Positions 1 through 64,000 of a stretch of 64,000 nt of DNA are shown piece after piece. Origin of the DNA: Octopus vulgaris (Eukaryota). Under the pieces are notes generated by a model. That model had not been told where the DNA came from and did not search any database. It was given only the letters and a program-made list of their open reading frames with translations. The position numbers were made by a program, and so were the translations under genes. Every line of letters begins with the position of its first letter. The first letter of the stretch is position 1. The stretch covers positions 25,792,001-25,856,000 of the forward strand of contig OX597819.1 of NCBI GenBank assembly GCA_951406725.2, read 5' to 3'.

Positions 1-160
1 ATAATACAGCGTAAATTTTATCAATATACGGTATATACTTATAAGTATATACATACATGAATACATTCACCCGCACACGCTCAAACACAAACACACACAT
101 ATATATTATTTACATTATTTACATTGGGCAGATATGTGTCCTCATATTGCTTGTTGTCAC

Positions 161-204
161 CACAATGTTTCAACTGATTTACTCTCTAGCCTTCATCAGG
201 TGTC
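161..204 (-). ncRNA. Decayed type-I hammerhead ribozyme (Penelope/retrozyme-type)
   Basis: Minus strand reads gacac-CTGATGA-a-ggct..agtt-GAAA-ca-TT-gtg. An inverted copy at about 445-545 has lost the core. Confidence 0.55.
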
Positions 205-548
205 CTCGTAGAAATTTGAACCCAACCCTGGGATCTCATCCCTAAGGTATTTTTGCTGATGATGTTATTAACAAATTCTTCTCCTTATTTTTTAAATATT
301 CTTTTTTTCCATTTTCTTTTTTCCTCTTTCTTTCTGTCTTTATTTTCGCATGTTATAAAATTGAAACTTTAAGACTAATGATGTCATTCCATCAAGGTGT
401 CGACGCTGGTGGTTCTCGTTCATACTTTAAATTTTATTTCTCCCAGGACACCAAGGGTGGAGAGTAAATCTGCCGAAACGTTGTGGTAACTACAAACAAG
501 ATGAGAACACATACCCGTCCAATATAAATAATGTACAGAATTCTTCAT

Positions 549-585
<37 letters not shown>

Positions 586-706
586 GGTGGCTGAAACGTG
601 TAAATGAATAACAGAATATATATATCGTGAAGTATATTTGTCACTTAAATGCGGCTAAACCTTTAAGGTGAATGCTACTGTAGCTTGTAGCCCCGGAGAT
701 TTATTA

Positions 707-785
<79 letters not shown>

Positions 786-3700
786 TCTCCAACAATGGCT
801 TAACTGGCCGAAACTTCGAAGTGACGGTCAACAACAGTCTTGTATAAGAATAATGAATATATATATATATATATATGTGTATGTATCTGTGTGTGTGTGT
901 GCTCGCGCGCCTGTGTATTTAGTATTTGAAAATTATGTGAATCCATTTGTTTACACATTGGAAGATGCTTTTCGTTTTCTTCGTGGACTAATTAAGTTTG
1001 AAATAAGTCATTTATACGAAGTTAAAAAAGTTGAAAGCTTGTGACTTGCATTCGTTCTTCGAAGTATTATTCAGTGCTATCTCACTAAATTGGTTTCGTA
1101 AATTTAATATTTTTTTTCTGGCAGATTAATTTGGCACGAATCAATCCAGCACGTGATTGGAAATGTAAATGAGATATAATTTTTAGACACAACGCTCTCA
1201 ATACAAAAAGTTATGACAAAAAAAAAAGGAAATAATAATAAACGGATTTATTGTACATTCAGCCATTACGATTTACATCAGACAGACTGATTTTGTAACC
1301 TAGTACACATTTAGAATGATAATACAAAACAATAAAAAAGGCTTCTAATATTAACATTATGTAAACATTCGTTGCGGAATAATTCACAAGAGAATTGACC
1401 TCAGTTTATTTGTCTTGATTATGATAATAGCCTGTAAAGAAATTAAACGTCTTGAAACTTGCTTTTTATTCTTTCATTCTGTATCGTTTATTTTCTAAAG
1501 AATGGAACACTAATTTGTGAAATAGAGAAACAATTTCGAGAATCTTGTTTAGTGTATAACAAGTGAGCCAGTGCATTAGAAATTTAGTGACATTTGTGTC
1601 TGTACGTTTTGCGACATTTGAAACTACGAAGAAAGTGAAAAGAAACTATTAATATGTCACTCGAGTCCTTGATTATAAGTAACATTCCTCTGATACGGTT
1701 TACGAGGATTCTTGGTAGTGTATATGCGAGTAATTTGTGTGTCTAATTTTACGTACGTTAAAATAATGAGTGAAAAAATACATTGAGGTAGTATTAGCTG
1801 TACGATGATGTTAATGTACCTTCCGAGTGTGTGTAATTTTGATTCAGACTCAACCGGGTAAAATCAAACATGAAGATAGATGATATCGGTGACTTTGTAA
1901 AGAATCTGAAGCAGTGGTTCTTATCCGGGAAATAACAAAAATAAAATAAACATTTTCAAAAGCAAAAAGACTTTGTTACGTTTAAAATATTTATAGGGAG
2001 AGTATGTGAGGGCAGAAAGGTAACTGATGACGCGCCAGGATCCAATATATTTATATAATAATCACAACTCATGTTTAGAAATTGTCATAAAAATTTGCAA
2101 TGGAGGGGAACATATCTGAAAAATGACACATGCTGGTTGGAATAATTTAAGAAAATAGAAATAATAAACCATTATGCTTTTTTAATCATATTTTAAACGT
2201 AAAACATGCGAAGTGGAAAGAGGCACGGGGCTATAAAAAAGGGTGAAATAAGCTGACAAAGAACCATCAAAAGATAAAGAAAACAGCATAAAATATATGA
2301 TATAGAAAATATTGGGGAAAGCAAAGCAGACAAAAATAAGGTCTATGCTTAATATATTTAAGCAGGTCGGTGATCTTTCCTTACATTTGCTAAATAGACA
2401 TGTATGCAAATTCGTATCATGACCAAGTTTTTCTTCCTTGTAAATAGACTTAAATCTATTTTAGCAACAAATCCGGAGTAGCATGTGTTCCATTGCTTTC
2501 CAGTTGAAATATCTAAACTGGTTGATAAATATCGAAATAGTAGTATTGAGAATTTATACATTGACATCTGAATGACACCAGGTTTTTGCATTAAATAGGA
2601 AATGCATACAAGTAATTCATGAAATGTAACGTCCATTCTCATAACCAGCGAATAAAGCTCGTAATTCCTCAAAAGTAAACTGTTCAGTTGCTATACGTGA
2701 AGAAAGGAGCAATGGCATAGAGTTCGCAGGGACGTGCAGCGTGTGAAATTGAACTCATTAACGCTCCTATTGAAGACCAGTAGGACAGATATGAACAGAA
2801 AGAAATTTCTAGAAAGAGCGACGTTCTGAGAAAGATGGACTGGAACTATTGACTAGCGTTAGGCCTGGGGATTGGACACAAGAGCAAAATGAAGAAGAGA
2901 AACAAATAGAGCTGTAAGGCAGACCCAGCTATTCCTAAGGAGTGGAAACACTTGTATAATCAGAAGAAAAGAGCGAGAAAGGAGTCAATGAGCTGTGGAT
3001 CAAAGGACGGAATGTGACAGCAAGTGACCTTATGCCAACAAGTTGGGTGACCATTTTTAGCTTTGACCTCTAGTTTTAGTATTGGATCCACTTCTTGCAA
3101 ACATGCATATGATGGTATACTATAAAATTAATGGGTCACCAACAACATCTGTAGCTTAAACTAACTGCTTCGAGTGGTTGTCATTAGACGTAATCCTGTT
3201 GATCCAAAAGGAACGGCTACTCGGATACATCAACTGGTATGAAGAAAACATTACTTTTTTTATATTCTGATATGAATTTATCCTAGAATTGAATGAACTA
3301 AGCCATGGATATCATTGTTAAGTAAGGAATATGGCTTTTTAGGGTTTATTCAAGTTGTTTAGAAGAGATCAGCTTTCGATCAAATCTAGTCAAATAATTT
3401 CTCAAGTAAATCTATTTTAATGATGACTAAACGTGAGAAGGCAAATATAGCCAGGCTTGAATTCACAATGCTAAGAATTAGAAAAATATCTGCAGGCATT
3501 TTGTCTGTATCGATAACTACAATTCATCACTTTCACACGCATTAATCGTAAAATGAATATTTAAAAGCTTTCCCCCTCATTAACACCTACTAAAATGGCA
3601 AATTTTCCGCTAATTGACACTTGCACAAGATAAAGAGATCACAAAAAAATTTGAACTGGTTGAAGGCAAGACTGTTTGATTCGGAAAGTCGCTTCGTAGC

Positions 3701-3819
3701 CGTATATATCTTGGTTCAATTGCCCTTCAGAAAGCTTCTTCCTCCATAACACGTGTTTATCGATGTCTTATGGCACGCGTCTGGTATCCAGTAGACAGAA
3801 GCTGGGCGGATTGCGTTTC

Positions 3820-3890
<71 letters not shown>

Positions 3891-4121
3891 TGTGTGTGTG
3901 TATGTGTGTGTATGTGTATGTGTGTGTGTGTTCGTATCATTCTTGGTTCGCGTTCGGTGTTTGACCAGTATATTGGAAATTATGGAAACGAATTAGATTT
4001 AAAATAAACTTGATGTAGTACAGAGTCGAGAGGGTGGGTAATGAGTTCCTCATACATCATCTCCATGTTGAATACTCCTTCTCGAATGTAGTTGTTGACG
4101 AAAGTATGTATATAATATAAA

Positions 4122-4339
4122 TACTAGAGGGTGCTGAAAACTTCCAGGCTTTCGGTAAAAGAAAATACAGGAGTATCAGTTAATTATGATTATATTCTAC
4201 ATACCCACTTTTAAGATTCACACACTTATTGCAGTGGTCCTTCATCTTTTTTAAGACTTGTAAAATAATTTTGAAGCTTTGGTCCTTGAAACCAGGCCTT
4301 TCGCAATACAGTCCAGGAACTTTTCAGCCTGCCCTCATA
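4122..4339. mobile_element. Mariner-derived MITE
   Basis: Imperfect TIRs gagggtgctgaaaacttccaggct / agtccaggaacttttcagcctgccctc, TA at the ends, no ORF. Confidence 0.65.
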
Positions 4340-4515
4340 TAAAATATTCCTAAATAGCTTGCACATGCAAGTGCTACCAGTCGAAAGCTCCGAATACCGA
4401 AAGCTAGCAAGTGTGTGGAGGCATCAGGAGAGAATGCACGCCGTTTCGGTGCTTACCTCTTGACGGCATCAATGCGCTCCGGCCCCTCACACTGACATGA
4501 GGCCCCGCTTGCTAG

Positions 4516-4610
<95 letters not shown>

Positions 4611-4617
4611 GGTGTGT

Positions 4618-4850
4618 GGAGGCGCAATGGCCCAGTAGTTAGGGCAGCGGTTTCGATTCCCAGACCGGGTGTTGTGAGTGTTTATTGAGCGAAAACACCT
4701 AAAAGCTCCACGAGGCTCCGGCAGGGGGTGGTGATCCCTGCTGTACTCTTTCACCCACTCTTTCTTCTGTTGGCCTACTCGCTTAGCCAGCATTGTGACC
4801 AGCGATCTGTAACAACATCTGATGGTCTGGTCGGCCACTTGATCACGTGG
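4618..4850 (+). mobile_element. tRNA-derived SINE family A (tail type 2)
   Basis: Head ggaggcgcaatggcccagtagttag..ggtttcgattccc (A/B boxes) is shared with the copies at 8860, 14934, 15306, 39851, 52085 and 62622. Confidence 0.85.
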
Positions 4851-4852
4851 TA

Positions 4853-4883
<31 letters not shown>

Positions 4884-5235
4884 GTGTGTGTATGTGCATA
4901 TGTATGTGTCTGTAGATGCCTGTCGCTAACTGGATTTGGATGATGTAATCATGGTCATGAGATTGTGGTATCGATTTCTGGACCGAGCAAAGCGTTGTGT
5001 TCTGTTGCATAATACTTCGTTTCACGTTGCTCTCGTCCATTCAGCTGGCAAAAGTCAGTAATCCAGCGTGAGACCTGTGTTCTATCCAGGTGGTGTCAAA
5101 ATACACAACAGAATTTGTTTAAAGTGACCTAATATGGCTCAGAAAGACCCTATAATCTTTATATATATACACTGCTCGACTAAGGGTGGTGCTCTTGCAT
5201 GGCTGCAGTCAAATGACTGGAATGAGTAAAAGAAC

Positions 5236-5286
<51 letters not shown>

Positions 5287-5289
5287 ATT

Positions 5290-5875
5290 GTCAATAAATG
5301 TAGCTAGGGGTTAAAAAACCCCACCTACATTGCTAGAAATAAGAGCTAAAATGCTCCAATGCATTTAGTTAACGCACATGAATGAAAACATATTCACTAA
5401 AGGATCTACAATTGTCCGAAAAATATTAGTTCTAGCAAAGTACGTGTTTTTTAACACCCTAGTCATATTTTGTAATAACTATAATTCTCCTTTTTTATGA
5501 AACATTGCAACCTGCTGTTTGGCTTAGTTTTGTGGATAGACATTAGCGAATCGCTAAATCATAAACTAATTTGAATGACAAAAATTATATACTAACAGAG
5601 AAATATGTCCGGAAATAGCCGAACACGGAGCTGGCTTAACTGATGATGGCAACGGAAAGTGCCGAAACTGACGCGTAAGTCTTAAGAATTCTCGGTCGGT
5701 ATTTTTCAGACAATTACGGTCCCTGTTAAAGTATATGTTTTCATTCATGTACTTTAACTACACAGTAGAGCATTTTAGCTCATATTTCTAGCAATGTAGG
5801 TGTTTTAACGCCCTAGTCACATCTAGTGATAATTATAATTCCCTTTTTGGGTGATACATTGCAACATCCTGTTTA
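5290..5875 (+). mobile_element. Retrozyme-like non-coding element: about 356-nt unit in partial tandem plus an inverted fragment
   Basis: 5431-5520 repeats directly at 5787-5875 (offset 356). 5300-5427 is an inverted copy of about 5697-5820. It contains a hammerhead and is homologous to 20430-21318 (-). Confidence 0.7.
5635..5686 (+). ncRNA. Type-I hammerhead ribozyme, intact core
   Basis: cttaa-CTGATGA-t-ggca(acggaaag)tgcc-GAAA-ct(gacgcgta)ag-TC-ttaag. Stem I cttaa/ttaag, GUC cleavage predicted after 5681. Confidence 0.85.
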
Positions 5876-5884
5876 CATTTATGT

Positions 5885-5938
<54 letters not shown>

Positions 5939-6336
5939 TTTTACTTGTTTCAGTCATTTGACTGCGGCCATGCTGGAGCACCGCCTTTAGTCGAGCAAAT
6001 CGACCCCGGGACTTATTCTTTGTAAGCCCAGTACTTATTCTATCGGTCTCTTTTGCCGAACCGCTAAGTGACGGGGACGTAAACACACCAGCATCGGTTG
6101 TCAAGCAATGCTAGGGGAACAAACAGAGATACACAAACATATTCACACACACTTATATATATATACATATATACGACAAGCTTCTTTCAGTTTCCATCTA
6201 CCAAATCCACTCACAAGGCATTGGTCGGCCCGGGGCTATAGCAGAAGACACTTGCCCAAGATGCCACGCAGTGGGACTGAACCCGGAACCATGTGGTTGG
6301 TTAGCAAGCTACTTACCAAACAGCCACTCCTGCGCC
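5939..6336 (-). mobile_element. tRNA-derived SINE family B (CORE-like, internal microsatellite)
   Basis: Nearly identical in reverse complement to 21401-21840. Contains ttgggcaagtgtctt and the tail ..gactgaaacaagtaaaa. Confidence 0.9.
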
Positions 6337-6388
<52 letters not shown>

Positions 6389-6520
6389 TGTATGTATGTA
6401 TGTATGTATGGCTGTGTGTACGGGTATAGATATCTGGGCGCATATTATTTGTCGTTGAGAAAACCAGAGACATTGATGCTTTTCAAAAGTATTTCATTGC
6501 AATATTGATTTTGCATTCAG

Positions 6521-6673
6521 TTACAAAAACGCTTTAAACATCGGAACCCTCACGACGGAAGTGATTCTGAAATTTCCGTATTGGGAACTTTTTTTAATAC
6601 TAACTGCAGCCATATTAATGATACACGTGACCTTAATAATCTTCAAATTGATAAATATTATTGAAATGAAAAC
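6521..6673 (+). CDS. Candidate internal exon encoding a transmembrane segment
   Basis: Acceptor ttttgcattcag, donor ac|gtaagt, 153 nt, open in phase 2: YKNALNIGTLTTEVILKFPYWELFLILTAAILMIHVTLIIFKLINIIEMK. Confidence 0.45.
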
Positions 6674-6984
6674 GTAAGTTACTTCATAGTGACTCATTAC
6701 AAATTTAATGATTTTAGTCCATGGAGTGTAGCCACACACATGTATTATATTTAAAGCTTTTAGCCTGACAGCAATCTCTGCACTTATTTCACTCTGGAAC
6801 ATTCCTCGTTGTTCTCTGTATATGAAATGATTAAATCAAATTTTACCGTAAAGGGTCACAACGTGATGTTTTTTAAGAATATATATACACATACAGTGTA
6901 TATTTTTATCGACAGTTTATGTATAGTTTCTGTTGCATGATTTTTCATCTTACTAAACCTCAAAGTTACAGATAAGTATACAGA

Positions 6985-7039
6985 CCAACACCGGCTGCCA
7001 AGCAGTGATGGGGGACAAAAAACACACACAAAGGTACTA

Positions 7040-7099
<60 letters not shown>

Positions 7100-7265
7100 G
7101 TGTGTGTGTGTGTATACTTCAGTTTTCGTCTACCAAATCCACAAACAAAACTTTAGACCGCCCGAGGCACCTATGGTAAACGAAACTTGCCAAGGTGTCA
7201 CGCAGTGGGATTGAACCCAAAAGCATGTGCTTAGGAAGCAAACTTCTTGTTCTACAGCCACACCT
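6985..7265 (-). mobile_element. SINE family B, decayed
   Basis: cagttttcgtctaccaaatccac..cttgccaaggtgtcacgcagtgggattgaaccc matches family B. Confidence 0.75.
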
Positions 7266-8372
7266 ATATCTGCTCTGCAGTTTTTCCAAATAATGATTGA
7301 AAGCGATGAGTAAGTGCGTCTTGCAAGTTTTCATAGCCCCACGCAATACTTGAGAATTAAACTTGTTGTCTGCATTCCCAGCAATGAAAGGTAAATTCAA
7401 CACTGACTAAAATGTTCTTAAGGTAGTTTGTATCACTGGCTATTGAGTTAACGATGTGTTCACTTCACAGCAATCTCATATATTTATCACAATCACATCA
7501 CTTCGAAAACATCGACAAATGAAAATTTACTATATAAATTTCGGGTAGAATTAAATTAAGCTGTCGTATTGAAGTATGAAGATTTTCTAGAAAATAAGTA
7601 GTTACATTTGGCTGTTTTTTTTTCAGAGGTTTCGTGGCCTTTCAGTTAGATAGTTATTCAACTCAATCTGCAATTATAAATAGTTTGAAAGATTCACAAT
7701 AGTCGTTTAGTATTGTATGATACGCTTCAATAAGCGCCTAATGTTTACAGACTTACTCATTTAGGTCTGAGGCAATGCAAAAAAAAAAAAGAAAATCACT
7801 CATTTAATCCGCCATATTAACACTAAGAGATATATATATAGTAGCAATTTTTAAAAAACCCAACATGTATTAAAATATGCGATTCAAAGCTATGACTCTC
7901 TAAGACCGGTTTTCTAATATCAAAAGGAAACTAAATGTATTATATTTCAAACATCCAGACTGCATATAATATTACTATTGTCTTTCGCAGAACATGTGCC
8001 CAGGGAATAAAAACCTTCGAGAAAAGTTACGTATCTTATCAGCTATATCACATCTCACCTTAATCAGAATGAGATAGAGTACATATGCATGACAGGAAAT
8101 CAATCTAATACTTGATATAATCTGCATAAATATATATTTAGAACATTACGGAGAAAGTTTTATCTAGCAACACGTTTTTGCACCAAAATAATATTCTAAC
8201 CTCCAAAATCAGATCTCATCTTTCTAGACAAATACAGAACAGACAACGCAGTTCTTAAAATTAATGCGTAGCAGATATCGTATTTTGAAACAAGAATGTA
8301 TAGCGAAGGAAAGCTGTACATGAAGCTATTTCTTGAGCCTGTGCGCTTGTTCGCAAGTGCGTGTGGCGCGTA

Positions 8373-8459
<87 letters not shown>

Positions 8460-8562
8460 GTTTGTGAGAGTGTGTGTGTGTGTGTGCGTGTGTATGTGTG
8501 TTAAATAAAATGTGACAATGAAACCAAGGCTGTGTGGAATTTATAGGACATTTATAAAAGTA

Positions 8563-8601
8563 GTCTTACAGTTGTTTCGGGGATAACACTTCATCAGAGA
8601 C
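8563..8601 (-). ncRNA. Minimal hammerhead ribozyme, core intact but stems II/III mismatched
   Basis: Minus strand gtct-CTGATGA-a-gtgttatcccc-GAAA-caactg-TA-agac. Stem I gtct/agac; caactg is one change from the palindrome cagctg. Confidence 0.6.
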
Positions 8602-8859
8602 GATATAAGATAGTTAACTAGAGGGAAATATATACATGCGCGTGCGTATGTATATGTTGTGTTCTATGTATATATCCTCGTGATCAATTGCGTGCATACG
8701 CGTGAGAGATTGTCAGGGAGATGGAATAACGCGAAGAAAGAAAAAGCAACTGTTGCTTTCTTTGCAGGTATTCTATCAGATGTTGATTAATGAACTGTTC
8801 CTTGTCAGACCAATTTTATACTAACATTGCATGTATTTTAAATGATATGGAAGAATGGT

Positions 8860-9220
8860 GGAGGCGCAATGGCCCAGTGGTTAGAGCAGCGGACTCGTGG
8901 TCGTAGGATCGCGGTTTCGATTCCCAGACCGGGCGTTGTGAGTGTTTATTGATCGAAAACACCTAAAAGCTCCACGAGGCTCCGGCAGTACTCTTTCACC
9001 ACAACTTTCTCTCACTCTTAATTCCTGTTTCTGTTGTACCTGTATTTCAAAGGGCCGGCCTTGTCACACTCTGTGTCACGCTGAATATCCCCGAGAACTA
9101 CGTTAAGGGTACACGTGTCTGTGGAGTGCTCAGCCACTTACACGTTAATTTCACGAGCAGGCTGTTCCGTTGATCGGATCAACCGGAACCCTCGTCGTCG
9201 TAACCGACGGAGTGCTTCCA
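8860..9220 (+). mobile_element. SINE family A (tail type 1), full length
   Basis: Family A head plus tail ..cacgttaatttcacgagcaggctgttccgttgatcggatc..cggagtgcttc. Confidence 0.9.
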
Positions 9221-10100
9221 TCCATGTAAGAATGAATGTGTGTATATTCATTACTCGCACGAGGATATGCGAAAATGTGCATGCTGACTTGTAAGCACTT
9301 ATATATCATATGTGTGTATATATAATTGCGCATGAGTGTGTTCGTCTCTATCTGTATACACACACACATACATACATATACACATACAAAGCCACACAGA
9401 CGTCCAAATAGAAACATATATACATGTACATTCATGTATAAGCGAATGTAGCTTTTTGCGTTGAAGAGGTTTGGCTAGTGCATGCTTATGGGCTTGTTAG
9501 CTTTTTATGATAAATCGTTAGCTTTTTATGATAAATTACATGTGTATATATTTGTAAGTGCGAATTGTGTTTGCTATAATTTGACGAAGTAACAGAAGAC
9601 CGCATTAGACCATATAGGTAATGGAAAAAGACTCCACCCTCCCCATACTATCCAATATCATTAACTAATATGTTATTGAACGTGATACCCTAAGTCTTTA
9701 TATTTTGTTCTTATTCGCTTTACTGTATACTTTGATTTTCGTTCAAGTTAATAACTATTTACTCTCACCCAGTTTTCTGCAGTATTTTCACTCATAGGGT
9801 GTTGGAAAACTGCTTGCCCCCGGCTTAAGGGTGGAACTGAAATCAAAATTAGAAGGTTGCAAAACGAAGTTTCAATCTAGACGTTCATAGTTCCGTGTTC
9901 CTGCACAGCTTTGATTGTGCTGGCGAGCCAGTTTTGTTTTAAAGGTACCCACATAAAAAGGTGTTGATCCTCTAGATTGATAGCGATTTTGGTCCTTTGA
10001 CATTATGCAATGGTTTCCTGTTCTACTGTTGGCGTAACTTTATGTGCCAAAGTTTGGTACACTTTCTTCGAGGTTTTCCAGTTGTATATCACTGCACACA

Positions 10101-10148
<48 letters not shown>

Positions 10149-10864
10149 ATGCGTGTGTATATATAGGTATCTATGATATATAATATATAATATATTATAT
10201 AGATATATTATGTATCTATATTTGTATATATATATATATATATGTCTTATATGTTATGTATATTATATATATATATATAAATATATATTTATATGTGTTG
10301 TATAGATATATTCTATATATATGCATTATGTGTAGATATGTGCGCGCGCTCGTGTATGTGTCTGTTTCTTTGTTGCGTGTGTATATGTCAGTGCTTTCGT
10401 TGTAGCTGATAGTGATTAGGATAGTTCAAACATCTGAATCTGCGTTGGTCTAGCATCAGTTTCGGAATTCGTTTATTAGGATTTGCTGATGTAACTTTGA
10501 ACATCTTTTATAACATCCCCAGAACAATCTACTTACTGGCATGGAGCCAGTTTCTTTTTCATTTATATTGATATTCGTTTCATCTTGCGTAATTTTATCT
10601 GCTTATTTTTCGTAATGTCAATGAAATCACCGACTGAATTATGATTAATAGGGGCTTCAAAGACTTCACTACAAACAGTGTTTATTGAGAGAAAATCTTT
10701 ATTCCAGGCTGCAGACCGGGAACTTTGTATTCGTAATGTCACATCAGTTACAGACAGCAATTTATCGCCGTCACCAGTGTGTTTTATTACATTTAAAATC
10801 GTTGAACACTTACTTTTTGTCTTGTCTTTCTGTTTACAAATAATATGTAATCACGCATTTACAG

Positions 10865-10935
10865 CCAATATTAAACCAGGTGAAGCTATAATATTAGCCA
10901 ACGGGGGTTTCAATCTGGTTGTTCGACATGCTAGC
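10865..10935 (+). CDS. Candidate internal exon
   Basis: Acceptor catttacag, donor agc|gtaaat, 71 nt, phase 1 to 0: (x)NIKPGEAIILANGGFNLVVRHAS. Protein-like composition, no family recognised. Confidence 0.35.
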
Positions 10936-13190
10936 GTAAATAACAAAATAAATAACGCCACCAATTTAATGCGTAGAAATAATTTCTAAACGTGCTGAGT
11001 ATATTTGTAAAACTTATTTGAAGAGAAATATCTTAAAGAGTACAATATTACCTCTGATCCTCGATTGGTAGACACAAGACCAGTCCCATTTTAATCATCA
11101 TATTAGCACTATGGGAAAGAAGTTTAATATCGAATGTAATGTTTTTACAATTTTTTTTCACACTACTGCAATAAGTTCCGCATGGCAAATCTTTGCAGAT
11201 ATCTTAACTCGAGATAAATCCAAGAGTTATCTACAACATACATGTAGTTAAAGTAGGACCAAGGGAAACTAAATTATGAGATCAGAAACTCGTCTTGTTC
11301 CTATGGCTGTAAGAACATAAATGAAATAAAAAGGCGAAGGAATAATACAGAAGGAAATACTGTATGATTACATTTAGTTGAATGGTTACCAGTCTCATTG
11401 GCACTTGCATCTCAGACTTGAGTCATAAAACCTCCACATACTACTTCTTCATGAATACACACCATTGCGTTGACATGCTATATATGTAGCTACAGACATT
11501 GCGATCATACTTACACTATTGCTGTTATTGCAAGTTTATTCAAAGTTCATGGCTTTATACAGATGGTAGTATTGGTTGTATTGGTATAAATGATGGTACT
11601 GGGTGTATTGCGTGTATTGGTATAGATGGTGCTATTGGTTGTATTGGTGGTGTGTGGTATAGTTGATATTGGCAGTGGTCATTTTGTTCTTGTTTATTGT
11701 ATTGTTATTCCTATTTAGCAAGTCAAACTTCGTGTACTTAAGATCAAAAACGATTTCATTCAACTTTTGTAAAATATTACCAAACTACAATAGCTTGTGA
11801 TAGTTTTCTGTTTTAGATAGATTTGCTAAACTTGTTCATACTGTTGTTGCCTTTGCTGTTGGTCATTGAGAAGGTGATAGGTTGGTGATAGCAGCGCCTG
11901 TATTTCTTTTCAGGTTCATGGGTATTGTGCTTATGTGTATTATAGTGGTGACGCTGGTGACGCTGGATTTTGATACCTTGATAGATATACTGGTACGTTG
12001 GCTGACAGAAAGATAGACAAAGAGACACTCATTGTAGAAATTTTCACAATGCAAGACGTTCATCTCACACTCCAGAAGGGTTTATAGTGACGCATACATA
12101 AACGCATGTATACATACACATACACATGCACATTCACACGTATATGTGTATTTATGTCCCATGATGACAGTATTTTTAAAGTGTTAATTATTTTGATCTC
12201 CGCTGTAGGGTGCCTCAAAGCGACCTTTTGGTTAAGAAGCTAGTCTAGTTTTTAAATTCTCAGGTTTCTGTAATGGCAAAAGTATAAAACGTATCCTGAA
12301 ATTAGTATAAATACCTTACAATTTACGTAAGCAGGAAATTCCGTAAACTGAGGTGGCACTGTGCGGGGATGCCTTACATTCATACATACATACATACATA
12401 CATACATACATACATACATACATACATACATACGTACATGCATATATACGCTCACACATACATACATATATATATGGTGTGTGTGTGCATGTTTGTATGC
12501 CTCTGTATTATATCGTAAAATGAGAAAGAAAACCGTATTTAGTGTTAGGTGTTTAATATTCAGCCTTCATAAGAAAGTATTTCAGATGCTGAACATAGCT
12601 GATCTAGTTCTGAAATTTTGCACCTATATCAAATGCGAAATTAAATCCTTAACGTGTCGAATGTAATGCTCAGTAATATTCCTTTCTTACGTATGGTGTT
12701 AAATATTTTATATCCTTAACACAGCCTGCTGAAATTTCACAACTGCTGATTGAATCTAGAATTCTACGACACGGGGAGTGATGATTTGTGGTGACTGTTT
12801 TCTTAATAATATCGTATCTATGCATCCCGATTATTAATTATTTCATGTCAGAAAATACTACCATTGAGAAAGATGAGACGGGTATCTATGTCCAATACGT
12901 TATCTACGAATATGGCTTCATAGCTTCAGATTCTTCGCATTGATGAGATTACGATTTCTAGTTTATAGTGTGGTGACAACTTCCATTAATATATAAGATT
13001 GATTGAAGTGGTGACATAGTAATGCGTCTTCTTAACCTGGCTCTCTGTCAAATGAAAGGAGATGAAAAACATTCTTAGATATCCTACTGCATAGCATTTA
13101 TACTATACTGCAACTGAGTTACGACTCCAACTAATTTACTTTCGGTTATTTTCAAACACGCACATACGCGCGCGTAATATTACACACTCA

Positions 13191-13256
<66 letters not shown>

Positions 13257-13427
13257 AGTATTTAACACACGTCTGGCAAGGTATCTACACACACACACAC
13301 ACAGATACATATATATATATACGTATATATATACATATATGCGGATGTATATATATATATATATTATACATTTATATGTATATATATATATATTATATAT
13401 CATATATATAAATAAATATATATATAC

Positions 13428-13461
<34 letters not shown>

Positions 13462-14361
13462 TATATGTTAAAATGCAAGTTGTTTGTCTGTCTGTGTGTG
13501 TATTGTGTGAACCACTTCTACTATAATTTTCGACCGAATTACGTGACACTTGGCCTCTTGAAACAACTGTGAAGATATGACAGTTCAAAAGTTTTCTACG
13601 TATATATGAATGGATGTGTTCTTTTATTATATTCGGTATTTTCCACTGCATATAAATATATGTATCAAGCATAACTGTGTTTCTCTGCTTTACTACTTGA
13701 ATTGTTTTATTTCATCACTAGAAAACAACTTCGCCTTTTAAGCAAATGTATTTTCGTAACACACTCGAATAATTTAATAAAGGGACTTTGCGACGCCGCT
13801 GTTTCGATCTCGTAGTGCGTTTCTTCAGTTAAAGCTATCATTATCTAGTGTAGTTAAACATGATATCTGGCTCTTTCTTACATTATTCAGCAAACAAGCT
13901 ATCTACTTATATGCACTTGTAATTCAATAAATCGTGTATGCTATGAATACACACACATCTGAAAAGAAAACGCTTTCAAATGACAATATACAGCAGCGAT
14001 TATAATATATTCACGTTTAAATCTGTGGAAACATGCACTCACCCACACACACATTCACACATACAGTTATTGGCTACAGAAGCAGTATTAACACCAAAAT
14101 AAAGCTTTATGATCAACTTAAAATGGATGTCTTGTCAAACGTTGAATACCGCGTTAATCGCCTTAAGGGTCCTCTTATACAGACGTATGGTGCATAAATG
14201 CAAAAAATATATATCATACATCGAGCAAAAGACAACCGTCGGCTATGGGCACCGTCAATGCACTAAAACCATGCATGTGTATGAGGGGGCTTCTGAAAGC
14301 GGATAATAGAGGATTCGGAGTCCAAGACATTCACATTAAATTGGATATATATATATATATA

Positions 14362-14596
14362 CAATGTGGCCTCCAAAGTAGGTTTACAGATATTCAACTA
14401 TCTCTATCGCATTCATATATTAAGAGTTTAGATTTTAATTATAAAAGAAATATGAAACCATTATTCTGTACTAATTTAGTTAATTTTGTCAAACTCCCTT
14501 TTCAGTTTGTAAGATAGAAATTTAAATGTAATAAAATGTTTTAAATGAAATTTAAAGCGACTACCTCATAACTAAACCTACTTTTGGGCTATCCTG
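14362..14596. mobile_element. Tc1/mariner-like MITE
   Basis: TIRs caatgtggcctccaaagtaggttta / taaacctacttttgggctatcctg flanked by TA. Confidence 0.65.
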
Positions 14597-14630
<34 letters not shown>

Positions 14631-14631
<1 letters not shown>

Positions 14632-14934
14632 CACGTGATCACGTGACCGACCAGTCCATCGGATGTAGTTACACATCGCTGGTCACAATGCGTTCGCATT
14701 GTTTTAGCCTTCGAATGACGCCACCCCGCTGGCTAAGCGAACAGGCCAACAGAAGAAAGAGTGGGAGAAAGAGTGGTGAAAGAGTACAGCAGGGATCACT
14801 ACCCCCTGCCGGAGCATCGTGGAGCTTTTAGGTGTTTTCGCTCAATAAACACTCACAACGCCCGGTCTGGGAATCGAAACCGCGATCCTACGACCGCGAG
14901 TCCGCTGCCCTAACCATTGGGCCATTGCGCCTCC
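14631..14934 (-). mobile_element. SINE family A (tail type 2)
   Basis: Reverse complement of the family A head; tail ends ..ggtcacgtgatcacgtga as at about 4840. Confidence 0.9.
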
Positions 14935-14960
14935 ACACACACACACACCCACACACACAC

Positions 14961-15162
<202 letters not shown>

Positions 15163-15164
15163 CT

Positions 15165-15540
15165 GTCTGAACTGTTGGCACTCTGTCGCTTACGACGAGC
15201 CTCCCAGTTGATCCAATCAACGGAACAGCCTGCTCGTGAAATTAACGTGCAAGTGGCTCAGCACTCCACAGACACGTGTACCCATGACATGGTTCTCGGA
15301 CAATGTGAAGGCGCAATGGCCCAGTGGTTAGGGCAGCGGACTCGGGATCATAGGATCGCGGTTTCAATTCCCAGACCGGGCGTTTTGAGTGTTTATTGAG
15401 CCAAAACACCTAAAGCTCCACGAGGTCCCGGCAGAAGATGGTGGCGAACACTGCTGTACACTTTCACCACAACTTTCACTCTTACTTCCTGTTTCTGTTG
15501 TACCTGTATTTCAAAGGGCCAGCCTTGTGTCACGCTGAAT
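15165..15540. mobile_element. SINE family A: minus-strand tail fragment (15165-15300) abutting a plus-strand head (15306-15540)
   Basis: The tail matches the reverse complement of 9100-9215; the head matches 8860-9085. Confidence 0.8.
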
Positions 15541-16923
15541 ATTTATATATATATGTATGTATGTATGTATATATATATATATATATACACACACACATAT
15601 ATACATACACCCATATACAAGTATGTTTGTGCGTGTGTGTGTCTGTGAGTGTGTGTGTGCGTCGTATTTCGGGTTTCTCAAATACCTAATATATTCCACT
15701 GAATATATTAGGTATTCGTCTTGAACAGTTAAAATCTCTACATCTGTACATAGGATCAATGATTGAAACACATGGTGATGAAGTCCAAATCGTGACCTCA
15801 TGGATATGTCTATTTCTTTCCTTCTCACTCCTGTCTATCTGTTTTTACTTGTGTCACTTCATTATAATCTATATGCATGCAGTGGTTTATTTTTCAAAAA
15901 GAGCCTCTAAAGTGTTATGAAAATACAACCATAAAATTATCTTTCATGAAATGAAATATCGACATCACAATCTTAATTTATATAAGACAATGATATACGG
16001 TGAGCATCCAGTAAGTTTCTTCAAAACGAGTTGAAACAATTGGAAAGTAACTTGGGGAAGTATTAATAGTTGTAGTTACTTGGAAATAAATCATTCTAAT
16101 TTCAATATGTTTTATTCTTTCTTTGTTAAATACCTTTCGACAATCCTTGTAAGCAACTATTTAACAAGTTCCTTTCATAGCTGGCTTAATATAGTTTCTT
16201 CATATCCCTCCATTTCGTCATAGCTCTACTGAATGGGACAGCATGGAATGTATTTTTCCTCCATTGTTAATTGTACACTTAAGTGTGCTTTCTCATTCCC
16301 GTGTCCCTTTCTACCATGTTTTCGTTTTATTTTCTATTTTCTAGAACGTTTTTTCTTCCTCATTTTCCCTGCTGTATTACCGTTATGTCAAGCTGACATT
16401 TCTTGCATATTTGTATTTTCTTTTGATCCATATCTATGGTAGCTATTTGCCATTAAGTAAATTCCCCAACCCCGAAATCGATTTGTATTCATAGACAATG
16501 CTATATGCATTAACGCTCAAAGACAACTAGAATCACTGCAGCTGTATTGTGTAATACGAGCAGATGCTGGGAAAATATAAACTACGGGTATACTTCATGC
16601 ACTATTATGTAACTTTCTGCACTTTTCTCTTATTTCTTCTCCCCCTCTCTTTTCTTATATATATATATAAAGAGACAGAGAGAGAGAGAGAGAAAGAAAA
16701 AGGTTGACAGATAGAGAGAATGAGGGGGGTGGAAGGACGAGACATACTTATCCCAAAATAGGATAGCTTTAGGAAAACATGCAAAGACCCAAATTTTAAA
16801 ATTCACGCCAGGTTTAACAAAAACGAATCCAACCATTCTGTGTTTACTTCAATCTTGGCGATCACGAATTATTCATACTTCTTTACACATGTACCTACAT
16901 ACATACAAACATACATACATGCA

Positions 16924-17023
<100 letters not shown>

Positions 17024-17151
17024 TATATATATATAATATATACTTATAATATATATATAATACGTATATGTATATATGTATATAGAGTATATATATATAT
17101 GTATATATATAAATATATATATATATACATATATGTATATATGTATATAGA

Positions 17152-17251
<100 letters not shown>

Positions 17252-19679
17252 TGATTTTCTTAATACTATTATTTCAAAGTGTGCTTGTTTGTATGGTAAG
17301 GTGCAATCAATACTTGAAGCTTTCGCACATATATTAGTTATAAAACCAAATATGATATTGAAAAACTAAAATAACATCAACTTCGATTCGTTCTCAGCAT
17401 CGTATGTGTGCTCACTCATACATGACTGGATGTAACTATGAAAACATATATGCAATGTGTTCGTGAGTGTTCTTGAAGTTGAAGTTATAAAGCTGTTTAA
17501 CTGCACGCATTTGCACACGTGATTCAATGGACCGTATTATTACGTGTGGTGTATGTGAGAAGAAAATGTCATCTCCATCAACGTGCTTTTATTTCCCTCG
17601 GTTGAAAATGTCAAATAAAGCAACAATTCTATATTGGTGGTTTTTCTTTATTTACTCGATTTTTAGATAACGTTGTATCACTAACGGAAACCTCAACTGG
17701 CCGAGTTCATCGCAAGTTGATCTTTTAACTGAATGATCAATTTTTTATATCACTCCATCACCTCCGGCATCCTATCGTTTACATGTACGATTCAGTTTAA
17801 GAGATCCAGTTCACTATGCTATAAATAGTCATCATAAAGTGAATGCTGTAAACAGTTTGAGCTATGCATATACGAACAGTTGCTGTAGTATTAATATGCA
17901 TCGCTCTGTTAACATTTTCACCCAAATAGCCGTACGGATAACGTTATTATCAATTTAAATGTTAGAAATAACGTTTAATGGTCAGTTATTCTTAATAACT
18001 AGTAGGAAATAGTGGATTGATTACTTACGCGTTGGACAACCTGGCCCTGAGTTAATTTTTCGAACAGCGTTGAAAATTACAAATCACGTTAAGACCGACT
18101 TCCACTTTTTGGGAGCCGATAAACAAGAACTACCTTCTGGGTGTTGGATTGGTGGAAGTGGAAGAAAAGTCGCGCTGGATACCTTGCTGTTTTGTGACAA
18201 GTCTTTGTGTTACGCGTTGAAATCTTCTCATAGGCTACTGAAGCTGCGATCTTAATCCGTCTTCTGTTTAACACCCCCCCCCGATTCTTGCGTACTTTTA
18301 GCTAAACTTCATTATGCTGTAACACGTATTCTGTAGTTTGAGGAATGTTTGCGGCTCTCTCCACCTCTCTTAACAATCTGGTTGATCTATATACAGAGGC
18401 CTACAAGATTGTTAGATGGGAGGTGCGAAAATATCCTCGAAGGGGAACAGCTTCCTTCGAAGGAAGACAGAGGCACCTTCTCTCCTAACTAAAAGATCGA
18501 AAATAATGCAATGTCTTAAATCTGTTAAGTGGTATAATATTGGAGAGCTCTTCTCGGTACATATTTCAGGAAAAATACTAATTTATAACTGAGGAAATAG
18601 ATTTATTACCTCATTTAGTCGTTTCTGTGTAAGGAGATTTATTTACAGTACTAATTACTACCAATTTTTGTAAGTTACTTTGTTTTTCTGATGTAATTTT
18701 TAAGACGAGTGACAGTTTGAGAATAATAAATCAACTCCTGGTCATTGTAAGAATGTGGACTCTGAGAAGGAGAGATAATCAATAAATTCGCTACATCGTT
18801 ATGAAATATATTAGCTACAGAAATATATTTTGGAGCTTGAACATAAATTATTATATTTGACCTCTATGAAGGCACGAACATTTATATCATAGGTTCGTGT
18901 AGTAATGAAACAAATGTTGAAGACAAAACGTACAACCTATCCTCAGTTGTTTCCGAAGATTATTTTGTTAAAAGAATAGTTGGCATTTAATTGATTTTGA
19001 AAGAATACAGCAGTGTCGTCAGGTTAAATCACGCAAACTTTGATGTTAATCGTTGACCTTATATAAATACCACATCAAATACTTTATCACGCCCTCAAAA
19101 CTCGAATATCTCTTTCAGAAAATATGCATACTGCGTCTATGATAATTCGTTGATACTGATATTCTTTTACTTGTTTTATCGATTGGTCCATGACCATGTT
19201 GGAGCACTGCCTTGATGTGTTTAGACAAACAATTCGCCTCCAATCCTTATTTCATATCTGATACATACTTTGTTGTTTTCGATTTGTCTAACTACTTCAT
19301 AACCAGGACGTAAACGACCAGATCTAGTTTCCAAGCAACAGGGACCAAGAACACAAAAAAACCCTCACGTATATACATATAGTTACATATGTAAAACGGC
19401 TTCTTTTTTCCATCTACCTGAAGGCACTAGTCGGCTGGGACTATAATAAATGAGACTTGCTCATTGTGCTACGCATTGGTGGTGAGCCTGAAAGCAGTTT
19501 GTTGCAAAGCAAATTCCTTACCTACATATTCATGGCTGAGGATATATCGGAGAAATGTTTTGTTTTATACAAAAAACGCAAGTGATTCCTACACATTTAT
19601 GTTGTTAGCACACTTTTAACATGGTGTGCTCTCACGCACATATTCTACAATGCGAGGTCCACGAAAGAGACGTTATAAT

Positions 19680-20058
19680 CTTTTTTTGGTGGAGGGGGCC
19701 AGTCGATTAGATGGATCCCAGCACGCAAATGGTATTTAATTTATCGACCCCGAAAGGATGAAAGCCAAAGTTGACCTCGGCGGAATTTGAAATCATAACG
19801 TAAAGGCAGACGAAATACCAATTTCTTTACTATCCACAAGGGGCTAAACACAGAGGAGACAAACAAGGACAGACAGACGGATTAAATCGATTGCATCGAC
19901 CCCAGTGCGTAACTGGTACTTATTTAATCGACCCCGAAGGGAGATGAAAGCCAAAGTTGACCTGGGTGGAATTTGAAATCATAACGTAAAGGCAGACGAA
20001 ATACTGGTCAGCATTTCACCCGGCATGCTAACGTTTCTGCCAGCTCGCCTCTTTAAAA
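19680..20058 (-). mobile_element. Dimeric SINE family C (Meta-domain-like) with TSD
   Basis: Two ctttcatc..ttcggggtcgat..aa bodies; direct repeat agacgttataat at 19668-19679 and 20059-20070. Confidence 0.85.
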
Positions 20059-20556
20059 AGACGTTATAATGTTTTGACTGTGAGTGTATATTTGTTTATC
20101 TGTCAATGGATTTCTTGAACTATTCAGTGGGGGCATGAAATGTAGTCTGTCTTAATGTAGGAACAGCATGCACATGTCCGTCTTATTTGAGATTGAGTAA
20201 CAAGACAAAACAAAAGCTAAATACTGAACTAGGCTTCAGAACAGTTGATACAGTGATTGCCTAGAGACATTGTAGTAGATAGATTCATTGAAAAGCATTT
20301 CAGTATCTGAGCTTTTATTAACAGATTTAATTTATACGTATGTTTGCCAGTTGATAAATCGAAAACCGATAATTTATTGTCTTTGTGAAGAGGAAGAATT
20401 TCCCATACATTATTTTACTCTGATACACGCACAAAAACGACGCGTGTTTAAAGTTACTTAAAAACAGGAGCTAAATTGCTCCAGTGCTGTTACAAAGTGC
20501 ATAACATATCTACTCTGATAGGGGCTGCAATCGCCCTGAACACCGAACCGAGAATT

Positions 20557-20608
20557 CCTTATATTGACCGGTTAGTTTTGGCTATTGCGGTAGCCATCTT
20601 CAGTAAGG
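20557..20608 (-). ncRNA. Type-I hammerhead ribozyme with G12A, likely inactive
   Basis: Minus strand cctta-CTGAAGA-t-ggcta(ccgcaa)tagcc-AAAA-ctaaccggtcaa-TA-taagg. Perfect stems I and II; GAAA is now AAAA. Confidence 0.75.
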
Positions 20609-20657
20609 CCATTCCGTTTGGTTGATTGCGGGCTACTCGCCTAGAGGAGTATGTATA

Positions 20658-21051
20658 TCTTTATATATAAAAGTCAAGTTGTGTGTCTGTCTCCTACGAT
20701 TTAGATTCCTAACTACTCCCACATTTTGCGGTGCAGTGTAACCAAAAGCGGGTATCTTATAGTCGTGATTCATATTGAGCCCTTCTCGGTATTAGCGCGC
20801 ATCTACGATGTGTCTACGATTAAAAAAAAATTACCATAATTTTTCCGTATTTTTAATGCATTTTCGCTCGGTTTATATAAGGGAAGTAACTCTTTAAAAA
20901 TGTATTATTAAATCTCAGAATGTAAAAAGCTACAGTAACACCCCCCTTTGTGGTTAACCATATTGAGATGGCTATTATACTTTACATCTCTAAAAATGCT
21001 TATATAGTTATTTCCCTTACAAACCCGAGCAACGCCGGGTGATACTGCTAG
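20658..21051 (+). mobile_element. Non-autonomous Helitron
   Basis: Inserted between A and T with no TSD. 5' TC(tttatatataaaag), subterminal hairpin cccg-agcaacgc-cggg at 21024-21039, 3' CTAG. Confidence 0.8.
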
Positions 21052-21400
21052 TTCAGCATAAAAATCTACGGGTGATTTAGCATAGCGCTAATGTGTATTC
21101 AAAGAATGAATAAAAAATGAATTGAAACTGCTCCTTGCAATATTATACTGTAAAAGAAAATTATAATCATCAACCAAACTTGACAAAGAGTGCGAATAAC
21201 ACCGGCATTAATACAAATAGGACCTAAAATGTTCTAATGCTGTTACAAAGAACATAACATATACTCTGATAGGGGCTGCAATCACCCTGCAAACCTAATC
21301 GAGAATTCTTCAGACTGACACACACACATATATATATAAAGATACATACATCCATATACATAAATATACACACATACATACACACATACATACATATATA

Positions 21401-21565
21401 GGCGCAGGAGTGGCTGTGTGGTAAGTAGCTTGCTAACCAGCCACATGGTTTCGGGTTCAGTCCCACTGCGTGGCATCTTGGGCAAGTGTCTTCTCTTATA
21501 GCCCCGGGCCGACCAATGCCTTGTGAGTGGATTTGGTAGACGGAAACTGAAAGAAGCCTGTCGTA

Positions 21566-21614
<49 letters not shown>

Positions 21615-21840
21615 GTGTGTGTGTTTGTGTGTCTGTGTTTGTCCCCCTAGCATTGCTTGACAACCGATGCTGGTGTGTTTACGTCCCCGTCACTTAGCGG
21701 TTCGGCAAAAAGAGAACCAATAGAATAAGTACTGGGCTTACAAAGAATAAGTCCCGGGGTCGATTTGTTCGACTAAAGGCGGTGCTCCAGCATGGCCGCA
21801 GTCAAATGACTGAAACAAGTAAAAAGAGTAAAAAAAGAGT
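21401..21840 (+). mobile_element. SINE family B, full length
   Basis: ggcgcaggagtggctgtgtggtaag..gggttcagtccc head, internal TA/TG microsatellite, aaaaagagta tail repeats. Confidence 0.9.
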
Positions 21841-21944
21841 ATATACATTATCATTGCTGATACTTATATCACATGGCTCCCTGCTATGGTTTCCAACTAC
21901 TAGAGATATTAATATGACTCATAATTTCTTATGCGAAAAATGAT

Positions 21945-22810
21945 AATAATGTCAAGAAAGAAAATAGCAGCTCGAGTTGATAACAAAATGTTCAGTTGAT
22001 ATAAGAATGGATTTTGGTCGAAGGAAATGTTCACATGTGATTGTTGAACGGGAAAAAATCTGTCCACAAGACTCAAAACATGGTCTCAAAATCGCTCTTG
22101 TTCCACACAAAGAATATTGCAAGTACTTAGGCATCGATGAAAACATACCATACGAAGGTGCTGTGAATAAAGATAGAGTAATCCCAAAATATTTTGTCAG
22201 ATTTAGAAAAATACAAGTGAATCCTCAACAATACATTTGCAGTATCAGTGCTGATTACAACGTTTCCGATACTTGACTATTCTGTAGAGAAAATACATTC
22301 CACAGATATTAAAGCCTACAAGTCATCAACTGCGAATTTCTACAGAAATGATAATATCAACAAACTCTACCTCAGAAGAGATGAAGGAGTCAGAGGTTTA
22401 AGATCAGTGCTGACGACCTTGAAATGCCGTATATTCTCTCGCAGAATTCACATACTAAGCAACAAAATCAAAAGTAATTAGATTAACTTAGTGCTTAAAA
22501 GGGAAGAGAACCGTAGGTTGCGTTTCGGCAGCGTGCTTCTTGGAAACACTCTCTTCTTGATGACCTCATATCCAACACTAAAGCAACTGGACTAGCATAT
22601 CTCAAAGAATACCTGGATGTTAAATAGTCAGTATACTAAAAAATAAACCAGACGTGGGTATTTTTCCCGAAAACCTGAAGACAGTAATATATAGTCCTGC
22701 CGCATTGCCTCGCATGGACTAGTAACCGCTACATCATATCACTCTTCAAAGGCTATGCTTTTGCAATCCAAGAACAGGAAATTGCAACGATATACCTAAT
22801 AAATAAAAAA
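21945..22810 (+). pseudogene. Decayed R4/Dong-like non-LTR retrotransposon (RT C-terminal/thumb region)
   Basis: Frameshifted motifs DIRMDFGRRKC, CKYLGIDE, LYLRRDEGVRGL and FAIQEQEIAT, typical of RLE-type R4-clade LINEs. Confidence 0.8.
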
Positions 22811-22861
22811 AAGCGAATCCCTTGGCTGACATCACACACACACACATATACACATTCACTA

Positions 22862-23530
22862 TCTTATATAAAGAAAGACTCATTTTGTAATTTAAGGGAT
22901 TACCAAGACCTAACCAACAACATTCGCGTTCTCAAAACACTTTAAATAATGTCTAAGGTCGAACACTGAACTGCTTTCTATGAAGGCAATACACGATTTT
23001 TATGTTCTGATCATATTTTATAGGTGTGTTCGAGGATTAACTTGATAATAAAACAACAAACAGCATGTTTTTTTTTAATAATGTAATAACGTAACGGAAT
23101 TGATGTAGGAGTGACTTTCATAACATTTTTACATTCTAACTGAACGCAATGAATAGAGTATAATAATTCTAATTCAATATAATTCCGTTGAATTATATAA
23201 TATTTATAAGTATCCATTTACCAAGCGTATCCTACACCATGCTATGTACTCCAGTGAATGCATAACATCAATCAATATTTTACTACCATCTTTAATTACT
23301 AGTTTGATCAACAGCCAACGCACATACGTTCACTCACGAACCACAGTTGGTTGATATTGATTGCTAGCAACAGCCAGCAAGTTACGATCTTATAAAAAAG
23401 TTATCTTCTAAAAAGAAAGACTCATTTTGTAATTTAAGGGATTGCCAAGAGCTAACCAACAACATTCGCGTTCTCAAAACACTTTAAATAATGTCTAAGG
23501 TCGAACACGTAACTGCTTTCTATGAAGGTA
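22862..23530 (+). repeat. About 120-bp direct duplication (22871-22987 / 23412-23528) with Helitron-like 5' ends
   Basis: Near-identical aagaaagactcattttgtaatttaagggat..ctatgaagg; each copy is preceded by a|tctt(a/c)ta. Confidence 0.7.
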
Positions 23531-25614
23531 TGCTAAAATTGAATGCATCAAACATTGGAGATAAACTTCAATGTTACACATATAGAGCATTCGTATTTTC
23601 AGACCTTACGAAACTTTCAATTGATATTTACTTGTTCCACTCACCTGACTGTGGCCAGGCCAGGCAAGATCGTCACCTAGAAGAAATAAGGAAAACAAAT
23701 CGACTCTTGTACTTATTCTTTTGAAGTCTGGTATTTATTTTAAACAAACCAACACCAGTTTTCAAGCCGTGCGACGACAAAGACAAAATACACGCTCGAA
23801 TATACACACACATATTCTGATATTTATATACTAATGTTTATATCTAATACATTTTTCGCTGCATTGTTTATTTGTCTTTTTATTCTATCTGATATTTGTT
23901 ATGGTTCTTCTATAAGAATGAAGTTATATACGTTAATTTACCACTTCTATATACGAAAATGTAGAAGAAATCTTGCGAAGCAGAATTTATTTTAACAAGA
24001 TACTTATTAAACACCTCAGAAGACACATCTACACCGAGGGATACACCTAAACCAAATGTCCAGAATCCGGTCCGCAAGGGCTCGATGCTAGAGGGGTCGA
24101 AACAATTGTAACGATTAAAGAAGATTTTTGTATCTTCTATATTCTGTCTCACTCGTTAGTCAAATATATATATACACATACGCATCCATATATTAACTCG
24201 GTATTGCCTGACAATAGCCAAATTTTCAATAATTCTGGAATAACTTAAACGATAAAACCAAGTGTTCATTTGAAACTATACAGTAGTGTATCTAAACAAC
24301 TCTAATGCTATCAGACACCATTTAGGTCATAAAAGTAATTATGTCTTCATGTAAATAGTATTTTCTGAGCAATAGTCAACTCGATTTTAGATTGAGAATA
24401 TTCATTCACTTACATGTAGACATACATACATACATGCATACACATTTAGAAACATACTTGCAGAACTGTAGATTCAGAAATGCCGCAGTTCATGATTGCA
24501 AAATAAATTATAAGTTATTTAAGCCAGTAATAACAATAGACCAACCCAATTAACTTCATCTCTAACTGCTTTTTATCCATTTTTAATAAATAAAGGATAT
24601 TAGCACACTTATACAAGAGGTGCTGTGTAGGAAAAAACCAGATTTCTGATTGTTGGTTTGCAAAACCTCTAATAATTTCATTTGACTCCTAATATTCCTA
24701 CAAAAGACTAGAATGTTATTTTGTTTGATTGTTAAAATAAACGAACTTTGAGCCAGGCCAAGAGAGAGTATTGTTTATGTAAGAGCAGTAAACCTTTTTA
24801 TAAACGGAAGATCTCCATTGTTACCAAAGATTTATTTCCCGGTTATGGTTGATAAGATCGTAAGAGATCTGGAAAAAGAATTTTTAAATCCATTGTCCTT
24901 TCTAAAACCATCTGGCTCCTCTGTGATTTTAGCAGAATCTCATCTGCTGAGTGCCGGTGGTTGGTGTGAGATTCGGAAGCCTTGAATAAAGAGTTCTGGT
25001 CAAAACCCTTCTTGTAGCTAAACTACAGAATTTTTAAGATGTTAATATCATACAAATACGGGAGATGGAATATAAACATTCTAACAAAGATGCAGCTTTG
25101 AAATTCTATATTTCATGCACCATTTTACTTTTCCTATGTAATGTTATTTTCTTGAAAACCGATAAATTCGTGTCTAAGAATATTTTGCTGATATTGAATT
25201 AGTCTATTTTCTTTTATATAACAAATATCGAATTTAAAAAATTCAATGTAGTTTTTTATGCACTTTTTATGGATAGTTATGTAGTTATGTAATCGTTCCC
25301 AGTTTTACAAAACACAATATGCAAGTATGTATATATATATATATATATACGTACGTGTGTGTGTGTGTGTGTATATACATATATATGTACGTATGTATGT
25401 ATATGTATTCATGTATTTCGTAAGTATATGGATTTCTTATTTTGTCTATTATTGTTTTTGTATAGAGCTTTACAAGCCTAAATTTATCTCAAAATCAATG
25501 TAAGACTTGAAGATTAAATTTTATATTTTATGAATTAAATATTTCATAATGCAATCACGAATGGATAATTTAGATTCGAATGCAATCATAAACGTTAAAT
25601 ATATTCAATAGTAA

Positions 25615-25687
25615 TCATAATGATTATGATGATGATGATGATGATAATAATAATAAAAATAATAATAATAATAACAATAATAATAAC

Positions 25688-25743
<56 letters not shown>

Positions 25744-25871
25744 AAATAAGTAGAAGAAGAGGAGGAAGAGGAAGAAAATGAAGAAGAAGAAAAAAGATGA
25801 AGAAGAAGATGAAGAAGAAGAAGGGGAAGAAGAAGAAGAAGAAGAAGAAGAAGAAGAAGAAGAAGAAGAAG

Positions 25872-25903
<32 letters not shown>

Positions 25904-25910
25904 GAAGAAA
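25615..25910. repeat. Compound (GAT)(TAA)n(GAA)n microsatellite
   Basis: Direct reading. Confidence 0.95.
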
Positions 25911-27209
25911 TAGAATTAAATAAAGATACTAGAAACTGATTTAAGAGAGGATACACACAAAATTATATTTTATAAAACTTAAAGAATGCAAGGCATTTTG
26001 AAATGGGTATAAATTTTGACGAAACATGCTGGACAAATTAGCGTCTGTATTGTGATTTTAAGTAGGTTTTAAAGTTCATAAATATGTTTGAATAAATTCT
26101 AGTTAATCAAATCTATTCTGTGAATTTTATTTATTTATACTGTAACCATATAAATAACTCATTTACACGTACATTTTCATTCAAGTAGACATTCTGTATA
26201 CATTTGGAATATTGTCAATAGTGGGTCGATGAAAATTCACAAAAGTCTATTCGTTCCTTTTTAGATGAAAATTCCTTAAGAATTTTTCTTAGTCCGCTAT
26301 ACACAATTCCGTGAAGTGTAACATGTATAGAAACAGACTGTGTGATGCTCCATCAACTCAGTCATGTTATTTCATACACCTGAATGAATGGATTTATTTT
26401 TCAGACAAAATTAAATTGATTAATTGTTGATTGTTTACACTTATACTGTAGAGTTTATATCCGGGGTGTTTTGTTATTTTCAATGTATGTTTAACCTTTA
26501 TACCCATTTGTCAGAGCTCTTTTTTTTAAAACTTTTTACACGCTCCTTTGTCCGGTGCGTAACAATGAAATCAATGTATCTACTAATGGAGAGAGTCAAG
26601 CATTTTCGATTTTCAGTCTAAACTACTCTGAAACCATAGTGAAGAAGAAATGCAAGAACTCACGAACTGATTTTCTAGATTAACGAAAAACTTTAATACT
26701 CTCGTCAGAATGCTTATTTCAGATGAATTTTAAGTAAGCTCAGTTTTTAATTGAAGACCAAAAAAAAAGTTTTAATTTTCGTAATCATTTTCTCTAATAT
26801 CATGACATATTAAACTAAATAATTTCATCAAATATGCATTCCATTATATTATATTGATTACTTATGTCATATAATTATGTATTCTTATTAACTGATTTCG
26901 ATTTCTTCATGTCAGTTAGGCAATCTGCTAGCCTCTAATTTGTAATATCTGACATATTTTGTTGTGGTCATAAGGATGTTTATTTATTCAAAGTTCCTAA
27001 TCCTATCACACCAACAAATATATAATATGAGAGGAAATGAAATAAAGAGTAGTGTCTTTATTATTTAAAGTAAATTCAGAAGACAAGGCTTGGTTTAAAT
27101 AACCTACAGCAATCAATGGATAATATAAAACGGAACTGAAGACAGGTTTAGTGTCACAGTTTGATAATAGTCATCAGCCATTGATAATTAATGCCTATGC
27201 TAGACATGA

Positions 27210-27660
27210 ATATTGGTTTCAAATTTTGGTGCAAGGCCAGCAGTTTTGAGGGATCGGTTGAGTTGATTACATCGACCTCAGTGCTGAAATGGTCCTTATT
27301 ATATCAACCTGAAAAGATCACAGGCAAAGTCGAGTCCGGCGGAATTTGAGTTCAGAACGTTATGATGGACGAAATGCCGCTAAGCAGTTACCTGGCGTGT
27401 TAACTACCCAGCCAGCTCACCGCCTTATGTTAGAAATTAATATTGGTTTTAAATTTTGGCTCAAGGCTAGCAATTTTAGGGACGGGGTAAGTCGATTACT
27501 TCAATTCCAATGGTTAATTGGTACTTATTTTATCGACACCAAATGGATGGAACACAAAGCTGACATAAGCGGAATTTGAACTCAGAACATTGAGGCGTTT
27601 TGAACTCAGAACAGAAAGGCATTTTGTCCGGCATGCTGACGATTCTACCAGCTCGGCGCC
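27210..27660 (-). mobile_element. Two tandem decayed SINE family C copies
   Basis: Each copy has aatattggttt.aaattttgg..caaggc and ggaatttga..cagaac, spaced about 230 bp apart. Confidence 0.75.
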
Positions 27661-28160
27661 TTTTCCTAAAAATCAATATTGATATATTTTTATCTTTCTA
27701 AAAGAGGAAAATATTATCTAAAAAGACATGTATCTATAACCTGAATATATTGCATAAAAGCTATGAAACTTAAATGCCACGTAAAATTGTATTACTGGCT
27801 GAGTCTGTCATCTTATCAGCCGACAAACAATTGTGCAACATTGCTCTTAGTAATATTTATAGAACGATGATCGTTATAGAAAAAATAATCTACTTCTCTT
27901 AAGTTCGTTAGGATTTATTTTTGTCCTCACAAAGAAAATAACGAAAGTATAATAAAGAAAAAAATATCAGAACCATTCAGAAAAGAATGGATCCATATTG
28001 TCATGTTGATAGGTCTGTGTTACGTTGGCATTGATAGATATAGAAAAGAGCGATGGGCAATTTGGCAGCAAACTTGATATTTGGCAACAAACTTGATTTT
28101 CGCTCATATAGCTTTTTTTTATGTCCCGAATATTACTTTATGTTGTTTGCTTGTTATGTA

Positions 28161-28247
<87 letters not shown>

Positions 28248-29869
28248 TCATACATGTTTATCTGCGCATACAGATTTGTATATGCATGTGCTTGTGTATG
28301 TGTGGGGGTTAATGATTGGTAATGAAGTATGCATGAATGCTTATGTGTTTTCATTGTAAGACGCTATGTGGCAGTCAATTTTGGAAAATATATTGATATA
28401 TTGGAGTAGACGAATGGTAGGGACAGTGAGGCAGACGCTAGGATAAATGCATTAGTGAATTTAGTTTTGTATTACCGCATTCTGAGTTTTCACGAAGAAA
28501 ATTCGATTGGTGCACCACTGTCACACGTTCTGAAATGCCTTGCGTAGTAAGTCGATGATATATTTGAATATGAATTCTCGAACTATTATTGATATTCATG
28601 TCTCTAAATGACGTTTAGTTGGCGGAGGGTAAGACAGGTGGTAGTTGTATGCTGTTCCCAAGTTTATCGCTACCATCCGATCATTGAATGCCTTTAGTGA
28701 AGTCCATCATCTTGCAATCACATTAGCAGGACGGCAGTTTAAGGATAATTTCCTTCTTCTGGTCTCGGAAGCCGTGAAAATGGTCAAGATCGCTAGTTTC
28801 CTTCGTCTAATCAAATGATCAGAACTACACATGAAACATAGCTATATTTCAAGAGTAATGTTTCAGGTTTACTAACAATTTCAAATTCCCATGCATTTAA
28901 CTTTATTTTGTGTGTGTGTGTATATGTGTCTTTGCGTGTGTGTGTGTGTTTCTGGGTATGTGAGTGTGCCTCATTATTCAAAAATTAATGAAATAGAACC
29001 AGCTGTATTTTGTGGAGGGTCGATGAAACGGCAAGTCGATGAAACAGCTAGTTGATGAAACGTTGTACCTTCCTAGATAAAGGATACTAGTTGTTGTTTA
29101 TACTTCTGTCAAGCCTCACGCTACATAACTATGAAAATCGGCCTTGTGGTGGCAATCCTTCGAATTTCTTTTGAGAAATTATATATCTAGGAGTACATGA
29201 AAATAGGATGCACCTGAACAGTAAAACAGCTGCTCCTGGTGATGGCCTACTCATTGAGTCTATGATATACTATAAAACAGATACGAACCAGTCTGAGAGC
29301 GAGCCTCTTCGTGGACATTCAGTATGATAGACATAACAGTCAAACCTTTATCTTATGACGTTCCACTGCGCTACAAATCAAAGTAAAACAATAAAGATTG
29401 ATGTTTTGTAAAGAGAGAACTAAGTTGAAATGAAAAGTTTTTGATCATAGGTCTGCTTGATCAGGGCTAAACAGTAACAGACATATAAAACCTTTCTAGT
29501 TTCATCTCAAAATGCCAGTAAGAGTACAATATACGTTTAGATTTTCTCTACCACATCCCATATATTTGTAACCTTTTGTCACGATGGAAGAAAATCAATA
29601 TCTTATCGTATGCAGTACTAATTTAATATAAATCCGCAGCAGTATCTTTCCAGCAATATATCACAAGGTATTAAACCTTAATTGCGCTCGCTGTCATCCA
29701 AATGTTCCCTTGTAACCTTTTCTACTACCACTCAATCAGCCTCTATAACCCATACACATCTCCTCTATCAAGCACTGCACAACGCATCGCATACAAAATA
29801 TACTTGTTATTTATATATCAAATATCCATACTTGTACTACAAACTCCTACATGATTCTTTATATATATA

Positions 29870-30005
29870 TCATCATCATCGTTTAACGTCCGCTTTCCAT
29901 GCTAGCATGGGTTGGACGGTTCAACTGGGGTCTGGCAAGCCCGAAGGCTGCACCAAGCCAGTCAGATCTGGCAGTGTTTCTACAGCTGGATGCCCTTCCT
30001 AACGC
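29870..30005 (-). mobile_element. 3' tail of an RTE-related SINE/LINE ending in (GAT)n
   Basis: Minus strand gcgttaggaagggcatccagctgtagaaac..cggacgttaaacgatgatgatg. Confidence 0.65.
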
Positions 30006-30238
30006 ATGTGTGCGTGTGTGCTTGTGTTTGTGTGTATAAACAAACGGAAAATATGATCTACCTATATATATATATGATAAAAAAAAACCTGTCGTAAATA
30101 ATTCTGAAAATATTCTTTATGTAACACCTTAATGAATTCCTTTATGTTTGACTTATTTGTAGAAATATTCTGGTAGTTTTTGTGTCACTCTGTCTCTGTC
30201 CTTTACTTTGCTTCTCTTAATTTCTTTTCATTCTCTCG

Positions 30239-30280
<42 letters not shown>

Positions 30281-30748
30281 TTGTTTGTTACCCTTCTCTC
30301 ACAATCACAAGTTCCGTGACGACCTAAGGCGATGTCATTCTATTTCACGTTGCCTTCGACCGTACTGGATACGACTTTCTGAGCTCCTCGCTCTACTCCT
30401 CCCGGGTATAGTCCTTTAAAAGAGTTTTCATTTCTCATTCGCATTATCCATTTTTGCCTTGTCTTGCAGCTCATTATCAGTTGTTATCTTCGTGTGGCCC
30501 TAAGCCTTTATTCTGTTTATTGTTTTGTCCCCCGTCCGTCCACTAACGGTCTTGTCTCGAACATGTTTCGTTTTATTATGTTTCGGTCCCAATCCAAGTT
30601 TCTAGTCGGTGCCTCCAGATCAGAAGCAACATTTTTGATAATGACTGAAATTGCGTTTGACTCCGATAACTGATGAAGGCTTACTGACCTATGTTTTCTG
30701 TCCGCCTCTGTATTTAGTAGTATATATTCATTTGTTTATTTACTACCT

Positions 30749-30824
<76 letters not shown>

Positions 30825-31089
30825 AGGTAGGTAGGTCATCTTTTCCGCTTGTCTTTTTACTTAATCCTGAAAATATTATTTATCTAACGCACGCACTCCT
30901 TAAATTTTTACCTATATATATATATAGAAGGTTTGGAGGTGACGTACAAGTATTATATATTAGAAAAAATAAGATGCTCCGAAATCTGGATGGTTGTACA
31001 TTTACAGATTTTTATTAATATGCCACATGTTTTTATAAATCATATAATAGCGCTTGCATCTACTCTAGTAGAATCTCTAGATTTATATA

Positions 31090-31121
<32 letters not shown>

Positions 31122-32098
31122 AGTATATGTATATGTATATGTATGCATGTATATGCCTCGTTTCCTATATTCCCTATTGCTCAACTCAACTACAACAGTA
31201 ACTGGGCAGACCAATTTGGAAATGTATTAGTCTTTTTATATATCTTTATATATGTCTTTTTATGTCTTGCAAAATATTATTTAATGTATCCTTCCATGAT
31301 TTAAATGATAGGATCAGGTCTGAGTGCATCTTAGTGTCTATTTGTTGTAACTCGAGGAAATAAAGCAAAAGAGAAAAAAAATTGAATATCTTGGTTTCTA
31401 ATCATTAAAAATTCTTATTTTTCTTTCTCAATTCACACGCCTGTTTCTCTTAAAAAATTGCTTTGTATTTGTTCGAAGTCTTCATTGGTATATTTGTAAT
31501 AAATTCATTATTGCACAACAGAGATATTCTGTTCATTAGAAGGGCGTCGACTTTTATACGTTCAAAGGCAATAAAATAAAGTAACAGTCAAGAGTGAGGT
31601 CAACATCATACTCTACTCCGTCCGACGAGATTGTATTCGTAAGTAATTTAATAAATGCAATAACAACAGAAACAAGTGTAACTATATATTTAAGAAGAGT
31701 TCGCTTCGCAACCACGTGGATTCATGTTCAGATCCTCCGTGCGGCAACTTGGCCCAGGTTTCTCTATTATAGTCCAGGGCAAAACAATGACTTATAAAGT
31801 AAATTTGTTAGATGTAATGTGTAGAAGCCTATCCTACACTTCGTAGCTTTCTTACAAAAGGATCTAATGCTCTTAGCTTAGACTCTTTTTGGGGCAATTA
31901 TAGTGAACCATCTCAAGTGTAACTCTCCCGAAATAGTCGTGACTTCTGGGACTTGACTGAGGAAAGAAAGCCATGAGTGACTCGTCTTTTTTGCCTTTTC
32001 TTCTTTGTCTGCCTTTGTATCGTCTATCTGTCCGAATGTTTTTATGTCCTCTATTGCGTTTATATATATATGTATATATATATGTAAATATATATATG

Positions 32099-33927
<1,829 letters not shown>

Positions 33928-34502
33928 TTTTTTACGATGCTAATGACATCATTCGTTGATTTTTTTCTTTGGTACTTTTTCTATTCAATTGATGAAAATA
34001 TTTATTCATCTGGTTGCAATGTTAGTTTGCAATCAAGCAAGGCATATAATCTAGCGAATTGAAGGTTAAAACCTAACAACTTAAACGGAATCAACCTATC
34101 TGTCTTCACGGCATCTCATAATCAAGTTATTGAAGCATTTGAATCGAACATAATCTTCTGTAAAGGAAAATGCTTGTGCGTGTGAGAGAGAAATATAAAG
34201 GCTGTCATGTATTTATCAACATTACCATGATTGTATAATATATTCATGAAGGAGAGAAACGAAAAATAAAGAGAAGAAACCGTGGGGTGATAACATATAT
34301 TTATTTCTTTAACTGATTAAATCATTTGGCTGTGGCCATACTGTGACGTCGTCTTGAAATATTTAGTAGATAAAGTGAATCCTAGAACTTTTTAAAGTTG
34401 GTTAAGTTATAGGCTCTTGTTTTGGTAATGGTTACAAGGACTTAAACAAACCAATATCAGCTGTCAAGCAGTTATATCCACGCATACCTGCCTATCAGCT
34501 AC

Positions 34503-34542
<40 letters not shown>

Positions 34543-34544
34543 AT

Positions 34545-34819
34545 TCTTTTACTTGTTTCAGTCATTTGACGGTGGCCATACTGGAGCACCGCTTTTTTAG
34601 TCGAGCAAATCGACACCAGGACTTATTCTTTGTAAGCCTAGTACTTATTTTATCGGTCTCTTGTGCCGAACCGCTAAGTTACGGGGAGGTAAACACACCA
34701 GCATCGGTTGTCAAGCGATGTTGGGGGCACAAACACAGACACACAAATATATACACACATACATACATACACGCATACATACATACATACATACATACAT
34801 ACATACATACATACATACA

Positions 34820-34851
<32 letters not shown>

Positions 34852-35030
34852 CATATATATATATACACGACGGGCTTCTTTCAGTTCCCGTCTACCAAAT
34901 CCACTCACAAGGCTTTGGTCGACCCGAGGCTATAGTAGAAGACACTTGCCCAAGGTGCCAAGCAGTGGGACTGAACTTGAAACCATATGGTTCGTAAGCA
35001 AGCTACTTACCACACAGCCACTCCTACGCC
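34545..35030 (-). mobile_element. SINE family B, full length
   Basis: Reverse-complement match to 21401-21840 with internal (TACA)n. Confidence 0.9.
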
Positions 35031-35514
35031 TGTTTGTCTGTCTATGTATGTATGTATGTATGTATGTATGTATGTATGTATGTATGTATGTATTTATGTA
35101 TGTCTATTTGTCTATCTGTCTGCCTCTCTGTCTGACTTCTGAGTGTCTATCTAGACACATTCATACACATACGTAACTCAAAGTACCGTATTTCCCGGCG
35201 TGGAAGACTGTACTTCTTGTCTGAAATAAGTTTCGAAAATCTATGATGCGTTCTGGAAGACGAAGTTTGCATTTTTCAAAGGCATATCCTAACCTCAGAA
35301 GAAATCTGTCTATGCTAGACAATAATCGGAACCCCTCTCTATGACCGCTCAGTGAAGTGTATAAATTATACTTTGTTAAAGTAGTAAATAAACAAAAGTA
35401 TCATAAGAAATATTTAAGATATACACAATGAGAAAAATTCCTTTATGGGCAGTGTAAGTTACACGTGGCAACTGACGAGTGATATTTTACATGTGTATCT
35501 ATATTGCTGGTATC

Positions 35515-35742
35515 GGCGAGCTGGCAGAAACGTTAGCACGCCGGGCGAAATGCGTTGCCGTATTTCGTCTGCCGTTACGTTTCGAGTTCAAATTCCGCCG
35601 TGGTCGACTTTGCCTTTCATCCTTCCGGGGTCGATAAATTAAGTACCAGTTATGCACTGGGGTCGATGTAATCGACTTAATCCGTTTGTCCGTCCTTGTT
35701 TGTCTCCTCTGTGTTTAGCTTCTTGTGGGTAGTAAAGAAATA
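35515..35742 (+). mobile_element. SINE family C nested in pogo
   Basis: TSD tatattgctggtatc at 35500-35514 and 35743-35757. Confidence 0.9.
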
Positions 35743-36061
35743 TATATTGCTGGTATCGCCACGCTCTTCAAACAACCTAACTTCCAGGGAACATTATTAA
35801 TTGTCGAAGATATAGGTTAAAAGGGTTTATGTTAAAAGGGCTTATAAGCAAATATTAATAACAATGCTATCGTCATCACTTACTCACTGTCTCTGATGAA
35901 ACGTCTTGTGTTCAGACAGCAACAGAGGCTTCCTCCTTGATCTCTGAAAGCCATGGTCTTAACCAGTTCAAACCCGAACCTGCTGACGTTAGAGTGATCC
36001 GCAACTTCAGAAGATTTTACTTACAATGTTTAGCACAACCATTATTATTGCAACCGCAAGC

Positions 36062-36990
36062 AGAAGATATTCTTACACAATCGACTACAAGCTACAGATG
36101 ATTGAATATGCCTAACAACATGGTAACAGGGCAGCAGAGAAGCACTTTGGAGCACCGCCTGAGAATATGATTCGCTACTGGAAAAGACAAGAGAACCTTT
36201 TGAAGCCTGCATTACGTCTTAAACGTAACCTGCATCAGACTGCAGCTATGTCGCCAGAACCGGAGCAATGGATGAAGGAGTGGATATAATTGCTGGGAGT
36301 AATTTTGGTATCGCATATTCAATAAAAATGATTATCAATGAATTAAAAATTAGGGCAGCAGCACGAGGTCTGGATGATTGCCGTGGTACATCAAGCTGGT
36401 GCTACAGATTTATGAAGAGGAACGAACTAGCAATGAGAATGAAAACACGAATAGCACAAAAGTGCCTGAAGATTATAAGAAAATAATCGAATTTTATAGG
36501 TTCATAATCAGTGCAAGAAAAGAGACTGACTACGAACTGGATCAGACAGGAAACATGGATGAGGTGTCACTAACGTGTCGATGTAGTATCGAATAGGACA
36601 GTGGATGTTAAAGGGGCCAAAACCATAAATGTAAAGACTATCGTGTTGCGTTGATAGAACAAAACTGCCACCGTTGCTTATTTTCAATAGAAAAACTTTA
36701 CCAAAAGACAAAATTCAAAGTGAATTTTTTGTTCATGTCCACCTAAAAAGGTGAATGGATGAAGAGGTGTGAAGTTGTGGCTAAATGAAGTCTGGTCAAA
36801 GTGTTCCGGTGACCTCCTTAAAAAAACATCTCTCTTGTGTGGTACCGGTTTCATATCCACAAAACAAAGAAAGGGTACAGAATATGAAATCGAAAATGGT
36901 AGTGATCCCTGATGGTTTACCAAGCCAATTGCAGCCGCTGGACGTATCAATCAACAAGCCTTTTACGGCACTTATAAAGAAAAGTCATCA
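36062..36990 (+). pseudogene. pogo/POGK-like transposase pseudogene (Brinker-like DBD, CENP-B-type HTH, DDE_1)
   Basis: RRYSYTIDYKLQMIEYA*QHGNRAAEKHFG; SSWCYRFMKRN; GNMDEVSLT; VIPDGLPSQLQPLDVSINKPF. Stops and frameshifts throughout. Confidence 0.9.
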
Positions 36991-37705
36991 GGGTCAGTAT
37001 TAACACTGATGACTTTTCTGGTGTTGGGGATATGGATGACTGCAGTCAGTTTTGAAGATTTAAAGAGTGAAATATTTTCCTTACACTCGTACGTTTAATA
37101 TTTGCTCACTTTTTAATTTTCTTCTATGGTAATTTCATTGTGACGTTTGTTTTGGATCCGTAAATGGTAATAACATAAACTATTTTTAGGATTTGAGGAT
37201 TAAAATATGTCGTCTTATTTGTAATATTTCAACTGTGAAGATTTCAATCCCTGTTCTGTGTTTATTTTTTTCTATTTGGGATGTCGTGTTTGCGTGGTAC
37301 TTCTAAAACTGATTACAATACGCAAAATATTTTCTGGATTTTATGATTAAAATGTTTTTTATTGTGCAGATTTTACTGTAATCCTTATTTTCATTTTATT
37401 TCGTTCTGTTTGGGATGTCATGTTCATGTGGTATTTTTACAAAGTGTAACTGTGCAATAAAATATTATTTCTCACAATAATTTTCCGCTTGCGGAGTTTA
37501 GTTTTTCCTTTGTCTGGGACAAAATAAAAGTCCTGTATAAATCTACATCCAATACTACCAAAATCTTAAAATACTGTATCAGCTGTAACCCCATCCGCTT
37601 CCATGAACAGAGAAACTATTAGTCAGAACCTTCCTGACGAAACTCATGTCGATAAAAGTCACTGCTGGGCCGAACAGTGAATAGTTGAACTGGAGTATCG
37701 TAGTG

Positions 37706-37963
37706 CAGGAGTGGGTTCAGAAATTTCTGGTGCGGGGTGGGTCTGAGATCTAATTGATTGCAATCAATGAAACGACGTTGTAATATATTCAGAGATGCTG
37801 AAAAAATTAATTTTTAAAACAAACCCCTCAAAGGTTGTTTGTTGCTGCTACAAAAATATGCTTTCTATCATACATATTTAAACAAAACATTAAAATTTAA
37901 AAAGTGTCTTGGTTGGGGGGGGGGGGTCATTCCTCCTATCCCCCACCTCAGAATACATCCATG
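37706..37963. mobile_element. hAT-like MITE nested in pogo
   Basis: 8-bp TSD tcgtagtg at 37698-37705 and 37964-37971; CA...TG ends with weak TIR similarity. Confidence 0.65.
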
Positions 37964-39850
37964 TCGTAGTGTAGTCTCAGTATTACAGTGGATGCATAAC
38001 GTTAGGCGTAAACTTTGGGAGTAAACTTGCCATATCAACTCTCTGTACTCACGTTCCCACAAAACAAACTGGGAAGGTAGTTGAGTGCTGCATTTTGTTA
38101 GTATTACAGACGCAAGTATGGTGTAACAACGGGAGACAGTCACGGTTAGCCAACGTAAGTGATAGCGCAAATAAGTGTTTGACCAATAGCCAAAATAAAT
38201 GCTAAGAGCATTTTAAGTGACGTGCATCTGTAAGGGTAACAAGACCCGTAATACCAGGACCTTGTTTTTATGTTTATTTATTTATGTATATTTTTAAAAT
38301 TTTAGTTGTCAAAATTGGGGTGCCTCCTCGAGGGCGAAGCGTCTTCGACGCCAGAAAATATGCTATTTACATTCTCAGTCTAATAACATTTCATGTAGGG
38401 AAATATATATATATAAGAAATATTGGCACATCTCACATGTAGAACGATGTTCCACATGAAATCAAGCTGTGTTAAACTATAAGTAAGACAGAAGCATTAT
38501 GGTTCATTCAATCTTTTTCTCAGGTGAGAAATAATTAACAACATTTCCAATCACCGTAATAGTGATAGTTGTATATGTGTTTTAGAAGTTTCATGGTAAC
38601 ATCATCAATATTATAGTGACAGATACAACTGGGAAACGTGTCTATATGTGGAAGATAGATGTCAGTTACATTATTACTTAAAAGCTTCAGAGGTTATGTA
38701 AATATTTTCACGTAACCTCTTTCATGATATGAAACCTCTGCAGTTGTGGTGATTAATGATTTAATGTCAATTTTCTATTGATTTTGAACGTAATCAAAAT
38801 ATTTTTTTTCCGCAAGAGATTTGTTAACACCTAAGTCGGAAGTAAAGCTTCACTTTTCAGATATATTGCTTATTGTTCAGGAGGCAAGATTGGTGTAATT
38901 TGCGTTACATCAGAACATTACTTTTAGATTTATATTCTGTGTTCGATTGGGGCAAGTTCCTTCGTGGTTATTTAGAAATGTAATTGTCAATAACTTCATA
39001 CGCTTGCATTATTTCTGCTGGAGAAAATTATACAGATTCTCCTGAACCTCATAATTTTCCTATATAAAATGATAGTTTTCACTTTTCTAGTCTGCGTTTA
39101 TCGTTTTGTGATTCTATTCGCAATTGAGCATTGCAGCAGTTATCTTCAAGCGCCCATTAAACAAGTAACAATATTTAAGTGGTGTAAACCTATCATCCCT
39201 ATAATTAGCATCAATATTAGCCGAACTGGGCAATTTTCATGAAACTCTTACTATTTTCTCCAGATTTATGTATTTTAATATGTTGCGGGATAAAATCTGT
39301 ACTCTCGCTGATGTTATGTTATTTGAACATAAATAAATATAATCTTGCTTTGAATAGGGATTTCACATATGTATCTAAAGAAATAAACAACCACCCGTAA
39401 ATGACATTTTCCAAGCACGGACAAAGATACAGCTTTGTTACAAGATTTTCGTTGTTTCGTTTTGGACATGTACTTTCTTTATATTTGCTATTGCTTAAAT
39501 TGTCTTTCTGATTGCCACGGTTTCATTTAGCAACAAATTAACGTAGTCTAAGCTGAGCATTCCAATTCATTTTCAGTGGCACTTTTTAAAAGATTGTCTT
39601 TTCTACAATGTTAATTTTAAAATTGATATTGTAAATGAAGGACAATTTGCCTGCTATTTCTTTCAAACGTTGTAGAGATTCCGTGGTTGGGTCGCGACTC
39701 TGGTCAGAATGTTAGTCGAAAATACTTTACTTTCAACTTAATATTATCAACCACGGAAATAATTTTAAAACAAGTTCTTTCCTTTCACTTTTCACGGAGC
39801 CATGTATAATAGTGTAGCCGTATTAGCTCACTATAATATTAGCATTTTGT

Positions 39851-40075
39851 GAAGGCGCAATGGCCCAGTGGTTAGGGCAGCGTACTCGCGGTCGGAGGAT
39901 TGCAGTTTCGATTCCCAGACCAGGTATTGTGTGTTTATTGAGTGAAAACACCTAAAAGATCCACGAGGCTCCGGAAGGGGGTGGTGGCGACCCCTTTCTT
40001 ACTCTTTCACCACAACTTTATCTCTCTCTCTTCCTGTTTCTTGAGTAAGGCTGCGATGGACTTGCGTCCCGACCT
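39851..40075 (+). mobile_element. SINE family A (tail type 3, truncated)
   Basis: Family A head, then cttgagtaaggctgcgatggact as at about 62810. Confidence 0.85.
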
Positions 40076-40658
40076 ATAAGGTATCCCAGGACTTCTTTAA
40101 ATGCAAAATAACATAGATGTGTATCATCAGATGCGAACATGTACTTGTAATCTCACAGACCAGCGCAACTCCCTTTTAATATGTATTTCTAATGAAGACA
40201 GCCAGTCACATACACTGAAAATTTTTGTTCAAAATATGTCTGTTGTTGTTGTCTAGCTCCGGCTGACCTTCATTAAGCGGAACTATGATCAAAACATTCT
40301 AACCATGATCAGCACATATTTTTCTAAAATCAGGGTCTACCGTAAACAGTGTCTCGTTTTTAAAAGTGTTGTGATGTATTGTGAGTGAGATCTAGCTGTT
40401 ATTTCTAGCAGTTTGACTAACTATACAGAGGCTTTTTTGATAGCTCGGTGTGTAGCAGTTTCTAATGAAACTGGTGCTTTAGAAAATTATTTCAGAAGAG
40501 CTCGAATTGCAGTTTCTAATACTGTCGATTGTTGGACATGATTGATTGATTGATTCATTTATTTCCTGTGTAATGTCCTTCCCCTATTCCCTACCATTAT
40601 AAAAGAAAAACAATTATATATATATACACATACATACATACATACATACATACATACA

Positions 40659-40729
<71 letters not shown>

Positions 40730-41229
40730 CGAAACTTAATCAGTGAGTAGATATACAATTTGTGAAAAAGTTCCCAGTGCATGCAGTGAAACACATGGAT
40801 GTTTTAGACAAAATACTATTTCAGGAAACTGCATTATAACGGATTTTGAACGGAAATGCTGCTAAGATTTATTTCTACGTTTACTAAGGCTTCGTAGAAA
40901 CAGCGTTCTTCTCTCCCCCACTTTTCTATTTATTTCATTACAGGCTCATACAAATAGATAAATAAAAAGATGTTTGTGACGTATAAAAAACACACACAAT
41001 TTTGAATTGCCAGCATTCATTCATTCATATAATAAATCAACTCTTAGGTTACAAAATTACAAACGTTACAGTCTACAGACATCCACGTGTTTATGTAATG
41101 ATTGCACACTGTAATAACACAAAAATATAACAGGTGGTTATATTACACATGTACACACACGTATGTGTGGATGTATGTGTGTATGTACGTATGAATGTAT
41201 GCATGTATGTATGTAGGTATGTTAGTATG

Positions 41230-41270
<41 letters not shown>

Positions 41271-41355
41271 ATGTGTATGTGTGTGTGTGTGTGTATGTCT
41301 GTGTGTGTTTGTGTACTTAAAATCATAAACATATAAATATATAATTTTTGTATGA

Positions 41356-41396
<41 letters not shown>

Positions 41397-44073
41397 ACAC
41401 ATGCATCTGCATATGTAAACATGTGTATGTATTTGTATATATACGCACACACGTATTGGTTACATACTTCACAAATGAACGTACATCAAACTGAAGTGAA
41501 CTCGGTTCAGGCGGAAATCAAAAACTACTTACAATCGCGGCTCACTTGAATCTTATTTCCGATTTACACAACAGTAAAAAGATTAAAGTAAATGTAATGT
41601 AATGTTATTATCAACTGAACAACATTATTTAATAATTAAGTTCTATATTTCTTACTTCTTATAATTTCAAACTTTTGCAAATAATTTAATTTTGTTCCAT
41701 ATAAATGTTTCTTTTTTTGTCCATAGTGTTTTGCATTATTGAAGACTTGTTTTCAAACTATCAAAATGATTTGGGAAATAATTTTGATATGACATGTTTC
41801 TACTTCGCAGCTATAAGAAAAATCCTTGCTATATATTATCGAACGCATATCATTTCAGCAGGAAATAAACTATCGTCTTCGCTTGGGAATATGACAACTT
41901 GAAGAACATAACTTGTTTTTGAAATGTTATCTAACGGAATAATAATGAAGTATTACGAATGACAGTTACTGTTTCTCGGCGAATTGCACTATTAAAGAGG
42001 AAAAAAGTCTTATGTAGATCTAGATATTGAAACTCTTCTATGATTTTATTATTGCATTGAAGGGTGTACATTTGAAGCCAAGTCTGATCTCAGCAATGAT
42101 TACTATACGAAAAATTGTTGTAAAATATATCGTGCTTATATATCCTCTTTATAACGAAATATGATTTGAAAATATGAATGAAGCTTTAGATATTTTTGAA
42201 ACGAGAAATTGAAAGCTTAGATATCATATCTTTCGGAAGAGCATCAATGACCTTGTAATGAATGACACCTGCAATACTGAAATTTTACATGACTGAAACG
42301 AAAAGTGAGAACACATACCCTTGTACCACAGCATGTCGCCAGAATTTATCAACACCTGATTCGTCGTCCCTTCCTGCTTCTGTGGGATGATATTCAGTCA
42401 ATATATGACATACCCAAAATTATAATTCTTCAATATATACATACCACAATGACTGAAATATGCTATAGTATATTTAAGGTATGCACTTAATTACTATATT
42501 TTAGACGTTCTTTGAATTCATTTTGAGATTAAAAACTTGATTGTTTCTAATGAATGTTATAAAAAAAAACCTTCGTAATATTGAATATATATGTTGACCT
42601 CTTCTTCGCCAAAATTCCTCCAGATTTATATTTGTCATTTCAATCCCTCAAATCACACAATTATTCTTTGTAAAACAGTAAGGGCGCATTGGGCTAGTGT
42701 TCCTAGTTAGATCATTATTGAAAAAATAAAAATAAAAAACGATGGTCCATTCACGCCGTGAATGCCACTGAAAAGATGTATTCACGGTAAATGTTGACAC
42801 CTACCAATTCCCATATTTCCGAACAGGAGAACTTCTACACGTTTATTTGGCCTCATAAAAAGGAAGCCAAAATACCTCTAAGATATATATTTGCATTAAA
42901 AAAAGGAAGATCACATTAGATACATTATCTGAAATTAAAATGGAATGATCATGACTGAGAACATTGGTTATAGCTCTATTTTAATTATATACTTGGAGTA
43001 TACAAAAAACACCTATAACAACAACCTCTGCAACAAAATAATTAATGCATATGCAATGTTGGAAAACACTGCTATTCCGTAAATATATATTTCTTCTCCG
43101 AACTATAAACCAAATGCACCGATTGCTTCATAACCTCTTATATTTTCAACGTCATCGGATAGCCTATGCATGTTATGTAATATCCTACGATTGTTTCAAT
43201 GCAACACTAAACAAGCGTATTAGGGTTCAAGTTTATATTGCATCCTTGAACGCCAAAAGGGCAAAATCCCTTCTTTTGTCAAGGTAACTATGTCGCACAA
43301 CAGTTAATCAGTGTAGGGGAAATCTAAGAGTTTCTACAAATCTTCAATATACCGAATACTGTATCACAAACTTTGGTTTTCATCTTGAGAAAAACAAAAT
43401 ACTTCACCTCCTAACAACTGTTCTGTGCGTGCAAAGATCAGGCAAGACTTAAATGAAGAACAACTTCCGCATCTGAAACGGTGCCGATGTTACACATTTA
43501 TGCGTACATGCAAATAGCCTATAAAAAAAGGTCACTCGGATGATTAGCATAAAATCGCACACCAATACATTTAAGCCTTTTGACCACTGATTTGCTCTTT
43601 TTTCTCTGATTTTCCAGCGCCATTCAGCCTATCTTCTGTTCCTCAGAACTGACTCGTGTCATTCCTCTCCTATTCCAGCACTTACTATCCACTTTGTCTC
43701 CTTGCGCTGTGCGTAGTGTGCCTTTATTCCAAGTTCCGTACTAAAACCTTTGCCATTTCTTCCTCGCCAGGACCCGTGTAGTTCACTTTGTCTCCATGTT
43801 TTCTTGCAGCTGTTGAAGAAGAATGTTAACCCGTCTACTCAACAGTCGTAGAGGACGTACGAAAGCTACTAGTAAAATCCCTAACTTCAGGCCATTACAA
43901 AATTTCTGTAAAATGAACTTGATTTTACATACATATCTAAGCAACTAAGTAATTAGTGTCTTGCTTAATTTGATACGAAATCTCTCTTTCGTCTCCTGAG
44001 GAATGACATGCTAACAGAATGACAGACGCCATATCAAGTATGAAGTACAACTGGAATTATGTTCTTTGAATAG

Positions 44074-44249
44074 ATTTGCTCCTGCTTATCTACTGACCTA
44101 TAATCAAGGGTATTGCGTCTATGACAATTTCATCTTTGAAAGTAGAGTGTACGTAGGACATTATCTAATTCATCGTTTGCTTGCTCAAAATGAAAGAATA
44201 GTTTATGGTGGCGATCTGATTATCTTTTACATTAGAGTCTTTGACGTAG
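44074..44249 (+). CDS. Weak candidate exon
   Basis: Strong donor ag|gtaagt at 44250 and an open frame FAPAYLL..HYLIHRLLAQNERIVYGGDLIIFYIRVFDV. Acceptor ambiguous (44018, 44074 or 44236). Confidence 0.2.
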
Positions 44250-46127
44250 GTAAGTGTGTTTAATAATACAATTCAACGTATCTGATGTGATATGTGGCAC
44301 GGCAATAATTCACATCTGTTAGAGTAAAGATTACTATGCTATTGCCTCACGGATGATGTTCGTATTGTATTATATAAAAGCTGTTGTATCTTTATTGATT
44401 TATCTTCAGAATATCTTACATTGGAATATTTTGAGCGACATCATGAGTACAATCTTCGAGTGTCTTTCGATTTCCGTTCTCAAATAAACATATAGTTTCA
44501 GTCTAATATTTTGTTTATAATATCGTTTGTATCTCAAATTGCTCCAAGTACTTGAGGGGTACCATTTATCATCAATCTTTGACGGGAGAAACTAAAAAAT
44601 AGCATTAATATTTCTTATGATTGTGTTGAAATTGGCAGAGAACAGAACTGTTACATTTTGTCTTCAACTCTAGCAGTTCTGCCGATCAAATGCTATAATG
44701 AATTAAAATATGAGGTTCGCAGCAAGATAATTTAGCCACTGATTTTGCTTCATCGAAATAATTTCATTATATAGTCAAAAGAAAAAATGAATGATTAATA
44801 CTTGAATAATTTGACGAATTAAAATCTCATATTTAACGTTTCATATGTTTGTTTCGGTAAAAATGAATATTCATCCATGGAATTTTTATGAAGAACGGAA
44901 TATTTTGATTTGTATAAATGAGTACGCGTGAATGAAATAAGGTGTCTTGTGATATATACGCTTTAGAAACATGATTGTGTTGAAATTTTCAACTGAATAT
45001 ATAAATTATTTGTAACTGATGAACGTAGTTTTAAATTCTGTCTAAGGTTTCCTATGCATTTTCTTGAAAGTGTTTATTCTACACACATCCTGTGTTACGG
45101 AACTGACAATATTAGATATCTGGCCTGTCGATACAACCCAGGTGATTAATGTTATGAATTCAAAGATAATCATTATCCTTTTTTTTTCTATTTTATGCCA
45201 ATATGTTTACCTTACGGATTGTGAGAGCACATAAGTTAATATGACATTTGGTCGATTGTTACTTCTCATCGAATGATCTTACATATGACCAATATGTTAG
45301 AACTCAGTTCCGTACTACCTTTAAAATCTCACCTAGTAAACAGTCTCCACTATGTGTGTTAAATATCGATCTGATTAATACGATATCAGATGAGCAGGGA
45401 AAGCTAAAAACACAACAAAAATATCAGGTTCTCTGAATATCATACTCGCAAATTAAATTGATTTTCCATCCTTGAACACAGCACCATGTTTACGAATATA
45501 TTGCGGAATCCTATCAAAAGATAAACCTACTGCGATTGTATATAAAAATTTCAGTTTGAAGTAAGAGTAAATAAAAATTGGTTGTTTTAGATAGGTTTAA
45601 ATATTTTAAGAGAATAAACATCTTAAAATCAATATAGCAGTAATATGAAGGCGCAGTATATTACTTCTTGAATACTTATTTCTTTTGATGTAAGAACATC
45701 AGGAATTCTAAATTAATTAATGGATGCGAGTTCAGGTAGAAATAGTAATTTATGATAGATTTGCGAAGCAATGATTTTGTACATGCATGTTTTACGCTAA
45801 AATAACATTAAAACCATCTTCACAGACAAAACAGATGCACTGCAGATTGGAGGCTACATGTTCATAAAAATATTTATAAATCAAAACTAAATTCAAGATG
45901 AAATTATGTATATATATATTCTTCTATTATTTTAGTTGCTTCAGTCATGGGATTGCGACCATGATGCAGCACTGCCTTTAGACAAACAAATGGATCCCAG
46001 AACTTATTCTTTGTAAGTCTAGTATATATTCAATCGGACTCTTTTGCTGGACCTCTAGGTTTTGGAGATATAAACACAACATCGGTTGTCAAGCGATGGC
46101 GGGGATGACAAACACAGACACGATAAT

Positions 46128-46168
<41 letters not shown>

Positions 46169-46299
46169 CATATATATATACATATACATATATATATATA
46201 TACATATATATATGTGTGTGTGTGTGTGTGTATGTTTGTGTGTGCGTGTGTGTGATGCTGTGGATATTAAATAATTTGATAGAACTCAATACAATGTTC

Positions 46300-46333
<34 letters not shown>

Positions 46334-46344
46334 ATAATAATTTA

Positions 46345-46645
46345 TTGTCTTTGCACAGTTTCTAACGCTGGAGATATATAACGGTGTCACCTGTTCACTA
46401 CCAGTGAACTAATGTGTAACACCCCTTAGTTTTCGTTCGGTTCCGAGTAGTGCTGTTTTCTGCAAGTGCTCCACTCTTATTGCAGCCCTTATTTGTTCAA
46501 TATACTTCTCAAGAATTTTACTCACTGTTCCCAAGGCGCCGATAACTATTGGTATTACTTCTGCCTTTTTCAGCGATCACAACTGCTTAACCTCCGAAGC
46601 TAACCTGTTATAACTTTCGAATTTTCTTTCTTCCTTATTGCATAT
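46345..46645 (-). pseudogene. 3' end of an R4/Dong-like LINE (restriction-like endonuclease C-terminus plus 3' UTR)
   Basis: KEERKFESYNRLASEVKQL*SLKKAEVIPIVIGALGTVSK..LQKTALLGTERKLR, bounded by TAA/TTA repeats. Confidence 0.85.
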
Positions 46646-46658
46646 TATTATTATTATT

Positions 46659-47213
46659 GAGTGAAAGAGCAGTGCATGCCATCAAAATGAAAGCCGGGTA
46701 AAATATACGAAGTCCAGTATACCCATCATAACTACCAGTCTGATATGGGTACACCAGGCACATGCATCACAACTATATGCGCACGACATGGTGATCTCAT
46801 ATCAAGATTAAGAGCGCATGACCTTGCAGGTGGGGCCCAGTTAGAATTTTCTTCAGCTCGTGTAGCCCAACCAGTTCAAGAGTTCCCTGAATAAAAGCTG
46901 TTTAAGGATGTTGAACGAACCACCCATGTTCCCAAATGTGAATTATCCGAACCCCCAAAGAATCCCTTCCAACACAAGTCTATGATGCTCCCCCACTACT
47001 TCTGCTCATGATCAGAGATGCATATACCGCCAGCCACTCAGGGACCTGTTCAACAGGTTAAGGTCAAACAACCGATAAGCCAATCTGTGGTATTGAACAG
47101 AATATTTGCTGTAGCCCATCATTTATACCAAGACAAACCAATGTACATGATTATACTTCCAATCAGTTTAGATGGGAAGCCATGAAGCCCCTGCCTGTTG
47201 CTAGATGAAGGCA
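46659..47213. mobile_element. About 555-bp non-coding interspersed element embedded in (TTA)n
   Basis: GC-richer block bounded by (tta)n on both sides, no ORF, single copy here. Its interspersed nature is recalled and inferred, not shown in this window. Confidence 0.55.
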
Positions 47214-47274
47214 TTTATTATTATTATTATTATTATCACCATCATCATCATCATCATCATTATCATCATTTCTA

Positions 47275-47482
47275 CTCCAGACACAAAGCCTTGACATTTT
47301 TTTTGTGGAGAGGAAGCTTGTCGATTACATCGACTTCGTTGCGAACTGGTACTTATTTCATCGACTCGAAAGGATGAAAGCCAAAGTTGACCTCGGCGGG
47401 ATTTGAACTTAGAACGTAGCGGCAAAGTAAATACCGCTAAGCAATTCTCCCAGCGTGCAACTGATTCTAGATGCTCGCCACC
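47275..47482 (-). mobile_element. SINE family C
   Basis: cgaaaggatgaaagccaaagttgacctcggcgggatttgaact matches family C. Confidence 0.8.
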
Positions 47483-47484
47483 TT

Positions 47485-47486
47485 AA

Positions 47487-47553
<67 letters not shown>

Positions 47554-47566
47554 TGTAGTAGTTGTT

Positions 47567-47649
<83 letters not shown>
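47485..47649. repeat. (TAG)n(TAA)n microsatellite
   Basis: Direct reading. Confidence 0.95.
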
Positions 47650-50600
47650 TTCTACTATAGGCACAAGGCTTGCCATTTTGGATGAGGGGAGTAGTCAATT
47701 ATGTCGATCCCAATATTTGACTGCTACTTCAATGGTGATTATTTTAATGAGCCTGATATCGTGATTGGCAAAGACGACCGTACAATTTGTACTCAAAACC
47801 TAAAGCTAGAAGAAAAGCTTCGTCTAACTATGGTCTCAAAGTAGTCGCCCTATTAGCATGAAATATCAACTATTTATTTCTCAAATAATCCTAGTTGACA
47901 GAAAATTTGAAATGACACACTGAATAATATAATTAAGAATGCATTATTGAGTGTGACATTAATGTGGACTGTCGCATCTAAAATGCTTTCATAGTAAGTT
48001 GTCTTGATCAGAGTTGGCATGGAACTACATATGAACAACAGAAGAAATAAGTATCTATCATCCTGAATACTATTTGTGTAGAGCAACTGATAACATTTTA
48101 GTATCCCATATTTAAGACAAGTAACGTAAAGTACAGTTTATTTCCATTTCCAAAGCATTTAATTTAGCTCCTAATTAAAACTATTACATTTATTCTCTTT
48201 TTCATTAAAACAGTGTATTTTGTTTTAAAGGAATTTGTCACAATATTAACATTATTAGATTTGTTAAGTTTCAAATCTCACCTGAAAATTCTATAGCAAT
48301 GCTTAGCCCATTAGTAAAATGCTGTTTTATATAAATCATACAAGAATGGACTATAACAATTACCAGGAGGATTTAAATTTTTTTTAATCCAATCAGTTCC
48401 ATCTAATTTGTAATTCATAAATAATACCCTATACCGAAATTTCCGGTTTAGAGAAGTCGATTTGAGTTCTGATTGAATTATATTGAATTTAGATTTTGAG
48501 TTGTAGCTATTTCTTTTATTGTTTTTTGTATTAAATAATATGGGATGATAGCATGAAAGAATAAACCTACACACACCTCTTGAAAAACAAAAAGGGGGCA
48601 ATGTATTTCTAAACTGCTCATGCACAGAAATAATATACATAGCGCAGACAATCTTCGCTTCAGCATGTTCTTTCTGAGTACAGTTCTGCAATAATAATCA
48701 GGGATGATGCTGATATTGCTTCCACGCATGCAGTCATCCCGAACCATGTTCAATAAACGTTCACTCGAATGGTTGGCATAAAGTTACCATGGAGAGCTCC
48801 AGCTTCAAACTCAAAGGCGTGGGCTTCAAATTTCGCTATCCAAATGCGGTGCTCCAGCATGACTGCAGTCAAATGACTGAAACAAATAAAAGAGAAAGAA
48901 TACGTGCTGCAAAGATCTAAAATTTAATTTTGATATATCAAAATTTATATCGTAGCTTCTCTAAATCTATAACTAATAACTTGCAAAATATCTTTTACAA
49001 ACTAACATTTATCAGCATCATTATATTGTTCAAACTTAAATACGTTTTGCTCTAAATTGAATGAGCTAAATTCAAATATATTCCATGGAATCGTTTGTAG
49101 TAGTACTTTTTAAATCCTTCCTTGTCTTTTGAAATTGTGGAAGTATATCTCCTCCTAAAAGCTTTGATAATGTACAATGATATCTTACACTATAATTGAA
49201 ATGATATTTGTGAGATATGTAATTATGTATAAAGAGCTAGTTGCTAAAAAGTGGAATCCTATTACAGTATATTATCTGAATCAAATGCAGAATTATAAAC
49301 AAAGAACAGTCTTTCAGTTTGCAGTTCAGTGTAGTTACTTATATAATATTCTGCACTTAGTCATTTCGCAAGAGAGATATTTTCCCTTCAGGGAAAAATC
49401 CGAAGCATAACGAATAACAGCGTATTTTATAATATATACAATGTATTATTGAGATGTAAATCCAGACCCATCCGGTTGCTATGGAGAAGCTAAATAATGT
49501 AATATATATATATATATATATATAAGTTTGAGCGACTCTACACAAATAGGAAGAATATATATATATATATATATATAAAGAAAAGATGAACAATATGTAA
49601 ATGTTATATGAATACAGTACTTGGAAAGTGTAGACATGTTCAACATAATTGATAAGTGGATCTAAGAAAATGTAAAGCATTGGAATCAGTAGTATATTAT
49701 CATGCGGCCTGATGAACAGTGAGGAGCAAAGCGATGACATGCATATTCCTTAACAATATCTTCCCGCATAGTGGAACGTGAATATGCTAATCCCTTTTCT
49801 ATTTCGTTATTAGAGAATAGCGTATCATTTCGGATGGCGAGTGAATGTGTGTTTGTAACCACTCGATACATTGAGATAAGGGGACTTTGAATGTAGCGGG
49901 TTCCTGGTGAGGGTAGAGGGATGGTGAACAATTAGAAGTGTTCAGGGCAGAGTAGAGGGAGAAAGCGATAGGGTGGACATATTAAGTGACTTTAATGATC
50001 TCAACTGGCTACCTGAATAAAACACTGCGCTGTCAAAACTATTCATGCGCAGTCAAAAACTATTCCGGTGCAATGGAACTAACGGGAGTTATTTTCTGAA
50101 GTCTGTAATCAAAGAGCCTTATTTGATTAATTGGTGTAGGGTACCCTGGATTGAAGAGACACACAAAGAGAACGAAGCATCGCTGTCTCATAGACCTCTT
50201 ACCTTGATGAATCGAGCATGTTACGAATACACATTCCTCTGAAAGGAGAATATTTTCTTGTGAGGAAACACAGCACAGCAGAGCATATTTAGGCTCGAAT
50301 CTGCTGGAATATATTAAGAATAAACATGCGTCATTGTTTCGTTTGATTTTGTACATTATTTGTTTAGCAAGATGATATTTTAATGTAACATACAGTCAAA
50401 CATATGTAAAGTAGTTTATAATAATTATTATGTTCATTGCTTAATAATATTATTGAAATAGAATGAATAATGATCGAGACAATAGGACATAATTGTTTAA
50501 AATAAAACATTATGGAATCTTGTTTCATCCCTCGTCTTATAAGAAGTGATAAGTTTTGAATTTGTTTATAACAACACAATTACAACAATTAAGACAATTG

Positions 50601-51199
50601 ATTTTGTTCATAACAACTGACTTACACAGAACTAAGAGCAATATAAAATATTACCAGCACATGACACAATGTTTTGAAAAGTTGTCATAGTAAGTATCAA
50701 TGAATTGAGAGTTTTCTGGAAAATTATATATATATATACATATATACATACAAACGTTCGGATTGGCGATTTTTTCCTCCGTCTTCCTTTTCTTTTGGAC
50801 TTCCCTCTGTCTCCGTTTATGTGTGTATATATATATATACACATACATACATAATACATACATACATATAGAGATTGATAATAGGAATAAAGAGATGACG
50901 TCGGGAAAATGATAAAGGTTATTTTATGAAATGTGTTAGCTTACAGCTCTTTCTGCAGTATGATGTGGTGGACCGTTAGTTGAGCAAGTAGGTAACATCC
51001 TATAGATTCATAAGATCTTTAAATAGAAAATGTACAGTGTTTGTGTGGGGGGGGGGGAGAGAGATAGATAGAGAGAAAGACATTGGGAGGGAGAGAGAGA
51101 AAGAGAGAAAGAGACTGCAAAGTAGCATTCAAGATATAAAATACAAAACGTTAACAAATTAGAAAAGTAGAAATTTCATAATTTAAAGCTGAACATTGT

Positions 51200-51256
<57 letters not shown>

Positions 51257-51477
51257 CTATAAGGCTATATTAAGTCTCTGAGCGACGTATAAAGAGTAGC
51301 AATACGGAATCGTAACATGTAATTGCCAACCAAGAGTGGCGCCCTATACCAGACAGTGCTACTCTCGTTTATAGCGCTGGGAATACATCTATTCCAGCTG
51401 GCTAACGACACACATTCTGCGTCAAATTAGTATTTGCGAGGGGAGGTCATCGCTCCAATCTCTAGGCTTACGAGATA

Positions 51478-51523
51478 CACACGGACTCAAGTTTCTGGGT
51501 GGTTACCCAATCCTCAGCGCGTG
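51478..51523 (-). ncRNA. Type-I hammerhead ribozyme, intact core
   Basis: Minus strand cacgcg-CTGAGGA-t-tgggt(aacc)accca-GAAA-cttgag-TC-cgtgtg. The inverted copy at about 52640 shows the palindrome ctcgag. Confidence 0.85.
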
Positions 51524-51732
51524 ATGAAAACTCATTCCACTCTCAACACATTATAACCTTTTTCCACTGACAAATTTCCGCTGTGCCTATGGTGTGTATT
51601 TGTCTTCCACCACTACATAATACCCGGTGAAGTAAATACTAGGCTAAAAAAAGGCTGAGGGCAATTCATTTCATTAAAACAATTCAGTGCTGCAGTCCAC
51701 TAAAACAACTAAAATATATAATACATGTAAGA

Positions 51733-52089
51733 GGGGGAAGCACTCCGTCGCTTACGACGATGAGGGTTCCGGTTGATCCGAATCAACGGAACAGCCTGCT
51801 CGTGAAATTAACGTGTAAGTGGCTGAGCACTCCACAGACACGTGCACCCTTAACGTAGTTCTCGGGGATATTCAGCTTGACACAGAGAGTGACAAGGCCG
51901 GCCCCTTGAAATACAGGTACAACAGAAACAGGAAGTAAGAATGAGAGAAAGTTGTGGTGAAAGAGTACAGCAGGGATCACCACCATCCTTTTAGGTGTTT
52001 TCTCTCAAAAAAACACTCACAACGCCCGGTCTGGGAATCGAAACCGCGAGTCCGCTGCCCTAACCACTGGGCCATTGCGCCTCCACAAA
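51733..52089 (-). mobile_element. SINE family A (tail type 1) with TSD
   Basis: TSD acatgtaaga at 51723-51732 and 52090-52099; absent from the other arm. Confidence 0.9.
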
Positions 52090-52809
52090 ACATGTAAGAA
52101 TTATATAAATGAATAAGGCGTTAGCATGTATACATAGATACATTAGTGTTTTCATAAACACTGATATGTACGTAATTATTTACATATGTGTGTAGGTATA
52201 TAGGAATGCAAGTAACGATCAAATCATACGTGCTCGTCTTGTGCTGTATGTCATTACTATAGTTTAAAACTATTTTCACATTAACATATTGACTGCAAAA
52301 ACTCAAATTTTATCCTTTATATTTTTTACGTAAACTAAGCAAATAATTGGCACACATCTAAATATAATATATCTTTTAATAAAATAAAAGAAAGCTAAAA
52401 CTAATGTAGGTATACTTGCATAAAGATATAAATACAAAGCAGAACTCTGGAGCAATTTAGTTTCTAAGTATCCCGAAAAAAAACAACATATCTAGTGTTT
52501 TCAATTACCATTGCCGGACATGTTAGAGAAATCTTAATACAATAGCATATATTGAAATAAAGTAGATATATGAATAGGGCAAAATACTTCGTGGTTACTT
52601 GTCGTCAGCATGTGTGATTTGCAAGCTAGTAACCACCTAGAAACTCGAGACCGTGTGTATTACGTGAGGCGAGAGATGGGAACGATGACCTCACCTCGTA
52701 AATACTATCGGACACAGAATGTGTATCATTAGCCACTGGGAGAGATGTCTTTCTGGGGCTATAAACGTCAGTAGCCCTGTCCGGTACAGGACGCCACACT
52801 TGGTTACGT

Positions 52810-52854
<45 letters not shown>

Positions 52855-53270
52855 ACACACACACATACACACACACACACATATATATATATAATATCTT
52901 TGGATGGAAGGCGGAAACTTGGGTGTTAGTTAGATTCGGTGGTACCTTGAATGATATAGGTTCAAATCTCACTTCCTTAATTCAAATACACATATTATAA
53001 TCTGTCTAAATCTTTTAATTAACATTGTCGATGTGAATTATCTTTCGATTATACTCGAGACGTAGTCATAAAGTATGATCTCATGTTTTGGAGACAATTC
53101 ACCTATGAAACGGGTGATGAATATTAATGAGTTGGAAGATTATGCAGAGAATATCGCATTACTTACAACCAGTTCCAGGATAAAACAAATAAACGTCACG
53201 TAGAAGAATCTCAGATAACATGCAAATTTCCAATACGCTGTAGAGCAAGCAAACATATATATATACTTTA

Positions 53271-53513
<243 letters not shown>

Positions 53514-53533
53514 TATACATATATATATAAATA

Positions 53534-53582
<49 letters not shown>

Positions 53583-53775
53583 ATGTATATACGACGAGGT
53601 TCCTTCAGTTTCCGCCAGGTAAATCAATTCAGAAGGCTTTGGTCAGCCCGAGGCTATAATAGAAGACACTTGTCGAATGTGCCATGCTGTTGGACTGAAA
53701 CCGAGTCTATATGATTGGTAAGCAAGTTACTTACCACATAGTCATTCCTGCGCCTAATACGTACATACAAAGTTA

Positions 53776-53842
<67 letters not shown>

Positions 53843-54397
53843 TATATATATATGAAAGAAGGTTTGAAAAAGCAGTTTTAAAAGATGTTTATTTACTTGA
53901 CTGGTTTCACTTTTTTAGAAAGATTTTGTCAAAAGTAACATGTAAAAGCTTTGTTGTGTTAGGTACTGGTTGTCACAAAATATTACAATACATATATACA
54001 TTCTTTGATAATAATAACATGTTAAAAACAGTTTACAAGGAGAAACCTTTTCTTTGTAAACTGCGTTACCTAAGGTAATCCCATAGAACGGCCTTATCTA
54101 TCATATTACTACATTGCTCTATAACATAGGTTGTGCTTCTATTTCGGATACATGATTTACCAATGATATATATATATATATATATATACAAATCTCCGCT
54201 GCAGAAACTTTTGTTCGAAATCTTGAATGAATGGAAATTTTTATTGGATGGAATCAAACCATTTACAGAAACACTTCAGTTTTGTCCCACAGGCATTTCT
54301 GTTATATCTCCATGCTTTTTGCACCGCTATATTTTTGGTCCCAAAGGCGGAGACCAGGCAGAAACGTTAAGCACACCGGGCGAAATGCTTAACGTTA

Positions 54398-55620
54398 CGA
54401 GGGGCATTCAATAAGTAATTCCCCTGACCCACTTCCCATAGCAGTAGTTCAACGACACTTGGCACAGTTATTAGTCTTTTCCTACATAGGAACTACCCAG
54501 AGTTATGCATTTCTCCCATCGTTTGATACAGCTCTGGAGACCGTTTTGTAGAAGACCCCAGCTTGGTCCTCCAACCTCAACGTGACTTGAGAAATCAAGG
54601 CTGCATCATCTGGGAAACGCTTTCCTTTCAAAATCAACTTCATGGCTGGGAAGAGTTGAAAATCAGAGGGTGCAAGGGGAGGAGTTCATAGCTGCACGCC
54701 TGTGCTTCTGATCTGGCGACACGCGAGTTGTGGACCGGAGCGTTGTCCTGCAGGAGGAGGATGCCTTTGCTGATCTTGCCCCGCCTCTTGATTTTGATAG
54801 CTTCTCTTAATTTCCTCAAAAGTGAAGCATAATAGGCTCCTGTAATTGTGGTACCCTTTGCCAAGAAATCTGTCATCACTACTCCGTCCTGTTCCCAGAA
54901 GACTGTGAGCATGACCTTGTCAGCGGAGGGCTGCAACCTTGCCTTCTTTGGAGGAGGTGAGTCATGGTGCTTTCACTGCATTGACTGGGCTTTGGTCTAT
55001 GGGTCATAGTGATGGAACCAGGTTTTATCCTGTGTGATCAGTCTTTTGAAAAATTTTGACTCATCTTCTTGGCACATCTCCAAATTCATCCTCGAGCACT
55101 CAACGAGTTCTTGCTTCTGGAAAGGTGTGAGCAACCTGGAAATCCATCTGGCAGACACCCTTTGCATATGCAAATGGTCATGAATGATAGTTTCCACAGA
55201 CCCGGTACTAATCTTGACCTTATGGGCTATTTGGCGAATAGTTATATGTCGACCTTCCAAAATGGCAGCCTCAAAGAAGGGGGTGACCAGATCTGGGAGC
55301 TGTTTCCACAGAGTTCCGACTATGTTTGAATTCACAATGCCAGCGTTTTACAAGGTCATATGATGGGGCATCATCACCATAAGTTACTTTCATTTCATCA
55401 AAAGTCTCCCGTGGTGTGCGTCCTTTCAAATACAAAAACCAGACAGGCTCCATTTCACACTTGACTCAGTTCAAACATCTGTAAATCAGAAACCGCAATT
55501 AGTTCAGAGCTGTGATTCGCCACGTAATCTATAGAGATATAAATAAGTGCACATGCAAACTTTCAGCTAGATCAAACAGCTGCAAGTGGGTCAGGGGCAT
55601 TACTTATTGAACGCCCCTCG
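54398..55620 (-). mobile_element. mariner transposon, near full length, inserted at TA inside a family C SINE
   Basis: TIRs cgaggggcattcaataagtaattcccctgacccac / gtgggtcaggggcattacttattgaacgcccctcg with TA TSD. SINE halves at 54346-54397 and 55623-55780. Confidence 0.95.
54470..55453 (-). pseudogene. mariner transposase pseudogene
   Basis: VSARWISRLLT, LITQDKTWFHHYDP, KVMLTVFW, LLLQDNAPVH, LAPSDFQLF, RWEKCI. Frameshifts, stops, and the YSPD part of the motif is deleted. Confidence 0.95.
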
Positions 55621-56058
55621 TATTTGTTTCCTCTGTCTTTACGTTCTGAGTTCAAAATCCACCGAGGTCGACTTTGCCTTTCATCCTTTCGGGGTCCATA
55701 AATTAAGTACCAGTTGCGTACTGGTGTCGATGTAATCGACTGCCTCACTCCCCCAAAATTTTGGGACTTGTGCCTTTAGTAATAATGTATATATTTGGTC
55801 CCATCTTCTCGGGACTGATTGGGTGCATGAATCTCAAATCTAGAAATGTTCTTCTTACTTACTTGTTTGTGTGCCTTCTCATCACAATTGCCCCCACTCC
55901 CTAATCACCAGTCCCCACATTTATCCCGCCCCCTCACCAGTTCTTATTTCTAAGAAAGTAAGTCCTTTAGAATCCCCTCTCGGCTCATAAATTTTCTATG
56001 AGTGTTGATTTACAAAGGTTCACAAAGAAGATTATTTGAATCAATCTAACTTCTACAG

Positions 56059-56106
56059 GAATGTCCGAATAGCCATGGGTATTTCCCCTTCTTCCAGTTA
56101 CAAGAT
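56059..56106 (+). CDS. Candidate 48-nt exon
   Basis: ctaacttctacag acceptor, gat|gtaaga donor. Open as ECPNSHGYFPFFQLQD or NVRIAMGISPSSSYK. Confidence 0.3.
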
Positions 56107-59100
56107 GTAAGAAAAAGATAAGAATAGTGTAGGTAGATTACAATATATATTCGACAGCAGAAATTGAACAAGTATACTCTTTTACTCTTTTACTTGTTTC
56201 AGCCATCCGGCTGGGGCCATGCTGGGGCACCGCCCTTGAGAAACTCTGTATGAGAAACTTTGTCCATGATAACGCCGAAAATAGACAAGAAATTAATTAA
56301 GTTTATTGAAATCAGTCAGATGCCCGGGATATGCTTCCCAGGACACCTTTGGCAAGTTTCTATTTTATTGTTGCAAAGACATCTAAATAGAGTAGGGCGT
56401 TGAAGACAGCATCTTTGTATTTGAGAAAATTCTTATTTTGAAGAAACATTTATACCTGACAATGAAGAAATCATAGGCATTTTAAAGTTTACTACAAACA
56501 GAATACTTTATTTAGGAATTGAATACTTCTCTTTTTGCAAACTATGAAATTGCCTTATGACGAAAAAAATAGCCAACATCTATAGACAAAGCAGTGTATA
56601 TCAATAACAAAACAAAAAAATAATTGTGGCTAATGATATTGTAATATTGTACATGTTTCTGAAAATCAGTGAAAAAAATCTAATGCACCTTCATCGCGTA
56701 CACGCACATATATAAATGTGCGCGTTATATACAGAAATTCGAATGCCACTGGTACAGCCAAAAAGTGCCTGCATGTATAAACACAACAGAATAAGAAAAT
56801 CAAGACAAGTTTTTGGCAAGAATGAAATGTGACAAATACATACAATTATGTAAACAAATACAAAACACTTATAGAGATTTTGTTAGTTTTGTGTCACTTG
56901 CATTTCTCTTTTCTTACGTGACGTTCAGTCATGATAATTAAAGTCTATTGTATGAACTTATATTATCGAAGTATTTTGCTGTATTTGTTTATTTACTTTA
57001 TTTCAATATATGCTATTGTATTAAGATTTCTCTAACGTTTCCTGCAGTGTTAATTGAAAATAATAGATACACTTTATTTTTTGTTTTCGGAATACTTAGA
57101 AACTAAATTGCTCCAGAATATTTGCATTGTATTTATTTCTTTATGCAAGTATACCTCCCATAGTTTTAGCTTTCTTTATTTTATTAAACGATATATTATA
57201 TTCAGATGCGTGCCAATTACGTGCTTAGTTTACGTAAAAATATAAAGGATAAATTTTGCAGTCAATATATTAATGTGAAAATTGTTTTGAACTATAGTAA
57301 TAACACACAGAACAAGACGAGCGCGTATGATTTGATCGTTACTTACATTCCTATATACATACACACATATATAAGTAATTACGTACATATCAGTGTCTAT
57401 GGAAATTTTGATATATCTATGTATACATGTTAACGCCTTGTTGATTTATGAAACATTTACATGTTTTATATATATATATATTAGTTGTTTTAGTGGACGG
57501 CAAAACTGAATTCTTTTAATGAAATGAATTACTCTCGGTCCCTTTTCATGCCTAGTATTTACTCCCCCGGTTGTTATGTAGTGGTGGAAAACAAACGCAA
57601 GGACACCGACCATGCACATACATTCATATATATGTGTGTTTGTGTGTGTGTTTGTGTGTATGTATGTATGTATGTATGTATGTATGTATGTATGTATGTA
57701 TGTATGTATGTATGTATGTATGTATGTATATATATATATATATGACGACTCATTTTAGTTTCTGTCGACCAAATCCACTCTCAAAACTCTGGTGGTTCTA
57801 ATAGAAGACATTTGCGCAGGGTATCGCGCATCAGGATGAATCCGGAATACAAAGATTCGGAAGGAAACGTGCTGCCACACAACCAATAAGCTTCCATGTA
57901 TATATCTATGTATAGATATGTATATATATTTAAATGCGCATTAATATTTACACATAGATGTATACTTATACACACATACAATCATTCTGTATACATTAAA
58001 ATGCATTCCCATAAGCACACATTCTATATGAGTGTGTATGTTTGTAAGCATATATATATATTAGAAATTTAAAATGGCGAAGAAAAGTCAGTGAATCAGT
58101 CTATTCCAGTCTCACGTGATGTTCATTCCACCCACGTTGTGCTAATGCTTCCGTGTCCCTTGTCCTTCTAGCTGTATTACATTCAATGAATTCGGGATTG
58201 ACTCTTTGGAAATTTGTGCCCAACGGTGCTATCATATTACGGAATTGCATATAAGATAAATATATGAAATCTTTTAAATTTTGCACCTAAAATGTTCCTG
58301 TCCATCGATTTAAAAAAATTTTTACAATAATGAATCTCAGATTATTGAGGTAATTATTGAACTATACAAAATTAAATTGGAAGGCCTTACTGTATGAGAG
58401 ATTGAGTTAAACATTCAACTCTGAATATATCTATGCACAAGCACTTAATGCACGTGAATATGTATTCCATTGAACGGCGAGATAATCACATATTGAAAAG
58501 TACCCGATGCAGAATATGATTGGAGGTAGATTCTGTATATATGGGAACACATTCAAGCACTTTAATGTTAATCTAACAAGATACGTGCCCTGGAATAGGT
58601 TCAGTGAGAGATAGCGGAAATACCTGCATAGGAATATGTGAAATATGTGCACTGAATACATATGCTCTCTGCGTTTATATGCAAAATTAATAGCATAAAA
58701 TGGGAAAAGCAAGAAAGTAAATATTGCCTCTCGTTAAGCCTCAGCTATCTGTTCATGCCTTACACACTCTAACATTCACACACACACAAACACACACACA
58801 CACACACATATGTATATATATATATATGAGAAATATATTTCTGTGCACTGTAGTAACAAAAATGTATGTATACAAGACATAAATCATAGGAGATGTATGA
58901 AAGAGTGCATCTGTATTCCCGAATTTTACATACGATTATACATTTACGATTACTCATACATGTATAATGTTTTACGTTTAAGTCCACACGCATTAATAAT
59001 ATACATCTAGAGGTAGAAATGTATGTATGTTTACGTATCATAATTTAAATGTGAATTCACAAAGGAATATTTGCATCTCCCACTTTCTCTGAATACAGAC

Positions 59101-59318
59101 ATTAGCAGGCGTACCCATGCACACACTCATGTACTCACACACACGTACGCACGCACACACATTTCGGTTGCTAAAGTACATACCTTTATAGTTGTGCGTA
59201 TATGTACATACCTACATTTACATATGATACATATGCCCATATACCTATCTGTCTATATATGCATACTTGTATACATAAATACGTATGCATACAAACATGT
59301 ACACACACACACATATAT

Positions 59319-59366
<48 letters not shown>

Positions 59367-59469
59367 AACATCTACAGGCACATGTGTGTATATTGAAATT
59401 ATTGTGTTTGTTTATATACATAGATATATACATACCCAAACAGACACACACATATATATTGTTTTCTAC

Positions 59470-59910
59470 TCTAGGCACAAGGCCCGAAATTTTTGGGGAG
59501 GGGGCCAGTCCATTACATCGATTCCAATAAGCAAATGGCACTTAATTTATCGACGCCGAAGAGATTAAAGGCAAAGTCGACATAGGTGTAATTTGAACAC
59601 AGAACGTAAAGACAGACGAAATACTGCTAAGCATTTCGCCCGGCGTGCTAACGTTTCGTTATTTCTTTACTACCCACAAGGGGCTACACAAGAGGGGACA
59701 AACAAGGAAACACAAACGTATTAAGGTGATTATATCGATTAAATAAGTACCAGTTCCTCACTGGTGCGTAACTGGTACGTATTTAATCGACCCCGAAAGG
59801 ATGAAAAGCAAAGTCGACCTCGGCGGAATTTGAACTCAGAACGTAGCAGCAGACGAAATACCGCTGAGTATTTCGCCCTGCGTGCTAACGTTTCTGACAG
59901 CTCGCCGCCT
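59470..59910 (-). mobile_element. Dimeric SINE family C
   Basis: Two family C units joined through ..gtagtaaagaaat.., as at 19680-20058. Confidence 0.85.
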
Positions 59911-59935
59911 TGACGCTCACATATATTATAGATAT

Positions 59936-59992
<57 letters not shown>

Positions 59993-60003
59993 ATATATAT
60001 ATG

Positions 60004-60036
<33 letters not shown>

Positions 60037-60232
60037 GTATGTATATATATATATATATATATAAATATATATACATATACATATATATATATAAATAGAT
60101 GAGTGTATTTTTACCTTGTTAACAATTAACACGGAAAAAATATTAATATTAATATTAATAGCGTTCTGTCTATCGCTATACAAATCCATCATTTTTTGCT
60201 AAAATGTGTTATTGACGAGTTTCGTTTTTTTC

Positions 60233-60318
60233 ACTTTCCTGAGGAGAAGATTGCATTGTTTATACCATTTATTCTTTTGAATAGTATCAGTGGAATTTTC
60301 GAAACATGTGTCGAAAGT
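60233..60318 (+). ncRNA. Type-I hammerhead ribozyme with long stem II, intact core
   Basis: actttc-CTGAGGA-gaagatt..aattttc-GAAA-catgtg-TC-gaaagt. Perfect 6-bp stem I, cleavage predicted after 60312. Confidence 0.85.
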
Positions 60319-61883
60319 AAAAATATTAGATTACACCTGCGTTAACTCCATTTTTTATTCATATATATATATATATATAAATAGAGAGAGAGAGAGAGAG
60401 AAAAGGAGTGTGAGAAACAGAAAGGGAGAGATAGAGATAGAGGGAGGGTGATAGAGAGCGAGAGACAGAGAGAAATTCGGACATATCTATGCGTATGTTT
60501 CTGTAATCATAATCCCTGTATTCTTATACATTCTCTCTCTTCCCCATCTCTTTATTTGTGTGTTTGTTTATGATTGTGTACGTGTGTCTGCATGTGCGCG
60601 TGTGCCTGAATGTATATAGTTTATCTACGATATATATTTCCTATACCATACACTCCAGACACAATGATGCGTAAACACAAAAAAAGTAAATAAACGGATA
60701 ACCGTACATTCCATCTGTTTGATGAATAGAATTCCCAACCTAGTTGAATAAGAGGTTTGGTAATTTAGAGCCATGCACTTATTGTAATTTCAGTGAGATT
60801 TACAGTGAGGACGGCTTTTAAACACATATACAGATGCAACAATTGAAACAGGCTTCAGAAGAGGTTTCACTTAATTAAATGCTGTTAGATTTATTGGACC
60901 TATCCCAGAGTGAAATATACACGCTCTTGCATTATAAAGTTGACCTCAAATCACCCGCTTCAAACCATTGACAGGCAAAATACTGAATTCTCCCACCAGC
61001 ATTTAATTATTTATATATTCATTTGTGTAAGTGTGTAATCATTCGAAGAATTAAAGAAAGCAGGCGCATGGATTTCTTGTCAGAGTATTCGGCATGATCG
61101 TAAGATCGCGAGTTCAATTCCCGACGACGCATTCTGTCCATGAACAAGACACTTTATTTCATCTGAAAGTATCTGAACTGTAAAATATTATAATCGGTAT
61201 TGTAGCAAGGACGTTTGAGTATAAGAATAAATGCAAGTCAAAACGTTGAGAGTTCAAATCCCACTTACGATGCTTCAAAGTTCCATTACAACGGTGAATC
61301 GTGTACGATATGAACACACATAATGTAAGTGGAGGAGGTGTGTTTTCCGATGATGAAGAACAATCGTAATCAGATATTTATTTTCAAAAACCATTTTCAG
61401 AAAAGAGGGTATAATACAGCGTTAAAGACGGAGTGAAAACAATCCACGCATGCTTAAAATAATTAAACGAAGTCACTCCTCTGCGATTACACTAGGCATA
61501 GGCACACTGGACAATGCATGCGTATATGTGTGTTTCGATGTACATATATTTTCATATTTCAGTTACTAGTTTCTTTCTTTGAATTGGCGTTATGCAGCGG
61601 CACTGCTTTGACGGCTACATTGATTTGTGATATTTGTTGTATTTTACTTTATTTATTTATTTATTTATTGCATTTTGCGTTCAAATCCTGCTGAGGTCGA
61701 CATCTTGCCTTCCTATCTCTCTGGAGTTGAAATAAAGTTAATTGTTCAGGACTTGTGCGTATATTAGAAAGAATGACAAAGGGGAGTGGATTAACCAATT
61801 TTCTTGCTCCTTAAACAAAATTCCTTGCAGTTTTTCATCCGACTCTACGTTCTGAGTTTAATTCCCACCGTGGTCAATTTTTC

Positions 61884-62366
61884 GGATCTTTTCACTTTCG
61901 TCGGTACATCGAGAAATTAATTTTTTGTAACTAAACACTTTCAAACTTCGGACACTGATAGAATGTGTCATATAAAACATCTTTTACTCTCAGCGTTGTT
62001 GAGAAAACTTTCTATTTAGGAAGTTATTTCGTGTTAAAGTTGTATTTCGGTAATTTCGACCAGTCAATGAGGTTTATTCTGCTGAATAAAATTACTGCTG
62101 TTGTTTGTCAGCAACAATATACACCGCCGATAGTTGTTGTTGACAAGCAACAGCAGTAATTTTATTCAGCTGAATACATGTCATTGATTGGTTGAAATTA
62201 CCGAAATACAACTTTAACACGAAATAACTTCGTAAATAGAAACGTTTCTCAACAACGCTAAGTGTAAAATATGTTTTTACGACGCATTCTACATGTGTCC
62301 GATGTTTGAAATTGTTTAGTAACAAAAGATTAGTTTCTCGATCTGCCGATGAAAGTGAAAAGATCC
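61884..62366. mobile_element. Fold-back MITE (about 480-bp near-complete palindrome) inside a decayed family C SINE
   Basis: Ends ggatcttttcactttc / gaaagtgaaaagatcc. The arms pair to a short loop near 62125. Confidence 0.9.
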
Positions 62367-62621
62367 AGCTTTTCTTCCCGAGTCGATTAATAAAATACAA
62401 ATCAAATTACCCGTCCTTCAAAACCTCTGGCCTTGTGCTTAAATTAGAAACATCCATTCATGCTATAATTAATTATGCTCATTTATGTTCCGAGTTCAAA
62501 TCCAAAGTGATGTACTTCGTTTCGATCTTGCTTCGTGGGTAAAATAAAATACAAATCAATGTCTTCGATTTCATCGTCTATACTTCGTACAAAGTTAAAT
62601 GTACTAAGTTATTATATTCTT

Positions 62622-62920
62622 GGAGGCGCAATGGACCAGTGGTTGGGGCAGCGGACTCGCGGTTGGAGGATTCCGGTTTCGATTCCCAGACCGGGCATTG
62701 TGTGTGTTTATTGAGCGAAAACACCTAAAGCTTCACGAAGCTCCGACAAGGGGTGGTGGTGACCCCTGTTGTACTGCCCGAACTTTCTCTCACTCTTTCT
62801 TCTTGTTTCTTGAGTAACGCTGCGATGGACTGGCGTCCTGTCCATCTGGGAGAAACACATACCCCATAGAAACCGGGAAACCGGGCCCATGAGCCTAGCT
62901 AGGCTTAAAAAGGGCGCATA
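62622..62920 (+). mobile_element. SINE family A (tail type 3), full length
   Basis: Family A head plus gctgcgatggactggcgtcctgtcca..gaaaccgggaaaccgggccc. Confidence 0.9.
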
Positions 62921-63682
62921 ATTATCATAAAAATTATTTTCTTAATATTGATATATTTTAAGGCGGTGAGTAAAAGCGTGTGACTTATTTGTCAGGGTTT
63001 ACGGCGTGATCAGAAGATCGTGAGTTCAACTCTCGACGACGTATTATGTCATTGAGCAAGACACTTTATTTCATGTTGCTCTAATCCACTCAGCTGACAT
63101 AAAAATGAGTAGTACCTATATTTCGAAGGACCATCCGTGTTTCATTCTGTATCACAGTTAATTTCCTTGAGAGCTATGTTAAGAGGACACGGGTCTGTGA
63201 AATGATCAGCCACTTGCACGTTAATTTCACGAGCAAGGTGATCCGTTGATCGAATCGACTGAAACCCATCTTGTCATAAACGTCGCAGGGCCAGTTAAGG
63301 AGTTGAGTTCGCAGAATCGTTACAGTGCTGGGAAAATGCTTAGTAACATTTCCTCCTACTTTACGTTCTAAGTTCTATTGCGGCCGGCGTCGGCATTGCT
63401 TTTCGTCCCTTCGAGGTTGATAAAATAAGTACATGTCGAACACTGGGATCAATGTAATCGATTTATTCTTCCCCCGAAATCACTGTTCTTGTGGCAAAAT
63501 TTGAAATCAATATTGACATGATTTACGTAAAACCACACATAACATTAATATTGAAACTACATAATATCACACTCATTCCCATAGTTTGATATCTTCTGTA
63601 CCATACGTACCTTTTGTCAGTCTGTTTGTTTACGTCCCAGTCACTAAGCATTTTGCTAAAATGGATCAACAGAAAAGAGCAC

Positions 63683-64000
63683 GGATCCTTTCGGTTTGAA
63701 CGGCAGTTTTTTAAAATAATTTCCGCGTAACTAAACACTTTTAAACTTCGTATACTGGTAGAATGTGTTTATAAAACATCTTTTTCTCTTGGATTTATTG
63801 AGAAAATTCTATTGTTCGTAAGATATTTGTTGTTGTTTTTTCTTCAATTTCTACAAATTCAACCAATCAATGACGTCTATTGAGGTGAAAACATTCCGTG
63901 TCGTATGAATATGTCCCTCGTTTAAGAAACAGATTGCGTTTATTTACATTTCTGAAGGAAAAAAATACCCTTCCCCCACCCCTAACCCTAACCCTAACCC
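63683..64000. mobile_element. Left part of a related GGATC-ended MITE containing (CCCTAA)n
   Basis: Shares gtaactaaacacttt.aaacttcg..tagaatgtgt..ataaaacatctttt with 61928-61985; runs off the window edge. Confidence 0.75.

Follow-up and report, generated by a model that had tools for sequence, protein, structure and literature searches.

Fossil hammerhead-bearing, retrozyme-like repeats with Penelope-type insertion marks in the Octopus vulgaris genome

Introduction

Non-LTR retrozymes of Metazoa, as described by Cervera and de la Pena (2020, PMC7229834), carry one type-I hammerhead ribozyme in each low-GC, non-coding monomer of 150–450 nt (350–390 bp in mussels), are arranged head-to-tail from dimers up to 62-mers, are predicted to form self-paired circles and give rise to abundant circRNA. 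Penelope-like elements (PLEs) were proposed there as the mobiliser, a role argued to date from co-occurrence and homology of pseudo-LTRs (pLTRs). A preprint (bioRxiv 10.64898/2026.07.22.740005) comes to the same conclusion on origin that we reach here, using these two lines of evidence in 35 species, none of them a mollusc, and reports dispersed monomers with unit sizes similar to ours; its accessible text analyses neither insertion ends nor inverted arms, nor any cis-element held in common.

PLE insertions are known by a partial tandem arrangement, a 5' copy in inverted orientation, a tail on one side and a bias towards microsatellites (PMC8557442; PMC3846280). With a purified PLE from the anole, both strands of AT-rich target DNA are cut and extended; initiation takes place internally, at two sites downstream of the hammerhead, no hammerhead cleavage is needed, and in vitro the main template is unprocessed RNA (PMC11167929). 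For the minimal hammerheads of PLEs, templating by RNA circles has been proposed (Cervera and de la Pena 2014, PMC4209133). Short non-coding PLE dependants have been described as the MRC1 elements of Chlamys, which have pLTRs and head-to-tail copies (PMC8557442).

In this study we compare with these systems a 64,000-nt stretch of Octopus vulgaris DNA (contig OX597819.1, positions 25,792,001–25,856,000; hereafter the window), in which an initial annotation had proposed two related copies of a hammerhead-bearing unit.

Results and discussion

The insertion in the window

Locus 1 consists of a forward arm of more than one unit preceded by an inverted arm (Table 1). A direct repeat at offset 356 (5427–5534 versus 5783–5897, 77%, E 5e-18) bears out the partial tandem of about 357 nt that had been proposed, and the forward arm extends to about 5888–5897. 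The outer end of the inverted arm is an 'early' 3' end abutting (TA)n, in the terminology for end zones introduced below. The type-I anatomy of the ribozyme is complete, as annotated, comprising stem I (5635–5639/5682–5686), the CTGATGA core (5640–5646), an extra U (5647), stem II (5648–5652/5659–5663), GAAA (5664–5667) and GUC, after whose C5681 the cut is predicted; stems II and III of this copy contain one mismatch each. A scan with the Rfam hammerhead models, which had been suggested as a check, gave no hit reaching the gathering score anywhere in the window, and scanning 5400–5900 returned just two chance hits (E 1.5 and 8.9), so the ribozyme call is based on motif anatomy and on compensatory changes. 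Folding of the isolated 76-nt hammerhead from the window lent no support (z +1.2), and the window monomer reached z −1.9. Locus 1 is a fossil copy, decayed and from an inactive-looking family: a dead repeat with no evidence for host function.

Table 1. Features of the two loci in the window (c, consensus position)
Feature	Position (strand)	Remarks
Whole locus 1 insertion	5283–~5890	between two (TA)n tracts
(TA)n tract beside inverted arm	5236–5286	putative target
Inverted 5' arm, locus 1	5283–5424 (−), 142 nt	c271 via unit junction to c53; 89% to family A consensus
18-nt core, exact copy, in inverted arm	5331–5348 (−)	common to families A, C, D and E; one-base variant in B
Full family A monomer	5431–5786 (+)	356 nt here, 357-nt consensus; non-coding, 37% GC
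Type-I hammerhead	5625–5696 (+)	distal and proximal stem I, core, extra U, stem II, palindromic stem-loop III
Shared core region, forward arm	5769–5796 (+)	short stem-loop, U-rich loop and conserved 3' flank; one mismatch here
Terminal redundancy, start of second turn	5787–5888 (+)	stops at 'late' 3' end zone (~c105–113), into (TA)n
(TA)n tract beside forward arm	5889–5935	putative target
Family B copy, second part	20459–20655 (−)	hammerhead 20547–20618, core bases mutated; 110-nt redundancy
Unrelated 397-nt dispersed repeat, inserted in family B copy	20656–21052 (−)	14 matches in 12 fetched sequences, itself included
Family B copy, first part	21052–21319 (−)	B consensus c246 via junction to about c153; 82%

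Other repeats share the window. An abundant repeat, probably a SINE, flanks both loci outside the unit at about 5936–6330 and 21400–21800, its two copies lying in opposite orientation and 84% alike over 301 nt. Two further CTGANGA...GAAA motifs at 199 (−) and 51517 (−) allow a stem II, have no convincing stem I and failed a stricter scan. The output of an ungapped repeat finder run on the window was dominated by microsatellites.

Family A across the genome

A search of the genome (2.8 Gb in 227 contigs) with positions 5431–5875 gave 1,672 first-look candidates, and near-full copies among the 40 that were scored are 76–84% identical. With several differently aimed searches, 108 stretches were mapped, 100 of them distinct, in a set biased to long copies. 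The consensus built and the copy ends plotted from this set, as the initial annotation had recommended, describe a dispersed family, hereafter family A, with a majority monomer of 357 nt and 37% GC. A direct repeat at 300–420 nt is present in 48 of 65 loci with a median period of 355, some outliers being unrelated repeats. The unit is ORF-less as first described, the longest stop-free stretch in any frame of the consensus circle being 63 codons. Family A therefore falls within the size, GC and ORF ranges of non-LTR retrozymes (150–450 nt, GC under 45%, no ORF).

Rather than being LTRs, the direct repeats arise where permuted units overlap, to an extent that varies. Redundancy of at least 30 nt occurs in 36 of 60 loci, in which the two turns differ by 9.6% and 10.1% from the consensus and by 16% from each other, and just one of 250 positions differs between turn 1 and turn 2 at p<0.05. 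Turns equally decayed and without fixed differences indicate one monomer sequence at insertion rather than two old paralogous UTR repeats. No copy reaches two periods among the 100 distinct loci, the maximum being 628 nt (about 670 nt when scored less strictly). When 40 hits to the conserved 18-nt core on one contig were taken in list order, 28 were copies of type A or B, mostly stumps of <200 nt, and in this sample one of 28 A-type arms through the core was longer than one period. The cut site is crossed twice in 12 arms, five arms hold two whole hammerheads, and 5' starts show no pile-up at the cut (2 of 182 arms versus 3.6 expected), from which it follows that a linear RNA with its start at the cut did not serve as template.

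Exact-pattern censuses of the hammerhead gave 17 hits for an 18-mer and 17 for a gapped motif, with 0 in reversed controls. Taken with an estimated 8–15% chance of remaining intact, the 17 exact 18-mers suggest that some 100–200 copies in that subfamily bear a hammerhead. Copies have decayed from the consensus by about 10%, and family A is old and looks inactive or extinct, with no sign of present activity. Matches at 80% likeness in assembled contigs (one unlabelled and three presumed-RNA runs) are scattered pieces of many diverged copies with no informative end or joint, and neither monomer RNA nor circRNA was seen, such contigs being blind to level, strand and circularity.

The second locus and family B

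Locus 2 lies on the minus strand, is homologous to locus 1 at 67–69% pairwise and represents a sister family. This family B, known from 26 loci, has a 349-nt consensus that is 76% identical to A and colinear with it round the whole circle including the junction, which upholds the claim that the two loci are colinear over the unit. Near-equal periods of 356 and 359 nt had also been proposed; the first stands, and the second becomes ~354 once the 397-nt insert is removed. Nor does locus 2 run to 20430, since its alignment spans 21319–20459 and is split by that repeat. The hammerhead core is damaged (GAAA to AAAA, GUC to AUA), and the ribozyme is probably dead.

The 397-nt repeat has 80–93% relatives in several fetched loci, and its ends (20656–21052) are, we presume, reminiscent of Helentron/Lep1-like elements. 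Elsewhere, a 112-nt family B hammerhead segment is repeated 12 times in tandem within one ordinary copy (L060:3243–4919; G000:C25:4012417–4013820). The cut triplet is mutated in all 12 ribozymes, so that the array looks like a local amplification at the DNA level, the birth of a minisatellite.

RNA structure and ribozyme decay

The consensus circles fold more stably than shuffled sequences, with z −7.1 for A and −4.6 for B, the latter from an earlier, slightly short consensus. Among 107 ungapped pairs of the A fold traced in B, 79 are unchanged, nine double-changed, four single-changed and still paired, and 15 broken. All nine double changes keep pairing, three of them in hammerhead stems I and II and six outside, although this evidence for compensation is a single comparison of A with B. 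In a 41-row hammerhead alignment, double-change pairs numbered 7 versus 8.0 in shuffles, and the signal comes from three columns, each one A/B event. Two independently decaying turns from one monomer, together with a fold kept in 9/9 double changes, indicate a long-lived non-autonomous lineage.

Loop III is palindromic in both families. In the ensemble predicted for the monomer, helix III is outcompeted, with a probability of about zero, and the active fold is 3.5 kcal/mol less stable than the minimum, which fits cleavage assisted by a dimer or a protein as in PLE hammerheads (PMC4209133). An intact hammerhead core is retained in 35 of 75 family A rows and 8 of 35 family B rows (12 of the B rows being the dead local array); ribozymes decay after insertion. 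Variation among copies includes a subfamily without the extra base before stem II (L009, L010, L014, L021, L023, L027, L035, L037, L039, L058), whose variants occur in all three hammerheads of L039, and a loop III that is 2 nt shorter in many family A copies with the palindrome kept.

Insertion ends

The 3' ends are strongly concentrated: 136 of 151 lie in c1–135, in an early (~c31–66) and a late (~c91–113) cluster, while 5' starts are spread round the unit. Copies had been described as both starting and stopping at variable points; the starts are indeed free, but the stops are confined to this 135-nt stretch. An inverted 5' arm is present in 51 of 100 family A loci and 9 of 26 family B loci. 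Of the inverted pairs in family A, 34 of the 40 classifiable ones join an early to a late end, six are early–early and none late–late (p about 2e-6), the 40 coming from 51 inverted loci after omission of 11 with an end outside the two zones. Family B follows the same trend (5 of 7 early/late), short of significance.

Both flanks of an insertion are usually microsatellite. A microsatellite adjoins 49 of 100 forward 3' flanks versus 9.7% of random positions, and 4–5 nt are common to the 3' junction and the target repeat in 17 of these 49 versus 2% in the null, a share that alignment run-on may inflate. The copies also have the partial tandem arrangement with variable 5' truncation and the 3' tail at one end by which PLE insertions are recognised. 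By analogy with described PLEs, we read the inverted arms, paired end zones and microsatellite targets as PLE insertion marks. These three features were overlooked by the initial annotation and are the strongest mechanistic evidence.

A proposed mechanism and its template

We propose, with a probability of about three in four, that locus 1 is a fossil non-autonomous retroelement of the PLE system which worked like a non-LTR retrozyme. A genomic copy would give a transcript with more than one 357-nt unit, and a PLE RT/GIY-YIG protein acting in trans would bind the conserved stem-loop and core ~90 nt downstream of the cut site. AT-rich or microsatellite DNA would then be nicked and reverse transcription begun internally at ~c31–66 or ~c91–113, a step for which the genomic copies show the pattern of ends and the anole PLE supplies the enzymology (PMC11167929). 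The copies show synthesis halting at a random point and passing without a seam through the junction and the cut site for up to ~1.8 turns. About half of the long copies carry an inverted arm ending at the other zone, which may be gained by priming on both target strands; self-priming is favoured for such arms in PMC3846280. Finally, in copies with two ribozymes, double hammerhead cleavage and ligation could restore unit length and produce a circle round which the RT reads.

We put the odds of such a circular RNA template only slightly above even. The initial annotation had read the copies as multi-turn cDNA of an RNA circle, and the 12 arms that pass the cut site twice and the scarcity of starts there fit this, as they would an uncleaved tandem precursor. 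With no copy at two periods and ~10% decay, a circular template is plausible rather than established.

The main competitor keeps the element and the PLE machinery and dispenses with the circle: a linear, uncleaved template would derive from a tandem master locus, lost or unassembled, or from self-insertion. We hold this to be clearly under an even chance, though a serious contender. It predicts equally well that arms cross the cut site and that starts are lacking at it, it accords with the anole PLE, which dispensed with hammerhead cleavage in vitro (PMC11167929), and the 112-nt array demonstrates that local tandem amplification occurs here. The hammerheads of that array are dead in all 12 copies, however, and five DNA searches, each with 40 candidates scored, yielded no full-monomer array. 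Self-insertion would be expected to leave irregular junctions and turns of unequal age, whereas junctions are seamless and ages equal. Length would also be worn down by linear copying alone, yet across 24% divergence both the period and the fold of the hammerhead persist.

The search for an autonomous parent

GIY-YIG frames are plentiful in the genome, with 6,136 candidates, 150 of which were scored, and include intact 781-aa PLEs with an RT plus a GIY-YIG domain at the C terminus. Three examined copies of the 781-aa type end in (TA)n. Fifty PLE-ORF stretches, biased to one young clade, showed no similarity to the unit except for one unlinked neighbouring copy. An RT + GIY-YIG ORF between pLTRs is absent from the unit and from the copies examined. 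Stem II contains a short ATG frame like that of the anole PLE; it closes after 27 codons in A and ~12 in B and was not accepted as a gene.

These data bear on the possibility that the copies are ordinary 5'-truncated tails, or pLTRs, of an autonomous PLE with a tandem repeat in its 3' UTR. The insertions bear only such hallmarks as ordinary PLEs have, tandem repeats are present in the 3' UTR of some PLEs in this genome (L119 ~287 nt, L122 ~330 nt), and PLE ORF fragments lie within a few kb of nine unit-bearing loci (163 stretches searched, duplicates included). These neighbours belong to different PLE families, and in the five loci inspected the DNA between ORF and unit is microsatellite, a short local duplication or unrelated, which fits shared targets. 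An equal ORF–unit spacing in L149 and L159 was discarded as coincidence, the intervening DNA being unrelated between them. Upstream of the hammerhead, the longest copies wrap into their own unit and never into an ORF, their turns lack fixed differences, and 40 core loci taken in list order, each with about 880 nt of upstream sequence, gave no PLE protein hit at E<0.1. This explanation is largely refuted and we regard it as very unlikely. Conversely, the central claim of the initial annotation, a dispersed non-autonomous hammerhead family that is retrozyme-like and PLE-mobilised, came through the first two of the refutation tests preset for it, there being no attached ORF and a conserved period.

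The searches also recovered a young autonomous PLE family (L110–L116, L128, L129; e.g. L113:768–5460) with a 781-aa RT + GIY-YIG frame and many intact copies. A second long frame without a clear Pfam match precedes its RT frame, its pLTRs are 99–100% identical and end in (TA)n, and one copy (L091) has a ~40-nt tail. The 3' regions of autonomous PLEs (L087, L089–L091, L093, L094, L098, L102–L104, L106, L159) contain hammerhead-like motifs with a palindromic loop III, a weak stem I and a U3–A8 core variant, a variant reported for Schistosoma PLEs (PMC4209133). Hammerhead-like motifs of other short elements were seen at L123:3289–3329 and near 2463 in L159, one of them a head-to-head palindrome directly behind a PLE 3' end.

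A core shared with other families

An exact 18-mer located ~90 nt downstream of the cut site has 1,244 hits in the genome and 0 in a reversed control. Besides the 28 of type A or B, the 40 hits examined comprised four of a family C, three of D, three of E and two left unassigned. Family C (409 candidates) has a 476-nt period and its own hammerhead with a palindromic loop III, and matches A/B solely over 40–80 nt around the core. In the 14 C loci mapped, 3' ends fall mostly at c57–65 or c193–205, ~135 nt apart, with inverted arms and microsatellite flanks. Family D matches A/B over about 45 nt and E is a distant A/B relative, 71% over 140 nt. Loci assigned are L218, L223, L226, L247 and L254–L263 for C, L224, L229 and L245 for D, and L236, L246, L249 and L160 for E; in L245 the hammerhead's stem-loop III is a palindrome of 10 nt. 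Because the searches were keyed on the core, finding it in these families is by construction; the shared hammerhead, the inverted arms and the tandem permutation and end zones of C are not.

In five of six sequences folded, the opening bases of the core pair as the 3' side of a small hairpin whose loop is rich in U, and the core is a candidate RT-recognition signal, judging from sequence. The simplest reading of the families that share it would be descent from one ancestor, with bodies that turn over fast and a core constrained by protein binding. The best core match in the 50 PLE stretches has 4–6 mismatches in 20, near background. A motif that precedes the 3' end in the 781-aa PLE clade resembles the core with 6 mismatches in 20, no better than the best background matches (6–8), and is kept as a lead only.

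A rare deletion by-product of a PLE, passively amplified and with its RNA under no selection, would account for the neutral decay after insertion, ribozyme core included, and is the remotest of the explanations given copy numbers in the hundreds to thousands (1,672 first-look candidates, and 28 A/B-type among the 40 core hits sampled), two families with one junction and compensatory pairing at 24% divergence, and a third family, C, that repeats the architecture with a different body.

We tentatively extend the retrozyme-like reading, at somewhat less than even odds, to a superfamily of ribozyme-bearing RNA circles (A/B of ~350 nt, C of 476 nt, D and E) whose hammerheads differ and whose bodies are largely unrelated, in which the short stem-loop with the 18-nt core would be the PLE RT signal kept by all and the circle would be read from two fixed sites, one per target strand.

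Relation to known systems and significance

In having one type-I hammerhead per low-GC, non-coding, head-to-tail monomer and a predicted self-paired circle, the octopus unit resembles metazoan non-LTR retrozymes (PMC7229834). In contrast to their multimers and abundant circRNA, it is dispersed, below two periods, often with inverted arms and ~10% decayed. We call it retrozyme-like rather than a proven retrozyme, on the strength of genomic copies and because full dimers are absent from the 100 loci. With EN+ PLEs (PMC8557442, PMC3846280, PMC11167929) it has in common truncation on the 5' side, a 5' copy in inverted orientation, a tail on one side only, internal initiation at two sites downstream of the hammerhead and AT-rich or microsatellite targets, and differs from them in the absence of an ORF and in a tail of ~55 nt (A) or ~135 nt (C) versus 30–40 nt. 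The anole PLE initiates without homology (PMC11167929), whereas 3' junctions here often share the 4–5 nt noted above with the target repeat. The ribozyme agrees with the minimal hammerheads of PLEs (PMC4209133) in the extra unpaired base before stem II, G10.1–C11.1 and a palindromic loop III suited to dimers, and is unlike them, and nearer canonical type I, in a helix III of potentially 5 bp and a distal helix I across an internal loop. As short non-coding PLE dependants the Chlamys MRC1 elements are similar, but canonical hammerheads are reported to be missing from the Naiad/Chlamys group, and at the 3' end elements of the MRC1 type look like their autonomous partner (PMC8557442), while no such partner was found here.

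The families constitute a new group of a kind already described, namely PLE-mobilised non-autonomous hammerhead elements (PMC7229834; bioRxiv 10.64898/2026.07.22.740005). No description of the family or of the shared core was found in the literature searched, and Repbase/Dfam libraries or paper supplements may carry the family with a different label; the words 'ribozyme' and 'retrozyme' each occur 0 times in the accessible text of an octopus repeat annotation (PMC13282606), and a squid genome paper (PMC6962438) merely counts hammerheads, 235 by Rfam.

Compared with the preprint, in which pLTR homology is part of the evidence, no homologous pLTR was found in the 50 PLE stretches compared and the insertion signature is direct: the insertions themselves bear the PLE marks of inverted arms, a one-sided tail and microsatellite targets with no ORF at all. 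The strict pairing of early and late arms is a measurable constraint on PLE integration, and the core common to otherwise different families defines a 20–40-nt candidate RT-binding signal. If the superfamily proposal is true, this core would be the missing cis-element of animal non-LTR retrozymes, comparable to the PBS/PPT of plant retrozymes, and the insertions would be direct genomic proof of PLE mobilisation.
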